From assembly GCA_021811185.1 (NCBI GenBank), contig JAJZPL010000016.1, forward strand, positions 1 through 64,000: a stretch of 64,000 nt of DNA. The letters are read 5' to 3'. The stretch comes from a bacterium (GTDB lineage Bacteria > Elusimicrobiota > Elusimicrobia > Elusimicrobiales > UBA9959). The translations under genes and the position numbers were made by a program. Shown here in pieces: positions 1-64,000 of the stretch (positions are counted from its first letter, which is position 1; every line of letters starts with the position of its first letter). The notes beneath the pieces were generated by a model. The model saw only the letters and a list, made by a program, of their open reading frames with translations. It had not been told where the DNA came from and did no database searches.

Positions 1-43
1 CTCTAAGTGAATCTTTAACAAGCAGGCTTGTTCCTGCCGGAGG

Positions 44-187
44 GGCGACCGGGGGACCGGGTTAGCAAAACCCTCGTGAGCCTGCCGCTTGCGTAAGCGC
101 GGCAGGCGAATGTGGAGTGAGGCCACGGTGTGGCCGAACGCGTTTTGCGTTCCGGTCCCCCGGCTGCCCCGACTTCACCTCTCGCGT
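44..187 (+). repeat. Structured repeat copy A (~110-nt hairpin 51-161 plus CCGACTTC tail), immediately upstream of the nrdG-like gene
   Basis: Closing stem gggggaccgg(51-60)/ccggtccccc(152-161); inner gcaaaac/gttttgc pairing; core motifs gcttgcgtaagcg and ggccacggtgtggcc; near-identical to the reverse complement of 58195-58338. Confidence 0.75.
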
Positions 188-230
188 TCTTATGCAGGAA
201 CATTCCTGCTTAAAAAAAATTTCTTCTTAT

Positions 231-956
231 ATGAAAATAGGCGCGGCGCTCGGCTTTAACTTAATAGACTACCCCGGCAAAATAGCCGCCGTAGCCTTCG
301 CGCCCGGCTGCAACTACAGCTGCCCCCACTGCCACGCCAAACCCATCCTCGGCGCCGCCGCCCCCATCAACGAAAAAGACTTCTTCAACTATTTAACCAC
401 CGTGCGCGACTGGGTCAGCGGCGTCGTCATCTGCGGCGGCGAACCCACCCTCCAGCCCGACCTCTTAACCTTCATCCGGCGCCTGCGCGAAGCCAACCTC
501 GCCGTAAAACTCGACACCAACGGCAGCAATCCCGCCGTGCTCGCCCGGCTGCTGGCGGAAGAACTTGTGGATTACGTAGCCATGGACATAAAAGGCCCCC
601 GGCACCTCTGGCCCAACCTCACCGCCAACCCCGGCGCCGAAAACGCCATGCTCGAAAGCATGCAGCTCGTAACCAGGTTCCCCACTTACGAATTCCGCAC
701 CACCGTAGCCCCCGTGCTCCGCGGGGGGGAAGATATCACTTTTCTCACCGTGCCCGAAATGAGCGCCGCCGCCAAAATGCTGGTGGAAGTAACCGGCGGC
801 AACACCCATAAATACTACGTACAGAAATTCGTGCCCAGGAAAGACGGCTTGGTGGACGCGCGCCTTGAGAGTTTCCCCGAAACCCCCGTCCAGCTGCTGC
901 AGGACATCCACGCCGAAGTTTTAAAGTACATCCCCAACACCCAGTTAAGAGGCTGA
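231..956 (+). CDS. nrdG: Radical SAM activating enzyme, anaerobic ribonucleotide reductase activase (NrdG/PflA-like)
   Basis: CNYSCPHC (CxxxCxxC) motif; GGEPTLQPDL glycine-rich SAM site; ATG at 231; the upstream part of ORF 117-956 overlaps the repeat element and is rejected. Confidence 0.7.
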   Translation: MKIGAALGFNLIDYPGKIAAVAFAPGCNYSCPHCHAKPILGAAAPINEKDFFNYLTTVRDWVSGVVICGGEPTLQPDLLTFIRRLREANLAVKLDTNGSNPAVLARLLAEELVDYVAMDIKGPRHLWPNLTANPGAENAMLESMQLVTRFPTYEFRTTVAPVLRGGEDITFLTVPEMSAAAKMLVEVTGGNTHKYYVQKFVPRKDGLVDARLESFPETPVQLLQDIHAEVLKYIPNTQLRG

Positions 957-957
957 T

Positions 958-1401
958 ATGAGCAAACTCGAAATAGCGGTACAGAAACTTTCCCCCGAAG
1001 TAAAAATGCCCGGCTACGCCCACGAAGGCGACGCCGGCCTGGACCTGTACTCCACCATCGACCACGTTTTACAGCCCGGCGCGCGCGTGCTCATCCCCAC
1101 CGGCCTCAAGATGGCCATCCCCCACGGGTACGAAGGCCAGGTGCGCCCGAAGTCCGGCCTCGCGCTGAAGCACGGCATTACCGTGCTCAACACCCCCGGC
1201 ACCGTGGACGCCCCCTACCGCGGCGAAGTCGGCGTCATCCTTATAAACCTGGACCCCAAAGCCGCCTACGAAATAAAGAAAGGCGAGAAAGTGGCCCAGA
1301 TGGTCTTCAACAAGATCGAATACGCGACGTTCAAGGAATCGGCGGAACTCGCCGAGACCACCCGCGGCGCCGGCGGCTTCGGCAGCACAGGCAAGCACTA
1401 A
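958..1401 (+). CDS. dut: dUTP diphosphatase
   Basis: Typical Dut motifs (AGLDL, PTG, GxVD, RSGL, RGxxGFGSTG); starts 2 nt after the nrdG-like stop. Confidence 0.9.
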   Translation: MSKLEIAVQKLSPEVKMPGYAHEGDAGLDLYSTIDHVLQPGARVLIPTGLKMAIPHGYEGQVRPKSGLALKHGITVLNTPGTVDAPYRGEVGVILINLDPKAAYEIKKGEKVAQMVFNKIEYATFKESAELAETTRGAGGFGSTGKH

Positions 1402-1429
1402 TAGACGGGAACTATCCGGAGGAACTTTA

Positions 1430-4219
<2,790 letters not shown>

Positions 4220-4237
4220 CGCCGGCCCGGTCCTGAA

Positions 4238-4270
4238 AAGCCGCGCGCTGGGGCGCGCGGTTTTTTTTAT
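4238..4270 (+). terminator. Rho-independent terminator after the M16 peptidase gene
   Basis: gccgcgcgc-tgggg-gcgcgcgg hairpin followed by T8. Confidence 0.7.
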
Positions 4271-4287
4271 TCCAGATCCCTGCTACC

Positions 4288-5841
4288 ATGAAAAAAATAT
4301 TCCTGACACTGGCTCTTCTTGCCGTTTTTTCGGGGCTTCACGCGCGGGCCCTGACCGTCGCCGTCTACCATACCTCGGACGCGCACGGCTGGTACTCCGC
4401 GCGGCCGGCGCGGTGGGATAACGAAAATCCCGCGCGCAGCATCGGCGGTTTCGCGGCGCTCTCGGCGCTGCTTAAAAAGGAGACCACCCCGTATGTCCTG
4501 CTGGATTCCGGCGACATGTCCCAGGGCACTCCGGAGGGCATTCTCACCAAGGGCATGGCCAGCATAGCGCTGATGAACCAGCTCGGCTATTCCGCCGCGG
4601 TCCCGGGCAACCACGATTTCGATTACGGCGAAGCCAATCTTAAGGTGCTGGTCTCCAGCGCGGCTTTCCCTTTCCTGGGCGCCAACGTGTATTCCAAGGC
4701 CGCCGGCGGCCGCGTCGCTTACCTTAAGCCTTACGCGATCCTCGAAAAAGGCGGCCGGAAGATAGCCGTGCTGGGCCTGCTCGGCCGGCATACGGCCACC
4801 TCCACCCTGCCGTCCAACGTGAAGCACCTGGATTTCCGCGAGGAGGCCGCCGAGACCGCCAAATGGCTCCCGGAGATAAAGCGGCAGAACCCCGACGCGG
4901 TCATCGTGCTCACGCACCTCGGCCTCAGCGAGGACCTGAGCCTTAAGCGGGTGGATATCTCCACCTGGACCTTCGACCCGCCGCCCTTCGGCACGCTGAT
5001 GATAGCGCGGGCGGCGCCCGGCGTAGACCTGGTGCTGGGCGGGCATAACCACGCCGCGCTGCTGCGGGGCTACCACGACCCGGTCTCCGGCGCCTGGCTG
5101 GGCGAAAGCGGCTACGGGCTCTCTTACGTTACCAGGGCGGAGCTGAATTTTAACGACGCTACCGGCAAGCTCGAGGACATTAAGGTGAACGTTCTCCCGC
5201 TCTGGACGGACCAGACCGGCCAGGACCCGCTGGTGCTTAAGACCATAGCCGGTTTTAACGCCCAGGTGGACCGCGAGATGGGCCGGGTGATAGGCCGCGC
5301 GGCCTCCGGCCTGGGCGCCGCTCCCGACGGCCTCGATTCGCCCATAGGCGGCTGGCTGTGCGACATAAGCCGCAAGGCGACGGGCGCGGATATGGCTTTT
5401 CATAATACCAAGGCTTTAAGGGCTGAGATAAAGAAAGGCCCGGTGCGGCTGCGGGATATCTTCCAGGCGATGCCGTTCGACAATACCCTCATCACCATGA
5501 GGCTGAACGGCGCGCAGCTCAAGCGCCTGATGGCCGACAACCTGCGCGGCGGCTGGAGCGCCGTCCAGGTCTCCGGCCTGCGGGTGAAGTTCAGGCCCGG
5601 GCCAGGCGGCAAACCCTCCGAAATACGTCTCGAGCGCAACGGGCGCGAGATCAAGCCCGGGGAAGAATTCCTGGTGGCCACCAACAACTACCTGGCTTTC
5701 GGCGGCAACGGCGGCGGTGTTTTCTCCGAAGGCAGGGATATTAAAGACACCATGCTCCCCGTGCGGGACGTGATGATAAAGGCTTTCTCCAAAGGCCCGG
5801 TAAAGGCGCCGGAACACGGCAGGATAAGAAGGCTCAAATAA
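4288..5841 (+). CDS. Secreted 5'-nucleotidase / calcineurin-like metallophosphoesterase (UshA-like)
   Basis: Signal peptide; DAHG...GDxxQG...GNHDFDYG metallophosphatase motifs; C-terminal 5'-nucleotidase substrate domain. Confidence 0.8.
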   Translation: MKKIFLTLALLAVFSGLHARALTVAVYHTSDAHGWYSARPARWDNENPARSIGGFAALSALLKKETTPYVLLDSGDMSQGTPEGILTKGMASIALMNQLGYSAAVPGNHDFDYGEANLKVLVSSAAFPFLGANVYSKAAGGRVAYLKPYAILEKGGRKIAVLGLLGRHTATSTLPSNVKHLDFREEAAETAKWLPEIKRQNPDAVIVLTHLGLSEDLSLKRVDISTWTFDPPPFGTLMIARAAPGVDLVLGGHNHAALLRGYHDPVSGAWLGESGYGLSYVTRAELNFNDATGKLEDIKVNVLPLWTDQTGQDPLVLKTIAGFNAQVDREMGRVIGRAASGLGAAPDGLDSPIGGWLCDISRKATGADMAFHNTKALRAEIKKGPVRLRDIFQAMPFDNTLITMRLNGAQLKRLMADNLRGGWSAVQVSGLRVKFRPGPGGKPSEIRLERNGREIKPGEEFLVATNNYLAFGGNGGGVFSEGRDIKDTMLPVRDVMIKAFSKGPVKAPEHGRIRRLK

Positions 5842-5887
5842 TATAGAATTTGGTTGGACGTGAAACGGTATTTCTCTAGGGAGGCTT

Positions 5888-7978
5888 ATGTCATTCGACG
5901 CTGTGCTTAACTTGTTCCTTTCGGGCGGCATGGGTTCGCTGCTGGGCGCGCTCATCCTGGCGGGGTTCGTCGTGGTGCTGATGAACACCTTCGTGGTGGT
6001 GGGCGGCGCGCAGATGGCCGTGCTGGAACGCCGCTGGTTCGGGCGCGACATGCCGCTCGGCCGCGTGGTGGCCATGCCCAACGAAGTGGGCATCCAGGCG
6101 CGGATACTTCCGCCCGGCCTGCATATGCTGATCCCGTTCCTTTACCGCGTGGAGAAATACCCGATGGTGACCATCGGCGAGAACGAGGTGGGCCAGGTGG
6201 AATCCGTGGACGGCCTCCCGGTGGCGCCCGGCAAGATCTTCGGCCCCGTCACCGAAGGCCACGACCTGTTCCAGGAAGGCGAGCTCTTCCTGCGCAACAA
6301 CGGCAGCAAAGGGCCGCAGGTGCAGATCCTGCCGCCCGGCATCTACCGCATCAACCCCTACCTGTTCAAGGTGGACAAGGTCTCCATCATCAAGGTTCCC
6401 AACAACCAGATAGGCGTGGTGGTGGCCAACGACGGCCAGCCTATGGCCCCGGGGCGTCTGCTCGGTAAGAAGATCGAGGGCCACAACAACTTCCTGAACG
6501 GCCAGGCGTTCCTCGAAAAAGGCGGCCAGAAAGGCCCGCAGATCGACATCCTGCTGCCCGGTTCCTACCGCATCAACTCCAAGCTGTTCAGCGTAGTGAT
6601 CAAGGACGCCACGGTGGTGCCCACCAAGAAAGTGGGCCTGGTGACCGCCCGGGACGGCGCGCCGCTCCCGCTGGGCGAATACGTGGCCAAGAGCATCGAG
6701 AGCACCGGCGAGTTCCAGGACGGCGCCATGTTCCTCGCCAATGGCGGCCAGCGCGGCCCCCAGTTCGACTTCCTCAAGCCCGGCACCTACTACATCAACC
6801 CCATGATGTTCGACGTCACCCTCGACGAGGTGCTGTTCGTGCAGCGCGGCGAGGTGGCGGTCATCGTCTCCAACATCGGCAAGGACCCCGTGTCCGTGAT
6901 GCCGAAAGTGAGCGAGGACGGCACTACCGCCACCGAAATGGTTAAGATGGGCGTGGAGCGCTACGTGGTGGAGCCCGGCTACCGCGGCATCCAGCGCGAA
7001 GTGCTCGGGCCCGGCACCTATTACCTTAACAAGCTGGCGTTCACTCCGCATATCATCCCCACCACCAATATAACCATAGACTGGGCGGAGCAGAAGTCGG
7101 AAGGCAATATGCCGCTGGTCTTCAACCCGCTGGCCATCGTCTCCAAGGACGGCTTCGAGATGACCGTAGAGGTGAAGGTCATCCTCAGGGTGCAGCCGCA
7201 GCAGGCGCCCCACATGGTGGCCCGCATCGGCACCATCCAGAACCTGATCGAGGCCGTGATCCACCCGCTGGTGGACAGCTCGTTCAGGAACCAGGCCTCC
7301 TCGTCGGAAGCCATGATGTTCATGCAGGACCGCCACGAGCAGCAGCGCAAGGCCGAACAGCACGTGGTGGAAGAGCTGGAGAAATACCACGTGGAATGCG
7401 TCAGCGTGCTGATCTGCCAGATCAAGCTGCCCGAGCGCCTGATGCAGACGCTCACCAACAAGGTGGTGGCCACGCAGCAGAAATCCATGTACGACGCGCA
7501 GCAGGAGGCCGAAGGCCGCCGGCGCGAGATGGAAAAGACCAAGGCGCAGGCCGACCTGCAGCCCAACCTGGTGAAGGCCGAGATCGACGTGCAGATCGCC
7601 ACCCAGCAGAAGCAGCAGTCCATCACCCTCGCCGAGGGTAAGGGCCAGAGCACCCGGCTGGAGCAGGAAGGCATCGCCGGCGGTATCGAGGCCGTAGGCC
7701 GCGCCGAGGGCGAGAAGATCCGCGCCATCGGCCAGGCTACCGCCGAGGCTTATACCAAGCAGGCGCTGGCCCTGGGCCAGGCGCCCCTCTCGATGATCGA
7801 GATCATGAAGCGCGTTTCCGAGGGCAGGATCAAGATCACCCCGGACGTGGTGGTGAACGGCGGCGGCGCGGACGGCGGCAACAACATGCTTTCCGCCTTC
7901 ATCGCCAGCCTGATGGCCAACGGCATGAAGCTGGTGAAAGACGACGCCGCGGCCGGTAAACCCGGAAAGCAGGCCTGA
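5888..7978 (+). CDS. SPFH/band-7 (flotillin-like) protein with N-terminal TM segment, three tandem ~60-aa repeats and a C-terminal coiled coil
   Basis: TM helix; three repeats of the G-VVA-DG-P-APG...EGH-F-G-FL--GG-KGPQ--IL-PG-YRIN-LF-V pattern; band-7-like core (ITIDWAEQ...VEVKVILRV); Ala/Glu/Gln-rich coiled-coil tail typical of flotillins. Confidence 0.6.
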   Translation: MSFDAVLNLFLSGGMGSLLGALILAGFVVVLMNTFVVVGGAQMAVLERRWFGRDMPLGRVVAMPNEVGIQARILPPGLHMLIPFLYRVEKYPMVTIGENEVGQVESVDGLPVAPGKIFGPVTEGHDLFQEGELFLRNNGSKGPQVQILPPGIYRINPYLFKVDKVSIIKVPNNQIGVVVANDGQPMAPGRLLGKKIEGHNNFLNGQAFLEKGGQKGPQIDILLPGSYRINSKLFSVVIKDATVVPTKKVGLVTARDGAPLPLGEYVAKSIESTGEFQDGAMFLANGGQRGPQFDFLKPGTYYINPMMFDVTLDEVLFVQRGEVAVIVSNIGKDPVSVMPKVSEDGTTATEMVKMGVERYVVEPGYRGIQREVLGPGTYYLNKLAFTPHIIPTTNITIDWAEQKSEGNMPLVFNPLAIVSKDGFEMTVEVKVILRVQPQQAPHMVARIGTIQNLIEAVIHPLVDSSFRNQASSSEAMMFMQDRHEQQRKAEQHVVEELEKYHVECVSVLICQIKLPERLMQTLTNKVVATQQKSMYDAQQEAEGRRREMEKTKAQADLQPNLVKAEIDVQIATQQKQQSITLAEGKGQSTRLEQEGIAGGIEAVGRAEGEKIRAIGQATAEAYTKQALALGQAPLSMIEIMKRVSEGRIKITPDVVVNGGGADGGNNMLSAFIASLMANGMKLVKDDAAAGKPGKQA

Positions 7979-7991
7979 GTTTAACAGGCGT

Positions 7992-8024
7992 AAAAAAACC
8001 CGGCCGACTGGCCGGGTTTTTTTC
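7992..8024. terminator. Bidirectional rho-independent terminator between the convergent flotillin-like gene and pepO
   Basis: A7-cccggcc-gact-ggccggg-T7. Confidence 0.8.
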
Positions 8025-8055
8025 TTTGTCCGGCCTTTGGCCGGAGCTCGGGAAG

Positions 8056-10074
8056 CTACCAGACTCGGCAGGGCTTGACGGCCGTCATGGCCTGGCCTTT
8101 GCGGCAGCCGAAAGCTTCGGAGAATTCCGGCATGTTCACCGCTACCCCGTTCACCCGGGTGATGGCCGGGGGATGCGGGTCGCTCAGCACCAGCATGCGC
8201 AGGGCGGCGTCGGTGTAGTTGGTGCACCAGACCTGGGCCCAGCCCAGGAAAACCCGCTGCTGCTGCGTGAAGCCGTCCACCGGCTTTGCCGGCTTGATCA
8301 CGGACTTCTCGTCCAGCGCCATCAGCGCCAGCCGCAGGCCGCCGTTGTCGGCGGTGTTCTCGCCCAGCGTCAGCTTGCCGTTCACCGGCAGGTTCCCGTT
8401 CACGGTGAAGCTGGAGTACTGGTCCACGAAGCAATTGCTGCGGGCCTCGTACTCTTTGGCGTCGGCCGCGGTCCACCAGTCGGACATGTTGCCCTTGGCG
8501 TCGAACTTCCTTCCCTGGTCGTCGAAGCCGTGGGTGAGCTCGTGGCCTATCACGCCGCCGATGCCGCCGTAGTTCATGGCCGGGTCCAGGGCCGCGTTAA
8601 AGAAGGGCGGCTGCAGGATGCCGGCGGGGAAGTTGATGCTGTTCATCATCGGGTCGTAGTAGGCGTTCACGGTGGGCGCGCTCATGTCCCAGTCCCCGCG
8701 GTCCACCGGCTTGCCGATCTTCGCCAGTTGCCGGCGCGTTTCGAAGTTCTTGGCGCGGAGGAAGTTGCCCAGCCAGTCGCCGCGCTTCACTTCCAGCCCG
8801 GCGTAGTCGCGCCACTTGTCGGGGTAGCCCATCTTGTTCTCCACTGCGGCCAGCTTCCGCTGCGCCAGCGCGCGCGTTTTGGCGTCCATCCAGTCCCGGC
8901 CCTCGATATCCCTGGAGAGGGCCTTTTCGATATTGCCCACCATCTCCATGGCGGCCGCCTTGGCCTTGGGGCTGAAAGCCTTCTCCACGAAGCGGCGGCC
9001 CAGCAGGTCGCCCAGGCCGTAGTCTGCGTAGTCCGCGCAGCGCTTCCAGCGCGGGCGCAGTTCCCGCGCGCCGCCCAGGGTCTTGCCGTAGAAGTCGAAG
9101 TCCTCGTCCACGAAGGCCCTCGAGAGCAGGTCCGCCCTGGAATTGAGGAGTTTCCAGCTGAGGTAGGTTTTCCAGTCTGCCAGCGGCGCGGTGCGGATCA
9201 GCGCGCTCGCTTTCTTCAGGAAGTCCGGCGAAGCCGCGTTGATGGCCGTAATTTCGGGCGCGCCGGCGGCCTTGAAGAAGCCAGTCCAGTCCATATCCGG
9301 CGCCAGTTCTTCGAGGCCTTTCACGTCTATCTTGTGGTAGGTCTTTTCCGGGTCGCGGCGCTCCACCTTGTCCATGGAGGCCCGGGCCAGTTCAGTCTCG
9401 AAATTCATGGCCGCGGCGGCCGCCGCGGAGGAAGCGGCCTGGTCGTAGCCGGCCAGCGCGAAGAGCTTCTTCATGTGTTCTAGATACTTGGCGCGCATTT
9501 CCGCGGAAGCGGCGTCGGTCCTAAGGTAATAGTCGCGGTCGGGCAGGCCCAGGCCGCCCTGGTCTATTTCGGCTATCACGCTGCTGGCGTCCTTGTAATC
9601 CTGCCCGGAGCCGAAGCGGAAGAAGGAGGAGACGCCGCGCGCGTAAAGGCGGGCTATTTCCGCGGAAACGTCCCGCGCGTCCTTCATGGCCGCTATATCG
9701 GCCAGGTCCTGCCTTAGCGGTTCCGCGCCCAGCGCGTCCACCGCTTTTTCGTCCATGCAGGAGGCGTAAAAATCCCCCAGCTTCCTGTCCTCTTCCGAAC
9801 GCTTGCCGGACGGGGCGGCGGCCTGGTCCAGGATGCCGCGCAGGATGGCGCGGTTATTCTCCGCGAGCTCATTGAAGCGGCCCCAGTCGGACTGGTCCGC
9901 GGGAATAGGGTTATTGGCCAGCCAGCCGCCGCAGGCGAACTGGTAAAAGTTCCCGCAGGGGTCGGCCTTTCGGTCGACCGAGGCGGCAACGGCGCTGGCT
10001 GCGGGCGGTTCCGCGGCCGCGGGGGCGGCAGGCAAAAGCAACAGGAGAAGCAGGGGGAGGTTTCGCATAGGCAA
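8056..10074 (-). CDS. pepO: M13 family zinc endopeptidase (PepO / neprilysin-like), secreted
   Basis: Signal peptide with Leu run; HELTHGFDDQG (HExxH) zinc motif; downstream ENxADxGG; 672 aa. Confidence 0.85.
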   Translation of the reverse strand: MPMRNLPLLLLLLLPAAPAAAEPPAASAVAASVDRKADPCGNFYQFACGGWLANNPIPADQSDWGRFNELAENNRAILRGILDQAAAPSGKRSEEDRKLGDFYASCMDEKAVDALGAEPLRQDLADIAAMKDARDVSAEIARLYARGVSSFFRFGSGQDYKDASSVIAEIDQGGLGLPDRDYYLRTDAASAEMRAKYLEHMKKLFALAGYDQAASSAAAAAAMNFETELARASMDKVERRDPEKTYHKIDVKGLEELAPDMDWTGFFKAAGAPEITAINAASPDFLKKASALIRTAPLADWKTYLSWKLLNSRADLLSRAFVDEDFDFYGKTLGGARELRPRWKRCADYADYGLGDLLGRRFVEKAFSPKAKAAAMEMVGNIEKALSRDIEGRDWMDAKTRALAQRKLAAVENKMGYPDKWRDYAGLEVKRGDWLGNFLRAKNFETRRQLAKIGKPVDRGDWDMSAPTVNAYYDPMMNSINFPAGILQPPFFNAALDPAMNYGGIGGVIGHELTHGFDDQGRKFDAKGNMSDWWTAADAKEYEARSNCFVDQYSSFTVNGNLPVNGKLTLGENTADNGGLRLALMALDEKSVIKPAKPVDGFTQQQRVFLGWAQVWCTNYTDAALRMLVLSDPHPPAITRVNGVAVNMPEFSEAFGCRKGQAMTAVKPCRVW

Positions 10075-10096
10075 AGTATATCTTTTTCTCCCGGGA

Positions 10097-10131
10097 ATAA
10101 AAAAACCGGAGGCTATCCTCCGGTCTTTTTA
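10097..10131 (-). terminator. Rho-independent terminator downstream of pruA
   Basis: ccggaggctatcctccgg hairpin with flanking A7/T-rich runs. Confidence 0.65.
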
Positions 10132-10145
10132 AGTGGTCTTGGAAC

Positions 10146-11777
10146 CTATTTTTCCAGCATGAACGGGTAGCCGTAGCTGTGCGGCGGCACGAAGGTCTCC
10201 TTGACCGCGCGGGGCGAGGCCCAGCGCATCAGGTTCAGCAGGGAGCCGGCCTTGTCGTTGGTGCCGGAGCCGCGCGCGCCGCCGAAAGGCTGCTGCCCCA
10301 CCACCGCGCCTGTGGGCTTGTCGTTGATGTAGAAGTTCCCGGCCGCGTTCTCCAGCGCGTCCGCCGCCCGCAGGATCACGGCGCGGTCCTGCGCGAAGAT
10401 GGCGCCGGTGAGCGCGTAGGGCGAGGTTTCGTCGCAAAGCTTCAGCGTCTCCTCGAACTCCCCGTCCTCGTACACGAACACCGTCATTACGGGTCCGAAG
10501 ATCTCCTCCTGGAGGGTCTTGAACTTCGGGTTGGAGGTCTCGATCAGCGTGGGCTGGATGAAGAAGCCTTCGGAGTCGCCGCAGCCGCCGCCCGCCAGTA
10601 TTTTAGCGTCGGAGGCCTGTTTGACGAAGTCGATATAGCCCTTGACGTTGTTGAAGGCCGCCTTGTCGATCACGGCGTTCACCAGGTTGGTGAAGTCCTC
10701 CGCCGGCCCCGTCTTTATGCCCTTTATCTGGGCGACGAGGTCGTCCTTGATGGCGTTCCACACGGAGCGCGGGATATAGGCGCGGCTGGCCGCGGAGCAT
10801 TTCTGCCCCTGGTATTCGTAGGAGCCGCGGATGATGGCGGTCTTCAGGGCTTCGGGGTCGCAGGACTCATGCGCGAAGATGAAATCCTTGCCGCCGGTCT
10901 CGCCCACGATGCGCGGGTAGCTCTTGTACCTGCCGAAGTTCTTCACTATGGAGGACCACATGCCGTTGAACACGGCGGTGGAGCCGGTGAAGTGCAGGCC
11001 CATGAAGTCCGGGCTGTCGATAACGGGGTTGCCCACTTCCCCGCCGGAGCCGGGTACCATGTTGATCACGCCGTCCGGGAGGCCGGCGGCCTGGAGCAGG
11101 CGCATCACCTGGTAAGCGGAGTAGACCGCGCTGGAGGCGGGTTTCCACACCACGGTGTTCCCCATAATGGCGGGTGCGGTGGGGAGGTTCCCCGCTATGG
11201 CGGTGAAGTTGAAGGGCGTGACCGCGAACACGAAGCCTTCGAGCGGCCGGTAGTCTACGTAGTTCCACACGCCGCGCGGCGAAAAGGGCTGCTGCGCGTA
11301 GATCTGCTCGGCATAGAAGGTGTTGAAGCGCAGGAAGTCCGTGAGTTCGCAGGCGGAATCTATTTCGGCCTGGTAGGCGTTCTTGGACTGGCCCAGCATG
11401 GTGGCCGCGTTCAACTGGGCGCGCCAGGTGGTGGAAAGCAGCTCGGCCGCTTTAAGGAAGATGGCGGCGCGGGCCTGCCAGGGCATGGCGGCCCAGGCTT
11501 TGCGGGCGGCCGCGGCGGCTTCTATGGCCAGCTGCACTTCTTTCGGGCCGGCCTTGTGGAAGCGGCCTATCACTTTCTTGTTCTCGTGGGGGACGACTAT
11601 GTCCGCGGTGCGGCCGGTGCGTATTTCCCTGCCGCCTATCACCAGCGGGATCTCGATCACTTGGGCTCGCAGTTCGGTCAGTTTGGCTTTAAGCTCCTTG
11701 CGCTCGGCGCTGCCCGGGGCGTAGTTCAAGACGGGTTCGTTAACCGGTTTAGGGACCTGGAATATGGCGTTCATCGG
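10146..11777 (-). CDS. pruA: 1-pyrroline-5-carboxylate (L-glutamate gamma-semialdehyde) dehydrogenase, aldehyde dehydrogenase superfamily
   Basis: ALDH catalytic Cys context (GQKCSA) and ETGGKD glutamate motif; P5CDH-like N-terminus; start preferred at MNAIFQ (11777); the track ORF extends to 11849. Confidence 0.75.
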   Translation of the reverse strand, partial: PMNAIFQVPKPVNEPVLNYAPGSAERKELKAKLTELRAQVIEIPLVIGGREIRTGRTADIVVPHENKKVIGRFHKAGPKEVQLAIEAAAAARKAWAAMPWQARAAIFLKAAELLSTTWRAQLNAATMLGQSKNAYQAEIDSACELTDFLRFNTFYAEQIYAQQPFSPRGVWNYVDYRPLEGFVFAVTPFNFTAIAGNLPTAPAIMGNTVVWKPASSAVYSAYQVMRLLQAAGLPDGVINMVPGSGGEVGNPVIDSPDFMGLHFTGSTAVFNGMWSSIVKNFGRYKSYPRIVGETGGKDFIFAHESCDPEALKTAIIRGSYEYQGQKCSAASRAYIPRSVWNAIKDDLVAQIKGIKTGPAEDFTNLVNAVIDKAAFNNVKGYIDFVKQASDAKILAGGGCGDSEGFFIQPTLIETSNPKFKTLQEEIFGPVMTVFVYEDGEFEETLKLCDETSPYALTGAIFAQDRAVILRAADALENAAGNFYINDKPTGAVVGQQPFGGARGSGTNDKAGSLLNLMRWASPRAVKETFVPPHSYGYPFMLEK

Positions 11778-11835
11778 GGCGACCTCCGTTAAAGTCTTCC
11801 TGTAAATGGTAACAATTCGCGGCATATTAGTATAA

Positions 11836-11861
11836 TTCATAGTGTTCATAGCGATTATGAA
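11836..11861. promoter_or_regulatory. Candidate LysR-type operator (inverted repeat TTCATA-N14-TATGAA) in the pruA/lysR divergent promoter
   Basis: ttcatagtgttcatagcgattatgaa; AT-rich spacer between divergent starts. Confidence 0.4.
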
Positions 11862-11871
11862 CCAAATTCAT

Positions 11872-12774
11872 ATGGCCCTGGACCTTTACCAGCTTAAAGC
11901 TTTTTTCGCGGTGGCGCGGACGCTGAACTATACCGAGGCGTCGAAACGGCTTTTCCTTACCCAGTCCGCGGTCAGCCACGCCGTGGCCAAGCTGGGGAAA
12001 AGCGCCGGCGGCCCCCTGTTCAAGCGGACGGGCGGCAAGCTGGCCCTTACCGAGACCGGCGGCATCCTTTACAAGGCCTGCGAGACCGTCTTTTACGAAC
12101 TGGAAAAAGCGGAGGAGCGGATAGCCGCGGCCAGGAACAAGAATATCGGCACTATAAGGCTGGGGGCCACGGTGGAGTTCGGCACTACGCTGCTGGTCAA
12201 ATACCTGAAAGGCTTCATAAAACGGAATCCCGGCATACATATAGATTTCCAGTTCCGCCACGAACTGCTGGCCCCCTTGTTGAGCGACGAAGTAGATATG
12301 ATAATCGACTGCAAAGACTACAAGGGCAGCGGCCTGGAGCAGACCCCGCTGTTCCGCGAGGAATACGCGGTGATCGCTTCGCCTGACTTCGTAAAGAAGC
12401 GCAAGCTGGCCTCCCCCGGCGACCTCTCCGCCTGCAATATCCTTTCTTTGGACAAAGGCGCGCTTTGGTGGGGGAATTTCCTGAACGCGCTGCCGGCGGG
12501 CAAACGGCCGGAGCTCAACACCGTAACCGAGCTGAACCATATCAGGGCCATCATCAACGCCGCCATGGAAGGCCTTGGGGTGGGCTTCGTGCCCAGGTAC
12601 TGCGTGCTGAAGGAATTCAAGGCAAAAACCCTGGTGACCGTGTTCCCGCAGTTGAAGCTGCTGGAGGACAATTTTTACGTTTACCAGAAGACCGGGCGCG
12701 CCGGCCTGGAGCGCCACCGCAATTTGTTAGACTACCTGAAGCATATCAAGGCTACCCAGCTGGAGAGGGCTTAG
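11872..12774 (+). CDS. LysR-family transcriptional regulator, divergent from pruA
   Basis: N-terminal HTH MALDLYQLKAFFAVARTLNYTEASKRLFLTQSAVSHAV; C-terminal LysR substrate-binding domain; classic divergent arrangement. Confidence 0.8.
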   Translation: MALDLYQLKAFFAVARTLNYTEASKRLFLTQSAVSHAVAKLGKSAGGPLFKRTGGKLALTETGGILYKACETVFYELEKAEERIAAARNKNIGTIRLGATVEFGTTLLVKYLKGFIKRNPGIHIDFQFRHELLAPLLSDEVDMIIDCKDYKGSGLEQTPLFREEYAVIASPDFVKKRKLASPGDLSACNILSLDKGALWWGNFLNALPAGKRPELNTVTELNHIRAIINAAMEGLGVGFVPRYCVLKEFKAKTLVTVFPQLKLLEDNFYVYQKTGRAGLERHRNLLDYLKHIKATQLERA

Positions 12775-12782
12775 GAGGGAAG

Positions 12783-13832
12783 ATGAAGACGATGGAAATA
12801 TCCTGCGCGGCAGTTTTTGCTCTTGTTTTGTCCGTGCCGGTCCTGGCGCAGGACAACCTGGAAACTCCGCCGGTGAACAGCGCCGAAGTCCGGTCCGTTA
12901 ACAGCTTCTTCGAACGCGGCCCGGCTAAGGAATACGGGCTCAAGACGGTTTACGTGGGCGGCGAAGTCGAAACCCCCGGGCCGGTGACGCTGGCGGACCT
13001 GCCGCTGCGCGGCCTGGCGGTGAAAGAGCTGGCCTTGGAGAAAGGCGCGCCGGTATTCAAGGGCGCTTATTACTTCACCGGCTATTCCCTTTACGACATC
13101 CTGAACTTTAAGCCGGTAAAAAAGGTCGGCTCCGGCTTCTCCCCCGAAACGGACCTGTACGTGGTGGTGGAGAACGACAAGGGCGAGAAAGCCGTTTTCA
13201 GCTGGGGCGAGATCTATTACACCCGGGATAATTTCGACGACCTTATTCCCAAAGACGCGCGCCCGATAAATCCCGCCAGGAGCGGGCAGGCCTGGCCCCT
13301 GCCGGCAGTTCCCCGGCTTATCTGCGGCGGGGACCTGTACAACGACCGGTACATAGAGAATCCCGCAAAGATCATGGTAAAGTCCGTTCCCGGCGTGTTT
13401 CCGGGAGAGAAGCACGCGGCGGCTTTCTCGCCCGAACTTGAAATAGTTTACGGCGGCACTACCACCGTGGTAGCGGACCCGGCCGGTTTTTTGCGCGGGC
13501 GCGGCAATCCCACAGCCTCATACGGACACGGCATGGGCTATAAAGGCCTGCAGACCACCGAAGGTTTCCTGCTGAAGGACATGCTGTTGAAGGCCGGCGT
13601 GAAGCAGCGGGGGTCCGGTTCTTCGCTGGTGGTGATCTCGGCAAAGGACGGCTACCGCTCTTCTTTCAGCCTGGCGGAGATCCTGAACCGCAACGACAGC
13701 GAGGACTTCCTGGTGGTGGACAAGGGCATGGACGACGCGGACGGGGGGCGGTTCGCCCTTTTCGTGCCTTCGGATTTCTTCGTGGACCGCAACATCCGCT
13801 CTATAGCGAAAGTGGAGATAATAAAGATCTGA
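12783..13832 (+). CDS. Secreted hypothetical protein (signal peptide, no recognisable domain)
   Basis: GGAGGGA RBS; N-terminal signal peptide AVFALVLSVPVLAQD; unique terminator downstream. Confidence 0.5.
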   Translation: MKTMEISCAAVFALVLSVPVLAQDNLETPPVNSAEVRSVNSFFERGPAKEYGLKTVYVGGEVETPGPVTLADLPLRGLAVKELALEKGAPVFKGAYYFTGYSLYDILNFKPVKKVGSGFSPETDLYVVVENDKGEKAVFSWGEIYYTRDNFDDLIPKDARPINPARSGQAWPLPAVPRLICGGDLYNDRYIENPAKIMVKSVPGVFPGEKHAAAFSPELEIVYGGTTTVVADPAGFLRGRGNPTASYGHGMGYKGLQTTEGFLLKDMLLKAGVKQRGSGSSLVVISAKDGYRSSFSLAEILNRNDSEDFLVVDKGMDDADGGRFALFVPSDFFVDRNIRSIAKVEIIKI

Positions 13833-13849
13833 CGGCCACCGGCGAGCGC

Positions 13850-13882
13850 GGATAAAACCCGGGTTGAGGCCCGGGTTTTTTT
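13850..13882 (+). terminator. Rho-independent terminator
   Basis: aaaacccgggttgaggcccggg + T9. Confidence 0.75.
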
Positions 13883-13972
13883 ATCCTGACAGTTTGTAAA
13901 TTCGGTTTTTTTGTTTGTTATAATCCGGGTAAGGCGGTATGGGACCGCGCAGCTAAATACGGGGGAGGGACT

Positions 13973-15709
13973 ATGGATAAGATATTGCGTATCGATATGG
14001 GCGCGGAAGGCGGGCCCAAGGTTACTGTTTCGCCTTTGGGGAAATATGCGGGGCTGGGCGGCCGCGCTATGACCTCGGCCGTCATTTCCGGCGAAGTGCC
14101 GGCGCTGGCGCACCCGCTGGGCGCCGAGAATAAACTTGTCATTTCGCCGGGCCTTCTTAGCGGCACCATAGCCGCCATGTCGGGCCGCATCTCCATCGGC
14201 TGCAAGAGCCCTCTTACCGGGGGCATCAAGGAGTCCAACTCCGGCGGCCAGGCCGCGCAGGTGCTGGCGCGGCTGGGCTACGCCGCGGTGATCCTGGAGG
14301 GAAAGCCCGGGACGGACGACCTGTACAAAATAATCATAAACAAGGACGGCGTTAAAATAGAGGTCGACAACAGCCTGAAACTGCTGCCGAACTACGACCT
14401 GATAGAAAAGCTGAAGCCGGTGTACGGCGACAAAATGGCCTGCCTCTCCATCGGGCCCGCAGGGGAAAGGAAAATGGCCATAGCCTCCATAGCCTGCACC
14501 GACATGGAGCAGCGCCCTACCCGGCACGCCGGCCGCGGCGGCCCCGGGGCCGTGATGGGCTCCAAAGGCGTGAAGGTGATAGTGTTGGACGATACCGGCA
14601 TGGCCATGCGCGCCCCGAAGGACCCTGAGAAGTTCCGCGACGCCAACAAGCGCTTCGTGGAGGGGCTGATGAAGCACCCGGTCTCGGGCCAGGGGCTGCC
14701 GGCCTACGGCTCCAACGTGCTTACGAACATCCTTAACGAGGCGGGCGGCTACCCCACGTATAACTTCAAAGAGGGACGGTTCGCCGGCGCCTCCAAGATC
14801 AGCGGCGAGGTGATGGCCGGGCTGGAGAGCAAGCGGGGCGGCAACCCTACCCATGGCTGCCACCGCGGCTGCGTGATCCGCTGCTCGGGCACCTACAACG
14901 ACAAGGACGGGCATTTCCTTTCGAAGCAGCCGGAATATGAAACGGTCTGGGCGCACGGCGGCAACTGCGGGATCGACGACCCCGACGCCGTGGCCATGCT
15001 GGACTTCCTGGACGACAACTACGGCGTTGACACCATCGACATGGGCGTGGCCATAGGCGTGGCCATGGACGCCGGCGTGGCCAAGTTCGGGGACGCCAAG
15101 GCGGCCATAGACCTGGTGCATGAAGTAGGGAAGGGCACGCCGATGGGGCGGATCCTCGGCGGCGGCGCGGCGGCCACCGGCAGGGCCTTCGGCGTGGAAC
15201 GCGTGCCCGTGGTGAAAGGGCAGGCCATGCCCGCCTACGATCCCCGGGCCGTTAAGGGGATGGGCGTGACTTACGCCACCTCCACGATGGGCGCGGACCA
15301 CACCGCCGGCTACGCGGTAACGTCGAACATCCTTAAGGTTGGCGGCTTCGTGGATCCGCTCAAGGCCGAGGGCCAGGTGGAACTTTCGCGCGGGCTGCAG
15401 ATAGCGACGGCCGCGGTGGATTCCACCGGCATGTGCCTGTTCACCGCGTTCGCCATCATCGACCAGCCGGAAACCTACCAGGCCCTGCTGGACCTGCTCA
15501 ACGCCTTCTACGGGCTTACCCTAACCGCGGACGGCGTGGTGGCGCTGGGGAAGAAGGTGCTCTCGATGGAACGGGACTTCAATACCAGGGCCGGCTTTAC
15601 TGCCAAGGACGACCGCCTGCCCAGGTATTTCAGCGCGGAGCCCGTGCCGCCTCACAACGTTACGTTCGACGTTAAGGATGAGGAACTGGACAAGGTGTTC
15701 AACTGGTAG
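13973..15709 (+). CDS. aor: Tungsten-containing aldehyde:ferredoxin oxidoreductase (AOR family)
   Basis: AOR N-terminal domain (LRIDMG...GGR...SPLTG) and C-terminal AOR domains; strong GGGGAGGGA RBS; 578 aa. Confidence 0.85.
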   Translation: MDKILRIDMGAEGGPKVTVSPLGKYAGLGGRAMTSAVISGEVPALAHPLGAENKLVISPGLLSGTIAAMSGRISIGCKSPLTGGIKESNSGGQAAQVLARLGYAAVILEGKPGTDDLYKIIINKDGVKIEVDNSLKLLPNYDLIEKLKPVYGDKMACLSIGPAGERKMAIASIACTDMEQRPTRHAGRGGPGAVMGSKGVKVIVLDDTGMAMRAPKDPEKFRDANKRFVEGLMKHPVSGQGLPAYGSNVLTNILNEAGGYPTYNFKEGRFAGASKISGEVMAGLESKRGGNPTHGCHRGCVIRCSGTYNDKDGHFLSKQPEYETVWAHGGNCGIDDPDAVAMLDFLDDNYGVDTIDMGVAIGVAMDAGVAKFGDAKAAIDLVHEVGKGTPMGRILGGGAAATGRAFGVERVPVVKGQAMPAYDPRAVKGMGVTYATSTMGADHTAGYAVTSNILKVGGFVDPLKAEGQVELSRGLQIATAAVDSTGMCLFTAFAIIDQPETYQALLDLLNAFYGLTLTADGVVALGKKVLSMERDFNTRAGFTAKDDRLPRYFSAEPVPPHNVTFDVKDEELDKVFNW

Positions 15710-15751
15710 AACGAAGGGCGGGGAGGGGCGCCTGCTCCTTCCCGCTTATTT

Positions 15752-15976
15752 ATGCGGATAAAAATAAAACTTTTCGCCTCGCTCAGGCAGGGACGCTTCG
15801 ACATTGCGGACCGGGACTTCCCGGATGGTTCCGCGATCCGGGACGTTCTTAAAGAGATCTCCGTGCCGGAGAAAGAGGCGCACATCATCTTTATTAACGG
15901 CAGGCACGCGGACCCGGGCTCCGTTCTTAAGGAAGGCGACACGCTGTCCGTCTTCCCGCTGATAGGCGGCGGGTAA
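15752..15976 (+). CDS. MoaD/ThiS-family sulfur-carrier protein (74 aa, C-terminal GG)
   Basis: Beta-grasp-sized ORF ending ...PLIGGG; immediately downstream of aor. Confidence 0.65.
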   Translation: MRIKIKLFASLRQGRFDIADRDFPDGSAIRDVLKEISVPEKEAHIIFINGRHADPGSVLKEGDTLSVFPLIGGG

Positions 15977-15985
15977 GACTGAATT

Positions 15986-17644
15986 TTAGCGGGAATAAAC
16001 GAAAGCCCGGGTCAGTTCTTCACCGGCGGTTTCCGGGGAAGTTTCTCCGGCTTTCCAGATAACCGCGCGGTCCAGCGCCCAGCGGGCGCGGACCTTGTTA
16101 AGAAGATAGTCGCGGACGACCAGCACCAGCGGAACATTGCCGTCCTTCGCCAGCCGGTCCAGGGCAGGCGCCCAGCCGCCGCCTTCCAGTTCCAGGAAAC
16201 CGACTTCATCTATAAAAACCGCGTCCGCGGCGGCTAGGGCCTCCGGGGAAAGTGCGGCCTTCCCCGAGGCTATCCCGGCATCATAAAAACCGAATTCTCC
16301 GGCGCGTACGCCGTCGCCTGCCGCACCGCGGCGGCAAAGGGGGACGCGCGCGCCCGAGCATAGGTCCACCAGGTCGAAGCCGGCGCGCTGACCGTCCGCC
16401 CAGAGTCCGGGCGCCAGGATCCCTCCCGGTTTTTTCCCCGCCCGCCGCAGGCCTTCCGCCAACTCCGATACGAATTCGCTTTTCCCCGAGCCGTGGCCGC
16501 CGGTTATTATAAATACCCGCGGTCCGCCCCGCTCGTCCAGCCAGAAAGGAGCGGAAGCGATCACTTTGGAGAGAGAGGCTAGCGGGCGGCGGGCCATCTC
16601 GCCGCCGCCGGGCAGCGCGGAGATGATTTCAGGCAGCGCGCTGAAAGCGTATTCGAGGGTCTCGAAGAAGACGCCGCCGCCCAGCCGTTCGAGGCCGGAA
16701 CGGATCCGCGGGTTGGTAAGTTCCGAGCCGATAGCGGAAAAACCGAACGTAAGTACGAAAGCCCGCACGGCCATGTAGAACCCGGCCCCGGCGCTGCCCA
16801 GGATGAGCCCGGCGGCAAGGGATACGCCCAGGACCCCGGCCCAGATCCCGGCCCGCTTAAGCAGGGCCCCTGCCCGGGGGTAGTACAGCGCGCAGGCCCC
16901 CGCATACGCCGCGGCCGCGGCGCAAAGCGCCGGCAGCGGCAGCCTGCGCCCGGCCGCCATGACCGTTATTACCAGCAGGAAGTGCAGGATAAGCGCCGGG
17001 ATCGAGCGCCCGGCCGCGGCTTTTGCGGACTTTACCCGTATATTCCCGGGCCTGGCGCGCGGCGCGGAGGGCGCCGGGCCGGAAGTTCTTCCGCCTTTAA
17101 ACCCGGCGGCGGCGGCCAGGGCGCCGGCGAGAAAATACAGCCCGAGCAGGAGCAGCAGCGGGGGCCACGCGCCTTCGGGGACAAGGACGGTCTTCGCATG
17201 CAGCCAGCTGAGGCCGCGCAGGTAGATATTCACCGTGTCGGGGCCGTAATAAAGCAGCATAGTGCCTGTTTTCTGGACGATAGCCCAGCTCATGGCCAGG
17301 CCGCCGGCAAGGCCATAGCCGGCGGGATTGCCGCCCAGCAGGCGCACGCCGGCCTCGGCCAGCAGGCCCTCCATGGAGATGGCCAGCATCGGGCCGAAGA
17401 TGACCGCGCTGGGGGAGATGGATTTCATGGCCGCGCAGACGAGGCCGGTCCGCCAGAGCAGGCCGGGCTCCGGCCAGAGCTGGTGCCCCGCCACCAGGAC
17501 GGCTATGCCGATGGCGGTAAGGAATTCGCCGGAGAACGGGACCCGGGCGTTATGCAGGAAGGTGCCCAGCACTATTTCGGAGGCGGCCCAGATGCTGCCG
17601 AGCACCGCCGCCTTGCGCCATAACAGGAGTTTGTGACTTGCCAT
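15986..17644 (-). CDS. Fusion protein: N-terminal polytopic membrane domain plus C-terminal THEP1/DUF2478-like P-loop NTPase
   Basis: About 10 predicted TM segments then Walker A GGHGSGKS, GFDLVDL, and Walker B-like ADAVFIDEVGFLE; start set at MASHKLL (17644) with a GGAGA RBS; the track ORF extends to 17833. Confidence 0.6.
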   Translation of the reverse strand: MASHKLLLWRKAAVLGSIWAASEIVLGTFLHNARVPFSGEFLTAIGIAVLVAGHQLWPEPGLLWRTGLVCAAMKSISPSAVIFGPMLAISMEGLLAEAGVRLLGGNPAGYGLAGGLAMSWAIVQKTGTMLLYYGPDTVNIYLRGLSWLHAKTVLVPEGAWPPLLLLLGLYFLAGALAAAAGFKGGRTSGPAPSAPRARPGNIRVKSAKAAAGRSIPALILHFLLVITVMAAGRRLPLPALCAAAAAYAGACALYYPRAGALLKRAGIWAGVLGVSLAAGLILGSAGAGFYMAVRAFVLTFGFSAIGSELTNPRIRSGLERLGGGVFFETLEYAFSALPEIISALPGGGEMARRPLASLSKVIASAPFWLDERGGPRVFIITGGHGSGKSEFVSELAEGLRRAGKKPGGILAPGLWADGQRAGFDLVDLCSGARVPLCRRGAAGDGVRAGEFGFYDAGIASGKAALSPEALAAADAVFIDEVGFLELEGGGWAPALDRLAKDGNVPLVLVVRDYLLNKVRARWALDRAVIWKAGETSPETAGEELTRAFVYSR

Positions 17645-17657
17645 AGGTTCCGTGTCT

Positions 17658-17683
17658 CCGTTATATTTTGTAAAATATAACGG
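17658..17683. promoter_or_regulatory. Perfect 12-2-12 palindrome CCGTTATATTTT-GT-AAAATATAACGG resembling a ModE operator (CGnTATAT...ATATAnCG)
   Basis: Lies in the 39-bp gap between the divergent membrane-NTPase and modE-like start codons; overlaps the RBS of the minus-strand gene. Confidence 0.65.
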
Positions 17684-18031
17684 ATGCATATCAAGATAAA
17701 GATAGGTTTGCGCGATCCTAAGGACCGGCCGTTCATGGGGATAGGCACGGCGTGGCTGCTGCGCGGCGTAGAGAAGGCCGGTTCGCTCAGCGAGGCCGCC
17801 AAAGAAATGGAGATGTCCTACTCCAAGGCGCATAAGCTGGTGAAGACGCTGGATGCCGCGCTGGGGACGAAGGTGCTGGCCTCCGAGCGGGGCGGCAGCG
17901 ACCGCGGCGGCTCGGCGCTTACGCCGGAAGGCCTCCGCTTTCTGAAGCGCTACGAGGCGCTGGACGCTTCTATAAGAAAACAGTCCGAAAAACTCTTTAA
18001 AAAAACCTTCCCGGCCGGGCGGCTCAATTGA
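17684..18031 (+). CDS. modE: ModE N-terminal-domain-like molybdate/tungstate-responsive transcriptional regulator (no Mop/TOBE domain)
   Basis: Alignable to the E. coli ModE N-terminal winged helix (GSLSEAAKEMEMSYSKA vs GSISQGAKDAGISYKSA); 115 aa. Confidence 0.65.
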   Translation: MHIKIKIGLRDPKDRPFMGIGTAWLLRGVEKAGSLSEAAKEMEMSYSKAHKLVKTLDAALGTKVLASERGGSDRGGSALTPEGLRFLKRYEALDASIRKQSEKLFKKTFPAGRLN

Positions 18032-19038
18032 GCAAGCCGATAAAGATCTCTTTCGCGCTCCGCGAATGGACCGGCGCCGCCGGCGACCTCGGCATGAGCG
18101 TGCCGGTGCTGCTGGCGCTGTCCGCCGCCGGGGCGCTGGACCTGGGGCGCGCGCTGTTCCTGTTCGGCGCGGTCTATGTCTGCGCGGGGCTGTATTTCCG
18201 CGTGCCGCTGCCGGTGCAGCCGCTCAAAGCCGCCACTGCCGTGGCCATAGCCAGGGGCCTGGGGGGCGAGGCGCTCAGGGCCTGTTCGCTCTGGATGGCG
18301 GGGCTTTTCATACTTTTTTCCGTTACAGGGCTTTCGAATAAAATAAACCGCATCTTCACCCGCACCATAGTGCGCGGCATCCAGTGCGGGGTGGGCTTGC
18401 TGCTGTTAGGCGCCGCCTATAAAATACTTATGGCCGGCCCGCGCGCGGCCTGGGCGCCGTTCACCCCGGGCCAGGGCCTGCCGGGCCTGGCGGAGATGTG
18501 GACCGCGCTGTGGGTGCTGGTTATCCCGCAGCTGCCCATGACGCTGGGCAATTCCATAGCCGCCACCTGCGAGGTCAGTAATAATTACTTCGGCGAGGGC
18601 TCGGCCCGCGTGGAGCCGGGCAGGATCTCGCTCTCCATCGGCCTTTCCAACCTGGCGGCGGGGCTTTTCGGCGGGCTGCCCGTGTGCCACGGCTCCGGCG
18701 GGGTGACCGCCCATCATAAAATGGGGGCCCGCACCGCCGGCGCCACTATAATCATCGGTACGGCCTTTATTCTGCTGGCCTTGGCGCTGGGCTCGGCCGG
18801 CGCTGCGGCCTTGCTCAGGGCCATTCCTAACTGGCTGCTGGCCGCGCTGCTGGCTTATACGGGTGTGCTGCACGCCAAACTCGTGTTGGACCCGCAGGCC
18901 AGCCTGCCGGTGGCCGTGATCATGGGCTTTATAGGGCTCGCCACGCAGAACCTTACCTACGCCCTGGCTTTCGGGCTGGCCGCCGAGGCGGTCCGCAAGG
19001 CTGCCGCGAATTTGCGGCTGAAAACCGCGGTTTTTTAG
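18028..19038 (+). CDS. MOT1/SulP-related putative molybdate/tungstate permease (no STAS domain)
   Basis: Signature EWTGAAGDLGMSVPVLLAL matches the sulfate-transporter/MOT1 motif (ELSGAxGDLGTxIPI); polytopic; TTG start overlapping the modE-like stop; alternative ATG at 18094. Confidence 0.6.
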   Translation: MSKPIKISFALREWTGAAGDLGMSVPVLLALSAAGALDLGRALFLFGAVYVCAGLYFRVPLPVQPLKAATAVAIARGLGGEALRACSLWMAGLFILFSVTGLSNKINRIFTRTIVRGIQCGVGLLLLGAAYKILMAGPRAAWAPFTPGQGLPGLAEMWTALWVLVIPQLPMTLGNSIAATCEVSNNYFGEGSARVEPGRISLSIGLSNLAAGLFGGLPVCHGSGGVTAHHKMGARTAGATIIIGTAFILLALALGSAGAAALLRAIPNWLLAALLAYTGVLHAKLVLDPQASLPVAVIMGFIGLATQNLTYALAFGLAAEAVRKAAANLRLKTAVF

Positions 19039-19087
19039 CGCTCTGCCTATTTGATATCATAATAGCGGCGGTCTAAATTCCCAAGGG

Positions 19088-19912
19088 GTGCATATAATGA
19101 AAAACAATAAATTTATCCTAGCCGCTATCGCCGCGGCTTTCATGTTCGGCTGCCAGGCTAAGCCCGAAGTGGTCCGGCTGGCCACTACCACCAGCGTGCA
19201 GGACACCGGCCTGCTGGACGTGGTCGCCGAAGCTTTCCAGAAGGACGGCAAATATAAACTTCAGGCCATCGCCGTGGGTTCCGGCCAGGCCATGCAGCTC
19301 GGGAAGACCGGCGAAGCCGACATCCTGTGGGTGCACAGCCCCGACGACGAAAAACAATTCGTCGAAGAAGGCTTCGGCATCGACCGCACCACCTTCCTGC
19401 ATAACGACTTCGTGCTCCTCGGCCCCGCCGCGGACCCCGCCAAAGTGAAGGGCGTTAAAAAAGCCGCCGACGCTTTCAAAAAGATAGCCGCCGCCAAGGC
19501 GTTGTTCGTCTCCCGCGGCGACAAGTCCGGCACGCACAAGAAAGAGCTCAAGATCTGGGACGCCGCCAAGGTGAAACCCGCCGGCGACAAGTACATAGAG
19601 GCCGGGCAGGGCATGGCCGCCACGCTGACGCTGGCCAACGAGAAGAACGCCTATACGCTGGCGGACCGTTCCACGTACCTCTCCATGAAGGACAAGCTCG
19701 GCCTGGTGATAGTATGCGAGGGCGACGAAGCGCTGCTCAACCGCTACAGCCTGATCCTGGTGAACCCCGCCAAATTCCCCAAGGTCAACGCCGCCGGGGC
19801 CAGGGCCTTCTTCGATTTCGTGCTGTCCGCGCCGGCTAAAGAACTTATAGAGAGGTTCGGCCGGGACAAGTACGGCAAGCAGCTGTTCTTCTACGATTAC
19901 GCGGTAAAATAA
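19088..19912 (+). CDS. tupA: Tungstate ABC transporter substrate-binding lipoprotein (TupA family)
   Basis: Lipoprotein signal (FMFGC); RLATTTSVQDTGLLDVV anion-binding motif typical of TupA/WtpA. Confidence 0.8.
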   Translation: MHIMKNNKFILAAIAAAFMFGCQAKPEVVRLATTTSVQDTGLLDVVAEAFQKDGKYKLQAIAVGSGQAMQLGKTGEADILWVHSPDDEKQFVEEGFGIDRTTFLHNDFVLLGPAADPAKVKGVKKAADAFKKIAAAKALFVSRGDKSGTHKKELKIWDAAKVKPAGDKYIEAGQGMAATLTLANEKNAYTLADRSTYLSMKDKLGLVIVCEGDEALLNRYSLILVNPAKFPKVNAAGARAFFDFVLSAPAKELIERFGRDKYGKQLFFYDYAVK

Positions 19913-19930
19913 GAGCGGTTACAGGATAAA

Positions 19931-20632
19931 ATGGGCTTCATAGCGGAGGGCTTCAGGCAGGCCCTGCACCTTATCTTCTCGGGCGACCCCGAGATCTTCG
20001 GCATAGTGCGCCTTTCGCTCACGGTCTCCGTGCTGGCTACCTGCGCGGCCGCCCTGCTTGGCGTGCCGCTGGGCAGCTGGGTAGCCGTAAAGAAATTCCC
20101 GCTCAAGAGGCTCGTCATAACGCTCGCCAATACCGGCATGGGCCTGCCGCCGGTGGTGGCCGGCCTGGTGGTAATGCTGTTCCTGTCCAGGAGCGGGCCG
20201 CTGGCCTTCCTCAACTGGCTCTACACGCCTTACGGTATGGTGCTCGTCCAGTTCCTAATAGCGCTTCCGATAATAACCGCGCTGACCATAGCCGCCATGC
20301 AGGGCGTGGACCCCAGGTTCTACCAGCAGGTGCTCACGCTGGGCGCCACCGACTGGCAGGCCATCCTGGTCAGCATTAAGGAGCAGCGCCTGGCCGTGCT
20401 GGCCGCGGTGATAGCCGGCTTCGGCCGGCTTACCGCCGAGGTGGGCGCGGTGATGATAGTGGGCGGCAATATCCGTTACGAGACCCGCGTGCTGACCACC
20501 GCCACCGTGCTGGAAACGCAGAAAGGAAATTTCGACCTGGCCATAGCGCTGGGGCTGGTGCTGCTGGCGCTGAGCCTGGCCGTGAACCTGGCCCTCACCT
20601 GGGCGCAGCAGCGCAAGGCGGCGGCGCGATGA
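19931..20632 (+). CDS. tupB: Tungstate ABC transporter permease
   Basis: ABC permease with EAA-like loop; follows tupA. Confidence 0.8.
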   Translation: MGFIAEGFRQALHLIFSGDPEIFGIVRLSLTVSVLATCAAALLGVPLGSWVAVKKFPLKRLVITLANTGMGLPPVVAGLVVMLFLSRSGPLAFLNWLYTPYGMVLVQFLIALPIITALTIAAMQGVDPRFYQQVLTLGATDWQAILVSIKEQRLAVLAAVIAGFGRLTAEVGAVMIVGGNIRYETRVLTTATVLETQKGNFDLAIALGLVLLALSLAVNLALTWAQQRKAAAR

Positions 20633-21687
20633 TAAAAGCCCGCGCCCTCACTTTGAAAGTTAACCCGGAGTTCACCCTCTCGGTGGATTCGCTCGACGTG
20701 GCGACGGGCGAGGTGTTCGCCGTGATCGGGCCCAACGGGGCGGGGAAGACCACCCTGCTGAACACTCTGGCGCTGCTCCGAGCCGCCGGCTCCGGTTCGC
20801 TGGAACTGCTGGGGCGGAACGCGCTGGCCCCCGAAAACAAAATGTTCCTGCGGCGCGCCATGTCCGTGGTCTTCTCGCAGCCTTACCTCGTAAACGATTC
20901 CGTTTTTGAGAACGTGGCGTTGCCGCTGAAGCTGCGCGGGCAAAAAGACGGCGCCGCGGTGGCGCAGGCGCTCGAGCTGTTCAAGATAACACATTTAAAG
21001 GACCGCAACGCGAAGACGCTTTCCCAGGGCGAAAGCCACCGCGCCGCGCTGGCCAGGGCTTTCGTGACCGGGCCGAAACTGCTGCTGCTGGACGAGCCCT
21101 TCGGCAGCCTCGACGCGCGTGTTAAAGAGACCATCGCCCGCGATCTGAAGCGCGCGCTCAAGGCGGCCGGCGCCGCCGTGCTGCTGGTGACGCAGGACCA
21201 GGGCGAGGCGCTTACGCTCTGCGACAAGCTGGCCGTGATGGCCGGCGGCAGGATAGCGCAGCAGGGCTTGCCGCAGGACGTCTTCGCGCGGCCGGCCACC
21301 AAAGAAGTGGCGGATTTCGTCGGGGTGGAAACCATCCTGCCCGGCAAGGTGAACGCCAAGGACGACAACCTCTGCTCCATCCAGGCCTGCGGCCTTACGC
21401 TGGAAGTCGTTTCCGACTGCGGGCCCGGCGACGAGGTTTTCGTCTGCGTGCGCCCCGAGGATGTGAGCGTGTCGAAAAGCCGCGAAACCGGCAGCATGCG
21501 CAACCATTTCAGTGCTAAAATAACCTCGGTGGAGCCTTGGCGGCTGGAGTACAAGGTAGGGCTGGACTGCGGTTTTACGCTGATGGCCGCGGTCACCAGG
21601 CAGTCGGTGGATTCGTTGGGTTTGAAGCCGGGGCTGGATGTATTCGCTTCGTTCAAGGCCACCGCCGCCCACCTGATAAAGAGGTAA
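20629..21687 (+). CDS. tupC: Tungstate/molybdate ABC transporter ATP-binding protein with C-terminal TOBE/Mop domain
   Basis: Walker A GPNGAGKTT; LSQGE signature; LLLDEP Walker B; ~120-aa C-terminal extension; overlaps tupB by 4 nt. Confidence 0.8.
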   Translation: MIKARALTLKVNPEFTLSVDSLDVATGEVFAVIGPNGAGKTTLLNTLALLRAAGSGSLELLGRNALAPENKMFLRRAMSVVFSQPYLVNDSVFENVALPLKLRGQKDGAAVAQALELFKITHLKDRNAKTLSQGESHRAALARAFVTGPKLLLLDEPFGSLDARVKETIARDLKRALKAAGAAVLLVTQDQGEALTLCDKLAVMAGGRIAQQGLPQDVFARPATKEVADFVGVETILPGKVNAKDDNLCSIQACGLTLEVVSDCGPGDEVFVCVRPEDVSVSKSRETGSMRNHFSAKITSVEPWRLEYKVGLDCGFTLMAAVTRQSVDSLGLKPGLDVFASFKATAAHLIKR

Positions 21688-21688
21688 T

Positions 21689-22870
21689 ATGCTGACTTTC
21701 GAAGAAGCCATTCAAACCGTTTTGAAACACGCGAAGCCTCTGCCTCCTGCGTACACGCCCACCGAGCAGGCTGTGGGGCGAGCTCTGCTGGAGGACGTGT
21801 GTTCCGGCATCGAGATGCCGCCCTTCGACAAGTCCGCCGTGGACGGCTACGCCGTGCGCGCCGGGGACCTGCGCGCCGGCTGCGCGCTCAAATGCCTGGG
21901 CGTGGTCCAAGCGGGTGGAAATTTCAAGGGTGCCCTGAAGCCGGGCTGCTGCGTCAAGATCATGACCGGCGCGCCGGTGCCCGCCGGCGCCGACGCCGTG
22001 GTGATGGTGGAGTACACTTCCGAGAAGGGCGGGCTGGTCAAATTCGAAGAAGGCATTGAAAAAGGCGCCAATATCGCCAAGCGCGGCGAAGATATAAAGA
22101 AAGGCCAGCTGCTCCTGAAGCGCGGCACCGTCATTTCCGTCTCCCATATAGCCGTACTGGCCGCGGCCGGCCGGGGCCGCGTTAAGACGGGGGCGCTCCC
22201 GAAGGTTTCGCTCGTCAATACCGGCGGGGAAATAGTGATGCCGGGGAAGAAACTCGGCAGGAACCAGATCTACAACAGCAACGGGCCGATGCTCTCCGCC
22301 ATGCTCAGGACCGACGGGATAAACGCCGCCCCGGTAATGGTGCGCGACGAGGCGAAGAAGACCCGCGCCGCGCTGGCCGCCGCGCTCAAAGCCGATATCG
22401 TCCTGATCTCGGGCGGCGTTTCGATGGGGGACTACGACCTGGTCCCCGGCGTACTGAAGAGCCTGGGCGTAAAAACCCTTTTTCACAAAGTGCGGGTGCG
22501 CCCAGGCAAGCCGATGCTGTTCGGCGTGAAGGGCCGGACGCTGGTCTTCGGCATCCCCGGCAACCCGCTGGCGAATTTCCTGGCCTACCTGGCCTACATC
22601 CGGCCCGCGATACGGAAACTGGGCGGCCGCGCCGACTACGCGCCGCAATTCCTGACCGGGACCTGCGCGGCCGAATTCAACCCGCGCACGCAGCGCCGCG
22701 CGCTGGTGCTTTCCAGAGTGACGGCGAAAACGGAGCATTCCCTCGTCCCGGTCTCCAACAGCGGTTCCGCCGATATTCTCGCCCTGGCAGAAGCCGAAGG
22801 CTTCACTATGGTGGACGAGGGCGGCTTGATAAAGAAAGGCGGAAAAGCTAAGTTCATCACATGGGCGTAG
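21689..22870 (+). CDS. moeA: Molybdopterin molybdenum/tungsten transferase
   Basis: MoeA N-terminal domain (PPFDKSAVDGYAV) and MoCF-biosynthesis domain (GGVSMGDYD). Confidence 0.85.
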   Translation: MLTFEEAIQTVLKHAKPLPPAYTPTEQAVGRALLEDVCSGIEMPPFDKSAVDGYAVRAGDLRAGCALKCLGVVQAGGNFKGALKPGCCVKIMTGAPVPAGADAVVMVEYTSEKGGLVKFEEGIEKGANIAKRGEDIKKGQLLLKRGTVISVSHIAVLAAAGRGRVKTGALPKVSLVNTGGEIVMPGKKLGRNQIYNSNGPMLSAMLRTDGINAAPVMVRDEAKKTRAALAAALKADIVLISGGVSMGDYDLVPGVLKSLGVKTLFHKVRVRPGKPMLFGVKGRTLVFGIPGNPLANFLAYLAYIRPAIRKLGGRADYAPQFLTGTCAAEFNPRTQRRALVLSRVTAKTEHSLVPVSNSGSADILALAEAEGFTMVDEGGLIKKGGKAKFITWA

Positions 22871-23817
22871 AATACCTGAGGATCTCGCTTACCGACAGGT
22901 GCAACCTGAATTGCGTCTACTGCACCCCGCTGGAGAAGCACGGCTATTTGCCGCACGAGGAGCTGCTCCGCCACGAGGAGATTGCCCGTGCCGCGGCCGC
23001 CTTTGTGCGCGGCGGGGTCACCAAGATCCGCCTCACCGGCGGTGAACCTCTTATAAGGAAGGACGTGGTAGAGTTAGTGCGCATGCTGAAAGCCATCCCC
23101 GGCCTTAAGGAACTCGCCCTCACCACCAACGGCATCCGCCTGGCCGAACTGGCCAAAGACCTGCGCGCCGCCGGCCTGGACCGGGTGAACATCAGCCTCG
23201 ACACTCTGAAAGAAAAAACTTTCAAGGAAATAACCGGCTTCCCCGGCCTGGATAAAGTGCTTGCCGGCATAGACGCGTCCCTTAAAGCCGGCTTCAGCCA
23301 GGTAAAACTGAACGTGGTCATCATGCGGAGTATAAACGACGCCGAGGTGGAAGACTTCGCGCGGCTGTCCATAGAGCGCCCGCTCGCCGTGCGCTTCATC
23401 GAGCTCTTTCCCGCCAACGACAGGGCCACCAAGCTTTTCAACGCCCACTTCCCCACCGCGGAGGCGAAGAAACGGATAGAAGCCGCCCTCGGCCCGCTCG
23501 AGCAGGTGCAGGCCGGGCACAGCGACGGCCCCGCGCGCGTGTACAAGCTGCGCGGCGCCAAAGGCCAAATAGGCTTCATCAGCGGCCGCTCCGATTATTT
23601 CTGCCTCTCCTGCAACCGCGTCCGCATGGACTGCACCGGCAAAGTCTACCCCTGCCTGTTCTCGCCCGCCACCCACAACCTGCGCGACCTCCTGCGCGGC
23701 GGCGCCGGCGACGCCGCCCTCGCCGACTACATCAAAAAAATATTTTTAGTAAAATCTAATTACAGGAAAGACTCCCCCACCGCCGGCCACATCGAAATGA
23801 GCAGCCTGGGGGGGTAG
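22861..23817 (+). CDS. moaA: GTP 3',8-cyclase (radical SAM, Moco biosynthesis)
   Basis: CNLNCVYC radical SAM motif; C-terminal MoaA twitch domain with CLSCNRVRMDCTGKVYPCLF. Confidence 0.85.
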   Translation: MGVEYLRISLTDRCNLNCVYCTPLEKHGYLPHEELLRHEEIARAAAAFVRGGVTKIRLTGGEPLIRKDVVELVRMLKAIPGLKELALTTNGIRLAELAKDLRAAGLDRVNISLDTLKEKTFKEITGFPGLDKVLAGIDASLKAGFSQVKLNVVIMRSINDAEVEDFARLSIERPLAVRFIELFPANDRATKLFNAHFPTAEAKKRIEAALGPLEQVQAGHSDGPARVYKLRGAKGQIGFISGRSDYFCLSCNRVRMDCTGKVYPCLFSPATHNLRDLLRGGAGDAALADYIKKIFLVKSNYRKDSPTAGHIEMSSLGG

Positions 23818-23846
23818 GAGCACGGTTTGCTTCGGAGGGGTGGCGA

Positions 23847-23992
23847 GGGTCTGGGTTCGGCGGACCGTCGCGGAGGCCGAGGCTTACGCAAGCGACGAGG
23901 CCGAGTGACGAGGCGCGAGCACGGTGTGCGAGACGCCGTGTCCGCCGGGCCCAGACCCTCGACAGGACCCCGACTTCACATCTCGACGTGAG
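23847..23992 (+). repeat. Structured repeat copy B (divergent; hairpin 23847-23958 plus CCGACTTC tail) between moaA and moaC
   Basis: Outer stem gggtctggg/cccagaccc; inner cggcggac/gtccgccg; core gaggccgaggcttacgcaagcgacgaggccgagtga and cacggtgtg shared with copy C; tail ccccgacttcacatctcg. Confidence 0.65.
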
Positions 23993-24019
23993 TTGCAAAC
24001 CGTTTCTAAAAGGACCCAA

Positions 24020-24457
24020 ATGATAGACGTAGGCGCGAAGAAAGACACTTTAAGGATAGCGAAGGCGCAGGGCTACATAAAGCTGAACGCCGAAATAATC
24101 GGCCTCATAAAAGCCGGCAAGTTGCCCAAAGGCAACGTCCTCGAAGCCGCGCGCTTCGCCGGCATCCTCGCCGCCAAGAACACCGCCGGCCTCATCCCGC
24201 TCTGCCATAACCTCCCGCTGAATTACGTCGGCGTAGAGTTCAAGCTCGACAAGACCGGCGTGCTCATAAACACCGAAGCCCGCTGCACCGGCAAGACCGG
24301 CGTAGAGATGGAAGCCCTCGTAGCCGCCTCCGTAGCCGCCCTCACCATCTACGACATGAGCAAGATGTTCGCCCAGGACCTCGAGATAGGCGAAGTGTAC
24401 CTGCTAGAGAAAAGCGGCGGCAAAAGCGGGCATTATGTCCGCAAGGGTTCTAAATAA
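24020..24457 (+). CDS. moaC: Cyclic pyranopterin monophosphate synthase accessory protein
   Basis: MIDVGAKKDTLRIA...IPLCHNLPL conserved MoaC motifs. Confidence 0.9.
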   Translation: MIDVGAKKDTLRIAKAQGYIKLNAEIIGLIKAGKLPKGNVLEAARFAGILAAKNTAGLIPLCHNLPLNYVGVEFKLDKTGVLINTEARCTGKTGVEMEALVAASVAALTIYDMSKMFAQDLEIGEVYLLEKSGGKSGHYVRKGSK

Positions 24458-24906
24458 TGGGAAAAATATACTCCATCAACACCAGCACCGGCAAAGGCGT
24501 GCCTAAAGCCCAGGTGCAGCGCGCAGTGCTGATAAAACACTCCGGCATACAGGACGACGCCCACGCCGGCACCGAGCGGCGCCAGGTAAGCCTGCTCCCG
24601 ATGGAAAGCGTCCGCGGCCAGATCGAGACCGCCAAGACCAAGAACGCCGCCGTCCGGATCCGCCCCGGCATCTACGCCGAGAACATCACCACCGAAGGCA
24701 TAAACCTCGCCGCCCTCAAGATCGGCGATAAGATCCGCGTCGGCAAAACAGCCGTGCTGCAAATTTCCAAGATAGGCAAAGAATGCCACAAGCACTGCGC
24801 CATCTACCACCAGGTGGGCGACTGCATCATGCCGCGCGAAGGCATCTTCGGCGAAGTCATAGAAGGCGGCGAGATCGCCGTGGGAGACCCCATATGTCCT
24901 TTATAG
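24457..24906 (+). CDS. MOSC domain protein (Moco sulfurase C-terminal-like, stand-alone)
   Basis: 149-aa beta-barrel MOSC pattern with conserved Cys near the C-terminus (GDCIMPREG). Confidence 0.6.
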   Translation: MGKIYSINTSTGKGVPKAQVQRAVLIKHSGIQDDAHAGTERRQVSLLPMESVRGQIETAKTKNAAVRIRPGIYAENITTEGINLAALKIGDKIRVGKTAVLQISKIGKECHKHCAIYHQVGDCIMPREGIFGEVIEGGEIAVGDPICPL

Positions 24907-25376
24907 AAACAGCCGTGCTCACGTCCAGCGACCGGTGCTCCAAAGGCCAGGCCGAGGACGTCAGCGGCAAGCTCGTTTCCGAGATGATCAAGACCATCGG
25001 CGGCCGCACCGCCGCCTACGACATCGTGCCCGACGAGATCCCGGCCATAACGGAAAAACTCCTGCACTATTGCGAAAAGCTTAAAGTGAACCTTGTGATA
25101 ACCACCGGCGGCACCGGCTTCAGCGGCCGCGACGTAACCCCCGAAGCCACCGAAGCCGTAATAGAAAGGAACATCCCCGGCCTGCCCGAACTTATGCGCG
25201 CCGAAGGGCTCAAGATAACCAGGAAAGCCGTGCTGTCCCGCGGCATCGCCGGCATCCGCGGCAACACGATAATCATTAATCTGCCGGGCAGCCCCAAAGC
25301 CGTAAAAGAATCCCTCGGGGCCGTCCTGGACCTGATCCCTCACTCCCTCGAAATGCTCAAGGGCGGCGCGCATTAA
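24894..25376 (+). CDS. mogA: Molybdopterin adenylyltransferase (MogA/MoaB family)
   Basis: LVITTGGTGFSGRDVTPEAT and GSPKA motifs; ATG at 24894 overlapping the MOSC gene by 13 nt. Confidence 0.85.
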   Translation: MSFIETAVLTSSDRCSKGQAEDVSGKLVSEMIKTIGGRTAAYDIVPDEIPAITEKLLHYCEKLKVNLVITTGGTGFSGRDVTPEATEAVIERNIPGLPELMRAEGLKITRKAVLSRGIAGIRGNTIIINLPGSPKAVKESLGAVLDLIPHSLEMLKGGAH

Positions 25377-25545
25377 CCCCCGCCCGGAGAAAAGTGCCCC
25401 GCCGCGCCGCGGCATACCTGATCATAGTGCCTCGGGCTTTTTGCTTGCCCGCAAATTCCGGCGATTGAACTCGGCGGGCAAGAAAAGATAAACTAATGCA
25501 ATCCTGTGAGGCCGAGAACCCAAAATGCGGCCGCCGGAAGAACAA

Positions 25546-26232
25546 ATGAAGATAACTATCCTTATAGCCGTTTATAACGAAGAGCGCTATATCGGGCAGT
25601 TGCTGAAAAGGGTCTGTGCCCGGCCGGAGCCTTCGGAGATAGTTGTGGTGAATGACGGCTCGCGGGACAACACGCTTTCGGTGCTGGAAGCGATGCTGTC
25701 GCAGGACGCGCGCATCAGGATCTTCAGCCTGCCCAGGAACAGCGGCAAAGGCGCCGCGGTAAGGGAAGGCATAGCCCGGGCCGCCGGGGACGTTGTGATA
25801 ATCCAGGACGCCGATCTGGAGTACGCCCCGGAAGATTATCCGCAGCTTATCGCCCCTTTCAACGACCCAGCCGTAAAGGTGGTTTACGGCTCGCGGCGGC
25901 TGCGCAAGGAGAACAAGTTCTCATACCTTTCTTTCGCCGCCGGCGGGATACTGCTCACCGTCCTCACGAACATCCTCTATTTCTCCAGCATAACAGACGA
26001 GCCGACCGGCTACAAAGCTTTCCGCGCGGAGGTTCTTAAGGGGCTGCGGCTTACCAGTACGGGATTTGAGTTCTGCCCCGAAGTGACCGCGAAAGTGCTG
26101 AAAAAAGGGATCGGCATCCACGAGGTCCCCATCTCGTATTCTCCCCGCACGCTCGCCGAGGGCAAAAAGATCCGTTTCCGGGACGGGCTTATCGCCATCT
26201 GGACCTTGCTTAAGTACAGGTTTCTCCCGTGA
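25546..26232 (+). CDS. GT2-family glycosyltransferase (polyprenol-phosphate sugar synthase-like)
   Basis: ILIAVYNEE...VVNDGSRDNT...IIQDADLEY (DxD) motifs. Confidence 0.8.
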   Translation: MKITILIAVYNEERYIGQLLKRVCARPEPSEIVVVNDGSRDNTLSVLEAMLSQDARIRIFSLPRNSGKGAAVREGIARAAGDVVIIQDADLEYAPEDYPQLIAPFNDPAVKVVYGSRRLRKENKFSYLSFAAGGILLTVLTNILYFSSITDEPTGYKAFRAEVLKGLRLTSTGFEFCPEVTAKVLKKGIGIHEVPISYSPRTLAEGKKIRFRDGLIAIWTLLKYRFLP

Positions 26233-27647
26233 ACAAGCCCGCGCAGGTCCTGCTTATAGACCCGCCCTGGGTCATAGACGCCGAAAATAATTTCTGGAAA
26301 AACATAGGCAGCTGCCTGCCCAGCCTGGGCCTGGCTTATATAGCCTCCTATTTGGAGTCGCGCGGCCGCGCCGTGGAGATAATAGACTGCACGGCCATGC
26401 ATTATACGCTCAAGGACCTGGAGCTGCTGTTCTCGCGGCGCCCCGCCCCCGACTTTATAGGCCTTACCGCCACCACTCCCCTCATCGAGAACGCCCTGCT
26501 CATCGCCGTCTCCTGCAAAAAATTCTTTCCCGGCGCCAAGATCGTTCTGGGCGGCGTACACCCTACGGTGCTGCCCGGGGAAGTGCTGGCGCACCCCGCT
26601 GTGGATATCGTGGTGCGCGGGGAAGGCGAAGCGGCGATGGCCGATATCGTGGAGGGGAAGGCGCCGGCGGAGATCCTGGGAATATCGTACAAAGAGGCCG
26701 GCCGCGCCGTGCACAACGCCGACCGGCCGCTCATAGAAGACCTGAACGTCATTCCCCCGCCGGCTTACCACCTACTGCCCATGGACAGGTATTATCCGGC
26801 CACGGGCTCCTACCGGAACCTGCCCGCCATGAGCCTTTTCGCCACGCGCGGCTGCCCCGGGCGCTGCACCTTCTGCTACCGGACTTTTTACGGCAGGCTG
26901 CGCAAAAGGTCGGCCGAAAATATCGTCAGCGAAGTCGAACTGCTTTATAGGAAGTACGGCATCCGCGAGATCGCCTTTTACGACGACGCGTTCACCACTT
27001 TCAAGGATATAGTGTTCGAGTTCTGCAGGCTTTTGGACGAGCGCGGCCTTAAGATCACCTGGAGCTGCTTTACCCGCGTGGACCTGGTCAGCGAGGAGCT
27101 GCTGCTGGCCATGAAAAAGGCCGGCTGCCATATGATCCTTTTCGGGGTGGAAAGCGGCGATGAAAAAATCCTGAAAGCCATTAAAAAGAACATCGACCTC
27201 TCCAAGGTCAAGGAAGTGGTCGCCTGGGCGCGCAGGATCGGCATCGATACCCGCGCGTCGTTCATGCTGGGGAACCAGGGCGAGACCGAAGAATCCATAA
27301 AAAAGACGATAGATTTCGCTTTCGAGCTGGACCCGGACATGGTCCACTTCAATATCGCCACGGCCTATCCCGGCACCGAGCTGTACAACTGGGCGAAGGC
27401 GAACGGGTACCTGACCGCTTCCTCCTGGTCCGACCATAACATGTCGGAAATAAACCTGCGCCTGCCTACCATTTCCCCCGAGCGGCTGAAGTTCTATTAC
27501 GCGAGGGTCCACCGCGATTTCTATTTCAGGCCGAAAATAATACTGCGCCGTCTTTTAAAGATTAGGACACGGCACCAGGTCCTGGAAGAGATAAAAGGTT
27601 TTTTCGCCCTGCTCAGCGTATTCGGCGGCAAAACGGAGCGGAAATAA
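26229..27647 (+). CDS. B12-binding-domain radical SAM enzyme (class B)
   Basis: N-terminal Rossmann-like B12-binding region; RGCPGRCTFC radical SAM cluster; GTG start overlapping the GT2 stop. Confidence 0.7.
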   Translation: MNKPAQVLLIDPPWVIDAENNFWKNIGSCLPSLGLAYIASYLESRGRAVEIIDCTAMHYTLKDLELLFSRRPAPDFIGLTATTPLIENALLIAVSCKKFFPGAKIVLGGVHPTVLPGEVLAHPAVDIVVRGEGEAAMADIVEGKAPAEILGISYKEAGRAVHNADRPLIEDLNVIPPPAYHLLPMDRYYPATGSYRNLPAMSLFATRGCPGRCTFCYRTFYGRLRKRSAENIVSEVELLYRKYGIREIAFYDDAFTTFKDIVFEFCRLLDERGLKITWSCFTRVDLVSEELLLAMKKAGCHMILFGVESGDEKILKAIKKNIDLSKVKEVVAWARRIGIDTRASFMLGNQGETEESIKKTIDFAFELDPDMVHFNIATAYPGTELYNWAKANGYLTASSWSDHNMSEINLRLPTISPERLKFYYARVHRDFYFRPKIILRRLLKIRTRHQVLEEIKGFFALLSVFGGKTERK

Positions 27648-27650
27648 GCC

Positions 27651-28883
27651 ATGCACGCAAAAGCGCCATTTTACAGGCGGAACTGGTTCCTGGCGGCGGT
27701 AGTGCTGCTGGCGCTGCTGCTCCGCGCGGCTTTCGTCCTCTACTACCCGCACAGCGCGGCTCCGGACGAGGACTCCTGGCGGAACGCCGCGCTGGACCTG
27801 GCTTCCGGTAAAGGCTTCACCAATCTTCAGCGCCATCCTGGGTACGTGGTCTTCCTCGCCGCCGTCTTTAAGGTTTTCGGCGGGGCGAGCGATACTGCCG
27901 TGCGGCTGGTGCAGGCGGCGCTGGGCGCCGTACAGGTGCTGCTGGTCTTCGTACTGGCGCGGTCCGTCTTTAAGAAAGAATCTGTCGCCTGGTTGAGCGC
28001 TATCCTTCTCGCCTTATATCCCTACGCCATCTTTCAGACCGCGTATCTCCTCAGCGAATCTTTCTATTCCTTCCTGCTGGTCCTTTTCGTTGCCCTTCTT
28101 TATTCGCTGCCAGAACAAAAACATCGTAATACCTTGGCGGCCGCGGCGGGGCTGGTCTTCGGACTGGCGATCCTGACCAAATCCACGGTTCTGGTGCTGA
28201 CGCCGTTCACCCTGCTGTGGTTCGCGCTGAACAAACTGCCTTACAGGGCCGCGGCGGCCTTTCTTCTGGGGGCCTCGCTCTGCGTGCTGCCTTGGAGCGC
28301 GCATAATTACAGGACTTACGGGAAGTTCGTGATGGTGACTATGGGAGGATCCTACCTGTTCCAGGCTAATAATCCTGAAACTCTCGGGCTTGAACTTGAA
28401 ACTCGGCGGCTTAACGAGGTGCAGTGGTATACTCCGGAGTATAAGGAAATAGCCAAACTCCCGCCCGTGGCCGCGGACCGGGAATATACCTCGCGGGCGC
28501 TCAGTTTTATGCGCCGGAACCCTGGCACCGTGTTAACGCTGATGAAAATGAGGTTTGTCCATTTCTGGAGGCTTTACCCCATCACAAGGAGCGGCGTCCA
28601 GCGGCTTGCCGCCCTGCTCACGTCGGGCCTGTTTATCCCGCTGGCGTTCATAGGGCTCTTTCTTTCCATCGCCGAATGGAGGCGGACTTTTCTTATCTGG
28701 GCGCTTGTCTTCGCGTTTAACTTCGTGCACCTGTTCTTTATCTGCACCTTGCGCTATCGCATCCCGCTGGACCCGTTCTTGCTGATTTTTGCCGCCTACA
28801 CGTTAACGTTTTTTTATGGACGTTTCCGGGGCGCGGCGCGGAAAGGGGCCGCGCCCGGGGGCGGAGCGGGCGGGGAGCTCTAG
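27651..28883 (+). CDS. GT-C fold membrane glycosyltransferase (PMT/ArnT, GT39/83-like)
   Basis: About 10 TM segments; N-terminal loop with the DEDSWRNAALDL (DE/DD) motif typical of ArnT/PMT. Confidence 0.7.
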   Translation: MHAKAPFYRRNWFLAAVVLLALLLRAAFVLYYPHSAAPDEDSWRNAALDLASGKGFTNLQRHPGYVVFLAAVFKVFGGASDTAVRLVQAALGAVQVLLVFVLARSVFKKESVAWLSAILLALYPYAIFQTAYLLSESFYSFLLVLFVALLYSLPEQKHRNTLAAAAGLVFGLAILTKSTVLVLTPFTLLWFALNKLPYRAAAAFLLGASLCVLPWSAHNYRTYGKFVMVTMGGSYLFQANNPETLGLELETRRLNEVQWYTPEYKEIAKLPPVAADREYTSRALSFMRRNPGTVLTLMKMRFVHFWRLYPITRSGVQRLAALLTSGLFIPLAFIGLFLSIAEWRRTFLIWALVFAFNFVHLFFICTLRYRIPLDPFLLIFAAYTLTFFYGRFRGAARKGAAPGGGAGGEL

Positions 28884-30364
28884 CGGGCGGCAGGGGCTGC
28901 GCCGAATCGCTGGACATCTATGGTGTAGCGGCGCCATTTGGTCTTGATGTATTTAACGCCCAGGTCCAGTTTGGCTTTTTCGGTGGTGATCGTAAGGTAG
29001 TTCCCGCTTATCCCGTTCGCCTCGCACAGGTCCAGCGTGGACAGGCAGGAGGTGGTCTTGATATCGGTCATCGCGCCGAACCATTTCGGGTTCTGTATCC
29101 TTTTCAGGAAGACGTGGATATTCTTTTTTATGTCCCGCTTGCGCTCCGGGGAAAGGCTGGCGAAATCTTTCGGGTCCGCTGCGTGGGCCCCTTTGGCGGC
29201 CGCTTCCAGCGGGGCGACGCCTCCGGATTTCAGCATGCTTTCTTCGGGGGGCGCCGCGGCTTCTTCGGGGGAGACGTACTTGGCGTCCCTGCCGTTTTGG
29301 GTGTCAGTGACCACCGATTGCAGCAGATCTTCGTCTTCCGCGGCCCCCGCGTCGTAGCCCATGTCCTGGCCGCTTTCGAGGCTGCCCGAAAGGGGGGCGG
29401 AAGCGGGGGATCCGACGCTGGAACTTCCGCCCGCGGCGCCTCCGCCTGAAACGTTAGCCGGACCGGAAGCCGCCGGGATCGAGCCGCCGCCGGAACCTCC
29501 GGCTACGGACGCCGCGCCGCCGCCCAGTTTGGAGTTATAGCTGCTCTGTGCTCCGCCCCTCGCGTTTTCCGTGGCGCCTTCCAGTTCTCCAATCCCCTTG
29601 GCCTGGTTCCCGGACATGCCGTTAAGTTTGTTGTCAGACCTGCCTCCCGCCGCCGGCCTGCCGCTGCCGTACTGCAAAGCCTGGTTCTGGCCGCCGTTCC
29701 TGGCCGGGGCGGAGGCGTACAGCCGCGGGGCGGACGCCTGGGAGCCTCCCGCCGCGGGACCGCCAAAGCCCGGGCGCAGGGCCGGTGCCGGCCTGCCGCC
29801 GGCGGCCGTGGAGAAAGCGGGACCCGCCGCGGCCCGCTGCTGCTTGCCGCGGGGTGCGCCTTGGGGCGAGGCCGCGACCTGCCCGGAGGAACCTTCGCCG
29901 GAGGAACCGCCGCCGAAAGAAGCGCTGCCCCCGAAGGCGGCGCCGCCTTCGCTGTTGTCCACCCAGGAGGCGGGATCGGTCCCGGAATTCCCTCCGTAAT
30001 TCTTTTCGTAATATTTCCCGAACGAGTCCCCATCCCCGCCGTTGTCTGAACTCCAGTCCTGGTCTTCGCCTCCGCGCTTGGCCGCTTCAGCGTACCTGGC
30101 GGCCGAGGCGGTGCCCCCGGGTTCTTCCCAGAAGCTGCTCATGAAAGCGTCGGCCCTCTGCTTAAGGGAGGCGCCGCTGTTCTTGAGGTCGCCGTAATAG
30201 GAGGAGATCCTGGCGGAAAAACTATGGAAGGTAATGCGGCTGGCAAAACTTTCCGTTTTCCTGCCGTTGTTCGCCACGTACACGAAAAACAGGAAGCCGC
30301 CGACAAGGAGGGTGATCATCCCTACCGCAAGGATCAGGGTTGGCTTTTTTGAGTTAGTTTCCAT
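28880..30364 (-). CDS. Membrane-anchored protein with a ~300-aa Gly/Ser/Ala-rich disordered region and a conserved C-terminal globular domain
   Basis: One N-terminal TM helix; extreme low complexity; ordered C-terminal ~90 aa (KRDIKKNIHVFLKRIQNPKWFGAM...); convergent 4-nt overlap with the GT-C gene. Confidence 0.55.
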   Translation of the reverse strand: METNSKKPTLILAVGMITLLVGGFLFFVYVANNGRKTESFASRITFHSFSARISSYYGDLKNSGASLKQRADAFMSSFWEEPGGTASAARYAEAAKRGGEDQDWSSDNGGDGDSFGKYYEKNYGGNSGTDPASWVDNSEGGAAFGGSASFGGGSSGEGSSGQVAASPQGAPRGKQQRAAAGPAFSTAAGGRPAPALRPGFGGPAAGGSQASAPRLYASAPARNGGQNQALQYGSGRPAAGGRSDNKLNGMSGNQAKGIGELEGATENARGGAQSSYNSKLGGGAASVAGGSGGGSIPAASGPANVSGGGAAGGSSSVGSPASAPLSGSLESGQDMGYDAGAAEDEDLLQSVVTDTQNGRDAKYVSPEEAAAPPEESMLKSGGVAPLEAAAKGAHAADPKDFASLSPERKRDIKKNIHVFLKRIQNPKWFGAMTDIKTTSCLSTLDLCEANGISGNYLTITTEKAKLDLGVKYIKTKWRRYTIDVQRFGAAPAAR

Positions 30365-30461
30365 AGGTCTCTGTGCTAAAGCGCTTATCCGTACCGAATT
30401 TAAACCAGATACAAATAGTATATAGGGTTTTTCTTCGATCCGCCAGCCCCCGGCGGCGCTT

Positions 30462-32384
30462 TCAGTAGAGCTTCCTGGTCTTGCCGTCCCAGTCCGTGAA
30501 GTACACGCCGTCCGCGGCGGTTATGAAAACGCCGTCCGCGGAAGCCGAGACCTGTTTTATCCTGTTGCTGATCACCGAGGGGAGTTCCCAAACCTTAACG
30601 TCCCCGGCGCCTGCCAGGTTTGTCCTGACCAGGTACCGGCTGCCCGAGACGAACCAGAGGTTGTCCCCGGCCGAGTGCACCAGTTCGATATCCCTGCCGT
30701 CTACGCCGGCCTTCTCCACCACCTTATCCGCTTTGATCCCGGAAAGAGCCCTGCCGTCCGAAGTAAGTACGTAGAACAGGGGGGCCTCCTGCGAGACCTC
30801 GGAGTAGCCGCCGAGCGCGGCCTTGAACCTTGAGATCTTCCTCGTTTCCATCCTGCCCCACACGGTGCCGTCCGGAGCTACCGTCAGGTTCGCCATCAGA
30901 CGGAAATATTTCGGCCAGACCATTTCGGCTTTGCCGTTCGGGCGGCACAGCCAGGTGGCGTAGCCGTCCTTCGTCTTGACCGGTACCAGGAAGTTCATGC
31001 CGTCGGCCAGCTCTACTCCGGGTTCGGGCCGGGCCAAGGCCTCGGCGCCGGGGATGGCCCAGCGTTTGCCGCGGTATTCCAGCGTTTTGCCGTCTTTGCC
31101 GAAGCGCGCGGCCGCGCCTTCGCTCAGGTATTTTTCTCCCAGGAAGCGCATGGAGCCGTCTTTTACCGACGAGACTTTCTTCCATTCGAGGCTGCTTTTT
31201 CCCGCGGGCAGCGGGGCATAGTAATAGCCGTCCTCCCTGCGTTCGATCAGGCCCGGCTCTTTGCCGGAGATCAGGGCGGCGCTCCAGATGCGCCTCACTT
31301 CCCCCAGCGCGGTAAAGCCCGCTTTCATGCTGCCGCCCAGCAGGCGCCCGCGGCCCAGCCGCGAATAGAGCACCCAGGTTTCGCCGGCCGGCCCCGCCAG
31401 GGTTTCGCCGTGAGCCAGGCTGAGGTTGGGCATGGAAAAGAGGCCCGCCTCCGGGCCGGCGGGTTCTATTATGGAACGGTTGCCGGCTGTGTCCAGGTAG
31501 AAAGTCTCACCCGAGAACGGTTTTTGCACAAGGATATGGCTTGCCGTTTCCTTTCGCGCGAGGGAAGAGTAGAGGGCGTTATTTATCCCGTAGAAGGACG
31601 AGAAGAGCCTGGTCACCGGCAGCGTAACTTCCCTGCCGCGCAGGTTGAACCAGGCCAGGGAAGCGTAGGAGCACAGCGCCGGGGCCGCGAGCAGCAGGAC
31701 GACGGCGGCTACGGCGGCGGCGGACCGCCTGGCCTGCCTGTCCCCCAGCCCGGACAGCAGTTTGAGCGCCAGCGCCCCGCAGGCCAGGGCCAGGGCGGCG
31801 ACGGCGGGTTTGATCAGCCACAACGGCACGATCTCGAAGGAGAGCTGCTGGAACTCGCCCATGTTTATCAGCGGGAACAGGGTGGCCGAAACGGCGGCTA
31901 TCGCCAGCGCGCCGCCGGCTATGCCGTTCCTGAACGCGTAGGAAAGCGTGAATCCGAACAGCGCCAGGAAGATCAGGGCGAAGGCGTAGAAGCGCAGCAG
32001 TTCCTCCTGTATCCTGGTCAGGGTTTCCAGCGGCAGGTTGAAGCCGAGGATGGCGCAGATGATAAAGACCAGCGCGCCGAGCTGCAGCATCACCGCGGTG
32101 AGCGAAGACAGCAGCAGGCGGTACTGCGAGACCGGCAGCGGCTGTTCTACGTTCCGCGCTTGTTCCCTGCCCGCCTCCGCGCCGGCTATGCCGGAAAGGA
32201 TCAAGGTCACCAGCGGGATGCCCGCCACGGCCCAGTAGAACATGGCCAGGTTCACGGCTTCCCGGGCGGACATGGCCTTGGACTTCACCAGCAGCGCCAG
32301 CGGCACGGCGGCCAGCACGGCTCCGAAGATCACCGTGAAGGTTAGCAGGCTCTTCCTTAATTGGAGCTTGATGAGGTTTTTCAT
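30462..32384 (-). CDS. ABC-2 type permease with a large C-terminal extracytoplasmic domain (YtrC/D-like)
   Basis: 6-7 TM segments then ~370-aa soluble domain with beta-rich repeats; downstream of the GntR-ATPase genes. Confidence 0.65.
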   Translation of the reverse strand: MKNLIKLQLRKSLLTFTVIFGAVLAAVPLALLVKSKAMSAREAVNLAMFYWAVAGIPLVTLILSGIAGAEAGREQARNVEQPLPVSQYRLLLSSLTAVMLQLGALVFIICAILGFNLPLETLTRIQEELLRFYAFALIFLALFGFTLSYAFRNGIAGGALAIAAVSATLFPLINMGEFQQLSFEIVPLWLIKPAVAALALACGALALKLLSGLGDRQARRSAAAVAAVVLLLAAPALCSYASLAWFNLRGREVTLPVTRLFSSFYGINNALYSSLARKETASHILVQKPFSGETFYLDTAGNRSIIEPAGPEAGLFSMPNLSLAHGETLAGPAGETWVLYSRLGRGRLLGGSMKAGFTALGEVRRIWSAALISGKEPGLIERREDGYYYAPLPAGKSSLEWKKVSSVKDGSMRFLGEKYLSEGAAARFGKDGKTLEYRGKRWAIPGAEALARPEPGVELADGMNFLVPVKTKDGYATWLCRPNGKAEMVWPKYFRLMANLTVAPDGTVWGRMETRKISRFKAALGGYSEVSQEAPLFYVLTSDGRALSGIKADKVVEKAGVDGRDIELVHSAGDNLWFVSGSRYLVRTNLAGAGDVKVWELPSVISNRIKQVSASADGVFITAADGVYFTDWDGKTRKLY

Positions 32385-32385
32385 A

Positions 32386-33258
32386 TTATTCTCCCAGCAG
32401 CGCCTTGAAGGCGGCGTCCAGTTCCAGGGTTTCTATCTCCGCTCCTTTCAGTTTCCCCGAATTTTTCAGAGCTTCCAGCTTTTCCCTGCCGAAAACGGCC
32501 AGTTCTGTTACCGACCCGGCCCGGCCGATGAGCCTTACCCCTTCTTCTTCCGCGGGGCGGGCTTCCTCGCGCGCGCTCACCTTGAAAGTTTCGGTCTTTA
32601 TGAAGTCCGCCCGGTGGTCGGCGGAGATCCTGCCGTCCTTCAGCACGCAGACCCGGTCCAGCAGGCCGCCCATCTCGCCCATGCGGTGGTTGGAGATAAG
32701 GATGGTCCTGCCCCCGTCGGCCATTTCGCTTATAAGGCCGTTCAGGAGATGGTCGCGCACCAGGTAGTCCAGGCCGGAGGTGGGTTCGTCGAGCAGCAGC
32801 AGTTGCGGGTTGAAGGCCGCCGCGCAGATCCAGGCCAGCTTGGCGGTGTTGCCCTTGCTGAGGTCGCCGGCTTTGGCGTTGGGGTCCAGTTCCAGGGTTT
32901 TGCAGAGCCGGGCGGCCTTGTCCTTGTCCCAGCCGGGAAAGAAGGAGGCGCGGAAAGCCAGCGCGTCGGCCACGGTCATGAAGCCGTGGAAGGCCGGCTT
33001 CTCCGGCACGTAGCCTATGAGGCCGCGCAGCCTGCCGCTGCCGTCGGGGGAGAGGCCCAGCGCGGAGACCGAGCCGGCGTCCGGGGCGATAAGGTCCAGG
33101 ATCACCTTGAAGAGCGTGCTCTTGCCGGAACCGTTGCGGCCGAGGATGCCTATCACTTCGCCTTCGGCGGCTGCCAGGTCCAGCCCGGCCAGCACTGTTT
33201 TGGAACCGAAGTTTTTAAAAAGGCCTTTACAGGTAAGGACGGCGTCATTGTCTTTCAT
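32386..33258 (-). CDS. ABC transporter ATP-binding protein (YtrB-like)
   Basis: Walker A GRNGSGKST; LSKGNTAKL signature; LLLLDEPTSGLD Walker B. Confidence 0.85.
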   Translation of the reverse strand: MKDNDAVLTCKGLFKNFGSKTVLAGLDLAAAEGEVIGILGRNGSGKSTLFKVILDLIAPDAGSVSALGLSPDGSGRLRGLIGYVPEKPAFHGFMTVADALAFRASFFPGWDKDKAARLCKTLELDPNAKAGDLSKGNTAKLAWICAAAFNPQLLLLDEPTSGLDYLVRDHLLNGLISEMADGGRTILISNHRMGEMGGLLDRVCVLKDGRISADHRADFIKTETFKVSAREEARPAEEEGVRLIGRAGSVTELAVFGREKLEALKNSGKLKGAEIETLELDAAFKALLGE

Positions 33259-33626
33259 ATAGTTTCCCTCTTTGCCTTGCTCACGATCTCGTCCAGGTCC
33301 GCGGCGCTCAGGCCGTTCTTGAGCCCGTCAGCTACCGCCTCGGCTATCCTGGCCTTCAGGTTCCTGGTGTCGGCCGCGGCCAGGGCCCGGGCGCGGGGGG
33401 AAACTATGTTCTCTTCCCCGCGCTTGGATTCGAAGAAGCCTTCGGCGGTAAGCTCCCGGCAGGCCCGGGCTACGGTGTTGGGGTTGAGCTTCAGCTGGGC
33501 GGCCAGCGCGCGGATGGACGGCGCGGCGTCGCCGGGGCGCAGCAGTTCCTTGCGGACGAGGCCTTTGAAGCCGGTCTTGATCTGCTCGTAGATCGGCGTG
33601 GGCGAATGGAGGTCGATGTTTATCAT
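33255..33626 (-). CDS. GntR-family (YtrA subfamily) transcriptional regulator
   Basis: Winged HTH PSIRALAAQLKLNPNTVARACREL; short 123-aa YtrA-like length; heads the ABC operon. Confidence 0.8.
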   Translation of the reverse strand: MINIDLHSPTPIYEQIKTGFKGLVRKELLRPGDAAPSIRALAAQLKLNPNTVARACRELTAEGFFESKRGEENIVSPRARALAAADTRNLKARIAEAVADGLKNGLSAADLDEIVSKAKRETI

Positions 33627-33628
33627 AA

Positions 33629-33662
33629 CTGTATCACCTTACTAGTACAGTGATAGTCTAGC
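33629..33662. promoter_or_regulatory. Candidate YtrA-type operator: ACTGTA-N12-TACAGT with central ACTAGT
   Basis: aactgtatcaccttactagtacagtgatag immediately upstream of the GntR start. Confidence 0.35.
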
Positions 33663-33737
33663 AGGCGTTCGGGCAATTGTCAAGGCCTGCCTGCGCCGGT
33701 TGTCAGACGGCCAAGGCCCGGAGTTAAGCCGCGGTCC

Positions 33738-36431
33738 TTACGCTGGATTTATTGGCAGGGAAAAATAGAATGTGGCGCCTTTGCCGGGGGCGCTTTCGGC
33801 CCAGACTTTGCCGCCGTGGCGCGCGACGATGCGTTTCACCGTGGAGAGGCCGATGCCGGTGCCTTCGAACTCTTCGGTCTTGTGCAGGCGCTGGAACACC
33901 GCGAAAAGCTTGTCTGAGTGCTCCATGCTGAAGCCCACGCCGTTGTCCCTTACGCCTACCACGTGCGCACCGTCTTTAAGCTGGTAAAGGACCTCTATTT
34001 TGGAGGGGCTGCTGCCGCGGCTGTACTTGGCGGCGTTGCCCAGCAGGTTCATGAAGACCTGCTTGAGCATCGCCTTGTCGCACCGCAGCAGCGGGAGGGC
34101 GGCCGCGGACCATTCGATCAGGCGGCCGGCGTTCTCGGCCTTCAAGTCCGCCACGCAGTCGGCCAGCAGGGCGGCCAGGTCTACCGGCTCCAGATTAAGG
34201 GGTTTCTTGCCGGTGGTCGAAAGCGTGAGCAGGCCTTCCACCAGTTTGGTCATCTGGGTCACCGACTTGCGGATGTTCTGCAGCAGTACGCGCGGCTCGT
34301 CCTTCAGGTCCCCGCCGGCTTCCTTTTCAAGCATCTCGGCGAAAATGTTAACGCGGCGCAGCGGGGCCTTCATGTCGTGAGCGGCGGAATAGGAGAAGGC
34401 CTCCAGTTCCGCGTTGAGTTCTTCCAGCTGCAGGGTGCGTTCTTCCACCCGCTTTTCCAGCCCGGCGTTGACCAGCATCAGCTGCAGGTGCGCCGCTTTA
34501 AGCTCGGCTTCCGTTCTCTTGCGCTCCGTGATGTCCTGTACTATGGCCATCGCGCAGGGGAGCCCCTCGTAGGATATCGGGACGGTGTTTATTTCCACGT
34601 CGAGCACCGTCCCGTCGGCCGCCACCAGCTTTTCCTCCGCGGGGGGCAGGGTGGTTCCGGACGCCGCAGCCGTGCGCATTCGTTCTTTTACGAAGTCCCT
34701 GAAATCCGGGTGCATAAATTCCAGCACGTTCCTGCCCGTCACGTCCGCCGGGCGGGCTACCCGCACTATCTCCGCCATCTTGTTGTTGACGAACTTCATC
34801 ACGCCCGCCTGGTGCACCACGATGCCGACCTGCGCGTTGTTCACCAGCGTGCGGTACCTTTCTTCGCTCTCCTGCAGGGCGTCCTGCGACCGTTTGCGCT
34901 CGGTGATGTCGCGGCACAGCGTCAGGATGCGCGGCTCGCCGCCCATGTCCACCACGGTGGCGTTCAATTCTATCGGAGTGATCGCGCCGCGCTTGTCCGT
35001 ATAGTCTATCTCCAGGTTCCTTATCTGGCCCGTCGTGGCGCAGTTCTCTATGGCGCGGGCGTTCTTTTCTTTTTCGTAAGGGGCCGTCCAGTCCAGCACG
35101 GACCGGCCCAGGATCTCGTCCAGTTTTAAGTGCCCGGTCAGGCGGACATATTCCTGGTTGGCGTCCAGTACCCGGCCGGTTTTGTCTATTATAAGGAAGC
35201 CGGTGTTGGTGGTCTCTATCAGCGCGCGGTACTGGGCTTCGCTGCGCTGCAGGGCCTGCTCGGCCAGCTTGCGGTCGGTCACGTCGCGCACGCTTTCGAT
35301 GGCGCCGTAGACGTTGCCTTCGTTGTCCTGGAGCGGAGAGGCGGTCACCCACAAGTGCGCGCCCGCGCCGCTGTTGAGCGAGGGGACGAAAACCTCGGCG
35401 TAGATGGCGCCGTCGGCCCGCTTGGTGACGTACTCGTAAAACTTCTCCTCTTCCGGGTGGGCCGCGCCTATCAGGTCGATAAGGATAGGCCGGGGCTCGC
35501 CGTAGAACGGTACCGAGTAGGCGTAATCCCCCTTGCCGAGCATGTCGGCTTTGGGCACGCCGGTCAACTTTTCGAGGGCCCGGTTCCAGGCGATAACTTT
35601 CCTGTTCTTATCGATCACGAAGGTGGCGTCCGGGAAGAACTCTATGATGCCCAGCAGTTCCTGCTGGGCTGCCTTGAGCGCGCCTTCCCTGAAGATCCGC
35701 ATCGCGCCCAGGATGGCGCCGAAGATCGCGGCTGCGCAGGCGGCGCGGAACAGCTGCACCGGCAGCCCTACGGCGGCGAGGAAAGTCTCGGTGTTAAGGA
35801 GGGTGGAGGGGAAAACGGCCCCTTTGGGGAGGACAAGCCCTCCCAGCACGGAGTAGGCCAGGAAGGCCGTTCCGGCCAGCAGGAAATATTTCCTGGCCTT
35901 AAGGCGGACCAGGGTCTCCTCCCTGTGGACGGCGTAGCCGAGGAAGGCCAGCCCGGCCAGCAGCGCCCCGGGGAAACCCAGCAGCAGGCGCGAAAGTTCC
36001 GGGAGAGACTTCAGCATATCGCCGGAGAGAGCGGAGAGAGCCAGGGCGAGAACAAAGAGCGCGGGGGTTAGCGCCCGGCCGTACAGCCAGGGAGCTTTTC
36101 CGCGCAAGCCCGGTACTTCGCCGCACAAAGCCTTTACCGAGCGCCGTCCGAACTCCAGCAGGAAAAGATACGAGGCGGCCAGGACCGCAAGCCCCGCGGC
36201 GGAGACCCACTGCTTCGGGGCGGGGTGGATTATGCCCCACATGTCCATGAATTCGTTCAGGCCGTGGACCAGGCCGAACCAGCCCAGCAGCCGGAGCGAC
36301 TCCGCCAGCGCGAAACTGCTCTCTTTCCTGGGCTGCAGGAAAAGCAGCAGACCCATGGCCGAGAAACTCAGCCCGTAAATGAAGAAAATAAGGTCCAGTC
36401 TGCCGCGGACGGATACGCAAAATGATTCCAT
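33738..36431 (-). CDS. Membrane sensor histidine kinase with multiple PAS domains
   Basis: N-terminal multi-TM sensor; three PAS/PAC segments; HisKA (AHDMKAPLR) and HATPase (GTGIGLS). Confidence 0.85.
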   Translation of the reverse strand: MESFCVSVRGRLDLIFFIYGLSFSAMGLLLFLQPRKESSFALAESLRLLGWFGLVHGLNEFMDMWGIIHPAPKQWVSAAGLAVLAASYLFLLEFGRRSVKALCGEVPGLRGKAPWLYGRALTPALFVLALALSALSGDMLKSLPELSRLLLGFPGALLAGLAFLGYAVHREETLVRLKARKYFLLAGTAFLAYSVLGGLVLPKGAVFPSTLLNTETFLAAVGLPVQLFRAACAAAIFGAILGAMRIFREGALKAAQQELLGIIEFFPDATFVIDKNRKVIAWNRALEKLTGVPKADMLGKGDYAYSVPFYGEPRPILIDLIGAAHPEEEKFYEYVTKRADGAIYAEVFVPSLNSGAGAHLWVTASPLQDNEGNVYGAIESVRDVTDRKLAEQALQRSEAQYRALIETTNTGFLIIDKTGRVLDANQEYVRLTGHLKLDEILGRSVLDWTAPYEKEKNARAIENCATTGQIRNLEIDYTDKRGAITPIELNATVVDMGGEPRILTLCRDITERKRSQDALQESEERYRTLVNNAQVGIVVHQAGVMKFVNNKMAEIVRVARPADVTGRNVLEFMHPDFRDFVKERMRTAAASGTTLPPAEEKLVAADGTVLDVEINTVPISYEGLPCAMAIVQDITERKRTEAELKAAHLQLMLVNAGLEKRVEERTLQLEELNAELEAFSYSAAHDMKAPLRRVNIFAEMLEKEAGGDLKDEPRVLLQNIRKSVTQMTKLVEGLLTLSTTGKKPLNLEPVDLAALLADCVADLKAENAGRLIEWSAAALPLLRCDKAMLKQVFMNLLGNAAKYSRGSSPSKIEVLYQLKDGAHVVGVRDNGVGFSMEHSDKLFAVFQRLHKTEEFEGTGIGLSTVKRIVARHGGKVWAESAPGKGATFYFSLPINPA

Positions 36432-36575
36432 GAAAAATAGCAGCCTATTCTATGCCGCGCAAGTCCGGGAGCTGCCGGGAACAGGGCGCTGAATAAATTT
36501 AAATCCCCCGCTTTTGGTATTATAGCGGTAGGGGAAGAATTTTACAACTTTTAAAAGAAGAAGCCCGTCCGCGTG

Positions 36576-38807
36576 ATGAATAAAAAGATCCGGATATTTA
36601 TCCTTTTAGGAGCGCTGGCCCTGCTGACGGCCCTGGGGCTGGGCCTTTCGCTGCTGGCCGAGTATAAACTTTCCCGACTGGCGCCGGGCGGGCTGGGCGA
36701 AGCCTTTTCCACCAGGATCTACGGCGCGCCCTTCGCGGTGAAGCCGGGGGACCTTACGCCGCCGGCAGCGCTGCTGCGGCGCCTGGGGCGGCTCGGTTAC
36801 CGCGCGTCGGAGAAGCCGGCGGCCCCCGGCGAGTATTCCTGGCGGCCTCCGGTCCTGGCCGTAAGCCTGCGCGGCTTCGCTTCCCCGGCCGCCAGCCAGG
36901 AGCCGCTGACGGCCGAACTGGAATACGGCGGGGACGGCTGGGAGATAAAGTCTTCCAGCGGGGCGGAAGGCTTCCTGCTGGAGCCGGAACTGGCCGCCGA
37001 ACTTTCCGGCCCGAACAAGGTGCGGAGGGAACCGGCCGGGGCGGCCGATATCCCGGAAAAGCTGCGCTCCGCCGTTATGGCGGTGGAGGATAAGAGATTT
37101 TTGCGGCACCACGGCGTGGACCTCCGGGCCACGGCGGGCGCGCTCTGGCGCGACCTGACCCGGCACGGCGTCTGGGGCGGCAGCACCATAACGCAGCAGC
37201 TGGCCAAGAACCTCTTTCTGAACCCGCGCCGCACGCTGCGCCGCAAGCTGGCCGAGGCGTTCCTGGCTTTTTACCTGGAGCGGCGCTACAGTAAACAGCA
37301 GATCATGGCCATGTACCTGAACCAGATCTACCTGGGCCAGGACGGGGCGGTAAGCGTAGCGGGCGTCAAGGCGGCCGCCGGCTTCTACTTCGGAAAAAAG
37401 CTGCCCGAGCTGAGCCTGGCGGAGAGCGCGCTGCTGGCCGGCATGATCAGGTCCCCTTACCGCTACAACCCGCGGCGCGACCCCGGCGCCGCGCTGAAGC
37501 GGCGCAATTACGCGCTCTCGCGCATGCTGGCGGAGGGGATGATCACCCCGGCGGAAAGAGCGGCGGCCGCGGCCGAGCCGCTGCGCCTGGCCGAACTGCC
37601 GCGCCGCGCCGAAAAGGACGACAACGCCTATTTCACTGCGGAGGTGGTGCGCCGGCTGATGCTGCGGTACACCGAGGATGAAGTGTTCCGGTACGGGCTT
37701 TCCGTTTACACCACGCTGGACACCGAGCTGCAGGCCGCCGCCGCGGCCGCGGTGGGCAAGGCGCGGTACGAAGCCGCGCTCGTCGCGCTGGACCCGGCCA
37801 GCGGCGCCGTGCTGGCGCTGGCCGGCGGCAAGGATTACGGCGTCTCGCAGTTCAACCGGGCTACCCAGGCCCGGCGGCAGCCCGGCAGCGCCTTCAAGCC
37901 TTTCGTCTACGGCGCGGCGCTGGAAGCGGGTTTCACCCCGGCCACCCTGCTGGACGATTCCGCCAGGAACTACCCGAACCCGGGCGGCGTGCGCTGGGCC
38001 CCGCGCAACTACGGCGGCGTGTATTACGGCACTTCCACGCTGCGCCTTGCGCTGGCCCATTCCATGAATTCCGCCACGCTGGACCTGGCCGGCCGGCTCG
38101 GCCCCGCCAAAATAACGGCTTTCGCCGTCAGGCTCGGCATCAGGAGCCCGCTGGAGAAAAGCCTGGCCGTGGCGCTGGGCTCCTCCGAGGTCAGCCTGCT
38201 GGAGCTTACCGCCGCTTACGCGCCTTTCGACAACGGCGGGTTCCGGGTGGAGCCTGTGCTGATCACGGCGGTGCGGGCTTCCGGCGGAGAGACGCTGGAG
38301 GCCGCCCCCTGGGAGCGGACCCCGGTCATCCAGCCGGCGCTGGCCTACCTCATAACCTCGCTGTTGGAGAGCGTGGTCAGCGAAGGTACCGCGGGGAATT
38401 TGGCGAGAATTTACGGCTGGAACAGGCCGGCCGCAGGCAAGACCGGCACCACCACCGGCGGACGGGACGCCTGGTTCATTGGCTACACCCCCGAACTTCT
38501 GGCCGGGGTTTGGGCCGGCGACGATTCGAACCGCGCGGTAGGCGGCCTGGGCGCGGCCGACGCTCTGCCTGTCTGGTCGGCGTTCATGGAGGGCGCGCTG
38601 GCCGGCCTGCCGCCTGAAAAATTCAAGCCGCCGTCCGAAGGCCTGGTCTCGGCCGTTATCGATCCCGCCAGCGGCCTGCTTGCTGTGGCCGGCTGCCCGG
38701 AACGGGTAAAGGAATATTTCCTCGCCGGCACGGCGCCGGTAGAGAAATGCCCGCTGCATTCCAGGGGCCTGAAAGGCTGGTTCAAGCGCCTTTTCGGCAT
38801 AAAGTGA
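36576..38807 (+). CDS. mrcA: Class A penicillin-binding protein 1A (transglycosylase + transpeptidase)
   Basis: GT51 motifs (EDKRFLRHHGVD, GGSTITQQL); transpeptidase SAFK, SMN and KTGT motifs. Confidence 0.85.
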   Translation: MNKKIRIFILLGALALLTALGLGLSLLAEYKLSRLAPGGLGEAFSTRIYGAPFAVKPGDLTPPAALLRRLGRLGYRASEKPAAPGEYSWRPPVLAVSLRGFASPAASQEPLTAELEYGGDGWEIKSSSGAEGFLLEPELAAELSGPNKVRREPAGAADIPEKLRSAVMAVEDKRFLRHHGVDLRATAGALWRDLTRHGVWGGSTITQQLAKNLFLNPRRTLRRKLAEAFLAFYLERRYSKQQIMAMYLNQIYLGQDGAVSVAGVKAAAGFYFGKKLPELSLAESALLAGMIRSPYRYNPRRDPGAALKRRNYALSRMLAEGMITPAERAAAAAEPLRLAELPRRAEKDDNAYFTAEVVRRLMLRYTEDEVFRYGLSVYTTLDTELQAAAAAAVGKARYEAALVALDPASGAVLALAGGKDYGVSQFNRATQARRQPGSAFKPFVYGAALEAGFTPATLLDDSARNYPNPGGVRWAPRNYGGVYYGTSTLRLALAHSMNSATLDLAGRLGPAKITAFAVRLGIRSPLEKSLAVALGSSEVSLLELTAAYAPFDNGGFRVEPVLITAVRASGGETLEAAPWERTPVIQPALAYLITSLLESVVSEGTAGNLARIYGWNRPAAGKTGTTTGGRDAWFIGYTPELLAGVWAGDDSNRAVGGLGAADALPVWSAFMEGALAGLPPEKFKPPSEGLVSAVIDPASGLLAVAGCPERVKEYFLAGTAPVEKCPLHSRGLKGWFKRLFGIK

Positions 38808-38902
38808 CATAGCCCCGGACCGCCAGAATCCCCATACGCGCCCCTCAAATTAAAGTAAAATTTAATCAGGCTCAATTCCTTAAACCTGCTTGGAGGCAAA
38901 CA

Positions 38903-40738
38903 ATGAAAGGCTGGACCGGCTACATACTCAGGGTTAATCTCACCGACAAGACCTGGAAGAAAGAAGCTTTTACCGAAGAATTCGCTACTACATGGGTAGG
39001 CGGGCGCGGTTTCGCCGCCAAAATCCTTTTCGACGAACTCAAGCCCGGCATCGACCCGCTCGGCCCCGAGAACAAGCTGGTCGTGGCGCTCGGGCCCATC
39101 TCCGGCATCCCCGCTCCCAATACCGGCAAGGCCGTAGTGGCCGCCAAGTCCCCGCTCACCGGTTTCTACGGCGACGGCAACCTGGGCACGCACGTGTCCA
39201 GCCAACTGCGCAAGGCAGGCTACGACGCGCTGATCGTGGAAGGCAAAGCCGCCAAGCCCACGATGATCTATATCGAGGACGACAAGGTGGAGTTCCACGA
39301 CGCCTCCGAAGTGTGGGGCAAAGGCACCTACGCCACCAACGAGTGGATCCACAAAACCTACCCCAAGAACCTGGGCGTGCTGAACATCGGCCAGGGCGGC
39401 GAGAACAAAGTGCTTTACTCCGTGATCCGCAGCATGGAAGGCCGCGCCGGCGGCCGGCCCGGCATGGGCGCCGTGATGGGCTCCAAAATGCTGAAGGCCA
39501 TCGTCGTTAAAGGCACCAAGGCCATCCCGCAGGAGAAGCCCGAAGAGATGAAGCAGATGGGCGCCGCGGGCTTGAAAGAAGCTTACAACCTGGACCAGAA
39601 GAGCGGCTGGTCCAAGCAGAGCACCAACGCCGTGCTGGCCTGGTGCAACGAGGTGAACGGCCTGCCCGTGCAGAACATGCGCAAGACCACCCACCCCGAG
39701 GCCCCGAAGATGGACGGCGAACGCCTGAACGACGCGCGCGTGGCCACCTACGGCTGCCCCAGCTGCACCATGCACTGCGGCATCACCATCCACGACAAGG
39801 AAGGCCGCGAGTCCGAGCTGGACTACGAGAACATCGGCATGCTGGGCTCCAACCTGAACGTGTTCGACCTCAAGCAGGTGGGCTCGCTCAACTACCTCTG
39901 CGACGATTACGGCCTGGATACCATCTCCGCGGGTTCGGTGCTCGGCTTCTACGCCGACGCCATCGAGCGCGGCGCCACCACCGGCGACTTCAAGTTCGGC
40001 GACGCCGAGAAAGGCAAGGTCCTGCTCGGGCAGATCGCCAAGCGCGAAGGCGTGGGCAACCTGCTCGCCGACGGTACGCTCCGCATGGCGAAGGCCTGGG
40101 GCAAGGATTCCATCAACTACGCCATGCAGGTGAAAGGCCTGGAAGTGGCGGCCTACAACTGCAAGTCCATCCCCGGCCAGGCGCTGGCCAACGGCGTGGC
40201 GGCCATCGGCGGCCACCACCGCGAGGCGTGGATCATCACCTTCGAGCTCAAGAACAGCAAGCGCGAATCCTACGGCCCCGAGAAGGCGGCCAAGGTGATC
40301 GAGCTGCAGCGCATCCGCGGCGGCCTGTTCGAGCTGCTGGTCGCCTGCCGTTTCCCGTGGGTCGAGGTGGGCTACAGCCTGGAGAACTATCCCAAGTTCT
40401 TCAACGCCGCCACCGGCCTCAACTGGACGCTGGAGGATTTCTGGAAGGCGGCCGACCGCGGCTACGCGCTGATCAAGCTGCACTACCTGCGCGAATTCCC
40501 GAACGCCACCCGCAAGGACGATTACCCGCCGGCGGTCTGGTTCGACAAGGCCAACGCCGACACCGACGGCCCGCAGAAGGGCGTGGCGCTGGAGTACGAC
40601 AAGTACGACTCGCTGCTGCAGCACTACTACGACCAGCGCGGCTACGACCAGCGCGGGTTCCCGACGAAAGAACTGCTGGCGAAGCTGGGCATGCAGAAAG
40701 AAGCCGCCGCGGTGGAGAAGTACGCCAAGCTGAGCTGA
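38903..40738 (+). CDS. Second aldehyde:ferredoxin oxidoreductase family tungstoenzyme
   Basis: AOR N-terminal and C-terminal domains; 611 aa; GGAGG RBS. Confidence 0.85.
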   Translation: MKGWTGYILRVNLTDKTWKKEAFTEEFATTWVGGRGFAAKILFDELKPGIDPLGPENKLVVALGPISGIPAPNTGKAVVAAKSPLTGFYGDGNLGTHVSSQLRKAGYDALIVEGKAAKPTMIYIEDDKVEFHDASEVWGKGTYATNEWIHKTYPKNLGVLNIGQGGENKVLYSVIRSMEGRAGGRPGMGAVMGSKMLKAIVVKGTKAIPQEKPEEMKQMGAAGLKEAYNLDQKSGWSKQSTNAVLAWCNEVNGLPVQNMRKTTHPEAPKMDGERLNDARVATYGCPSCTMHCGITIHDKEGRESELDYENIGMLGSNLNVFDLKQVGSLNYLCDDYGLDTISAGSVLGFYADAIERGATTGDFKFGDAEKGKVLLGQIAKREGVGNLLADGTLRMAKAWGKDSINYAMQVKGLEVAAYNCKSIPGQALANGVAAIGGHHREAWIITFELKNSKRESYGPEKAAKVIELQRIRGGLFELLVACRFPWVEVGYSLENYPKFFNAATGLNWTLEDFWKAADRGYALIKLHYLREFPNATRKDDYPPAVWFDKANADTDGPQKGVALEYDKYDSLLQHYYDQRGYDQRGFPTKELLAKLGMQKEAAAVEKYAKLS

Positions 40739-40965
40739 TGAAGATCACGGTGAAGTTGATAGGCCCGCTCATCTACGACGCGGGTTTCAGCGAGAAGCAG
40801 ATCGAACTCCCCGGGCCCGTCACGGCCGGGGAGCTCGTTCCCCTGGCAGGGCTGGACAGGCGGCGCCCGGTCATCATCACGCGCAACGGCAGGGCCATAG
40901 CGGCGAACGACACGCTGGCGGAGGGCGACCGCGTGGTCATCTCCCATATCTATTCCGGCGGCTGA
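40738..40965 (+). CDS. MoaD/ThiS-family sulfur carrier (75 aa, C-terminal GG)
   Basis: ATG overlaps the AOR stop (TGATG); ends ...IYSGG; the long overlapping ORF 39643-40965 is rejected. Confidence 0.6.
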   Translation: MKITVKLIGPLIYDAGFSEKQIELPGPVTAGELVPLAGLDRRRPVIITRNGRAIAANDTLAEGDRVVISHIYSGG

Positions 40966-40974
40966 GCGCCGGAA

Positions 40975-41010
40975 AACAAAAAGCCCCGGGTTTAACCGGG
41001 GCTTTTTTAT
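40975..41010. terminator. Bidirectional rho-independent terminator between convergent genes
   Basis: A5-gccccggg-tttaa-cccggggc-T6. Confidence 0.8.
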
Positions 41011-41023
41011 TTATGGCGTCCGC

Positions 41024-41308
41024 TTAATCCACGTAGAGGCAGAGGTAGGCGGTATCTTCGGCCACCTTGAGCTGGAACTTGGAGTTGGGGGCCACGGTGA
41101 AGGTGGCGCCCTTGGGGAAGTCCTTCCAGCCGGTTTCGCCGGGGAGCTTCACGGTCAGTTTGCCGCTGACCACCGACATGATCTCCTTCTTGCCGGTGCC
41201 GAACTCGTAGTCCCCGGGGGCCATCACGCCCACGGTGGCCGGGCCGGCGGCGGTCGCGAATGCTATCGATTTAACTTTGCCGTCGAAATACTCGTTGGAT
41301 TTGAACAT
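41024..41308 (-). CDS. ppnP: Pyrimidine/purine nucleoside phosphorylase PpnP (YaiE/UPF0345 cupin)
   Basis: [15 protein letters not shown]... classic YaiE N-terminus; 94 aa; GGAGGA RBS. Confidence 0.8.
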
Positions 41309-41933
41309 TTTTCCTCCGTTTTATCTTCATTAAAAGTTCTACAGCTAAATTCGCCTGCATGGCTGCTACCAGCGCCACCCGCGGGGCCATCGGGCTCACG
41401 CCTGGGGCGCACTCGCTCGCGCCGTCGCCGCAGATGTAGAGGTTCCCCATCTTCCGCGTTTTCAGCCGGGCGTTCCCGCCGTAGCCGGCCAGGCCGGAGG
41501 CCGCTATGACCGGCCGGTCCGGGCGCAGGCCAAGCCAGCCGTTGATCAGCATGCTTTTCTCGCCGGCCTTGTCGAAAGCTTCTATGAGGAGGTCCGCCTC
41601 CCCGAAGATCTTCTCCAGGTTCTTCGGCGTCACCTTGACGTCGTGGATGACGACCTGCGTGAACGGGGTCATCTGCTCCAGGTTGGCACTGAGGGCCTTC
41701 ACCTTGCGCAGCCCCACCTGGTGCGCGGTGTACTGCTGGCGGTTCAGGTTGGAGGGTTCGATCTTGTCGAAATCTGCTATGATCAGGCGGCCCACGCCCG
41801 CGCGGGCCAGCGCTATGGCCGCGTTGGAGCCCAGGCCGCCCGCGCCGGCGATGCCCACCGTGGCCTTCCGCAGGGCGGCTAGGACCGCAGGCTCGTGTCT
41901 GGAAAAAATGTCATTTTCCCTTACCATTACCAT
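41271..41933 (-). CDS. ThiF/MoeB-family E1-like adenylyltransferase
   Basis: Rossmann GAGGLGS nucleotide-binding motif; 220 aa; 38-nt overlap with ppnP. Confidence 0.7.
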
Positions 41934-43439
41934 CTAAAATCCGTAGATCCCGGAATACTTGGCCTTTATATAGTTGAGGAAAGGCTCCACCTTCACCGGC
42001 TCGCCCAGTTCCCGCTGGAGGAGCTGCCCGGGTAGGTACTTGCGGCCCTGCGAATGGATGTGTTTGCGCAGCCAGCCCAGGATGGGGGCAAATTCTCCCT
42101 TTTCCGGCAGCTCTTTCCAGCCGGGGAGGTCCTTGGCCATCTTTTCCGCGAGCTGCGCCGAGATCAGGTTGCCCAAGGTGTAGGTGGGGAAGTAGCCGAT
42201 CACGCCCAGGGACCAGTGGATGTCCTGCAGGATGCCTTCCGAAGCTTTGGCCGGGGTGATGCCGAAGAATTCCCGCATCTTGGCGTTCCAGTATTCGGGC
42301 GCGTCCTCCACTTTCAGCCGGCCCTCCAGCAGCGCGGTCTCGATCTCGAAGCGGAGCAGGATATGCAGGTTGTAGTTCACCTCGTCAGCCTCCACGCGGA
42401 TCATCGAGGGCGCGGACCGGTTGACCGCCACGTAGAGCTCCTCGGCGTTCACCTTGTCGAACTTGCCGGGGAAGTGCTTGCGGAGCAGCGGCAGCAGCCA
42501 GCGGCAGAACGGCAGGGACCGCCCCACGATGTTCTCCCAGAAGCGGGACTGGGATTCGTGCACGCCCAGCGAGGCCCCGCCGGCCAGCGGCGTGAAGTTG
42601 AACTCGCGGGGCGTGCCCTGCCCGTAGAGGGCGTGGCCGCACTCATGGATGGAGCCGTAAATGGACGCGGGCAGGTAATCGCGTTCGGTCCGGGTGGTGA
42701 TGCGTACGTCGTTCACCGAGAAGTCCGTGGTGAAAGGGTGAGTGGAGCGGTCCTGGCGGCCCCGGCTGAAGTCGTAGCCCAGCGCGGCCACGATCTCGTT
42801 CGTAAGCGCGAACTGGGCGTCCTCGTCGAAGTCTCCCTTTATGATATCGTTGGAGACGGCGCCCGCGCGCGCGTTGATCTCCTTTATGAGGGGTTTAAGG
42901 CCGTCGGCTAGTTTTTTAAAGACGGGCTCCAGCCCGGCTTTGGTGGCGCCGGGCTCGTACAGGTCGAGCAGCGCGTCGTAGGGCGAGTCCTTGTAGCCGA
43001 GGAACTGCGCCTTGCGCAGGTTCAGGTCCAGGATCTTCCGCAGGCGGGGGGAGAAGGCTTTGAAGTCAGAATTCGCCCGGGCCTTGCCCCAGGCGTCTAT
43101 GGCCGCGGAGGTGGTGCGGGAAAATTCGCCCACGAAATCGGCGGGGAGCTTCCGGGCTATGTCGTAGTCGCGCCGGGCCGCGCGCAGGTAAGAGGCTTCG
43201 AAAGAATCTTCCCCCAGGCCCTGGGCCCAGCCGTAGCAGGCGGTTATCAGCGAGCCGGTCTCGTCCGCGGTGAATTTTGCGTGGGAGAGCTCTTCTACGA
43301 CGGAGATGGCCGCCGCCCTGTCTTCCGCCCCGCCGGTGGGCATGTTGACCTGCTGGTCCCAACTCAGCACTGCCGCGGCCGAGTTTATGGCCGAGACTTC
43401 CGAAAGCCTTTTCTTAAGTTCAAGGAATTTTTCTTCCAT
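41934..43439 (-). CDS. M32 family carboxypeptidase (Taq-like)
   Basis: HECGHALY (HExxH) and downstream HESQSRFWEN motifs; start at MEEKFLEL. Confidence 0.85.
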   Translation of the reverse strand: MEEKFLELKKRLSEVSAINSAAAVLSWDQQVNMPTGGAEDRAAAISVVEELSHAKFTADETGSLITACYGWAQGLGEDSFEASYLRAARRDYDIARKLPADFVGEFSRTTSAAIDAWGKARANSDFKAFSPRLRKILDLNLRKAQFLGYKDSPYDALLDLYEPGATKAGLEPVFKKLADGLKPLIKEINARAGAVSNDIIKGDFDEDAQFALTNEIVAALGYDFSRGRQDRSTHPFTTDFSVNDVRITTRTERDYLPASIYGSIHECGHALYGQGTPREFNFTPLAGGASLGVHESQSRFWENIVGRSLPFCRWLLPLLRKHFPGKFDKVNAEELYVAVNRSAPSMIRVEADEVNYNLHILLRFEIETALLEGRLKVEDAPEYWNAKMREFFGITPAKASEGILQDIHWSLGVIGYFPTYTLGNLISAQLAEKMAKDLPGWKELPEKGEFAPILGWLRKHIHSQGRKYLPGQLLQRELGEPVKVEPFLNYIKAKYSGIYGF

Positions 43440-43526
43440 CGTTCCCCCGAAATGAATGAAGAGTTTGAAAGTCCGTGGTTTTTTTGCCCACAACTCGCAA
43501 ACTCTCCGCTATAGAAACGCCTGAAT

Positions 43527-43721
43527 TCAGCCGCCGCAGCCGCAACCGCCGCCGCAGGTATGCCCGCCCTGGTTCATGGGGCAGCCGCCGCCGTCGGAGG
43601 AGCCGCCCTTGTTCAGGCCGGGGATCTCGTCCGAGACCTTTACCACCTTGCCGAGCTTGGCGTCGTAAACGTAACGCCCGGTCTTGGCTTCTTTTTTTGG
43701 TTCTTCTTTATGTTCGGACAT
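43527..43721 (-). CDS. Small Cys/Gly-rich protein (64 aa), possible metal-binding peptide
   Basis: Lys/Glu-rich N-terminus, tail GGGCPMNQGGHTCGGGCGCGG; codon usage consistent with coding; weak RBS. Confidence 0.4.
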   Translation of the reverse strand: MSEHKEEPKKEAKTGRYVYDAKLGKVVKVSDEIPGLNKGGSSDGGGCPMNQGGHTCGGGCGCGG

Positions 43722-43736
43722 GGGGAAGTTTAAATT

Positions 43737-43811
43737 TGGTGCGCCCGACAGGAATCGAACCTGTACAACCGCCTTCGCAGGGCGGGACTCTATCCGTTGA
43801 GATACGGGCGC
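43737..43811 (-). tRNA. tRNA-Arg (anticodon GCG as read by hand)
   Basis: Cloverleaf GCGCCCG/CGGGCGC acceptor; D-loop AACGGATA; anticodon stem CCGCC/GGCGG with loop CTGCGAA; T-loop TTCGATT; encoded CCA. Confidence 0.75.
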
Positions 43812-43884
43812 AGAAACCGCTGAAGTTATATTTTATAATTATCTGAGCGTTATAACAATACCGCTCTACGCTGACAACTCCGGC

Positions 43885-45786
43885 TTACAGCCCCAGCAGC
43901 TTTCTCCACCAGGGCTTTTCTTCCTGCTTTACCTCGGCGGCCTGCTCGAAGACGGGCTGCTCGCCCTGGCCTTTGTATACCGGCATGGCCACGCGGAAGG
44001 TGGCGCCGCGGCCGGGTTCGCTCTCGATCGTAATGCGCCCGCTCTGCATCACCACCATGGCCTTGGTGATGGCCAGGCCCAGCCCGGTGCCGCCGACCTT
44101 CTCGCCGGAAGCCACCTGCACGAATTTCTCGAAGACCTTGGCCTGGTCCTCTTTTTTTATGCCGCAGCCGGAGTCCTTCACCGAGAAGAAGGTGAAGCCG
44201 TCCAGGCTGTCCTGGCCGGCGTCGGTGGAGACCTCGATGGTGCCGCCCTGCGGGGTGAACTTGATGGAGTTGGAGATAAGGTTGATAAGCACCTGCACGG
44301 TGCGGCGTTTGTCGGCGTAGACGTGCGGGACCCCCTGCGCCGATCTCACGCTCAGGATCACGCCCTTGGAATTGGCCCAGGCCTTCATGGATTCCACGGC
44401 CTCGGCGGCTATTTCCTCGGCGGCGGCGTTCTCCTGGTGAAAGACCAGCTTGCCGGACTGCAGTTTGGAGAAATCCAGGATATCCGTGATGATGGAGTTC
44501 AGCCGTTCGGTGTTGCGGATGGCCGTGTTCAGGATGCCGTGGGAAGAATCCTCTTTGGCGGCTTCGCGGTTCAGTATTTCCAGCGCCGCCTTTATCGAGG
44601 TCAGCGGCGAGCGCAGTTCGTGCGTCATGGTGGCGATGAAGTCCTGCTGCAGCTGCTCCACCTGCTTCAATTTTACGGCGTCGGTCGGCACGGACACGGA
44701 ACCGACGATCTTGCCTTCTTCGTTCTGGATGATGGCCGTGGCCTTCTTGACGGTGTCGGCTAGTTCAGCGGGGCCGGATTTCTGTATTTCCGGGGAAATG
44801 TCCGCCTTGTTCTCCGGCCGGATCTCTTTGGCCAGCGAGACCACCTGGTTCTCGATCTGGGACAGGTCCACGATCCTCTTGCCCGAAAGTTCGGCTAGCG
44901 GCTTGCCAGAGATGGCCTCCGCCTGCGGGTTCATCATCAGGATCTTGCCGTCCTTGTCCACCACCACCACGCCTTCCGCCATGCTGGTCATGACGGACTC
45001 GGTGCGCACCATGTCGTTCTCTACTTTCTTCTTTTCCAGGCGGATGCCCTCGAGGGCCTTGTTTACGCTGGCTTCGATCTCCTGCTTGATCTTGGCGCTG
45101 AGCAGTTCGATCACGCGCTGCTGTTCGGCCGGGTCGGACGTTACGCGCGCCACCACGGTGGAGAGGGCGGTTTCCAGCCCCTGCTCCGCTATTTTCTCCG
45201 CCATCCGCTCGTCCGCGGCCGCCGTGCCTCCGGCCTGTCCGCCGCCCGGTCCCGCGCCTTCGGCGCCGGGCCCTTCGGCGCCGGACCCTGCGCCGCCGGA
45301 CCCTGCGCCGGCGCCCTGACCCGTGCCCGTGCCGCCTCCTCCCTCAGGCTGCGCGCCGCCTACCTTGGTGTAGATAGCCTCGTTCAGTTTTACCCTGTCG
45401 ATGCCGCGCTCTTTAAGGAATTCCTTGGCTTCGCCCTTGAAGGCCTGCACCTGGCAGAGCGCAAGCAGGTCCTCTCCGGTTACTCCCCGGGAAAAACTGA
45501 TGGTCTGGATGCGGAACCTGGCGAACAGGTTCTTGAGCGAGTTCGGCAGCTTGTCCGCGGTGAGCAGCTGCACGCCGTTCACCAGCAGCTTGTCGTTGTC
45601 CATCGTCAGCGAAAAATCCTCGCCGTTAAGCGTGTCGGAGATCTGGCCGAGCAGGGCCTGGCCCTCTTCCAAGGCCTGTTTCACCTGCGGGTGGTCCGGC
45701 TTGTACAGGTTGATCTGCACCAGGGCCCGGGTGAAGGCTTTAAGGAAATTGAACCAGAGGACTTTGTTTTCGGAGGGTTCGGTCAT
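43885..45786 (-). CDS. Sensor histidine kinase with PAS domain and Gly-rich linker
   Basis: PAS; HisKA (MTHELRSPLTSI); HATPase (GTGLGLAI); internal low-complexity G/A/S stretch. Confidence 0.8.
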   Translation of the reverse strand: MTEPSENKVLWFNFLKAFTRALVQINLYKPDHPQVKQALEEGQALLGQISDTLNGEDFSLTMDNDKLLVNGVQLLTADKLPNSLKNLFARFRIQTISFSRGVTGEDLLALCQVQAFKGEAKEFLKERGIDRVKLNEAIYTKVGGAQPEGGGGTGTGQGAGAGSGGAGSGAEGPGAEGAGPGGGQAGGTAAADERMAEKIAEQGLETALSTVVARVTSDPAEQQRVIELLSAKIKQEIEASVNKALEGIRLEKKKVENDMVRTESVMTSMAEGVVVVDKDGKILMMNPQAEAISGKPLAELSGKRIVDLSQIENQVVSLAKEIRPENKADISPEIQKSGPAELADTVKKATAIIQNEEGKIVGSVSVPTDAVKLKQVEQLQQDFIATMTHELRSPLTSIKAALEILNREAAKEDSSHGILNTAIRNTERLNSIITDILDFSKLQSGKLVFHQENAAAEEIAAEAVESMKAWANSKGVILSVRSAQGVPHVYADKRRTVQVLINLISNSIKFTPQGGTIEVSTDAGQDSLDGFTFFSVKDSGCGIKKEDQAKVFEKFVQVASGEKVGGTGLGLAITKAMVVMQSGRITIESEPGRGATFRVAMPVYKGQGEQPVFEQAAEVKQEEKPWWRKLLGL

Positions 45787-47081
45787 AGCCGGTAGATGTT
45801 CTTTCCTTTCAGGCCCCTGGTGGCGTTCCTGGTGTCGAACACCAGGCGAGCCTTCTTCGCCAGCGCTGCGTAATCTATGCAGGAGTGCGGGGTGACTATC
45901 ATTACGCAGTCGTAATCGCCCAGATGCTTCAGCGCGTCCTTGCGCGAGCGGCGCACCTTGCCGTCGAGGCGGGTTTCGGGCACGTAGGGGTCGTAGTAAT
46001 CTGCCTTGGCGCCGGTCTTCTCGAGGATGATCAGTACGTCGCGCGCCGGCGATTCCCGCGGGTCGGAAATATCCGGTTTATAGGCCATGCCGACCATCAG
46101 GACGCGGGACTTGCTAAGCGCCTTGCCGCGCGTGTTCAGGATCTCGCCCAGGCGGGACACCGTGTGGTCGGGCATGCTGGAATTTATCGCGCCGGCCAGT
46201 TCGATGAAGCGCGGTTCGAAATTCAGGGTCTTCATCTTCCAGCCGAGGTAATGCGGGTCCAGCGGGATGCAGTGGCCGCCTATGCCGGGGCCGGGGTAGA
46301 AAGGCATGAAGCCGAAAGGCTTGGAGGCCGCGGCGCCGATCACTTCCCAGACGTCCAGGCCCAGCTTGTTGCACATCAGGGCCATCTCGTTGATCATGGC
46401 TATGTTGACGGCGCGGAAGGTGTTCTCCAGCAGTTTTACCAGCTCCGCGGCTTCGGTGCTGGAAACTTTAAGCACGGTGTCTATTACAGCCCCGTACAGG
46501 GAACCCGCGAGTTCCGTGCAGGCCGGGGTGATCCCGCCCACCACTTTGGGCGTGTTCTTTACGCCGAATTTCTTATTGCCCGGGTCCACGCGCTCGGGCG
46601 AGAAGGCGAGGAAGAAGTCCTTGCCGGCCTTAAGGCCGCCCTGTTCCAGCATGGGTTTTACCAGTTCCTTGGTGGTGCCGGGGTAGGTGGTGCTTTCAAG
46701 GATTATCAGCTGCCCGCGGCGCAGGTACTTGCGGGTCTCTTTTATGGCGGAAACTATGTATGAAACGTCGGGGTCCTTGCTCTTGCGCAGGGGCGTGGGC
46801 ACGCAGATGATCACCGCGTCCTGTCGCTTCAAACCGGAAAAATCTAGGGTGGCCGACAACAGGCCTTTTTTCACCAGGGCGGAGACGGTCTCGGTCGGAA
46901 CGTCGGGGATGTAAGACTTGCGGCTCTTTATTCCGCGCACTTTCCGCGCGTCCACTTCAAAGCCGGTGACGGGGAAACCGCCTTTGCCGAATTCCGCGGC
47001 CAGCGGCAGCCCCACGTAGCCCAGGCCGACTATGCCGACCCGGGCTTTCCTTCCCGCGATGAGTTTTCTGAGTTTTTCCAT
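45783..47081 (-). CDS. Nucleotide-sugar dehydrogenase (UDP-GlcNAc/ManNAcA dehydrogenase, WbpA/TviB-like)
   Basis: N-terminal GIVGLGYVGLPLA Rossmann; catalytic Cys region; 432 aa. Confidence 0.75.
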   Translation of the reverse strand: MEKLRKLIAGRKARVGIVGLGYVGLPLAAEFGKGGFPVTGFEVDARKVRGIKSRKSYIPDVPTETVSALVKKGLLSATLDFSGLKRQDAVIICVPTPLRKSKDPDVSYIVSAIKETRKYLRRGQLIILESTTYPGTTKELVKPMLEQGGLKAGKDFFLAFSPERVDPGNKKFGVKNTPKVVGGITPACTELAGSLYGAVIDTVLKVSSTEAAELVKLLENTFRAVNIAMINEMALMCNKLGLDVWEVIGAAASKPFGFMPFYPGPGIGGHCIPLDPHYLGWKMKTLNFEPRFIELAGAINSSMPDHTVSRLGEILNTRGKALSKSRVLMVGMAYKPDISDPRESPARDVLIILEKTGAKADYYDPYVPETRLDGKVRRSRKDALKHLGDYDCVMIVTPHSCIDYAALAKKARLVFDTRNATRGLKGKNIYRL

Positions 47082-47242
47082 GAGATTTAGGTCCCTATAG
47101 ATATCAATTAGGATTATACTAAAAATATTTTTCCATAAAAGCTGGAAAAGCCGGGCCGGGTATAAGGCTTTTAAAGATTTGAATGTTACTTGATTGGAAC
47201 TTTCACTGAACGTCTGTTATATTATAAACAGTGCGCCGGTCT

Positions 47243-50200
47243 ATGCTTAAACTTTCCACACTGCTCTGCTCCCTGGCCCTGGCCGCAGGCCTTAGCGCCC
47301 CTCTTTGCGCCCTGGACACCGTTCCGCCTACAGCCTCGGTGCTGACCCCGGCGGACGGTTCCTATGTGAATTCCCTCCTTTCTGTCTCAGGCACCGCCGC
47401 GGACGACACGGCCGTGGCGGACGTGCAGCTGGCCATTATCCGGCAGTCCGACGGCTACTACTGGGACGGCGCCGCTTTTATAAGTTCCGAAAGCTGGCTG
47501 GCCGCCTCCTTCGCCGACCCGTCCTGGACCTACGCCTCCCTGCCCGCCTGGGCCGACGGCGAGGCGTACTCTGTCATAGCGCGTTCCTCGGACACCTCCG
47601 CGAACTTGTCCGCCGTCTATTCCACCTCGGTCTTCCATTTCGACAGCGGGCTGCCGGTTTCCGCGGTCACGGCCCCGGTCGACGGGGCTTCCGTCTCCAC
47701 TTTTACCGGCGTAAGCGGAACGGCCTGGGACAGCGGGTCTTTCGCCGCGCAGGTCCGGGTCAAACTGGTGCGGCTCGAGGATAACAAGTACTGGGATGCC
47801 GGGGCCTCGCAGTGGGCCGCGCTCGAAACCTGGAACCTGGCCGCCGGCAGCGCCACCTGGACCTGGGCGGGGCCCGCGCAGGCAGCTCTTACCTCGGGCG
47901 CAACCTATTTCGCCGTTTCGCGCGCCGCCGATCTGGCGGGGAACGTCCAGGTTTCGGAAATAGCCGGCAGCACCTTCGTTTACTCCGGCGTCCCGGCGGA
48001 TTCGGAGCCACCGGCCGCGGCTGTGCTGCAGCCGGGGAATAACGCTTTCCTTAACGCCCTGCCGGGGCTTTACGGGACCGCGGCCGATAATGTCGCCGTT
48101 TCCAGCGTGGCCGTAGCCATATCGCGCGACGACACCGGCCTCTACTGGGACGGCTCGGCCTGGGCCGCCGGTACGGCCTGGCTGGAGGCTTCCGTCTGGC
48201 CCTCTTCGTGGACATATTCCGCGGTTCCGGCATGGGCTGACGCTTCTTCTTACACCGTTACGGCCAAGGCCGCGGATACTTCCGGCAACTGGTCCGTGGT
48301 TTACGCCACGGCGGTCTTCGTATACGACGTTACCGGGCCCGCGGCGGCCGTTACGGACCCTGTCACCGGCACGTATGCTTCTTTCCCTTCCATTTCCGGC
48401 ACCGCCGCCGACCCCTCGGGGGTCGCGCAGGTCGGTGTGAGCGTTCAGCGCCTGAGCGACAGCCTGTACTGGGACGGCGCGGCCTGGAATGCCGCCGCCG
48501 CGTGGAACCTGGCGGCCGGCACCACGTCCTGGCTGTATACCGGCATCAGCAGCGCGGCCCTGGACAGCGGCGCCACCTACGTCTTTACGCTGCGCGCCTA
48601 CGACGCCGCCGGAAACATCTCCTACCCGGCCATTGGCTCCAGCACTTTCACTTATGTTATACCGCCGGAGGGGGAACTGGGCGCCGCGCCTTTCGATGGG
48701 ATAGGCGTTAGCTCGCTCGCGGTCAACTGGGCCACTACCTACCCGGCCGGCAAGACCTATTACGTGCGCTTATCCACGCAGGCCGCCCCCTCGCCGTATC
48801 TTTATTCCGGTTCCGCTTTATCGCCCTCCATGCTTTTTACCGGCCTGACGCCCGACACTTTTTACTACGGTTTTGTCTCCACTTCGCCGGCCTCCGGGTT
48901 CGCCGCCAGCGGTTCCGGGCGCACGCTCGCGGCCGCGCCGGCCGCGGTCGCTTTCTCCGGCGTGGGCTACTCCAGCGCCTCGCTGACGTGGGCGGCCGGC
49001 GGCAACCCGGTTTGGACCGTCTACGCGTACGAGCTTTCCGAGTCGCCGGTTTTCGCCGTGCTGACCTCGTCCGCCTCCGGCGCGGTGCCGGGCGCGGCGT
49101 TTACCGGCCTGGTCCAGGGGACTACCTATTACGGCCGCGTCAGGGCGGAGAACTCCGACGGCGTCCCTACGGCCTATATTAATGCGGCCGCGCCCGCCGT
49201 AACGCAGGTGCTGCTGCCGGCGGGCTCGGTTTCGGGCCTTTCCGGCGCCGTGCTGGGCGCAAGTTCCATCGCGTGGGCCTGGAATTCAGGTTCTCTCACG
49301 GCAGCGGCCTACTTCTCTCTCTATTCCGGCCCCGGCGTGCTGCTGGCTACCGCGCCTTTCGCGGCGTCCGCTTCTTTCACGCAGGCGGGGCTCGGGGCCA
49401 ACACCGCGCATGTGCTGCGCGTAGCCGGCGGCAACGAGAACGGCGAAGGCCCCCTGGCCGCTTCCGCGACCGTCTACACGCTGGCCCAAACGCCGGCCGA
49501 TCCCGCCGCGCAGGTGGCGCTCTCCAGCGCCGTAATAACGCTGGGGCTCAACGGCAATGCCGCCGGCACGGCGCTCCAGCTCTGGCGTTCTTCGGATAAC
49601 CTTTTCTTCACTAACCTTTACGAGGGGGCGGCGCTTTCCTACCCCGACTCCGGTTTAGGCGAATGTTCCGTCTACTATTACAAGGCGCGCGCCAGGAACG
49701 GCGCGGGGTTCTATTCGCCTTTCAGCGGGACCCTCTCCTTTACTACCCTGGCTTCCACGCCCGCCGCGCCGGGCGGCCTTTACGCCGAGGCGCTGGACGG
49801 CGCGCGCATAGCGCTGGCCTGGGAGCCGTCGCCCTCGGCTTCGGTGTCGCGCTACAGCGTTTATTACGACAGCGCTTCCGGCCTGGTGGATTACGCCGCG
49901 CCGCTGGCCGTTGTTTCTCCCGGCGTCACTTCCTGGACCACCCCGGCGCTCGCGGCCGGCAGCGCCTACAAATTCGCGGTACGGGCCGGCGGCGCCTGCG
50001 GCACCGAGGAGCAGAACACCGCTCTGCTGGCTTCGGCGCAGGCCGTTAACCTGCTCAGCGGCGTGCGCGCGGCCATCAAGGTGCCGCAGACCGGCAAGCG
50101 CATAAAAGGCAACATGGTCACCATCGCGGCCGAAATTATCCTCGGCCTGCCGTCGCAGGTGGCGCAGGTGCGCTTCCAGTACAGCCCCGCCGGGGCCGGC

Positions 50201-51163
50201 GCCTGGGCGGACATCCCCGCCGCCAACGTGAACCATCCCAACCCCTGCCCTTCGGCCCCCTACTTCGTACATCTGAACGCGGACGCCCTGGCCGCGGGCG
50301 CTTACGACCTGCGCGCCATAGCCGCGGACGTTTACGGCGCCGCTGACCCGGCCGCCCCTTCGGTTACGGTCGTAGTGGGCGGCGCGGATTACGATATCAG
50401 CGAGAGCGTGTCCGCCGGCGAGCAGAGCAAGGAGCAGAAGATAAATAACGCGGTGACCAGCACCGTGCAAACGGCGGACGATTCCACCGCGCTGGTCACG
50501 AAAGTGGTCATTCCCTCCGGCGCGGTCACCGATTCCACGGCCTCCGTTACGCTGGTGAACAACCCGGGCTCCGTGCCCGCCCCTCCCGTCGGCGCGGATC
50601 CGCTGAGCCTGGCCGTCAAGGTCAACCTTTCCAACGGGCAGAGCCAACTGGCGGGCGGCAGGGCGGCGGCCCTCAGCTTCACCTACAAGGACGACGACGG
50701 CAACGGCATCGTGGACGGCACGCTGGCCCCGGTGGACCGCCTGCGGGTCTATTCCGTTCCCGATTCCGGCGGGGCCTGGACGCCGCTGGCGACCAGCGTG
50801 GACAGGGAAAAGAAAACCGTCACGGCTTCCACCACCCATTTCAGTTTCTTCTCGGTCTTCGCGGCCGCCGCCTCGGGCCTGGGCTCCGTAAAGGTCTACC
50901 CGGTGCCCTGGCAGCCGGGCGCCGGCGGCAGGTTCGACGCCTCGGGCGTGACCTTCAGCGGCCTGCCGGCCTCCGCCAGGATAAAAATTTTCACTATTAC
51001 CGGCGAACTGGTGCGCCTGCTGGAAGTGTCCGCGGCCGACGCCGGGTTCAAGGTCTGGGACGGCGGAAATTCCGAGGGGCATAAAGCCGCCAGCGGCATT
51101 TACCTGGCGGTGGTAAAGGCCGGTTCCGACGAGCGTACCCTTAAAGTGGCGGTGGAAAGATGA
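47243..51163 (+). CDS. Large secreted surface protein with tandem Ig-like and fibronectin-III-like domains and a T9SS/FlgD-Ig-like C-terminal sorting domain
   Basis: Signal peptide; at least four ~110-aa repeats (TAADxxAV...YWDGxAW...SWTY); FN3-like modules; C-terminal ~85 aa VKVYPVPW...IKIFTITGELVRLL...VWDGGNSEGHKAASGIYLAVVKA. Confidence 0.7.
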   Translation: MLKLSTLLCSLALAAGLSAPLCALDTVPPTASVLTPADGSYVNSLLSVSGTAADDTAVADVQLAIIRQSDGYYWDGAAFISSESWLAASFADPSWTYASLPAWADGEAYSVIARSSDTSANLSAVYSTSVFHFDSGLPVSAVTAPVDGASVSTFTGVSGTAWDSGSFAAQVRVKLVRLEDNKYWDAGASQWAALETWNLAAGSATWTWAGPAQAALTSGATYFAVSRAADLAGNVQVSEIAGSTFVYSGVPADSEPPAAAVLQPGNNAFLNALPGLYGTAADNVAVSSVAVAISRDDTGLYWDGSAWAAGTAWLEASVWPSSWTYSAVPAWADASSYTVTAKAADTSGNWSVVYATAVFVYDVTGPAAAVTDPVTGTYASFPSISGTAADPSGVAQVGVSVQRLSDSLYWDGAAWNAAAAWNLAAGTTSWLYTGISSAALDSGATYVFTLRAYDAAGNISYPAIGSSTFTYVIPPEGELGAAPFDGIGVSSLAVNWATTYPAGKTYYVRLSTQAAPSPYLYSGSALSPSMLFTGLTPDTFYYGFVSTSPASGFAASGSGRTLAAAPAAVAFSGVGYSSASLTWAAGGNPVWTVYAYELSESPVFAVLTSSASGAVPGAAFTGLVQGTTYYGRVRAENSDGVPTAYINAAAPAVTQVLLPAGSVSGLSGAVLGASSIAWAWNSGSLTAAAYFSLYSGPGVLLATAPFAASASFTQAGLGANTAHVLRVAGGNENGEGPLAASATVYTLAQTPADPAAQVALSSAVITLGLNGNAAGTALQLWRSSDNLFFTNLYEGAALSYPDSGLGECSVYYYKARARNGAGFYSPFSGTLSFTTLASTPAAPGGLYAEALDGARIALAWEPSPSASVSRYSVYYDSASGLVDYAAPLAVVSPGVTSWTTPALAAGSAYKFAVRAGGACGTEEQNTALLASAQAVNLLSGVRAAIKVPQTGKRIKGNMVTIAAEIILGLPSQVAQVRFQYSPAGAGAWADIPAANVNHPNPCPSAPYFVHLNADALAAGAYDLRAIAADVYGAADPAAPSVTVVVGGADYDISESVSAGEQSKEQKINNAVTSTVQTADDSTALVTKVVIPSGAVTDSTASVTLVNNPGSVPAPPVGADPLSLAVKVNLSNGQSQLAGGRAAALSFTYKDDDGNGIVDGTLAPVDRLRVYSVPDSGGAWTPLATSVDREKKTVTASTTHFSFFSVFAAAASGLGSVKVYPVPWQPGAGGRFDASGVTFSGLPASARIKIFTITGELVRLLEVSAADAGFKVWDGGNSEGHKAASGIYLAVVKAGSDERTLKVAVER

Positions 51164-52143
51164 GGGCCGTGACCGCCGTCTTTTTCGCCGCGCTGCTGGC
51201 CGCCGGCGGCGCCGCGCAGGCCGCTTCCGGCAACGGCACGGTGTCGGGCGCCTTCCTGCGCCTGCCGGCTTCCGCCTCCGGCGCGGGCATGGGCGAGGCA
51301 GGCGTAGCCGTAACGGCCGGTTCCCAGGCCATCTTCGTGAATCCGGCGGGGCTGGCGGCAGTGAAGGGCGGCTACGCCTCTTTCTCTCACGCGGCCTGGG
51401 CGGATTCCCTGGCTTTCAACGCGCTCAGCGCCGCTTATAATACGCCGTACGGCGGCGTGGCCGGCATAGGTTTTCGCAGTCTCTCCTACGGAAAGTTGGA
51501 CGCGGTGGACAATACCGGCGCTCCCGCCGGCAGCCTCGCGCCGCGCGACCTTGCCGCCGAAGCCGGCTGGGCCGCGGACCTGGGCGAAGGCCTGGCCGCC
51601 GGGTTCTCGCTGAAATATATAAATTCCCGCATCAAGCGTTCCGCCACGGCCTTCGCCGCGGACGCGGGCGTGACCAAGCGCGTGGGGCGCACTTTCTTCG
51701 GCGCGGCCCTGCAGAACGCCGGCAGCGGCCTCAAGTTCGGCGACGAGAGCTATCCGCTGCCGATGAACCTTAAACTCGGCGTCGGAGTGCCTTACGGGAA
51801 CAGCCTGCTGGGGGCCTTCGACCTGAACCTGACGCGCGGTTCCAACCCCTGGGTGGCGGTCGGCGGCAAATACACCACGCTGCTGCGCCGCGGCGCGGCG
51901 CTGGTGCTGCGCGCCGGCTACAATACCGCCTCCGGGGATGCCGGAGGGCTCAACGGTTTCGCGCTGGGTTTCGGCATCTCCCTGCCGGACCTGGCCTTCG
52001 ACTACGCCCTGAGGACCATGGGCGAGCTGGGGCCCACCCACCATCTCGGCGTCAGCTTTAAATGGGATACCGCTTCCCCGGAGATAGTTACCCCTTACAC
52101 CCCTTATAAAGCGGCCCCTGGCCGTCTGCGCGCCCCCAGGTAG
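51160..52143 (+). CDS. Outer-membrane beta-barrel protein (PorV/PorP-SprF/UPF0164-like) coupled to the upstream cargo gene
   Basis: Signal peptide; GAFLRLPASASGAGMGEAGVAV...NPAGLA N-terminal motif; alternating beta-strand pattern; C-terminal aromatic; ATGA overlap with the upstream gene. Confidence 0.55.
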   Translation: MRAVTAVFFAALLAAGGAAQAASGNGTVSGAFLRLPASASGAGMGEAGVAVTAGSQAIFVNPAGLAAVKGGYASFSHAAWADSLAFNALSAAYNTPYGGVAGIGFRSLSYGKLDAVDNTGAPAGSLAPRDLAAEAGWAADLGEGLAAGFSLKYINSRIKRSATAFAADAGVTKRVGRTFFGAALQNAGSGLKFGDESYPLPMNLKLGVGVPYGNSLLGAFDLNLTRGSNPWVAVGGKYTTLLRRGAALVLRAGYNTASGDAGGLNGFALGFGISLPDLAFDYALRTMGELGPTHHLGVSFKWDTASPEIVTPYTPYKAAPGRLRAPR

Positions 52144-52214
52144 CCGGGTTTAACGTTTAATCCTGAACAGCCCCTATTTCCCTCCAGGGTATATAATTAA
52201 TATAATTAGCCTCT

Positions 52215-52841
52215 ATGGAGTGGATTTTACAGGTCCCGGTACTATTTTTTTCGGTCATTTTCCACGAATTCGCCCACGGCTATACGGCCTACAGGCACGG
52301 GGACGATACGGCCTATCTTTCCGGCCGCCTTACTTTGAACCCGCTTCCCCATATAGATCCCGTAGGCACGATCCTGCTTCCCGCGGCCTGCATGCTTATG
52401 CATTTCCCCGCTATCGGGTGGGCGAAACCGGTCCCCGTTAATCCCTACCGGCTGCACAGCCCGCGCGCCGACATGGCCAAGGTGGCGGTGAGCGGCCCGC
52501 TCTCCAACATGCTGCTGATAGTGGCGTCCATGATCGGGCTTAAGATAGTCGGCCTGGGCTTTTTGGGGGCTGCTTTGAGCGATCCCCTGACGATAATCTT
52601 CGTCTCGGCCATACAGATAAACCTGCTGCTGGCCGTTTTCAACCTGATCCCGATCTTCCCGCTGGACGGCAGCCAGATAGCGCTGGGGCTGCTTAAAGGC
52701 CGCGCTCTCGAAATTTATGAAAAGCACCTGCCGTACGGGATGTACATAATAATGGGCCTGGTTTTAACGGGCGCCATACAATATATCCTTGCTCCCATTC
52801 TGAACCTGGCGCTGCTGCTGATGTCTTTGGTGCTGGGCTGA
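52215..52841 (+). CDS. Site-2 protease family (M50) membrane metalloprotease
   Basis: HEFAHG (HExxH) in TM1; polytopic; 208 aa. Confidence 0.75.
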   Translation: MEWILQVPVLFFSVIFHEFAHGYTAYRHGDDTAYLSGRLTLNPLPHIDPVGTILLPAACMLMHFPAIGWAKPVPVNPYRLHSPRADMAKVAVSGPLSNMLLIVASMIGLKIVGLGFLGAALSDPLTIIFVSAIQINLLLAVFNLIPIFPLDGSQIALGLLKGRALEIYEKHLPYGMYIIMGLVLTGAIQYILAPILNLALLLMSLVLG

Positions 52842-52861
52842 AAATCCGAAGGTTTAATTCT

Positions 52862-53953
52862 ATGGAAAACAACAAGAAAGACGTGGTGGTTTCCGGCGCC
52901 AGGCCCACCGGCCGGCTGCACCTCGGCAATTACTGGGGCACCCTGAAGAACTGGGCGGAACTGCAGCACAAGTACGACTGCTATTTCTTCGTGGCCGACT
53001 GGCACGCGCTGACCACCGGCGCCGACAAGAGCGAGAGCCTCGCCGCCAATACCCGCGAAATGGTGCTGGACTGGCTGGCGCTGGGCCTGGACCCCGCCAA
53101 GTGCGTCTTCTTCCGGCAGTCCGACGTGAAGGAACACGCCGAGCTGGCGCTGCTCCTGGGCATGGTGACGCCCATCAGCTGGCTGCTCAGGAACCCTACT
53201 TTCAAGGACCAGCTGCAGGAACTTTACAAGCAGAAGTACAAAGGCCAGGAAGACAAAATGAAGAAGGCCGAGGGCGTGACCAGGCAGCTGGCCGAGGCCC
53301 ACGGCGAGGACGCCGAGACCACCGCGCTGCATTCCGACATGGCCGTGATCGGCTTCCTGGGCTACCCGGTGCTGATGGCCGCGGACATCCTGCTTTACGA
53401 CGCCACCAAGGTGCCGATAGGCAAGGACCAGCTGCCGCACCTGGAACTGACGCGCGACATGGTGCGCCGCTTCAACCACGTGTTCGGCGGGCAGACGCTG
53501 ACCGAGCCGGAGCCGCTGTTCACCAGTTCTCCCGTGGTGCCCGGCATCGACGGGCGGAAGATGAGCAAGTCCTACGGCAACACCATAGCGCTGGGCGAGG
53601 ACGCCAAGAGCCTGGAAGCCAAGGTGAAGAAGATGTACACCGACCCGCTCAAGCTAAAAGTGGACGACAAGGGCCACCCCGAGGGCTGCGTAGTCTGCGC
53701 CTTCCACAAGCTTTACAACCCGGAGTGGAAAGTCCAGGAGGACGCCTGCCGCGCGGGCGCCACGGGCTGCGGCGCCTGCAAGAAGCTCCTGATAGAACTG
53801 ATGGAGAAAGAGATCGGCGGCTTCCGCGCGCGCCGGGCGGAGTTCGCCGCCTCGGTGGACGTGGACAAGGTTCTGGCCGAAGGCGCCGCCCGCGCCCGCG
53901 CAGTGGCCTCCAAAAAAATGGCCGCGGCCTCCAAGGCGGCCGGACTCCTATGA
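52862..53953 (+). CDS. trpS: Tryptophan--tRNA ligase with C-terminal Cys cluster
   Basis: Class I HIGH-like PTGRLHLGNY and KMSKS motifs; C-terminal C-x2-C-x17-C-x6-C-x2-C. Confidence 0.85.
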   Translation: MENNKKDVVVSGARPTGRLHLGNYWGTLKNWAELQHKYDCYFFVADWHALTTGADKSESLAANTREMVLDWLALGLDPAKCVFFRQSDVKEHAELALLLGMVTPISWLLRNPTFKDQLQELYKQKYKGQEDKMKKAEGVTRQLAEAHGEDAETTALHSDMAVIGFLGYPVLMAADILLYDATKVPIGKDQLPHLELTRDMVRRFNHVFGGQTLTEPEPLFTSSPVVPGIDGRKMSKSYGNTIALGEDAKSLEAKVKKMYTDPLKLKVDDKGHPEGCVVCAFHKLYNPEWKVQEDACRAGATGCGACKKLLIELMEKEIGGFRARRAEFAASVDVDKVLAEGAARARAVASKKMAAASKAAGLL

Positions 53954-54831
53954 CCGCAATAGACATTCACCTCGAGAATTTCGAAGGGCCGCTCGACCTG
54001 CTGATGCACCTCATCAGGAAGAACAACCTGGACATCTACGATATCCCGCTCTCGCAGATCACCGCCGAGTACCTGCAGTACCTTGAAGTGATGAAGAGCC
54101 TGAACCTGGAGGTGGCGGGGGAATTCCTGGTGATGGCCGCCACGCTGATGCAGATAAAGGCCAAGATGCTGCTGCCCGCGCCCGAGCAGCCCGAAGGCGA
54201 AGGCGGCCCCGACCCGCGCGGCGCGCTGGTGAGCATGCTGGAAGAGTACCAGCGCTACAAGGAAGCCTCGAAGGACATGAACGGGCGCTTCAACAAGTTC
54301 AAGGACGCCTTCTACCGCGGCTCGCCGGTTTTCTCGAGCGAGGACAAGTACCTCGACCTGGATTTCTACGCGCTGATGGACGCGGTCAAGCGCGCCTTCC
54401 ACCGCGCGGAACCTTCCGGCGAGGTGCAGGCCGACCAGTTCCCCATCGAATCCCGCGTGGAGAAGATCCAGAAACTGCTGGAAGGCCGCGAGTGGCTGCT
54501 CCTGGACGAGGTTTTCGCCTCCGAGACCAAGCGCCTGGGCGTGATAACCTGCTTTATGGCCCTGCTCGAGCTCATCAAGCAGCGCAAGATCCTGGTTTCC
54601 CAGGACGAGGCCTACACCGAAGTGCGCATTTACCCGGCGCCCGATCAAGCGCCCGCCGCCGAGCTGCCCCCCGGACCCTTGTTCGCACCCGCTGCGGCCG
54701 AACCCCCTGCCGTTGAAACGCAGGCCGCCGAGGCCGCTCCCGTTGAAACTGAAGCCGCAGCCGAACCTGAGGCTGTCGAGCCCCCGGCCCCCGCGCCCGC
54801 CCCTGAGCAGCCGGAAGGCGGGACGCTGTAG
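53950..54831 (+). CDS. scpA: Segregation and condensation protein A with Pro/Ala/Glu-rich tail
   Basis: IHLENFEGPLDLLMHLIRKNNLDIYDIPLSQIT... ScpA N-terminus; ATGA overlap with trpS. Confidence 0.85.
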   Translation: MTAIDIHLENFEGPLDLLMHLIRKNNLDIYDIPLSQITAEYLQYLEVMKSLNLEVAGEFLVMAATLMQIKAKMLLPAPEQPEGEGGPDPRGALVSMLEEYQRYKEASKDMNGRFNKFKDAFYRGSPVFSSEDKYLDLDFYALMDAVKRAFHRAEPSGEVQADQFPIESRVEKIQKLLEGREWLLLDEVFASETKRLGVITCFMALLELIKQRKILVSQDEAYTEVRIYPAPDQAPAAELPPGPLFAPAAAEPPAVETQAAEAAPVETEAAAEPEAVEPPAPAPAPEQPEGGTL

Positions 54832-54866
54832 ATTTAGTTCCTATTTTTAGCAGGCAAGGACCACTT

Positions 54867-55694
54867 ATGGAAGACGCAGAACTTAAAAAAATACTCGAGA
54901 CCCTTTTGTTCATCACCGACGCGCCGCTGCCGGTTAGCCGTATCGCCCAGCTCTGCGAGATCAAGAACAAGGAACGCCTGGAAGGCGCCCTGCAGGAACT
55001 CCGCAAGAGCTACGACGACGAAGGCCGCACGCTGCAGGTAATGCAGGTGGCCGGCGGCTGGCAGCTGGCGACCAGGCCCGAATACGGCATCTGGGTGCGC
55101 AAGCTTTATAACAACAAGATGACCGTGCGCCTGACGCAGGCCGCGCTCGAGACGTTGTGCATCATCGCCTACAAGCAGCCGCTGACCCGCGCCGAAATAG
55201 AGGCCATCCGCGGCGTTGAAGTGATAGGCCCGCTGGAGACCCTGTCCCAGCGCAAGCTGATCACCGTGGTAGGCCGCCGCGAGACCATCGGCCGCCCCAT
55301 CCTTTACGGCACCACCAGCGAATTCCTGCGCCAGTTCGGCCTGAACTCGCTCGACGCCCTGCCCAAGCTGGAGACCTTCAATATAGAGAACGCCGCGCTG
55401 GGCGCGCAGTCCACCGCCGTGGAACTTATCGACGAGGAAACGGCCGTGGAGACGATCGCGGAAGGCGAACCTCCCGCCGACCCGGTACAGACCGCCGGGA
55501 GCTTCCATGACGCCGCGGCCGCCGGAGGGGCCGCTGAAGAAGTCCCGGCGCAGGAAGCCGTTCCGGAACAGCCGGCGGAAAATATCGAGCCCGCCGCGGA
55601 AGCCGTAGAGGCGCCCGCGCAGGAGCCCGTGGAAGCCGCGGCTGGGGAACAGCCCGCGGAGGCCGCTCCCGAAGAGCCGCGCGACAACAATTGA
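54867..55694 (+). CDS. scpB: Segregation and condensation protein B with acidic tail
   Basis: Two winged-helix ScpB domains (ILETLLFITDAPLPVSRIA...). Confidence 0.85.
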   Translation: MEDAELKKILETLLFITDAPLPVSRIAQLCEIKNKERLEGALQELRKSYDDEGRTLQVMQVAGGWQLATRPEYGIWVRKLYNNKMTVRLTQAALETLCIIAYKQPLTRAEIEAIRGVEVIGPLETLSQRKLITVVGRRETIGRPILYGTTSEFLRQFGLNSLDALPKLETFNIENAALGAQSTAVELIDEETAVETIAEGEPPADPVQTAGSFHDAAAAGGAAEEVPAQEAVPEQPAENIEPAAEAVEAPAQEPVEAAAGEQPAEAAPEEPRDNN

Positions 55695-55710
55695 ATCCGC
55701 CGGATTAACA

Positions 55711-56700
55711 ATGCCTGAAATACGAAAGGACCCGGTCTTCGGCCGTTGGGTGATAATCGCCTCGGAGCGCGCGCTGCGCCCGAACGAGTTCCGCACCGCG
55801 GCGGAAGGCGCGGCCTATTCCTGCCCTTTCTGCGCCGGCAACGAGAAGCTCACCCCGCCCGCCATTTACACGCTTCCGGACGACAAGGGTTCCTGGCGGC
55901 TGCGCGTGGTGCGCAACAAGTACCCCGCCCTGACCGGCGAAGTGTCCGCCGAGAACCGGCGCGACGGCATTTACGACAGCATGGGCGGCATGGGCTTTCA
56001 CGAAGTGGTCATAGAGACCCCGGAGCATAGCCTCAAACTGGAGGACCAGCCGGTGGAAGCCATCGCCGGCGTGATAAAGACTTTCACGCTGCGGGTGAAA
56101 GAGATCAAGAAAGACCCGCGCATCAAGTACGTGATGATCTTCAAGAACCACGGCAGGAACGCCGGGGCCAGCCTGCTGCACCCGCATTCGCAGATCATCG
56201 CCATGCCCATGGCCCCCTTGCGCGCCGTGCAGGAGATAGAGGGCGCGGCGGATTATTTCACCGAGCGCGGCACCTGCGTGTTCTGCGACATCGTGAAGGA
56301 AGAGGCGGCCTTTACGAAGCGCGTGGTGGGCGAGAACGCCGATTTCCTCGCTATCACCCCTTACGCCAGCCGGTTCTCCTTCGAGACCTGGATCCTGCCC
56401 AAGGCGCACGCCAGCCATTTCGAGAACACCGCGGCGGACCAGGCCCTGGCTCTGGCCGGGATCCTAAAGACCACGCTGCGCAAGCTTTCCGCTTCCCTGC
56501 CCGACCTGGCCTACAACCTTATTTTCCATTCTACGCCGCTGCAGGAGCCTGAGTCCGGGCATTACCATTGGCATATCGAGATCATGCCCAAGCTCACGCA
56601 TGTGGCCGGGTTCGAATGGGGCACCGGCTTTTACATCAACACCGTCTCGCCCGAGGAAGCCGCTGAAACGTTGAATTCCGGGAAGAAATATAAAATTTAG
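55711..56700 (+). CDS. galT: Galactose-1-phosphate uridylyltransferase family (HIT-like, class I)
   Basis: Zinc knuckle CPFCAGNE; HPHSQ (HxHxQ) active-site motif. Confidence 0.75.
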   Translation: MPEIRKDPVFGRWVIIASERALRPNEFRTAAEGAAYSCPFCAGNEKLTPPAIYTLPDDKGSWRLRVVRNKYPALTGEVSAENRRDGIYDSMGGMGFHEVVIETPEHSLKLEDQPVEAIAGVIKTFTLRVKEIKKDPRIKYVMIFKNHGRNAGASLLHPHSQIIAMPMAPLRAVQEIEGAADYFTERGTCVFCDIVKEEAAFTKRVVGENADFLAITPYASRFSFETWILPKAHASHFENTAADQALALAGILKTTLRKLSASLPDLAYNLIFHSTPLQEPESGHYHWHIEIMPKLTHVAGFEWGTGFYINTVSPEEAAETLNSGKKYKI

Positions 56701-56724
56701 AGGGTTGGGGAACCAGGAGATCAT

Positions 56725-58182
56725 ATGAAGATACTTGTTGCCGCCAGCGAAGCTTTCCCTTTCTGCAAGACCGGCGGGCTAGCCGACGTTACCGGCGCCC
56801 TGGCGCAGGTCTTCTCCAGGGCGGACGACACCGAGGTGGTGCTGTTCCTGCCGCGCTACAGGAACGTAGGCGGCGGCGCTTTCTCGCCCAAGGCCGCGGG
56901 CGGCAGTTTCCTTATCCCTGTCGGCAACCGCGTGGAGACCGCCACGATGAGCCGCGTGCAGTGGGGCAAGGTGGCCGTGTACTTCATCGAGAACCCCAAG
57001 TATTTCGACCGCCCCGGCATGTACCGCTCCGCCTCGGGCGATTACGAGGACAACGACGAGAGGTTCATGTTCTTCTCGCGCGCGGTGCTGGAGGGGGCCA
57101 AGTTCATAGGCTTCAAGCCAGACGTGATCCATTGCCACGACTGGCAGACGGGCCTGGTGCCGGCCTACCTGCGCACGCTTTACCGCATAGATTCCTTCTA
57201 CGCCAAGACCGCCACGGTCTTCACCATCCACAATATCGCCTACCAGGGCATGTTCCCCAAGGAAACGCTGCTGAAGGCCGGGTTCTCCTGGCTGGACTTC
57301 ACCCCGGAGAGGTTGGAGTTCTACGGCGGGATAAACTACATGAAGTCGGCGCTGGTTTTCGCTGACCTTATCACCACGGTGAGCCCCACCTACGCGAGCG
57401 AGATCCAGTACCGCCCGGAGTTCGGCCATGGGCTTGAGGGCGTGCTGAAGCACCGCACGTCGGACCTGTTCGGCATCCTCAACGGCATCGACGAGGAGAT
57501 CTGGGACCCGGCTACGGACACTTTCCTGGAGCGCGGCTACGAGCTGAAGAGCTTCCAGCGCGGCAAGGCGGCGGCCAAGAAGGCGCTGCAGAAGGAGCTC
57601 GGCCTCGAGGAGAACAAGGACCTGATCCTGGCGGGCGTTGTTAGCCGGCTGGATTATCAGAAGGGGCTTGATACGCTGCTGAAGGTGGCGCCGGAATTCG
57701 TGGACAAAATGCAATTTGTCGTGTTGGGAGCCGGGGACCCTGGCCTGGCGGACGCTTTCGGGGCTTTGGCCGGCGCTAACCCGAAGCGGGTGGCGTTCCG
57801 GTCGGGTTTCGACGAGGAACTGGCGCACCGCATCTACGGCGGCGCGGATATTTTCGTGATGCCTTCGCGGTTCGAGCCGTGCGGGCTTAGCCAGATGATC
57901 TCGATGCGCTACGGCGCGCTGCCGGTGGTGACGCGCACGGGCGGCCTGAAGGACACGGTGTTCTACAACGGCGAGCCCAAGGATTCCAACGGCTTCGCGA
58001 TAGACAACGCGGACGAGGGCCAGCTGCGCTCCATCCTCGGGCATATCGTGTCGCTATTCGGCTGGCGCGAGAACTGGAACCTGATGGTGAAGAACGCCAT
58101 GCGCGGCGACTACGCCTGGGGCAAGTCCGCCGAAGCCTACATCAAGCTCTTCGCCATCGCCGCCCAGCGCCGGCAGTTGTAG
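56725..58182 (+). CDS. glgA: Glycogen synthase (ADP-glucose type)
   Basis: N-terminal KTGGLADV motif; GT5 architecture; 485 aa. Confidence 0.9.
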   Translation: MKILVAASEAFPFCKTGGLADVTGALAQVFSRADDTEVVLFLPRYRNVGGGAFSPKAAGGSFLIPVGNRVETATMSRVQWGKVAVYFIENPKYFDRPGMYRSASGDYEDNDERFMFFSRAVLEGAKFIGFKPDVIHCHDWQTGLVPAYLRTLYRIDSFYAKTATVFTIHNIAYQGMFPKETLLKAGFSWLDFTPERLEFYGGINYMKSALVFADLITTVSPTYASEIQYRPEFGHGLEGVLKHRTSDLFGILNGIDEEIWDPATDTFLERGYELKSFQRGKAAAKKALQKELGLEENKDLILAGVVSRLDYQKGLDTLLKVAPEFVDKMQFVVLGAGDPGLADAFGALAGANPKRVAFRSGFDEELAHRIYGGADIFVMPSRFEPCGLSQMISMRYGALPVVTRTGGLKDTVFYNGEPKDSNGFAIDNADEGQLRSILGHIVSLFGWRENWNLMVKNAMRGDYAWGKSAEAYIKLFAIAAQRRQL

Positions 58183-58194
58183 ACCGATCTTACA

Positions 58195-58338
58195 TTCGGA
58201 CCGCGAGAAGCGAAGTCTGGTGCGTCCAGGGGGACCGGAACGCAAAACGCGCTCGGCCACACCGTGGCCTCGCTCGACATTCGGCCCTCGCGCTATGCAA
58301 GCTCGGGCCTCACGACGGTTTTGCTAACCCGGTCCCCC
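58195..58338 (-). repeat. Structured repeat copy D (inverted relative to copy A; hairpin 58229-58338)
   Basis: Reverse complement nearly identical to copy A including the gggggaccgg/ccggtccccc closing stem; tail ccagacttcgcttctcgcg. Confidence 0.75.
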
Positions 58339-58389
58339 TGTCCACACCCTCCGCTTGTTAGGTTCCAAGTAAGAAAGTAATTTTTGAAA

Positions 58390-58689
58390 ATGAAAAAATT
58401 TAAATTAGCATTAAGCTTGTTGGTGGCTTTAAGCTTTATGCACTATGTTTTTCAATTTTTTGCGTGGAGCTATGCGCCAGGTAATGCTGCTCCGATGGCC
58501 GGGAATCCTGGATATTGGCAGCATATTGCTTGGCCGGTGTTGTCCTTTCCTGCGTTTTGGCTGTTTTCCAACTGGGCGACAGAATACTTTGGAACTGTAT
58601 CTGTTTTGAATAGTTTGATCTGGGGGGTTCTGCTTACTAAAGTGTTTTTATGGCAATGGGGGAAGCATGTTCGGCAAACTGTAAAATAA
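58390..58689 (+). CDS. Small AT-rich-encoded membrane protein (99 aa, 2-3 TM, Trp/Phe-rich)
   Basis: Marked compositional contrast (AT-rich codons) to the flanking DNA; hydrophobic segments; bracketed by inverted repeat copies D and C. Confidence 0.45.
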   Translation: MKKFKLALSLLVALSFMHYVFQFFAWSYAPGNAAPMAGNPGYWQHIAWPVLSFPAFWLFSNWATEYFGTVSVLNSLIWGVLLTKVFLWQWGKHVRQTVK

Positions 58690-58795
58690 GGACAGCGGCC
58701 TGTTTCTGCCAGTTGTTTAACCGCCGGGGGACTGGCGGTTTTGTTTTGTAAGGGGACTAGGGATGGGCACTTGGGAATTAAGCGGAGGCGGCGGA

Positions 58796-58940
58796 CTGGG
58801 GTGCCGGGTTAGCAAAACCCTCACGGAGGCCGAGGCTTGCGTAAGCGACGAGGCCGAGTGAGGAGGGGCGGCTACGGTGTGGCCGACCCCGTGTTTTGCG
58901 TTCCGGCACCCCAGGCCGCCACCGACTTCGCTATCCTGCG
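58796..58940 (+). repeat. Structured repeat copy C (hairpin 58796-58914 plus CCGACTTC tail)
   Basis: Closing stem ctggggtgccgg/ccggcaccccag (compensatory relative to copies A and D); gttagcaaaaccc and gttttgcgttcc shared. Confidence 0.75.
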
Positions 58941-58956
58941 GAATAAAAAAATATTG

Positions 58957-59604
58957 TTACAGCGAGCGGCCGGAGGCGCGGGCGATGTCCTTGTACAGGC
59001 GGTAGCTGGCGGCCAGGGCGGCGTCCACGCAGGAAAGGGAGAACGGGGTCAGCGTGGCCGTCTCCTCGAGGGGGATCCGGTAAAGGCAGCAGTAGTCGGC
59101 TACTTCCATGCGGGCGCTGGCCAGGGCGGCGTCGGCCGAGCGCTCCAGGGGCTCGGCCTCTACGCGCTTTACGAGCGCGTCGAAATGCAGCCGCGAGTAA
59201 GCCCCCTTTATGTGCCGCTCCGCCTCGGGGTCCCTGCCGGCGGTTTTCTTTTCCTCTTTTATTATCGAGAACGGTTCCAGCGCGGAGAGGCGCTGCTCTA
59301 TGAACGCCGGGCTGCCGGCCATGGCGGCGCCTACCCTTTTGAAGTCCGTCTCTGAAATAAGCCGGTCCAGCCCGGACCTGAAGTCCTCCGCGGCTCCCGG
59401 CGTAGCTTTTCCGGACTTGAGTTTCTGGACGAAGGCGGCGCACAGCTCCGCCAGGGTTTCCCTCTGGAGGTCGGCCAGGTATTCCGCCATGTTGTGGAAG
59501 GAGGTCAGGAAAAAATCTTTCTCGCTGGTGTAGCCCCTCGGGGGCGCGCCGGTGAACGTCCTTAAGGCCGCGACTAGCATCAGCTGGTTCCGCATTTTCG
59601 CCAT
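58957..59604 (-). CDS. Hypothetical protein downstream of the RND efflux operon
   Basis: 215-aa ORF with GC-rich codon usage; no recognised domain. Confidence 0.45.
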   Translation of the reverse strand: MAKMRNQLMLVAALRTFTGAPPRGYTSEKDFFLTSFHNMAEYLADLQRETLAELCAAFVQKLKSGKATPGAAEDFRSGLDRLISETDFKRVGAAMAGSPAFIEQRLSALEPFSIIKEEKKTAGRDPEAERHIKGAYSRLHFDALVKRVEAEPLERSADAALASARMEVADYCCLYRIPLEETATLTPFSLSCVDAALAASYRLYKDIARASGRSL

Positions 59605-59657
59605 TAGTACTATTGTAAGATGAAATCCGCGTCCAGCTCAAGACTTGACCGGCGAAA

Positions 59658-59692
59658 TAAAAAAGGGAAGCTTGCGCTTCCTTTTTTATTCG
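59658..59692. terminator. Hairpin terminator between the RND gene and the downstream hypothetical gene
   Basis: A6-gggaagc-ttgc-gcttcc-T6. Confidence 0.6.
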
Positions 59693-59704
59693 CGGCCGGG
59701 ACTG

Positions 59705-62700
59705 TCAGGCCTTGTTCATGTATTTCTTGCGGAACCACACTTCCAGGTCGTCGAAGAGGGTATAGGTTACCGGGGTCATCAGCAGGGTGATCAGGAGCGA
59801 CAGCGACTGGCCGCCGATGATGACCCAGGCCATGGCGCGGCGCGAGCCCGAGCCCGCGCCCGTGCCGAGCGCCGTAGGGATCATGCTGGCCACCAGCGTA
59901 AGCGTGGTCATCAGGATGGGGCGCAGGCGCGTCTTGTTCGCCTGGATGGAAGCCTCGTGCCGCTCCATGCCCTTCGCCCGCAGCGTGTTGGTGTAGTCCA
60001 CCTGCAGGATGGAGTTCTTCTTCACGATGCCGAACAGCATGAAGATCCCCATGATGCTGAACAGCGTCATGCTCTGCCCCGCCACGAACAGCGAGATCAC
60101 CGCGAACGGCAGCGTCAGCGGCAGCGCTATCAGGATGGAGATGGGGTAGACGAAGCTCTCGAACTGGCTCGCCAGCACGATGTAGATGAAGATGAACGAC
60201 ATCGCGAAGGCCATGACGAAGCCCTTCAGCATGTTGCCCAGCTCCTTGGCGCGCCCGGCCGCGCCGCCGGTGTATTCCGCCGGCGGGTGCTGCGCCCTGA
60301 ACGCCGCGTCCGCCTCCTTGATCAGCTGGCCCAGCGGCATGCCGTTGGTGTTGGCTTCCACCGTGATCTTCCTCTGGCGGTTGAAGCGCTCGATCTGCGT
60401 GGGGCCCAGCCCTTCCACCACCTTGGCCACGCTGTCCAGGCGCACCATGCGCCCGCCGGTAGCGGGGATGACCATGGCCTCCAGCACTTCCTTCCTGTTG
60501 CGGAAGGCCTTGTCGGCGCGCACGCGCACCTGGTACAGATCGTCCCCGTCCTTGAACTTGGTAATGTCCTCTTCGCCGCCCACCAGCGTGCGCAGCGAGA
60601 ACGCGATGTCCTCTATCTTCACGCCCAGGTCGTGGGCGCGGTCGCGGTCTATCTCCACGCGGTATTCGGGCTTGGCGTTGGAGAAGCTCATGTCCACGTC
60701 CACCACGCCTTTCAGGGTTTTCAGATGGTCGGTCACGGCCTTGGCGTACTGCTGCAGCTTGTCCAGGTCCGGTCCGGTAACGTTGTACTGCAACTCCTTC
60801 TCGCCGCCGCCGCCGAAGCCGCCGATAGGAGCCACGGCGATGCGCAGCCCGGTGTACTTGCTCATCATCTCGCGGGAGGATTCTATCACCTTGCTCAGCT
60901 TCGGGCGCTTGCCGAGCGGCACCAGTTCCACCAGCAGGTAGCCTTCGTTGGTGGCTGCGGAACCCGCGTGCGAGCCCGTGCCCGTGCCGATGGACGACAG
61001 CGTGTTGGTAACGTAGGGGATGGACTTCGTTTCCGCCTCCACCTGCGCGAACAGCTGCTTCATCACGTCCAGGCTGGTGCCCTCGGGCGCCTTGATGGTG
61101 ATCTGGTACTGGCCGGTGTCGTCCTGCGGCATGAAGTCCTTGCCGATGAACATGAACAGCGGGATCATCGACAGCATGATGCCGATGGAGCCGAGCACCA
61201 TGAACTTGCGGTGCGACAGCGCCCATTCCAGCAGCACGATGTAGCGGCTGGCCAGCCAGTCGTTGATGTGGTCGGTGAACCGCTGCAGCTTGGATTTTTC
61301 TGACTGCTTCACTTTCAGGAACAGCGAGCAAAGCATCGGCGTGAGCGTCAGCGCCACGAAGGTGCTGATGGCGATGGCGAAGGCTATGGTGAGGCCGTAG
61401 CTCTTGACGAACCGGCCCACGATGCCGCCCATGTAGGCCAGCGGCACGAAGATGACGATGAGCGAAGCCGACATCGCGATGACCGCGAAGCCGATCTCGT
61501 TGGCGCCGTCGAGCGCGGCCTTAACGGGGGAGATCTTGTGCTCCTCCATGTGGCGGTAGATGTTCTCCAGCATTACGATGGCGTCGTCGATGACGATGCC
61601 GACGGCGATGGTCAGGCCCAGCAGCGTCATGTTGTTAAGCGTGAAGCCGGCCTGGTCCATGAAGAAGAACGTGGCGATCAGCGAGGCCGGGATGGCCAGC
61701 GCCGAGATGACGGTGGAGCGGAAGTCGCCCATGAACACCAGCACCATCAGGCCCGCCAGCAGCGCGCCCAGCATCAAATGCTCTTTCACCGTGTCCACCG
61801 AACTCTGGATGAACTCGGACTGGTCGCCGATGATCTTGGTCTGGATACCGGGGGGGATGATGGCCTGCATGGCGGTGAGGCGCGCGCGGATATTTTTGAC
61901 AACCTCAACGGTATTCGTGCCGGACTGCTTCTTCACTACCAGCGTGACGGAAGGCTTGCCGTTAAGGTAGGAGGCCGTGGTCATGTACTCGCCGGTGTCT
62001 TCCACGCGGGCGATGTCGGACACTCGGATGGGCGTGCCGTTCACGTTGGCTATCACGATCGAACTGAAATCCTTCACGTCCTTGATGCGCCCGAGGATGC
62101 GGAGCACGAAGTCCTTGTCCGTCTGCTCCACCTTGCCGCCGGGGATCTCGATGTTCTGCTGGGTGATGGCGTCCTTGAGCTGCTTGGTGGAAAGGTTGAG
62201 CGAGGCCATCTTGAGCGGGTTCACCACTATGTGGATCTCGCGCTCGCGGCCGCCCACCACGTCCACCGAGCCCACGCCGCTCACGGTCTCGATGTTCTCC
62301 TTGATCTTCTTCTTGGCGAAGCGCGTCAGCTCCACCATGTCCCGGTCGCCCGAGACCACGATGTTCACCACGGCCGTAGCGCCGATGTCGAACTTGGACA
62401 CCACCGGCTGGTCCGTGCCCTGCGGCAGCTGGGCCAGCACGGCGTTGATCTTGTCGCGCACTTCCTGCGCGGCCACGTCGCCGTCCTTTTCCAGCACGAA
62501 CTTGATCATTACCATCGACATACCTTCGTAGCTGGTGGAGGTCAGTTCGTCTATGCCGGCTATGGTGTTCACCGATTCCTCTATCGGCTTGGTGATGGAG
62601 GACTCCACTTCCTCGGGGCCCGCGCCGCGCAGCGTGGTCTGCACTATCACGAACGGGAATTCCACGTTGGGGAACAGGTCCACGCCCAGCCGGAAGTAGG

Positions 62701-62782
62701 AGAAGATGCCCAGCACCACCAGGGCCGTTATCATCATGGTGGTAAGAATGGGGCGTCTAACCGCGAGGTCTGTGATCTTCAT
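59705..62782 (-). CDS. RND-family efflux transporter (AcrB/HAE1-like)
   Basis: 1025 aa; 12-TM plus large periplasmic loops architecture. Confidence 0.9.
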   Translation of the reverse strand: MKITDLAVRRPILTTMMITALVVLGIFSYFRLGVDLFPNVEFPFVIVQTTLRGAGPEEVESSITKPIEESVNTIAGIDELTSTSYEGMSMVMIKFVLEKDGDVAAQEVRDKINAVLAQLPQGTDQPVVSKFDIGATAVVNIVVSGDRDMVELTRFAKKKIKENIETVSGVGSVDVVGGREREIHIVVNPLKMASLNLSTKQLKDAITQQNIEIPGGKVEQTDKDFVLRILGRIKDVKDFSSIVIANVNGTPIRVSDIARVEDTGEYMTTASYLNGKPSVTLVVKKQSGTNTVEVVKNIRARLTAMQAIIPPGIQTKIIGDQSEFIQSSVDTVKEHLMLGALLAGLMVLVFMGDFRSTVISALAIPASLIATFFFMDQAGFTLNNMTLLGLTIAVGIVIDDAIVMLENIYRHMEEHKISPVKAALDGANEIGFAVIAMSASLIVIFVPLAYMGGIVGRFVKSYGLTIAFAIAISTFVALTLTPMLCSLFLKVKQSEKSKLQRFTDHINDWLASRYIVLLEWALSHRKFMVLGSIGIMLSMIPLFMFIGKDFMPQDDTGQYQITIKAPEGTSLDVMKQLFAQVEAETKSIPYVTNTLSSIGTGTGSHAGSAATNEGYLLVELVPLGKRPKLSKVIESSREMMSKYTGLRIAVAPIGGFGGGGEKELQYNVTGPDLDKLQQYAKAVTDHLKTLKGVVDVDMSFSNAKPEYRVEIDRDRAHDLGVKIEDIAFSLRTLVGGEEDITKFKDGDDLYQVRVRADKAFRNRKEVLEAMVIPATGGRMVRLDSVAKVVEGLGPTQIERFNRQRKITVEANTNGMPLGQLIKEADAAFRAQHPPAEYTGGAAGRAKELGNMLKGFVMAFAMSFIFIYIVLASQFESFVYPISILIALPLTLPFAVISLFVAGQSMTLFSIMGIFMLFGIVKKNSILQVDYTNTLRAKGMERHEASIQANKTRLRPILMTTLTLVASMIPTALGTGAGSGSRRAMAWVIIGGQSLSLLITLLMTPVTYTLFDDLEVWFRKKYMNKA

Positions 62783-62830
62783 TTTGTTGTCCTTCTGAAG
62801 CCGTTAAAAGGGAGCCGGTAAACCGTGCCG

Positions 62831-63724
62831 CTACTCCTGCACCTTTATCTTGCTGCCGTCCTTCAAGCCGTACAGGCCGAAAGTTATAAGCTCGTCGCCG
62901 GCTTTCAGGCCGGAGGCTATCTGCACGAAGTCGTCGTTGCGGATGCCTGTCCTGACGTCGCGGCGCACCGCGGTCCCGTTCACGGGCACGAAAATATAGG
63001 GTTTGCCTTTGTCGTCCAGCAAGGCCGCGGTGGGCACCGCTACCGCGCCGGTCTTGGCCCCCACCACCAGGCGGATCTCGGAGAACATGCCGGGTTTGAG
63101 CAGGCCTTTGGAGTTGTCGGCCAGCAGCTCCACCACCGCGCTGCGGGTCCTGGTGTCAACCACCGGGCTTACCCGGTAGACCTTGCCGCGGAACAGCGTG
63201 TCGGGGAAGGCGTCCACTTTTATGTAGGCCTGCTGGCCCATGAAAACTTTGCCCACGTAGCGTTCGGGCACGTCCACCACCACGCGTACCTGGCCCTGGC
63301 TCACCACCAGCGCTATCGGGGTGGTCGGCGTCACGTTGGCGCCGGTGTCCTGGTACATGCGGCCGATCACGCCGTTAAGCGTGGAGGGCACCGGGGCGGG
63401 CTCATAGACCACGCCGGGCTCGTCGCGTTCGATCAGCGCCACGGGCTGGTCTTTCTTCACGGCGTCGCCCTCGGTAAGCAGGTTCCTCATGAGTTTGCCG
63501 GCTACCCGGGGGTAGAGGACGGCTTCGTCCATGGCTTTTACGGAGCCCACCAGGATGATATAGTCCTCGATGTCCTTGACCTGGGCCTTTTCGGTCTTTA
63601 CCAGGAAGCGGTCCTTCTCCAGGCTGTTGAAGGCCTCGAGCTCTTTGTTCTTGCAGCCGCCGGCGGCAGCCGCCGCAGCAGCCGCCAGAGCTAAGGTGAA
63701 TATTTTGGTTTTAAGGTTTTTCAT
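62831..63724 (-). CDS. RND efflux periplasmic adaptor (membrane fusion protein) lipoprotein
   Basis: Lipobox AAAGGC; biotinyl-like/beta-barrel MFP pattern. Confidence 0.85.
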   Translation of the reverse strand: MKNLKTKIFTLALAAAAAAAAGGCKNKELEAFNSLEKDRFLVKTEKAQVKDIEDYIILVGSVKAMDEAVLYPRVAGKLMRNLLTEGDAVKKDQPVALIERDEPGVVYEPAPVPSTLNGVIGRMYQDTGANVTPTTPIALVVSQGQVRVVVDVPERYVGKVFMGQQAYIKVDAFPDTLFRGKVYRVSPVVDTRTRSAVVELLADNSKGLLKPGMFSEIRLVVGAKTGAVAVPTAALLDDKGKPYIFVPVNGTAVRRDVRTGIRNDDFVQIASGLKAGDELITFGLYGLKDGSKIKVQE

Positions 63725-63773
63725 AAATTCTCTCTATCGGTTTTTTGTGACCGTCTTCGTCCGTTATACTTTA

Positions 63774-64000
63774 TTACTCCCCGAGCGTCCACTTGAGTTC
63801 CGCGTCGGCGGAGCAGGTATCGTGCAGCGCCTGGATGTACAGGGTCTGGGATTTGTTCAGGGCCAGCGAAGTGTCGTTCAGCTCCAGCTGGCTGGCCAGG
63901 CCGTTCCTGAACCGCACTTCGGTGGCGGCCAGCGCCTTGCGCGCGGTCTCCACGGAAGTGGTCTGGGACTGGAGCCGGAGCGACGCTTCGTTCAGGCTCA
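63774..64000 (-). CDS. TolC-family outer membrane efflux protein (C-terminal part; gene continues beyond the window end)
   Basis: Translated C-terminus ...LNEASLRLQSQTTSVETARKALAATEVRFRNGLASQLELNDTSLALNKSQTLYIQALHDTCSADAELKWTLGE* typical of a TolC coiled-coil repeat. Confidence 0.7.
   Translation of the reverse strand, partial: SLNEASLRLQSQTTSVETARKALAATEVRFRNGLASQLELNDTSLALNKSQTLYIQALHDTCSADAELKWTLGE

Follow-up and report, generated by a model that had tools for sequence, protein, structure and literature searches.

Background

The ends of IS200/IS605 elements and of their transposase-less derivatives (PATEs) are recognised on one strand as imperfect hairpins, with no need for terminal repeats and with no target-site duplication. 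IS200/IS605 elements have two small subterminal hairpins, left and right, that differ from each other, and a fixed target of 4-5 nt. The ITRs of parvoviruses and AAV measure about 125-145 nt and consist of a long stem with two inner palindromes (T/Y) and a single-stranded tail, and inverted copies of them bracket the cargo. The Elusimicrobia are known almost solely from metagenome-assembled genomes (MAGs), and to our knowledge nothing has been described of their repeat content. A REPIN has two inverted arms around a spacer and can form a hairpin as single-stranded DNA or as mRNA, with compensatory changes being common (PMC3116915). One end of each REP unit bears a conserved tag, GTAG or CGTC (PMC3733652). 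The hallmarks of MITEs are taken here as listed in PMC3184786.

Comparison with described elements

The window, which is the whole stretch of 64,000 nucleotides analysed, contains four repeats that are copies of a large, so far undescribed family, restricted to the Elusimicrobia as far as seen. On balance, the evidence favours reading the family as intergenic palindromes that are mobile but non-autonomous, MITE/REPIN-like in character and probably handled as folded single-stranded DNA. The kind of element (a mobile palindromic repeat) is known, but the family has features unreported for REPINs or MITEs. These are the three-way-junction tip with invariant loops, the freely covarying arms and the head-to-head rule with single low-GC genes, together with the replacement and flipping of interiors in place and a nested mini-hairpin module.

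The family resembles REPs and REPINs in being non-coding, high-copy and extragenic, with inverted arms that fold and show compensatory changes, and also in the lack of target-site duplications and in vertical persistence with turnover; the mover of REPs and REPINs is encoded elsewhere. Units of differing subtypes form higher-order groups in inverted orientation, as in BIMEs. The Elusimicrobia unit is larger (155-230 nt, versus about 35 nt (20-40) for REP and about 70-110 nt for REPIN) and lacks the GTAG or CGTC tag, its head motif being GGAGG. The pattern of conservation is also different: in REPINs the arms are conserved and the spacer varies, whereas in the Elusimicrobia family the arms covary freely and the invariant sequence lies in the fork at the tip, in the internal loop and in both the head and the tail. 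Solo units of the Elusimicrobia family appear mobile, and no RAYT gene, which in REPIN systems is present once and flanked by the repeats, was linked to them in 0.93 Mb of loci; these are further differences from REPs and REPINs.

With the ERIC, RU-2, Correia (CREE) and Nezha MITEs, the family shares a length of 100-230 bp, a non-autonomous nature, terminal inverted repeats and a long predicted stem-loop. As with bacterial MITEs, the copies are intergenic, lie in either orientation, are present or absent at orthologous sites and sometimes bracket genes as composite units (PMC3184786). The MITEs differ in their target-site duplications (TA for ERIC and Correia) and IS-matching ends, neither of which was seen in the Elusimicrobia family. 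We know of no MITE of these types described with a three-way-junction tip and invariant loops, a strict head-to-head rule or a nested mini-hairpin.

Three systems that act on hairpins were also compared. The likeness to IS200/IS605 ends and PATEs is the strand-specific biology; the difference is that the Elusimicrobia element is a single large symmetric hairpin with no fixed target seen. The attC sites are likewise imperfect palindromes (up to about 140 nt) that are recognised as a folded single strand, conserve structure over sequence and adjoin small, often low-GC, promoter-less or orphan genes. The Elusimicrobia units lack the paired RYYYAAC/GTTRRRY core of attC, as GTT faces GTT in an unpaired internal loop, and they flank cargo in inverted orientation, form no arrays, have no intI nearby and are dispersed in hundreds among housekeeping genes. 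The AAV ITRs are similar in size, forked stem, tail, inverted bracketing and a GAGY-rich stretch. They differ in that the tail points towards the cargo in AAV and away from it in the Elusimicrobia pairs, and in that the Elusimicrobia copies are chromosomal, multi-copy and mostly solo, with no Rep gene, no matches in viral contigs and no flip/flop seen between tip and tail. A resemblance to the 16S rRNA 3' end and to the AAV Rep-binding element was noted by eye only and was dropped as unsupported.

Copies in the window

A covariance model was built from the four window copies, and a search of the 64-kb window with filters off gave no fifth copy. The four copies of the original prediction are all present, with coordinates that were a few bases off the placement by the model. 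They align over about 155 nt with a mean column identity of 74%, and the pattern ACGGTGTG-N(28-55)-GACTTC had 4 matches in the window versus 0 in 100 shuffles. The contexts had been given correctly as an nrdG-like gene, the moaA-moaC gap and both ends of an AT-rich insert; the adjoining genes include a radical-SAM activase-like gene, moaA, moaC, a glycogen-synthase-like gene, an AcrB-type pump and others.

Copy A lies on the + strand, with a conserved core at 42-194 that extends to 30-201 with the outer arms (158 bits). Its copy-specific outer inverted repeat (GTTCCTGC at 30-37 and GCAGGAAC at 194-201) lengthens the hairpin, which folds at -91.4 kcal/mol (z = -8.3). It is upstream of the radical-SAM activase-like gene (231-956), at the extreme start of the source contig, and locus L032 has a copy at the orthologous site. 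Copy B, also on the + strand, has its core at 23836-23995 and spans 23822-24003 with the outer arms (156.9 bits, z = -7.2); its own outer inverted repeat is ACGGTTTGC (23822-23830) and GCAAACCGT (23995-24003), and the copy occupies the whole of the moaA-moaC gap.

Copies C and D form a head-to-head pair. Copy C (58194-58346, - strand, 149.7 bits, z = -6.7) is the left partner, with its 3' tail directed left to the stop codon of the glgA-like gene (58182). Copy D (58789-58947, + strand, 165.9 bits, z = -7.2) is the right partner, and its tail stops 9 nt short of the stop codon of a convergent gene (58957-59604, - strand). The 5' ends of the two copies enclose an insert of 442 bp (58347-58788) with 45% GC, versus 63% for the window. 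The insert carries a cargo gene (58390-58689, + strand) for a predicted small membrane protein of 99 aa, followed by the intrinsic-terminator-like hairpin and T tract of that gene (58719-58750, + strand), upstream of copy D.

The stems gggggaccgg/ccggtccccc and gcaaaac/gttttgc and the gcttgcgtaagc and ggccacggtgtggcc tips were all seen as first described. The two compensatory variants that had been reported, ggggtgccgg/ccggcacccc and gggtctggg/cccagaccc, exist as well, but the former is carried by copy D, the fourth copy, and not by the inverted third. The hairpin itself is real, but had been drawn too short, as the copy-specific inverted repeats extend it outwards in copies A and B.

Fold and covariation

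The unit consists of a conserved core of about 155 nt, or about 185-230 nt including the outer arms. It folds into one long stem with a conserved internal loop (GTTA opposite GTT) and the gcaaaac/gttttgc helix, and its tip is forked into two hairpins with invariant tips, GCTTGCGTAAGC or GGTTGCATAGCC in one and CACGGTGTG in the other. The flanks of the stem are unpaired and conserved, with GGAGG at the head and CCGACTTC..TCTCGCGG at the tail. The four window copies fold at -79 to -92 kcal/mol (z = -6.7 to -8.3), and none of 200 shuffles was equally stable.

RNAalifold showed double-sided changes in 16 of 43 pairs for the four window copies. On an alignment of 103 copies, which was fitted to the covariance model and somewhat favours structure for that reason, 94.9% of paired cells were complementary versus 74.1% in shuffles, and double-sided changes occurred in 39 of 43 pairs (761 cells); the observed values of pairing and covariation were matched by 0 of 500 shuffles. 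The four-copy RNAalifold result and the folds of single sequences agree with the larger alignment, in which pairing fell to 36-50% when the partner was slid by 1-3 columns. A position in the arms can have as many as 5-6 pair types, and the unpaired loops do not vary over the 103 copies. Both inner hairpins show compensatory changes of their own, and one G-U pair is conserved in 74 of the 103 copies. The fold is under constraint across the family.

The original prediction proposed folding, a covariance model and a wider search as checks, and saw an absence of further copies or of structure beyond the four as evidence against itself; these checks gave 39 of 43 covarying pairs and at least 167 copies, and since many more copies exist and the structure is conserved, that ground for doubt falls away. 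It also took covariation as the hallmark of a selected RNA or DNA structure. The covariation is real, and stronger on 103 copies, but alone it cannot separate an RNA from a mobile hairpin, because REPIN-type mobile hairpins likewise show compensatory changes (PMC3116915). Strong base-pair covariation can thus arise in mobile DNA, which calls for caution in structure-based discovery of non-coding RNA.

Family size and taxonomic range

The covariance model identified at least 167 copies in the window and 124 loci. A strict three-anchor pattern matched 4 stretches among the genomes of 185,579 species, all in Elusimicrobia MAGs. A second pattern matched at least 120 stretches in metagenome contigs and had no match in viral contigs. 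The plasmid, phage and viral collections gave no match to the family, and the only named carrier genomes are Elusimicrobia MAGs. No earlier description of the family was found in the searchable literature.

About two thirds of the copies are solo. Only 4 fragments were added by an nhmmer profile, so copies scored as solo do stand alone. There is no ORF conserved across copies, and the units encode nothing. The window sequence matches contig DAHVYP010000081.1 (GCA_027327645.1) with an offset of one base; this contig begins just before copy A, and many loci terminate inside a copy, as is typical when assemblies break at a high-copy repeat. The family is common enough for that, and it occupies the intergenic gaps of operons that are otherwise very compact.

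Gain, loss and turnover at orthologous sites

Comparison of orthologous sites showed filled and empty states. The moaA-moaC site is filled by copy B in the window and empty in the syntenic locus L099, where the stop codon is followed by 1 nt and the ATG; L099 in turn has a copy between moaC and the gene after it, a site that is empty in the window. In L035 the moaA-moaC site holds a copy in the orientation opposite to copy B, and L047 carries a copy where the window gap at 19912-19931 is empty. Another site is filled in L072 and empty in L106 (flank identity 87-89%), with the entire hairpin, including the outer arms, absent from L106. A further site is filled in L091 and L096 and empty in L021. 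The empty sites that the original prediction suggested looking for in relatives were thus found, for example in L099, L106 and L021. Orthologous sites also show persistence, with copies kept across about 20% divergence.

Of 15 orthologous sites, 8 were discordant in orientation. L065 and L122 share their outer arms and have flanks of 95-97% identity, but the interior is different (83% identity) and inverted; the situation in L107 and L114 is similar. Elsewhere, the elements at orthologous sites differ over their whole length, which suggests that a narrow gap received separate insertions. On these sequence comparisons, which are between species at 75-97% identity, the units appear to be gained and lost between genes, and to be replaced or flipped in place over evolutionary time. 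Interiors would be overwritten or re-inserted in either orientation, which would explain how a young interior comes to lie within older outer arms that are specific to the site. The outer arms may stem from nested insertion, with an older copy as the target. An origin of the arms from insertion into pre-existing terminator hairpins was not supported at the close empty site, since the whole hairpin is missing in L106.

A young subfamily comprises at least 12 copies, located at unrelated sites; they share 90-96% identity over about 185 nt and end in the terminal inverted repeats TGCCGGCGG / CCGCCGGCA. Target-site duplications, another of the proposed checks, were not found in 12 young copies (best direct repeat 1.83 nt on average versus 1.72 nt in controls with mismatched flanks). 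None was visible at the filled and empty pairs, which are too diverged to rule out a duplication of 2-3 bp everywhere. In half of the young copies the flanks continue the palindrome, with 9-12 of 14 positions matched versus 4.1 in controls, and the ends of the element fade with no sharp boundary.

These results bear on a classical MITE, a deletion derivative of an IS for which a DDE transposase cuts and pastes double-stranded DNA via the terminal inverted repeats, the fold being a by-product. Such an origin agrees with the size, 155-230 bp where MITEs stay under about 400 bp, and with the absence of coding capacity, as well as with the terminal inverted repeats of the young subfamily, the repeats of their own in copies A and B, and the dispersed intergenic copies with presence/absence polymorphism. 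The gene-bracketing pairs also recall MITE-flanked composite units such as IMU (PMC3184786). A classical MITE is nevertheless unlikely. The young subfamily shows no target-site duplication, the ends fade and the flanks often prolong the palindrome, and neither 0.93 Mb of loci nor the plasmid, phage and viral collections yielded an IS with matching ends. Moreover, the arms covary freely while the loops are invariant, and a sequence-specific binder of double-stranded DNA predicts the opposite. The compensatory changes within the inner hairpins and the consistent strand asymmetry described below also count against it.

The preferred reading, mobile palindromic elements handled as a folded strand, would work as follows. 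An enzyme from another locus of the genome would recognise the units and move them in trans, acting on a folded single strand of one polarity (most likely single-stranded DNA), by analogy with the HUH tyrosine transposases that handle REPs, REPINs and IS200/IS605 ends. Gene conversion, or re-insertion into hairpins already present, may overwrite the interiors of old copies. The better folding of one strand, the excess of G-T mismatches and the strand preference of the nested module, all described below, count in favour of this reading. A search for the mover gave no Y1/HUH or recurrent transposase-like protein in 0.93 Mb of loci, which are a small and biased sample of each genome, and tblastn over the same loci with IS200 TnpA and E. 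coli RAYT queries gave nothing credible. Clustering of 736 neighbouring proteins yielded only ordinary paralogous families and no associated protein, and the statement in the original prediction that no transposase is nearby agrees with this, as none lies near the copies. The discovery of an enzyme specific for the fold could bring to light a new structure-specific DNA transaction and a way by which the Elusimicrobia acquire genes.

Relation to transcription and strand asymmetry

A simple gene caller based on codon usage was applied to all loci. Between genes that run in one direction, solo copies were in sense orientation in 26 cases and antisense in 34, and convergent and divergent gaps were occupied in ordinary proportions. 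The DNA on the head side of solo copies is AT-richer (GC 0.504 versus 0.572, p = 1e-5), and the tail is nearer to the neighbouring gene. The copies are not tied to the transcription of their neighbours.

Three specific roles in transcription were rejected. An intrinsic terminator does not fit, as no T tract follows the hairpin and the sole terminator-like site belongs to the cargo gene. A riboswitch or leader is contradicted by the sense and antisense counts above and by the copies in convergent and divergent gaps. An independent sRNA gene with its own promoter was dismissed, as there was no positional signal upstream of 69 anchored copies: no position exceeded 0.36 bits in the preceding 75 nt. 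A sigma-70 scan near the window copies performed no better than on shuffles.

A functional structured RNA in a wider sense, either an sRNA family or a cis module such as an RNase III site or an mRNA-stabilising or insulating hairpin, whose spread is secondary, would account for the strong covariation in all helices together with the invariant loops. The conserved G-U pair, the optional extra stems at junctions, which are seen in many RNA families, and the retention of copies at orthologous sites over about 20% divergence would also be expected of it. Of 149 copies, 142 folded better as the sense strand than as its complement when RNA parameters were used (mean difference -8.4 kcal/mol), and 138 did so under DNA parameters (mean difference -4.1 kcal/mol); helix mismatches were G-T in 90 cases versus A-C in 47. 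The advantage of the sense strand under RNA parameters and the excess of G-T over A-C are both in favour of RNA; these strand and mismatch counts are not independent trials, as the copies share ancestry and the asymmetry is partly inherited from a common ancestor, and the alignment used for the pair counts was fitted to the model.

A structured RNA is nonetheless quite improbable, given the behaviour of the copies. With Rfam 15 at gathering thresholds, the only match in the whole window was a tRNA elsewhere, and even at E up to 10 the best scores on the copies were 12-18 bits versus thresholds of 43-168 bits. No upstream promoter or motif at a fixed distance accompanies the units, which lie at random with respect to the direction of flanking genes and are often reversed between orthologous sites. 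The terminator of the cargo gene lies upstream of copy D, which places copy D outside the 3' end of the cargo transcript and facing a convergent gene, while copy C is antisense to read-through from glgA. The sites that are empty in relatives show that the element is dispensable. Double-sided Watson-Crick changes far outnumber one-sided G-U intermediates in the 103 copies, so a DNA hairpin fits at least as well as an RNA. The original prediction left two readings side by side; the mobile hairpin is the one favoured, and a cis-regulatory RNA is disfavoured by the empty sites, the orientation, the missing promoter and the cargo terminator. For annotation, the family should be masked and not called as an RNA gene.

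A nested mini-hairpin module of 26 nt, (G)CGTGGAGCG(A/C)AGCGACAC(TTTCTTG), occurs only in or beside elements of the family and lies on the host strand in 14 of 15 cases. It always sits in a single-stranded junction, which can be any of the three of the fork, and one copy has all three filled. Its core GCGAAGC is the classic hyper-stable DNA mini-hairpin; as a hallmark of DNA this speaks against RNA as a lead to single-stranded DNA and not as a test of it. Single-stranded DNA rather than RNA is most likely the form in which the units are handled.

Head-to-head pairs and low-GC cargo

Neighbouring copies less than 1.5 kb apart were arranged head-to-head (-,+) in 26 of 28 cases, with one case of (+,+), one of (-,-) and none of (+,-). 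This rule, like the size and taxonomic range of the family, had escaped the original prediction. In sixteen pairs the spacer measures 16-80 bp, and these spacers share no conserved sequence. Nine pairs have spacers of 390-920 bp with one gene each, on either strand, and 8 of these 9 spacers lie 0.07-0.23 below the GC of their locus. The cargo of these nine comprises small membrane proteins, signal-peptide proteins or lipoproteins and a GNAT acetyltransferase. A wider pair has a spacer of 1,229 bp (GC 0.57 versus 0.61 for the locus) with two genes, one of them for a CsgG-like lipoprotein. Wider "pairs" that enclose genes of native GC are coincidental neighbours.

The cargo proteins are orphans or members of unrelated families, and no transposase was present among the cargo genes of the pairs. 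The 99-aa cargo protein of the C/D pair had no Pfam family and a single homologue among 5.8 billion proteins, which is in the same arrangement (L126). The pair orthologous to C/D in L002 (Elusimicrobia bacterium GWA2_61_42) has a spacer of 77 bp versus 442 bp in the window, and the unit subtypes are swapped between the partners, as expected from inversion or conversion of the whole pair. Partners usually differ in subtype, like the Y and Z REPs of BIMEs, and one of them is often of a divergent subtype. Their similarity was 0.60 versus 0.64 for random copies, so the pairs are not recent inverted duplications, the partners being no more alike than random copies and often less. A composite transposon with cargo was also rejected, as each cargo was seen in one context only; the one apparent match, between L053 and L048, is a native-GC gene with independent insertions around it.

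Under the mobile-hairpin model, the head-to-head rule and the low-GC cargo need extra assumptions. A further point against the model is that pairs keep to one arrangement, although single copies flip. Two head-to-head units may form a higher-order unit whose centre would accumulate or carry single low-GC accessory genes. The pairs could instead be the functional unit of a recombination or architectural site of the host or of a cassette system, with the solo copies as by-products. The strictness of the head-to-head rule, the spacers with one unrelated and mostly low-GC gene each, the different spacer lengths in the window and L002, the subtypes swapped as after inversion of a whole pair, and the BIME-like difference between partners are all in keeping with such a site. 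It is still a doubtful explanation, as about two thirds of the copies are solo and solos insert alone (copy B, L099 and L072), no integrase or recombinase recurred near the pairs in the loci examined, and no cargo was seen in two genomic contexts. Because the sites are inverted, simple site-specific recombination would invert a cassette and not insert or excise it, and the core features of integron attC are absent.

A bolder version, to which we give only a slim chance, is that the forked hairpin is the site of a putative single-stranded DNA enzyme and that the pairs are non-integron cassette slots, which would capture, invert or exchange single foreign genes; the nested 26-nt module would then be a by-product of the same single-strand chemistry. 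If true, it would give the Elusimicrobia a hairpin-based way to acquire accessory genes.

Nested module and copy arrangement

Analysis of the fetched loci (L-numbers), searched for copies alongside the window, showed a mini-hairpin module of ~26 nt, (G)CGTGGAGCG(A/C)AGCGACAC(TTTCTTG), which contained GCGAAGC and was restricted to the inside of element copies or to sequence adjoining them. The fork has three unpaired junctions, and the module could occupy any one of them; it lay on the strand of its host element in 14 of the 15 cases. Three modules were found at L119:9541-9757, and others were located at L004:4634-4650, L029:4059-4075, L048:3709-3724, L094:1730-1745, L113:336-351, L033:7015-7030 and L083:7323-7338, while none of the four window copies (A-D) contained it.

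A triplet at L109:2818-3313, among the few direct tandem arrangements of the element, consisted of one divergent minus-strand copy followed by two abutting plus-strand copies (3008-3163 and 3160-3313). The sequence of L021:6-291 was identical to a region of this triplet.

Many metagenome contigs terminated within an element copy (L024, L073, L079, L120, L103, L097, L061, L090, L013 and L012), and short-read assemblies are evidently broken by the repeat. The source contig, DAHVYP010000081.1 (GCA_027327645.1), begins 1 base ahead of window position 1, just upstream of copy A, and with the contig edge at this point any head-to-head partner of copy A would be out of view.

Genes between copies and differences between relatives

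To the right of the homologue of the window's cargo gene, the start of L126:458-600 resembles the head of an element (GGAGGGGGCGGCCGGGGGATTA...), but the similarity is lost further on; this stretch was not called as a copy by the covariance model built from the four window copies, and is either a decayed partner copy or a different subfamily. In L015, two copies 3.1 kb apart flanked a gene (5463-6725) whose 420-aa product matched no Pfam family and combined a coiled coil with a globular C-terminal part, adjoined by a 330-aa lipoprotein-like orphan; an accessory or defence island is one possible reading of this region.

The M16-peptidase gene (929 aa, window 1430-4219) was missing in the syntenic stretch of L032, where window 51-1400 and 4360-5842 mapped ~145 bp from each other. 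The difference is a gene-sized indel between relatives, adjoining the element-bearing gap. Compared with the filled site L053:12230-12520, the 'empty' site L048:5700-5880 (reverse strand) retained GCGGTCCGCC, similar to the 3' arm of the L053 element (CCGGTCCGCC), and may have once held a copy, with this remnant as the footprint of its deletion or excision, instead of having never been occupied.

The sole Rfam match within the window was a tRNA gene at 43740-43811 (minus strand, 62 bits), unrelated to the element repeats.

Follow-up and report, generated by a model that had tools for sequence, protein, structure and literature searches.

We report that a palindrome between two divergent genes, in the 64-kb stretch of DNA analyzed here (the window), is a ModE-box operator, an assignment that is well supported by its sequence and context and that places it in an already known kind of switch. 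The box lies at the very start of modEN, a gene for a short ModE-like regulator that heads an operon for tungstate/molybdate uptake and cofactor synthesis. We consider it likely that a dimer of the ModEN protein binds the box and represses its own operon, with any effect on the divergent membrane-NTPase gene limited to this lineage.

Direct reading of the letters confirms the palindrome itself: CCGTTATATTTTGTAAAATATAACGG, which can also be written CCGTTATATTTTGTAAAATATAACG G, occupies 17658-17683 as a perfect 12-2-12 inverted repeat and fills the 39-bp gap between the start codons at 17644 (minus strand) and 17684 (plus strand), as an earlier note on this DNA had described. The perfect repeat in fact runs one base further on each side (13-2-13, 17657-17684, with ends TCCG...CGGA), so that it ends on the A of the modEN ATG. 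An overlap with the ribosome-binding site (RBS) of the NTPase gene, also proposed in that note, stands up weakly: a GGAG does lie at 17659-17656, 11 nt from that ATG, but it is not kept in the closest relative of the locus (L022). The palindrome is single in the window even when up to three mismatches are allowed (0 matches expected from 100 dinucleotide shuffles), and it forms an AT island in a sequence of 62.7% GC; the remaining perfect hairpins with 12-nt arms are GC-rich, terminator-like stems between A and T runs. Two further CGnTATAT half-sites occur in the window, at 9691 and 25585; because both lie within coding sequence and have no partner half-site, we regard them as chance matches and rejected them as operators.

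The likeness of the half-sites to the ModE operator pattern is borne out at the level of single positions. The palindrome has the geometry CGnTATAT-N8-ATATAnCG, with outer CG dinucleotides that span 24 bp (17659-17682), in agreement with the E. coli ModE consensus ATCGNTATATA-N6-TATATANCGAT (ATCGnTATATA-N6-TATATAnCGAT, quoted by Rodionov et al.). Compared with the modA operator of E. coli K-12, read directly as CGTTATATTGTCGCCTACATAACG, the window box is equal at 15 of 16 specified positions, and both have an 8-bp spacer. A metagenome scan with the exact pattern CGTTATAT-N8-ATATAACG returned at least 80 loci in many different GC backgrounds. Among the 80 exact matches listed, at least 34 have a mod, tup, moe, moa or modE-like gene within 3 kb (counting homologs of modA/modB, tupA/tupB, moeA and moaA and ModE-like genes), a minimum figure in view of the many short contigs; the few percent that we would expect as background is our own estimate, made without a formal shuffled-pattern control. 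The ModE-like genes beside these listed matches mostly encode short proteins of 102-123 aa. This link of the pattern to Mo/W and modE-like genes points to recognition by the ModE family.

Table 1. Coordinates of the operator, its candidate promoter elements and the neighboring genes in the window
Feature	Position	Strand	Basis or remark
Perfect 13-2-13 inverted repeat	17657..17684	.	direct reading; matches E. coli consensus and modA operator; 11 loci
24-bp ModE box proper, CGTTATAT-TTTGTAAA-ATATAACG	17659-17682		direct reading
Left half-site CGTTATAT	17659..17666	.	same as left half of E. coli modA operator
Right half-site ATATAACG	17675..17682	.	direct reading, 11-locus comparison, modA operator
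-10-like hexamer TAAAAT, in box, 7 nt before ATG	17671..17676	+	candidate leaderless modEN promoter
Sigma-70-like match TTGCCA-18-TATATT (10/12), -10 in left arm	17638..17667	+	consensus scan; candidate, leader ~10 nt
Sigma-70-like match TTGATA-18-CAAAAT (9/12), toward NTPase fusion, -10 at box center	17665..17694	-	consensus match only
modEN, 115-aa regulator consisting of the ModE N-terminal (winged-helix) domain only	17684..18031	+	TIGR00637, PDB matches, E. coli ModE alignment
mot1, MOT1-type (MFS_MOT1) molybdate/tungstate transporter homolog	18028..19038	+	4-nt overlap with modEN
tupA-like tungstate-binding protein	19088..19912	+	NF041772, 3.9e-67, under equivalog cutoff
tupB permease	19931..20632	+	domain search
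tupC ATPase with C-terminal TOBE domain	20629..21687	+	window's only TOBE
moeA (metal insertion into molybdopterin)	21689..22870	+
moaA homolog	22861..23817	+	overlaps moeA
Membrane domain (no Pfam family) fused to THEP1/DUF2478 NTPase	15986..17644	-	divergent neighbor; possible lineage-specific second target

A genome scan for homologs of the regulator yielded 21 loci, the proteins being almost all ~115 aa long and encoded in Elusimicrobiota metagenome-assembled genomes (MAGs). We compared 11 loci: the ten closest of this set (ModEN 66-74% identity) together with L022 (ModEN 89%, fusion protein 71%). The 24-bp box is an island of conservation, with each column at least 80% identical in the 11 loci; its flanks are 30-50% identical, and the 40 nt upstream are at chance level. 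The half-site CGTTATAT is invariant save for a T-to-A change at position 3 in L008 and L009, which is mirrored in the right half (CGATATA...TATATCG). In all 11 loci the box abuts the modEN start codon, ending at the ATG or taking in the G of a GTG (six loci). The first codons of modEN vary synonymously or conservatively from locus to locus (ATC/ATA/ATT/TTA; AAG/AAA/AGG), which indicates that translation really starts there. The central TTTTGTAAAA is near-invariant in the 11 loci and variable in ModE boxes elsewhere, among the metagenomic matches; its invariance is thus not general to ModE boxes, and a constraint beyond ModE binding acts on it. Recognizable boxes also accompany farther homologs: L016 has one 4 nt before the ATG, and those of L017 and L021 are weaker.

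The box leads modEN-mot1-tupA-tupB-tupC-moeA-moaA in the window and modEN-(mot1)-tupB-tupC-moeA-(moaA) in each of the ten related loci. The upstream side differs between loci and holds tupA on the same strand as modEN (L003-L006), an intrinsic terminator whose end is only a few nucleotides from the box (L002, L010), a copy of a dispersed repeat that adjoins the box (L001, L003-L005), or the NTPase gene. A more distant Elusimicrobia MAG (L012) carries two modEN paralogs and two ModE boxes, at 106-129 and 4404-4427. One overlaps the start codon of the modEN paralog that leads a moeA-moaA-moaC-MOSC-mog operon for molybdenum cofactor (Moco) biosynthesis, and the other lies 26 nt before a porin-modA-modB operon with a normal Shine-Dalgarno sequence. 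Thus, the box sits in the control region of Mo/W transport and cofactor genes in the window, in the ten related loci and in L012. The porin in the last of these, of the phosphate type, is unusual within a mod operon (porin-modABC).

The gene of a tungsten-type aldehyde:ferredoxin oxidoreductase (aor) and a MoaD/ThiS gene lie upstream on the plus strand, so that the operon, predicted to be compact and autoregulated, combines tungstate uptake and cofactor synthesis beside a tungsten enzyme. The earlier note expected further copies of the palindrome upstream of tupA or aor. We found none, and tupA in the window lies within the operon. Relaxed motif scans (at least 11/14 or at least 13/16 positions) of the window and 26 loci revealed no additional site ahead of aor, tupA or the gene at 12783, and the one extra match in the window is at chance level (0.74 expected). 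Given the absence of a ModE box ahead of it, aor is apparently controlled apart from the tup operon. Ahead of aor we also noted a hairpin of terminator type, AAAACCCGGG...CCCGGGTTTT with a T run behind it (13854-13879), and a promoter-like sequence, TTGTTTGTTATAAT (13895-13925). Just upstream of aor, the gene at 12783-13832 (+) encodes a protein of 349 aa that carries a signal peptide and falls into no Pfam or NCBIfam family; homologs with 53-58% identity adjoin tupA in L002, L004 and L005, and this adjacency suggests that the protein may be an unrecognized tungstate-linked component of the periplasm or outer membrane.

The earlier note had predicted repression of the divergent membrane-NTPase gene, and here the comparison leads elsewhere. 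The fusion gene, whose 368-aa membrane domain has no Pfam match at E<=1, is widespread in Elusimicrobia; the divergent arrangement with modEN occurs only in the window, in its identical copy L147 and in L022. All ten related box loci are without the membrane-NTPase gene, and a scan of the fusion-homolog loci with readable DNA (L023-L026) found no ModE box. Since the fusion occurs elsewhere without the box and the box without the fusion, the operator belongs to the modEN-transporter-cofactor operon, its conserved partner, and the fusion gene is a recent neighbor. In three of five homolog contexts outside the lineage of the window, the fusion is the third gene of an operon of a nikR-like gene, a TonB-dependent-receptor gene and the fusion. 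The prediction of ModE control for this uncharacterized NTPase gene must be tempered accordingly, the usual partners of the gene being a NikR-like regulator and a TonB-dependent receptor and not ModE.

Coordinates of these operons are 2570-6686 in L023, 1409-5519 in L024 and 2543-6695 in L026, and their regulator has a NikR_C domain. Another homolog (L025) stands beside DUF134, Nitro_FeMo-Co and NifU genes, and such genes also follow the fusion in the P0060 context. The conserved operon with the NikR_C-domain regulator and the TonB-dependent receptor suggests that the fusion protein could be an uncharacterized inner-membrane component of an uptake system for nickel or another metal. An inverted repeat in L023, TTCATA-N16-TATGAA (2541-2568), ends 2 bp before the nikR-like ATG and is a candidate autoregulatory NikR box. 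The E. coli NikR operator is GTATGA-N16-TCATAC, and the spacing of the L023 repeat resembles it.

The sole domain match of ModEN is the LysR/ModE-type helix-turn-helix (HTH). It matches TIGR00637 (ModE_repress) at 1e-17 with 64 bits, under the curated cutoff of 98.5, and its best PDB match is 2IJL (1.7e-16), with E. coli ModE (1B9M) at 2.6e-7. The alignment with E. coli ModE covers residues 24-99 of the latter at 30% identity and stops where the Mop domains begin. Domain searches found no C-terminal di-Mop/TOBE molybdate-binding domain in its 115 aa, and a search of the window for a second TOBE/Mop gene returned none, the only TOBE domain being that of TupC. With an HTH alone, and with close homologs of 97-123 aa, ModEN is a ModE-N-only protein and not a full-length ModE. 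Short proteins of this kind dominate the nearest 150 representative clusters, and thus form a large class.

Since ModEN is without Mop or TOBE, dependence on Mo or W cannot be assumed, and repression that depends on molybdate or tungstate, as predicted in the earlier note, is not supported as stated. A W/Mo signal would need a partner or cofactor; otherwise the circuit would amount to plain negative feedback. A bolder reading, which we hold to be unlikely, is that the sensor-less ModEN, whose gene is in every case coupled in translation to that of a W/Mo transporter, receives the metal signal in trans, with the TupC TOBE domain, the MOT1-type transporter or the tungsten cofactor as candidate sources. 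It would act from an operator fused to the start codon of a leaderless mRNA and, in this lineage, would also have captured a membrane-NTPase gene whose normal place is a NikR/TonB-receptor operon for metal uptake. If true, this would be a form of ModE regulation that is coupled to the transporter and whose target has been rewired.

How the box could act is suggested by its position. No Shine-Dalgarno sequence lies between the box and the modEN start, and other genes of the window have clear ones; as the box abuts the start with no RBS in between, the mRNA probably has either no leader or one of at most 10 nt. The -10-like hexamer, inside the right half of the box, is kept as TAnnnT in 11 of 11 loci (TAAAAT, or TAAACT in L008 and L009) and lies 6 nt before the GTG starts, a placement that would correspond to the -10 geometry of a leaderless mRNA or one with a 1-nt leader. 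The near-invariance of TTTTGTAAAA fits a promoter element superimposed on the operator. GTG is used poorly on leaderless mRNAs by many bacteria, and the six loci that begin with GTG are a point against the leaderless reading. A scan for sigma-70-like sequences gave another candidate promoter (Table 1), whose predicted -35 element TTGCCA was set aside, as it is not kept in other loci. No conserved -35 element was found in those loci, so that promoter and transcription start are guesses. Either reading of the promoter nevertheless puts the -10 and the transcription start inside the box, and a bound dimer should therefore repress.

We infer the following course of events. A ModEN dimer would bind the two CGTTATAT half-sites through the outer CGs 24 bp apart, occlude the -10/start region of a leaderless or near-leaderless promoter and block RNA polymerase, thereby auto-repressing modEN-mot1-tupA-tupB-tupC-moeA-moaA. 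In this lineage only, the same dimer would also cover any promoter of the divergent NTPase gene, 39 bp away; any such promoter must overlap the box, which makes co-repression plausible as a prediction.

The -10-like hexamers inside the box, present on both strands, could also be taken to mean that the palindrome is a mere AT-rich core promoter, made of overlapping divergent -10s or of an UP-like element, in which the symmetry is incidental or is read by a regulator other than ModEN. A center more conserved than a ModE-box spacer is expected to be, and an AT island in a genome of 63% GC, would agree with this. Yet 10 of the 11 loci have no divergent gene and keep the full dyad all the same, together with GC-clamped CG ends that no promoter needs; the pattern associates with Mo/W and modE-like genes among the metagenomic matches listed; and the NikR-type repeat ahead of nikR, which is the gene that opens the fusion-homolog operons, is unrelated to the box. 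We consider this explanation quite improbable.

The palindrome might instead act as RNA, as a hairpin in a 5' leader that is transcribed, for example, by read-through from tupA or another upstream promoter and that masks the start region to control modEN translation or mRNA stability. A 12-pair stem is predicted (-16.8 kcal/mol, z = -5.5) and abuts a start codon that has no Shine-Dalgarno sequence, the symmetric change in L008 and L009 keeps the pairing, and tupA lies upstream on the same strand in L003-L006. However, it is the sequence that is conserved and not merely the pairing: inner-arm changes remain uncompensated (C-A and U-C mismatches) in L002, L010, L008/L009 and the second L012 site, and the outer half-sites that are conserved match those of DNA ModE boxes exactly. 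Moreover, the terminators that end a few nucleotides before the box in L002 and L010 leave little read-through to be expected, and the second L012 site stands upstream of a normal leader that contains a Shine-Dalgarno sequence. Neither the Moco/Wco riboswitch (RF01055) nor any other Rfam family was found at gathering score in the window and nine loci, and L004 3780-4040 gave no Rfam match at E<=5. Control by such a hairpin therefore seems very improbable to us.

The remaining alternative is that the palindrome is a generic repeat of the dispersed kind or marks one end of a mobile element. A ~150-nt dispersed repeat does exist in these genomes and adjoins the box in L001 and L003-L005, but that repeat is a separate element, absent from this site in the window. 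The palindrome has a single copy in the window and a single copy in each related locus, always at the same position beside modEN (the earlier note had named many unrelated copies as the sign of a generic repeat), which excludes this explanation.

The ~150-nt repeat is structured and has three copies in the window, at 30-190 (-), 58200-58360 (+) and 58780-58940 (-). Several related genomes have a copy between tupA and the ModE box (L003 3812-3975, L004 3811-3975 and L005 3772-3975, with a further copy at L001 20-160). Its structure includes a long-range hairpin, GGGACCGGAACGCAAAA...TTTTGCTAACCCGGTCCC, in which some changes are compensatory, and it has no Rfam family; it may be a REP/MITE-like element or a small-RNA family of Elusimicrobia. 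Between tupA and the box, L001 and L003-L005 share a conserved stretch that we considered as a riboswitch; this reading was rejected, as the stretch consists of this repeat, which has no relation to W/Mo genes.

The core suggestion of the earlier note, that a ModE-like regulator controls its own gene through an adjacent operator of the ModE type, is thus well supported by the geometry of the box, its conservation in 11 loci and its association with Mo/W genes. Among the closest known counterparts is the ModE-modABC system of E. coli. The 24-bp dyad is the same (CGnTATATA-N6-TATATAnCG), the two operators share the left half-site CGTTATAT, and the right half of the modA operator, ACATAACG, is one base apart from ATATAACG here. 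In both cases the box is near the start of a Mo/W transport operon, and the DNA-binding domains of the regulators are homologous. E. coli ModE, however, has 262 aa with two molybdate-binding Mop domains, whereas ModEN comes to an end once the DNA-binding domain is complete. The E. coli modE gene forms a divergent unit of its own, with the box ~23 nt ahead of the modA ATG; here the box is in direct contact with the start codon of the gene for the regulator itself, which opens a transport and cofactor operon, and there is no RBS.

Other regulators share one or the other of these features. The ModE-like Cj1507c of Campylobacter jejuni represses mod and tup in response to Mo/W with partners that are described as unknown (Taveirne et al., 2009, as summarised in PMC3417520). 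According to that summary, Cj1507c resembles ModEN in being without a recognizable metal-binding domain, but has an extra coiled-coil C-terminal domain and, unlike modEN, is not the first gene of the tup operon. In Methanosarcina acetivorans, the ModE motif RTTATGT-N8-RCATAAY was verified by EMSA upstream of Mo/W transporters (PMC12327845). It has the same 7-8-7 geometry as GTTATAT-N8-ATATAAC here, with ATGT/ACAT half-sites in place of ATAT; this archaeal ModE contains a single Mop domain, and the distance between its sites and the start codons is 29-633 bp (PMC12327845). A short architecture like that of ModEN is seen in PDB 2IJL, a 135-aa protein of Agrobacterium termed a 'molybdenum-binding transcriptional repressor'. 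Single-domain ModE proteins have also been noted in Desulfovibrio (PMC545781), where the predicted motif CGGTCACG-N14-CGTGACCG is quite different, while the Elusimicrobia keep the classical box of the E. coli type.

Taken against these systems, what is new is modest and involves no new mechanism: the phylum, a box that abuts the start codon, a regulator without a sensor domain and the lineage-specific adjacency of a gene that is usually linked to NikR. Our findings nonetheless extend the classical circuit of ModE and its box to the Elusimicrobia, a phylum with almost no experimental genetics, and offer a clean test case of how, and whether, ModE DNA-binding domains that stand alone, a very common type, sense metal without Mop.

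Follow-up and report, generated by a model that had tools for sequence, protein, structure and literature searches.

Bacterial MITEs, such as Correia/NEMIS, ERIC, RUP and Nezha, are short, non-coding and structured elements dispersed over intergenic regions, where they can alter neighbouring transcription; their terminal inverted repeats stay specific to a transposase, and their insertion duplicates the target. The attC sites of integrons, including those of CALINs (attC clusters without an integrase), are structured, strand-biased imperfect palindromes beside small, often unannotated or foreign genes. In Proteobacteria, the non-autonomous REP, REPIN and BIME elements form hairpins, lie outside genes in high copy number, come preferentially as inverted doublets and probably function in single-stranded form, the REPs being about 25-35 nt long with a conserved GTAG-type 5′ motif (PMC3116915, PMC3337134). 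Foreign genes of a kind relevant here are known from orphan Rhs/CDI toxin-immunity modules, orphan immunity genes and acquired interbacterial defence clusters (PMC3150448, PMC10539506, PMC12247911).

The locus described here is located in a 64-kb stretch of DNA (the window) from a high-GC Elusimicrobiales bacterium, and MAGs or metagenome contigs provided the data throughout. Next to glgA, an AT-rich segment with a small membrane-protein gene is bracketed by two inverted copies of a structured repeat. We favour, with moderate confidence, the explanation that this is a horizontally acquired one-gene islet centred in a head-to-head pair of mobile hairpin repeats, and that such a pair is a slot for foreign AT-rich DNA.

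The AT-rich segment and its surroundings

The features of the locus and two solo repeat copies from elsewhere in the window are listed below; T1 and T2 are two types of structured repeat with a 5′ head and a 3′ tail.

56725-58182, plus strand: glgA (glycogen synthase), left flanking host gene (Pfam Glyco_transf_5, E 8e-80)
58202-58348, minus strand: T1 copy D (covariance-model match 58209-58348, 122 bits, E 4e-20), its tail CCGCGAGAAGCGAAGTC (plus strand) abutting glgA
58349-58787, no strand: AT-rich cargo of 439 bp with a GC of 0.44, spanning the gap between both repeat heads
58355-58383, plus strand: weak promoter-like TTGTTA-17 nt-TAATTT, recognised by eye only, ending 6 nt before the ATG, conserved in L001
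58390-58689, plus strand: gene for a 99-aa membrane protein with ATG start, read as an orphan member of an RHS-toxin immunity family
58719-58750, plus strand: intrinsic terminator AACCGCCGG-loop-CTGGCGGTT then TTGTTTTGTA, predicted end of the cargo transcript before repeat C
58788-58941, plus strand: T1 copy C (covariance-model match 58788-58932, 144 bits, E 3e-24), tail GACTTCGCTATCCTGCGG outward
58957-59604, minus strand: 215-aa ORF, right flanking gene with no assigned function, host-like composition (GC3 0.84)
41-179, plus strand: T1 copy A, solo (covariance-model match, 121 bits), surrounded by an extra 18-nt inverted repeat (20-37 and 194-211)
23835-23980, plus strand: T1 copy B, solo (covariance-model match, 141 bits), with a wholly different stem sequence and the same fold

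The AT-rich segment is the GC minimum of the 64-kb window (44% vs 63%), and it coincides exactly with the space between the two covariance-model matches. GC amounted to 0.44-0.46 in 200-nt windows across 58300-58699 and to about 0.63 in the surroundings, and the 400-nt window starting at 58351 had, with a GC of 0.432, the lowest value of all (mean 0.627, sd 0.041, z = -4.7). The AT-rich insert that a preliminary description of this DNA had proposed is therefore real. The codon usage of the 99-aa gene is likewise foreign, with a GC3 of 0.43 vs 0.81-0.92 for the neighbouring genes. On the left, glgA shares 95% identity with locus L002 of an Elusimicrobiales MAG, and its stop codon is followed at about 20 nt by the tail of repeat D. 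On the right, the 215-aa ORF had no match in Pfam, NCBIfam, PHROG and PADLOC searches or, by tblastn, in any locus, and it is missing from the glgA junction of all relatives examined.

The small membrane protein and its link to RHS toxins

The existence of a 99-aa membrane-protein gene at 58390-58689 on the plus strand, starting with ATG, was confirmed. An in-frame TTG is located at 58384, ahead of this ATG. Comparison of the gene with its copy in L001 gave a dN/dS of 0.26-0.31 with changes mostly at third positions, and purifying selection acts on the gene. Both the ratio and the third-position changes, together with a family of 64 representatives that share invariant polar residues and a confident AlphaFold2 model (pLDDT 94.5; two long helices and a short central helical hairpin), indicate that the ORF is a real gene.

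An exhaustive HMMER search identified 64 representatives of the family, showing that the protein is not a true ORFan, and the conserved motifs are H..QF.AWS..PGN, W..LSFP and NS.IW. Pfam searches with 30 members gave chance matches only. The 99-aa protein itself matched nothing in Pfam, PHROGs, PADLOC or NCBIfam, a PDB sequence-profile search and a Foldseek search with the model found no relatives, and BLAST searches of plasmids and phages with the gene and with the whole feature gave no match.

In 6/6 contexts with DNA, the homologues are positioned directly 3′ of one RHS toxin C-terminal domain. A homologue occurs just downstream of an RHS fragment in loci L202/203, L204, L205, L206/207 and L208/209, at distances ranging from a stop/start overlap up to about 130 nt, and P0002 likewise lies within an RHS array. 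The fragments contain the RHS-associated core (TIGR03696, 75 and 68 bits at a cut-off of 32.5) and have in common a C-terminal domain (42% identity, E 3e-46) that was found by tblastn in every such locus (E 1e-18 to 1e-29) and that no Pfam family matches. GC is 43-58% in these loci and 35-51% in the homologous genes themselves. No toxin domain lies beside the window copy, which is thus an orphan. As its homologues follow the RHS toxin domain in all of these contexts, the gene is most likely an orphan immunity gene against a particular RHS-delivered toxin domain, a role that we infer from gene neighbourhood alone and that agrees with the immunity-like character suggested in the preliminary description.

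The same description had also considered a toxin or a holin. A role of the small protein as a toxin in its own right, of type I or holin-like, would agree with its hydrophobic, Trp- and Phe-rich sequence and with the lack of a partner gene beside the window copy. However, none of the holin, phage or defence-system profiles was matched, the conserved polar motifs and the compact fold at 99 aa argue against this role, and the family consistently occupies the immunity-gene position after the RHS toxin domain, so that we regard a toxin as highly improbable. An endolysin neighbour is absent beside the gene.

The gene resembles orphan Rhs/CDI immunity genes in being detached from its toxin, compositionally foreign and, as it appears, horizontally acquired, and in having homologues in RHS toxin/immunity arrays. 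It differs in that it occurs singly, within a housekeeping intergenic region of an Elusimicrobiales genome, and is bracketed by structured repeats rather than part of an rhs array or of a recombinase-associated immunity island, and in that both the protein family and the toxin domain are unannotated.

With regard to expression, the promoter-like sequence ahead of the gene failed a consensus promoter scan. A scan of 58100-59050 revealed no plus-strand terminator before the 99-aa ORF, and read-through from glgA is therefore an equally possible source of transcription. A terminator shared among cargos (CCGCCGG..CCGGCGGTTTT), of the GC-rich type also present behind the gene, was considered as a part of a cassette framework; this was rejected, as terminators of this type are generic across these genomes.

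Structure and mobility of the T1 and T2 repeats

T1 and T2 are 145-165 nt long and have common ends (5′ GGAGGGG and 3′ CCCCGACT..GC.TCTCGCGG), a long stem with compensating changes and a conserved two-hairpin core. Each T1 copy is predicted to form a long stem capped by a two-hairpin junction, with folding energies of -87 to -96 kcal/mol and z of -6.6 to -8.5 vs shuffled sequences (copy D: -87.5 kcal/mol, z -7.0; copy C: -95.5 kcal/mol, z -6.6). Copies D and C, which were also detected as plain inverted repeats, point with their 5′ heads (GGAGGGG...) inward to the cargo and with their conserved 3′ tails (..GACTTCGC.TCTCGCGG) outward, and the position of the tails places the ends of the elements at about 58202 on the left and 58941 on the right. 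The preliminary description was thus right that inverted copies D (minus) and C (plus) bracket the segment exactly, while its orientation has to be amended, as the heads face inward and the tails outward.

Stem sequences vary freely among copies, and pairing is maintained: 95% of cells pair, compensatory changes occur in 26/30 pairs, and the covariation score was 0.47 vs 0.14 for shuffled and at most 0.10 for slid alignments. The tail motif is missing from many sub-lineages of T1. Searches of Rfam 15 with the window, the region of the finding and the T1+T2 pair, at gathering and permissive thresholds, gave only chance-level matches (E at least 0.01) that fell far short of the gathering scores, and a literature search on repeats of Elusimicrobia retrieved nothing relevant. 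T1 and T2 represent two undescribed families of structured repeats with unusually clean covariation, which, in the explanation that we favour, are specific to this high-GC Elusimicrobiales lineage.

Four copies occur in the 64-kb window, and 196 were counted across loci that add up to 1.74 Mb and were chosen by glgA or by the T1 core pattern; these counts are not fully independent, as some loci are duplicates or orthologues (e.g., L017 = L136). Full-length copies may be 90-99% identical while their 400-bp flanks are unrelated, and from such near-identical copies in unrelated flanks it follows that single repeat copies are mobile on their own. Neighbouring copies within 2.5 kb of each other are arranged head-to-head in 39/47 pairs (binomial p 1e-16). 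Clustering of ORFs near the elements (about 0.8 Mb of metagenome loci) showed no enrichment of a transposase or recombinase and no recurrent RAYT candidate; only generic paralogs (response regulators, ABC ATPases) recurred. A scan of viral contigs for the T1 core gave no match.

In being extragenic, hairpin-forming, non-autonomous, present in many copies and prevalent as inverted doublets, and in their probable action as single strands, T1 and T2 resemble REP and REPIN elements, and they share with REP/REPIN/BIME the formation of mosaics with other repeat modules and the occurrence of near-identical copies in unrelated flanks. Unlike in REPs, one unit by itself forms a hairpin of 145-165 nt, with a branched two-hairpin core and freely co-varying stems, and its conserved ends (GGAGGGG/CCCCGAC) lack a GTAG-type 5′ motif. 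To our knowledge, REPINs do not hold gene cargo between their halves. The likeness to MITEs lies in the short, non-coding, structured, dispersed and intergenic nature of T1 and T2. However, their arms vary with compensation, no target duplication was seen, and recurrent AT-rich cargo between pairs is not a MITE trait.

The structure is strand-biased, as the head-to-tail strand gave the better fold in 148/150 T1 copies, a bias that by itself does not demonstrate recombination of a folded single strand as at attC sites. On this strand, a GNRA-type loop (GUAA or GCAA) closes the first hairpin, and the DNA upstream of the heads is AT-rich and at times -10 box-like. All this might be expected if the repeats encoded small RNAs or acted as cis-regulatory RNA structures, with outward transcription from a central AT-rich promoter region and the ORF being secondary. 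We consider this very unlikely, since the sequence upstream of the heads is not conserved among near-identical copies, so that no promoter travels with the element, and since some pairs have spacers of 0-3 bp. In addition, cargo transcripts are predicted to terminate ahead of the element, at a terminator that belongs to the cargo, purifying selection acts on the ORF, no Rfam family matched, and the strand bias would be equally expected for a single-stranded DNA intermediate.

The glgA-RND junction in related genomes

None of the 80 related species that were examined has the 99-aa gene at its glgA-RND junction. In the closest relative, L002, the junction is empty and 80 bp long; in L004, L021 and L020 it holds a repeat pair without cargo, and in nine related species the left repeat is found at the same glgA site while the gene is absent. 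The only other genome with the gene, L001, has the same left repeat-gene junction, and copy D is 96% identical to the repeat upstream of the homologous gene there. The right-hand partner in L001 is a T2 instead of the T1 of the window and replaces the 3′ end of the ORF. In L020, the pair, one half of which is truncated, lies downstream of the glgA stop codon and ahead of a terminator, which L002 has kept intact. The pair of L004 was considered as the window pair in flipped form; this was rejected, as copy D shares about 90% identity with either half as well as with many further copies and therefore does not tell which halves are orthologous.

The earlier view of a recently acquired insertion is borne out by the foreign codon usage, by the absence of the gene from the 80 relatives and by the empty site of L002 along with the cargo-free pairs. 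Likewise, GC3, the lowest-GC position within the window, the absence from 80 glgA loci and the empty L002 site identify the gene as foreign. A different origin of the foreign composition would be an assembly artefact, in which low-GC DNA of another organism was joined at the repeats during MAG assembly. Repeats are classic sites of mis-joining, and the composition of the cargo is like that of other taxa. However, L001 is an independent contig from another sample with the same repeat-gene junction, and the same architecture occurs at at least 11 other loci from many samples, which makes an artefact extremely unlikely.

The preliminary description had further proposed a self-contained miniature transposon with terminal inverted repeats. 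In this case, repeat, gene and repeat would form a non-autonomous unit moved by a transposase that is encoded elsewhere and recognises the outward tails. Copies D and C do resemble the ends of such a transposon, in that they are inverted and their outermost tails show one conserved motif of 17-20 nt in inverted orientation; the architecture also recurs with different cargos in either orientation, and the position of the L020 pair between the glgA stop codon and a terminator left intact in L002 would agree with an insertion. In contrast to a TIR-bounded transposon, however, the same whole unit was never found at a second locus, the 99-aa cargo being limited to the window and L001 with the same left junction. 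The same cargo has a partner of another type in L001, elements occur at the site without cargo, and single copies are mobile. No target duplication was seen at the window, L004 and L020 junctions or between the empty L002 and the filled L020, the flanks being too diverged for a base-exact call, and no insertion junction was recognised for the cargo. The lack of an enriched transposase family nearby, the freely varying stems, which are unlike transposase-bound inverted repeats, and the absence of the tail motif from many T1 sub-lineages add to this, and we consider such a cassette quite improbable.

Cargo between paired repeats

The majority of pairs are empty, with spacers of at most 77 bp. 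Among the head-to-head pairs with spacers of 350-1820 bp, 10/11 contain AT-rich cargo with unrelated genes, so other repeat pairs bracket AT-rich cargo as well; GC was 0.42-0.51 in 10/11 of these long spacers vs 0.54-0.63 in tandem or tail-to-tail ones (p 0.0016). A search with the tail motif added two bracketed islands, L174 and L194. The slots hold one to three genes, and the cargo may have either orientation.

At two orthologous loci, relatives carry an empty pair or a different cargo. The second of these, besides the glgA junction, is represented by L099 (T1, 39 bp, T2), L195 (T1, 1687-bp cargo, T1), L125 (T1, a different cargo of 1007 bp, T1) and L194 (T1, a third cargo of 2.2 kb, tail). 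Apart from the 99-aa cargo in the window and L001, every cargo is unique within 1.8 Mb; no case of the same cargo in two different slots was found, and exchange between slots was thus not demonstrated. A general role of the cargo genes in immunity was considered and rejected, as the cargo family of L106 is widespread and not toxin-linked in two contexts.

The order of events might also have been the reverse. The AT-rich gene would have been present first, and T1 or T2 would then have inserted separately at each border, with their heads toward easily melted DNA, the pair being a consequence. Several observations agree with this course: single elements are mobile, head-side DNA of solo elements is AT-richer by 4-6 points (p about 0.002), AT-rich islands abut 12/84 head sides vs 6/97 tail sides, and the spacers of many empty pairs are AT-rich (GC 0.19-0.46). 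The T2 that replaces the 3′ end of the ORF in L001, where the window has a T1, fits as well. However, not all empty spacers are AT-rich, several having a GC of 0.55-0.70, and in two pairs the spacer measures at most 3 bp. Elements also occur at the glgA junction in about ten cargo-free species, and the flanking T1 of the second orthologous locus is the same whether the spacer is empty or holds one of three cargos. This is more readily explained by a pair that preceded its cargo. We therefore rate separate insertion around a resident gene as unlikely.

A further-reaching possibility, which we also regard as doubtful, is that the head-to-head T1/T2 pair forms a platform dedicated to gene capture, structure-specific and functionally analogous to the integron. 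The site of recombination would lie between the heads and be set by two extruded hairpins. Foreign AT-rich defence or envelope genes would be inserted or swapped there, either by an enzyme acting in trans or by homologous exchange guided by the repeats, and these Elusimicrobia would possess many dispersed single-cassette slots. As in integron cassettes and attC sites, structure is conserved above sequence, and the cargo varies at a fixed chromosomal platform. In contrast to attC, the alignments, as read, contain no R/L boxes (RYYYAAC...GTTRRRY) and no conserved AAC/GTT at the base of the T1/T2 stem. In addition, there is no integrase, attI or Pc, the repeats flank the cargo in inverted and not in direct orientation, single slots occur instead of arrays, and the cargo appears to bring its own terminator and perhaps its own promoter.

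Proposed course of events and implications

In the favoured explanation of an islet acquired into a repeat pair, T1 and T2 spread singly and build up as head-to-head pairs, and the few tens of bases between the heads would become a hypervariable site, at which foreign AT-rich DNA may be gained, swapped or lost while the repeats and the host genes stay. As the route of entry, we prefer recombination that would use both flanking repeats as portable homology; alternatively, a structure-specific enzyme might act on extruded hairpins. The 99-aa gene may be transcribed from the weak promoter beside the left repeat or by read-through from glgA, and its own terminator would end the transcript ahead of the right repeat. 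Its product, a putative inner-membrane protein, would neutralise an RHS-delivered toxin domain, and the toxin-less copy may thereby shield the cell from competitors.

The protein family and the RHS domain, both unannotated and strictly paired, represent a candidate new toxin-immunity pair. The occurrence of an orphan immunity gene in this uncultured lineage from groundwater suggests that such communities are shaped by contact-dependent antagonism. If head-to-head repeat pairs do act as slots, a poorly studied phylum would park and exchange foreign genes by means of repeats, in a way unlike integrons, tRNA-gene islands and IS-bounded transposons.

An AT-rich segment lies exactly between two inverted repeats

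Mean GC content in the window is 63%, with only 44-46% across 58300-58700, and the lowest-GC 400-nt interval of the 64 kb starts at 58351 (0.432 versus a mean of 0.627, sd 0.041, z -4.7). The segment, located between glgA and an RND pump gene, fills precisely the gap between two inverted copies, D and C, of T1, a structured repeat of about 145 nt with four copies in these 64 kb, as the preliminary description had proposed. The orientation of the pair could be clarified: the 5' ends of the repeats (heads, GGAGGGG) point towards the enclosed DNA, hereafter cargo, and the conserved 3' tails (GACTTCGC.TCTCGCGG) face outward, extending to about 58202 on the left and about 58941 on the right.

Features of the window
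41-179, plus strand: T1 copy A
23835-23980, plus strand: T1 copy B
58209-58348, minus strand: T1 copy D, left of the cargo, inverted relative to C
58349-58787: AT-rich cargo, 439 bp, GC 0.44, the exact D-to-C gap
58390-58689, plus strand: the small gene, 99 aa counted from the ATG, sole ORF of the segment
58719-58750: stem-loop with T-run, 3' of the ORF
58788-58932, plus strand: T1 copy C, right of the cargo

The small gene is real, constrained and foreign: its GC3 is 0.43 versus 0.81-0.92 in nine host genes, and compared with its counterpart on contig L001 it displays a dN/dS of 0.26-0.31, third positions taking 20 of the 37 differences over codons 1-87. A 215-aa ORF (58957-59604, minus strand) separates repeat C from the RND pump gene; it has host-like codon usage (GC3 0.84), no match in Pfam, NCBIfam, PHROGs or PADLOC, and is missing at the glgA-RND junction in all 80 relatives compared below. 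Elsewhere, a long ORF (5888-7978) contains, at 6253-7030, a 222-nt unit repeated three to four times in tandem (64-76% identity), indicating a repeated protein domain.

The repeats belong to the junction

The window's glgA is 95% identical to that of an Elusimicrobiales MAG, and the junction was compared among 80 species-level relatives with 6-kb flanks. The RND pump gene is convergent with glgA in most of these, and none carries the small gene at its glgA locus. The comparison revealed an empty site as well as repeat pairs without cargo (L-numbers are retrieved loci; T2 is a sister type of T1).

Junction states in relatives
L002 (closest glgA): 80-bp junction, one bidirectional terminator, no repeat
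L020: terminator as in L002, minus-strand T1, truncated 3' arm and tail of a plus-strand partner
L004: minus-strand T1, 77-bp AT-rich spacer, plus-strand T1, no ORF
L021: minus-strand T1, 35 bp, plus-strand T2

A minus-strand T1 begins 3-20 nt past the glgA stop codon in nine related loci, including species at only 76% glgA identity. The sole other occurrence of the small gene is L001, a 600-bp contig (76% amino-acid identity). Its left junction matches the window, the D copy being 96% identical with a compensated change in one hairpin; on the right, homology ends within the last dozen codons and is followed by a T2, not by terminator and T1. These comparisons indicate that the repeats belong to the site and not to the gene, and that the two sides turn over independently. 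Upstream of the plus-strand gene that comes after the repeat pair, L004 (7845-7938) and L021 (7850-7926) share a conserved GC-rich leader (GGGCCTAG..GGGCCCT(A/C)GCGGG..GGTTTT..GATAAT(T/A)ATAG(A/T)GATG), which could be a cis-regulatory RNA.

Head-to-head pairs hold different AT-rich cargos

Among 196 elements in 1.74 Mb, at loci picked by the T1 core pattern and including a few duplicates or orthologues, 47 neighbour pairs lay within 2.5 kb, 39 of them head-to-head, 2 tail-to-tail and 6 tandem (binomial p 1e-16 for the head-to-head excess over a 25% expectation). Twenty-six head-to-head pairs were "empty" (spacer length -1 to 77 bp), and 11 had spacers of 350-1820 bp. Ten of these 11 were AT-rich (GC 0.42-0.51, versus 0.54-0.63 for tandem and tail-to-tail spacers; p 0.0016; the own GC of short contigs is pulled down by cargo), demonstrating that other repeat pairs also bracket such DNA. 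Islands at L174 and L194, first scored beside "solo" elements, are likewise bracketed, their partner being visible only by its tail motif. The cargos of different pairs are not related to one another, lie in either orientation between the heads and encode membrane-rich or signal-peptide proteins without family match and, in one case each, an OmpL47-like surface protein and a Phd/YefM antitoxin. The antitoxin gene (Pfam E 4e-16) is located within AT-rich cargo between T1 heads at L159:2396-2689; a toxin gene to go with it may lie in the approximately 300 nt that follow, as far as the terminator.

Four syntenic metagenome loci share flanks X and Y at 75-87% identity.

Occupancy of one orthologous pair
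L099: X, minus-strand T1, 39 bp, plus-strand T2, Y
L195: minus-strand T1, 1687-bp AT-rich cargo, plus-strand T1, Y
L125: X, T1, different cargo of 1007 bp, T1
L194: X, T1, third segment of 2.2 kb, element tail, Y

Since three cargos and the empty state occur at one orthologous pair, not all can be ancestral; mainly this series and that of the glgA-RND junction favour a slot between the heads over coincidence. At another orthologous site, a pair with abutting heads and zero-length spacer (L099:6263-6550) corresponds to a single element (L184:3447-3586); a pair may result when an element inserts precisely at the head of another, or a pair may lose one half and leave a solo element.

T1 is a structured and mobile element

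Every window copy of T1 folds into a long stem with a two-hairpin junction (-87 to -96 kcal/mol, z -6.6 to -8.5), including copy B with its wholly different stem sequence. A covariance model built on 14 copies matched 18 T1 copies across the window plus the first 81 loci (the 80 glgA loci and L001), and 155 further copies occur in metagenome loci fetched via the conserved core. Aligned to this model, and thus leaning towards structure, 105 copies showed base pairing in 95% of cells, compensatory changes at 26 of 30 pairs and a covariation score of 0.47 versus 0.14 when shuffled and no more than 0.10 when partners were slid; in a model-independent MAFFT alignment, 21 of the 30 pairs were already compensated. 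In 148 of 150 copies, the strand read from head to tail forms the more stable fold, by about 10 kcal/mol relative to its complement. The first hairpin loop is GUAA or GCAA. What is constrained is thus one strand, whether RNA or DNA.

T2 has head and tail as in T1 and differs from it in the two-hairpin core (..GGGGGGCCCCGCC-loop-GGCGGGGGGAAACCGACGCAAGGGTTTCC..). This type was recognised beside T1 copies and is mostly the head-to-head partner of a T1; neither type has a match in Rfam.

T2 copies
L021:7694-7842
L001:461-600
L099:2585-2733
L084:1847-1988 and 4414-4558

A third recurrent module (CCTCCGCCCTTGCGGCCCGGACGCGAGGCATAATTATGCCTCGC..) adjoins element heads (L114:10007-10090, L139:9455-9540, L188:1199-1290), which suggests that these genomes combine several repeat types in a BIME-like mosaic. 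The solo copies A and B are each enclosed by an additional short inverted repeat of locus-specific sequence, reflecting either insertion into a pre-existing palindrome or a stem running past the conserved ends.

Additional inverted repeats
20-37 and 194-211, around copy A: AAGCAGGCTTGTTCCTGC / GCAGGAACATTCCTGCTT
23824-23831 and 23994-24001, around copy B: CGGTTTGC / GCAAACCG

Full-length T1 copies are 90-99% identical, stems included, within wholly unrelated 400-bp flanks; therefore, single elements are mobile, or recently were. No family of transposases or recombinases was recurrent around the elements, and T1 was not found in a viral contig collection. That repeat, gene and repeat move together as a unit transposon, the miniature transposable cassette of the preliminary description, is the least supported explanation, as no loaded unit was found twice, no duplication was seen, no transposase is associated and the stems vary freely. 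We favour a model in which the centre of a head-to-head pair would be a recombination hot spot. The two repeats of about 145 nt, approximately 90% identical between loci and genomes, could provide portable homology for double-crossover replacement, or the hairpins, once extruded, might be the substrate of an enzyme. In the main rival model, single elements home to the edges of AT-rich DNA with an orientation bias, which agrees with the AT-richer head sides of solo elements and with the same gene having different partner types. Recombination at the pair centre and homing may both operate.

The small gene as a putative orphan immunity gene

A word-indexed search with the 99-aa protein retrieved L001 only, and exhaustive HMMER searches identified 64 cluster representatives of 78-125 aa, except for two longer ones, sharing the motifs H..QF.AWS..PGN, W..LSFP.F and NS.IW. 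None of the family members looked up has a functional name, and Pfam has no matching family. AlphaFold2 with the family alignment (pLDDT 94.5, pTM 0.82) predicted long helices at residues 2-27 and 67-98 with a short helical hairpin between them; no relatives were found in the PDB.

The 41 nt from the head of D to the ATG hold TTGTTA-17-TAATTT, which lies in a stretch kept in L001, stops 6 nt short of the ATG and scores below the consensus threshold of the promoter scan. As the scan reported no plus-strand terminator from the glgA stop codon up to the ORF, transcription from this candidate promoter and glgA read-through appear equally possible. The cargo transcript should end at 58719-58750, ahead of repeat C, and the repeats would thus not be part of its 3' end.

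The homologue at L202/203 and at L205 begins at, or overlaps, the stop codon of an RHS-associated-core protein (TIGR03696, 75 and 68 bits), and both RHS proteins share a C-terminal domain of about 135 aa (42% identity, E 3e-46). By tblastn, this domain was located directly upstream of the homologue in 6/6 contexts with DNA (E 1e-18 to 1e-29; toxin-linked contexts L202/203, L204, L205, L206/207 and L208/209), in line with the immunity-like role suggested earlier.

RHS C-terminal toxin domain
L202:4590-4997
L205:374-853
L206:3537-3932
L208:393-746
L204:1672-2034, uncalled, with a DDE transposase gene on one side and the immunity gene on the other

Around the homologues, YD-shell fragments and small ORFs are arranged in arrays, and a toxin C-terminal domain followed by its immunity gene is the canonical layout of polymorphic toxins, including orphan modules (PMC3150448, PMC10539506). 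Pfam has no family matching the toxin domain, whose conserved motifs (HLSI.VG ... TCR.F) suggest, on our reading, a Cys/His enzyme. As the homologues follow this domain, which is present neither in the window nor in L001, we infer that the small gene is an orphan immunity gene, a concept that it fits. The homologues' loci have 43-58% GC and contain no T1 or T2, which is consistent with import from outside the lineage.

T1 and T2 work like REP, REPIN and BIME elements but lack their defining sequence features, and the slot platform is similar in outcome to an integron but without attC boxes, integrase or direct arrays. The interest of the pair-plus-cargo architecture is that it is recurrent, statistically strong and testable; in addition, the gene order around the homologues appears to expose a new toxin-immunity pair.
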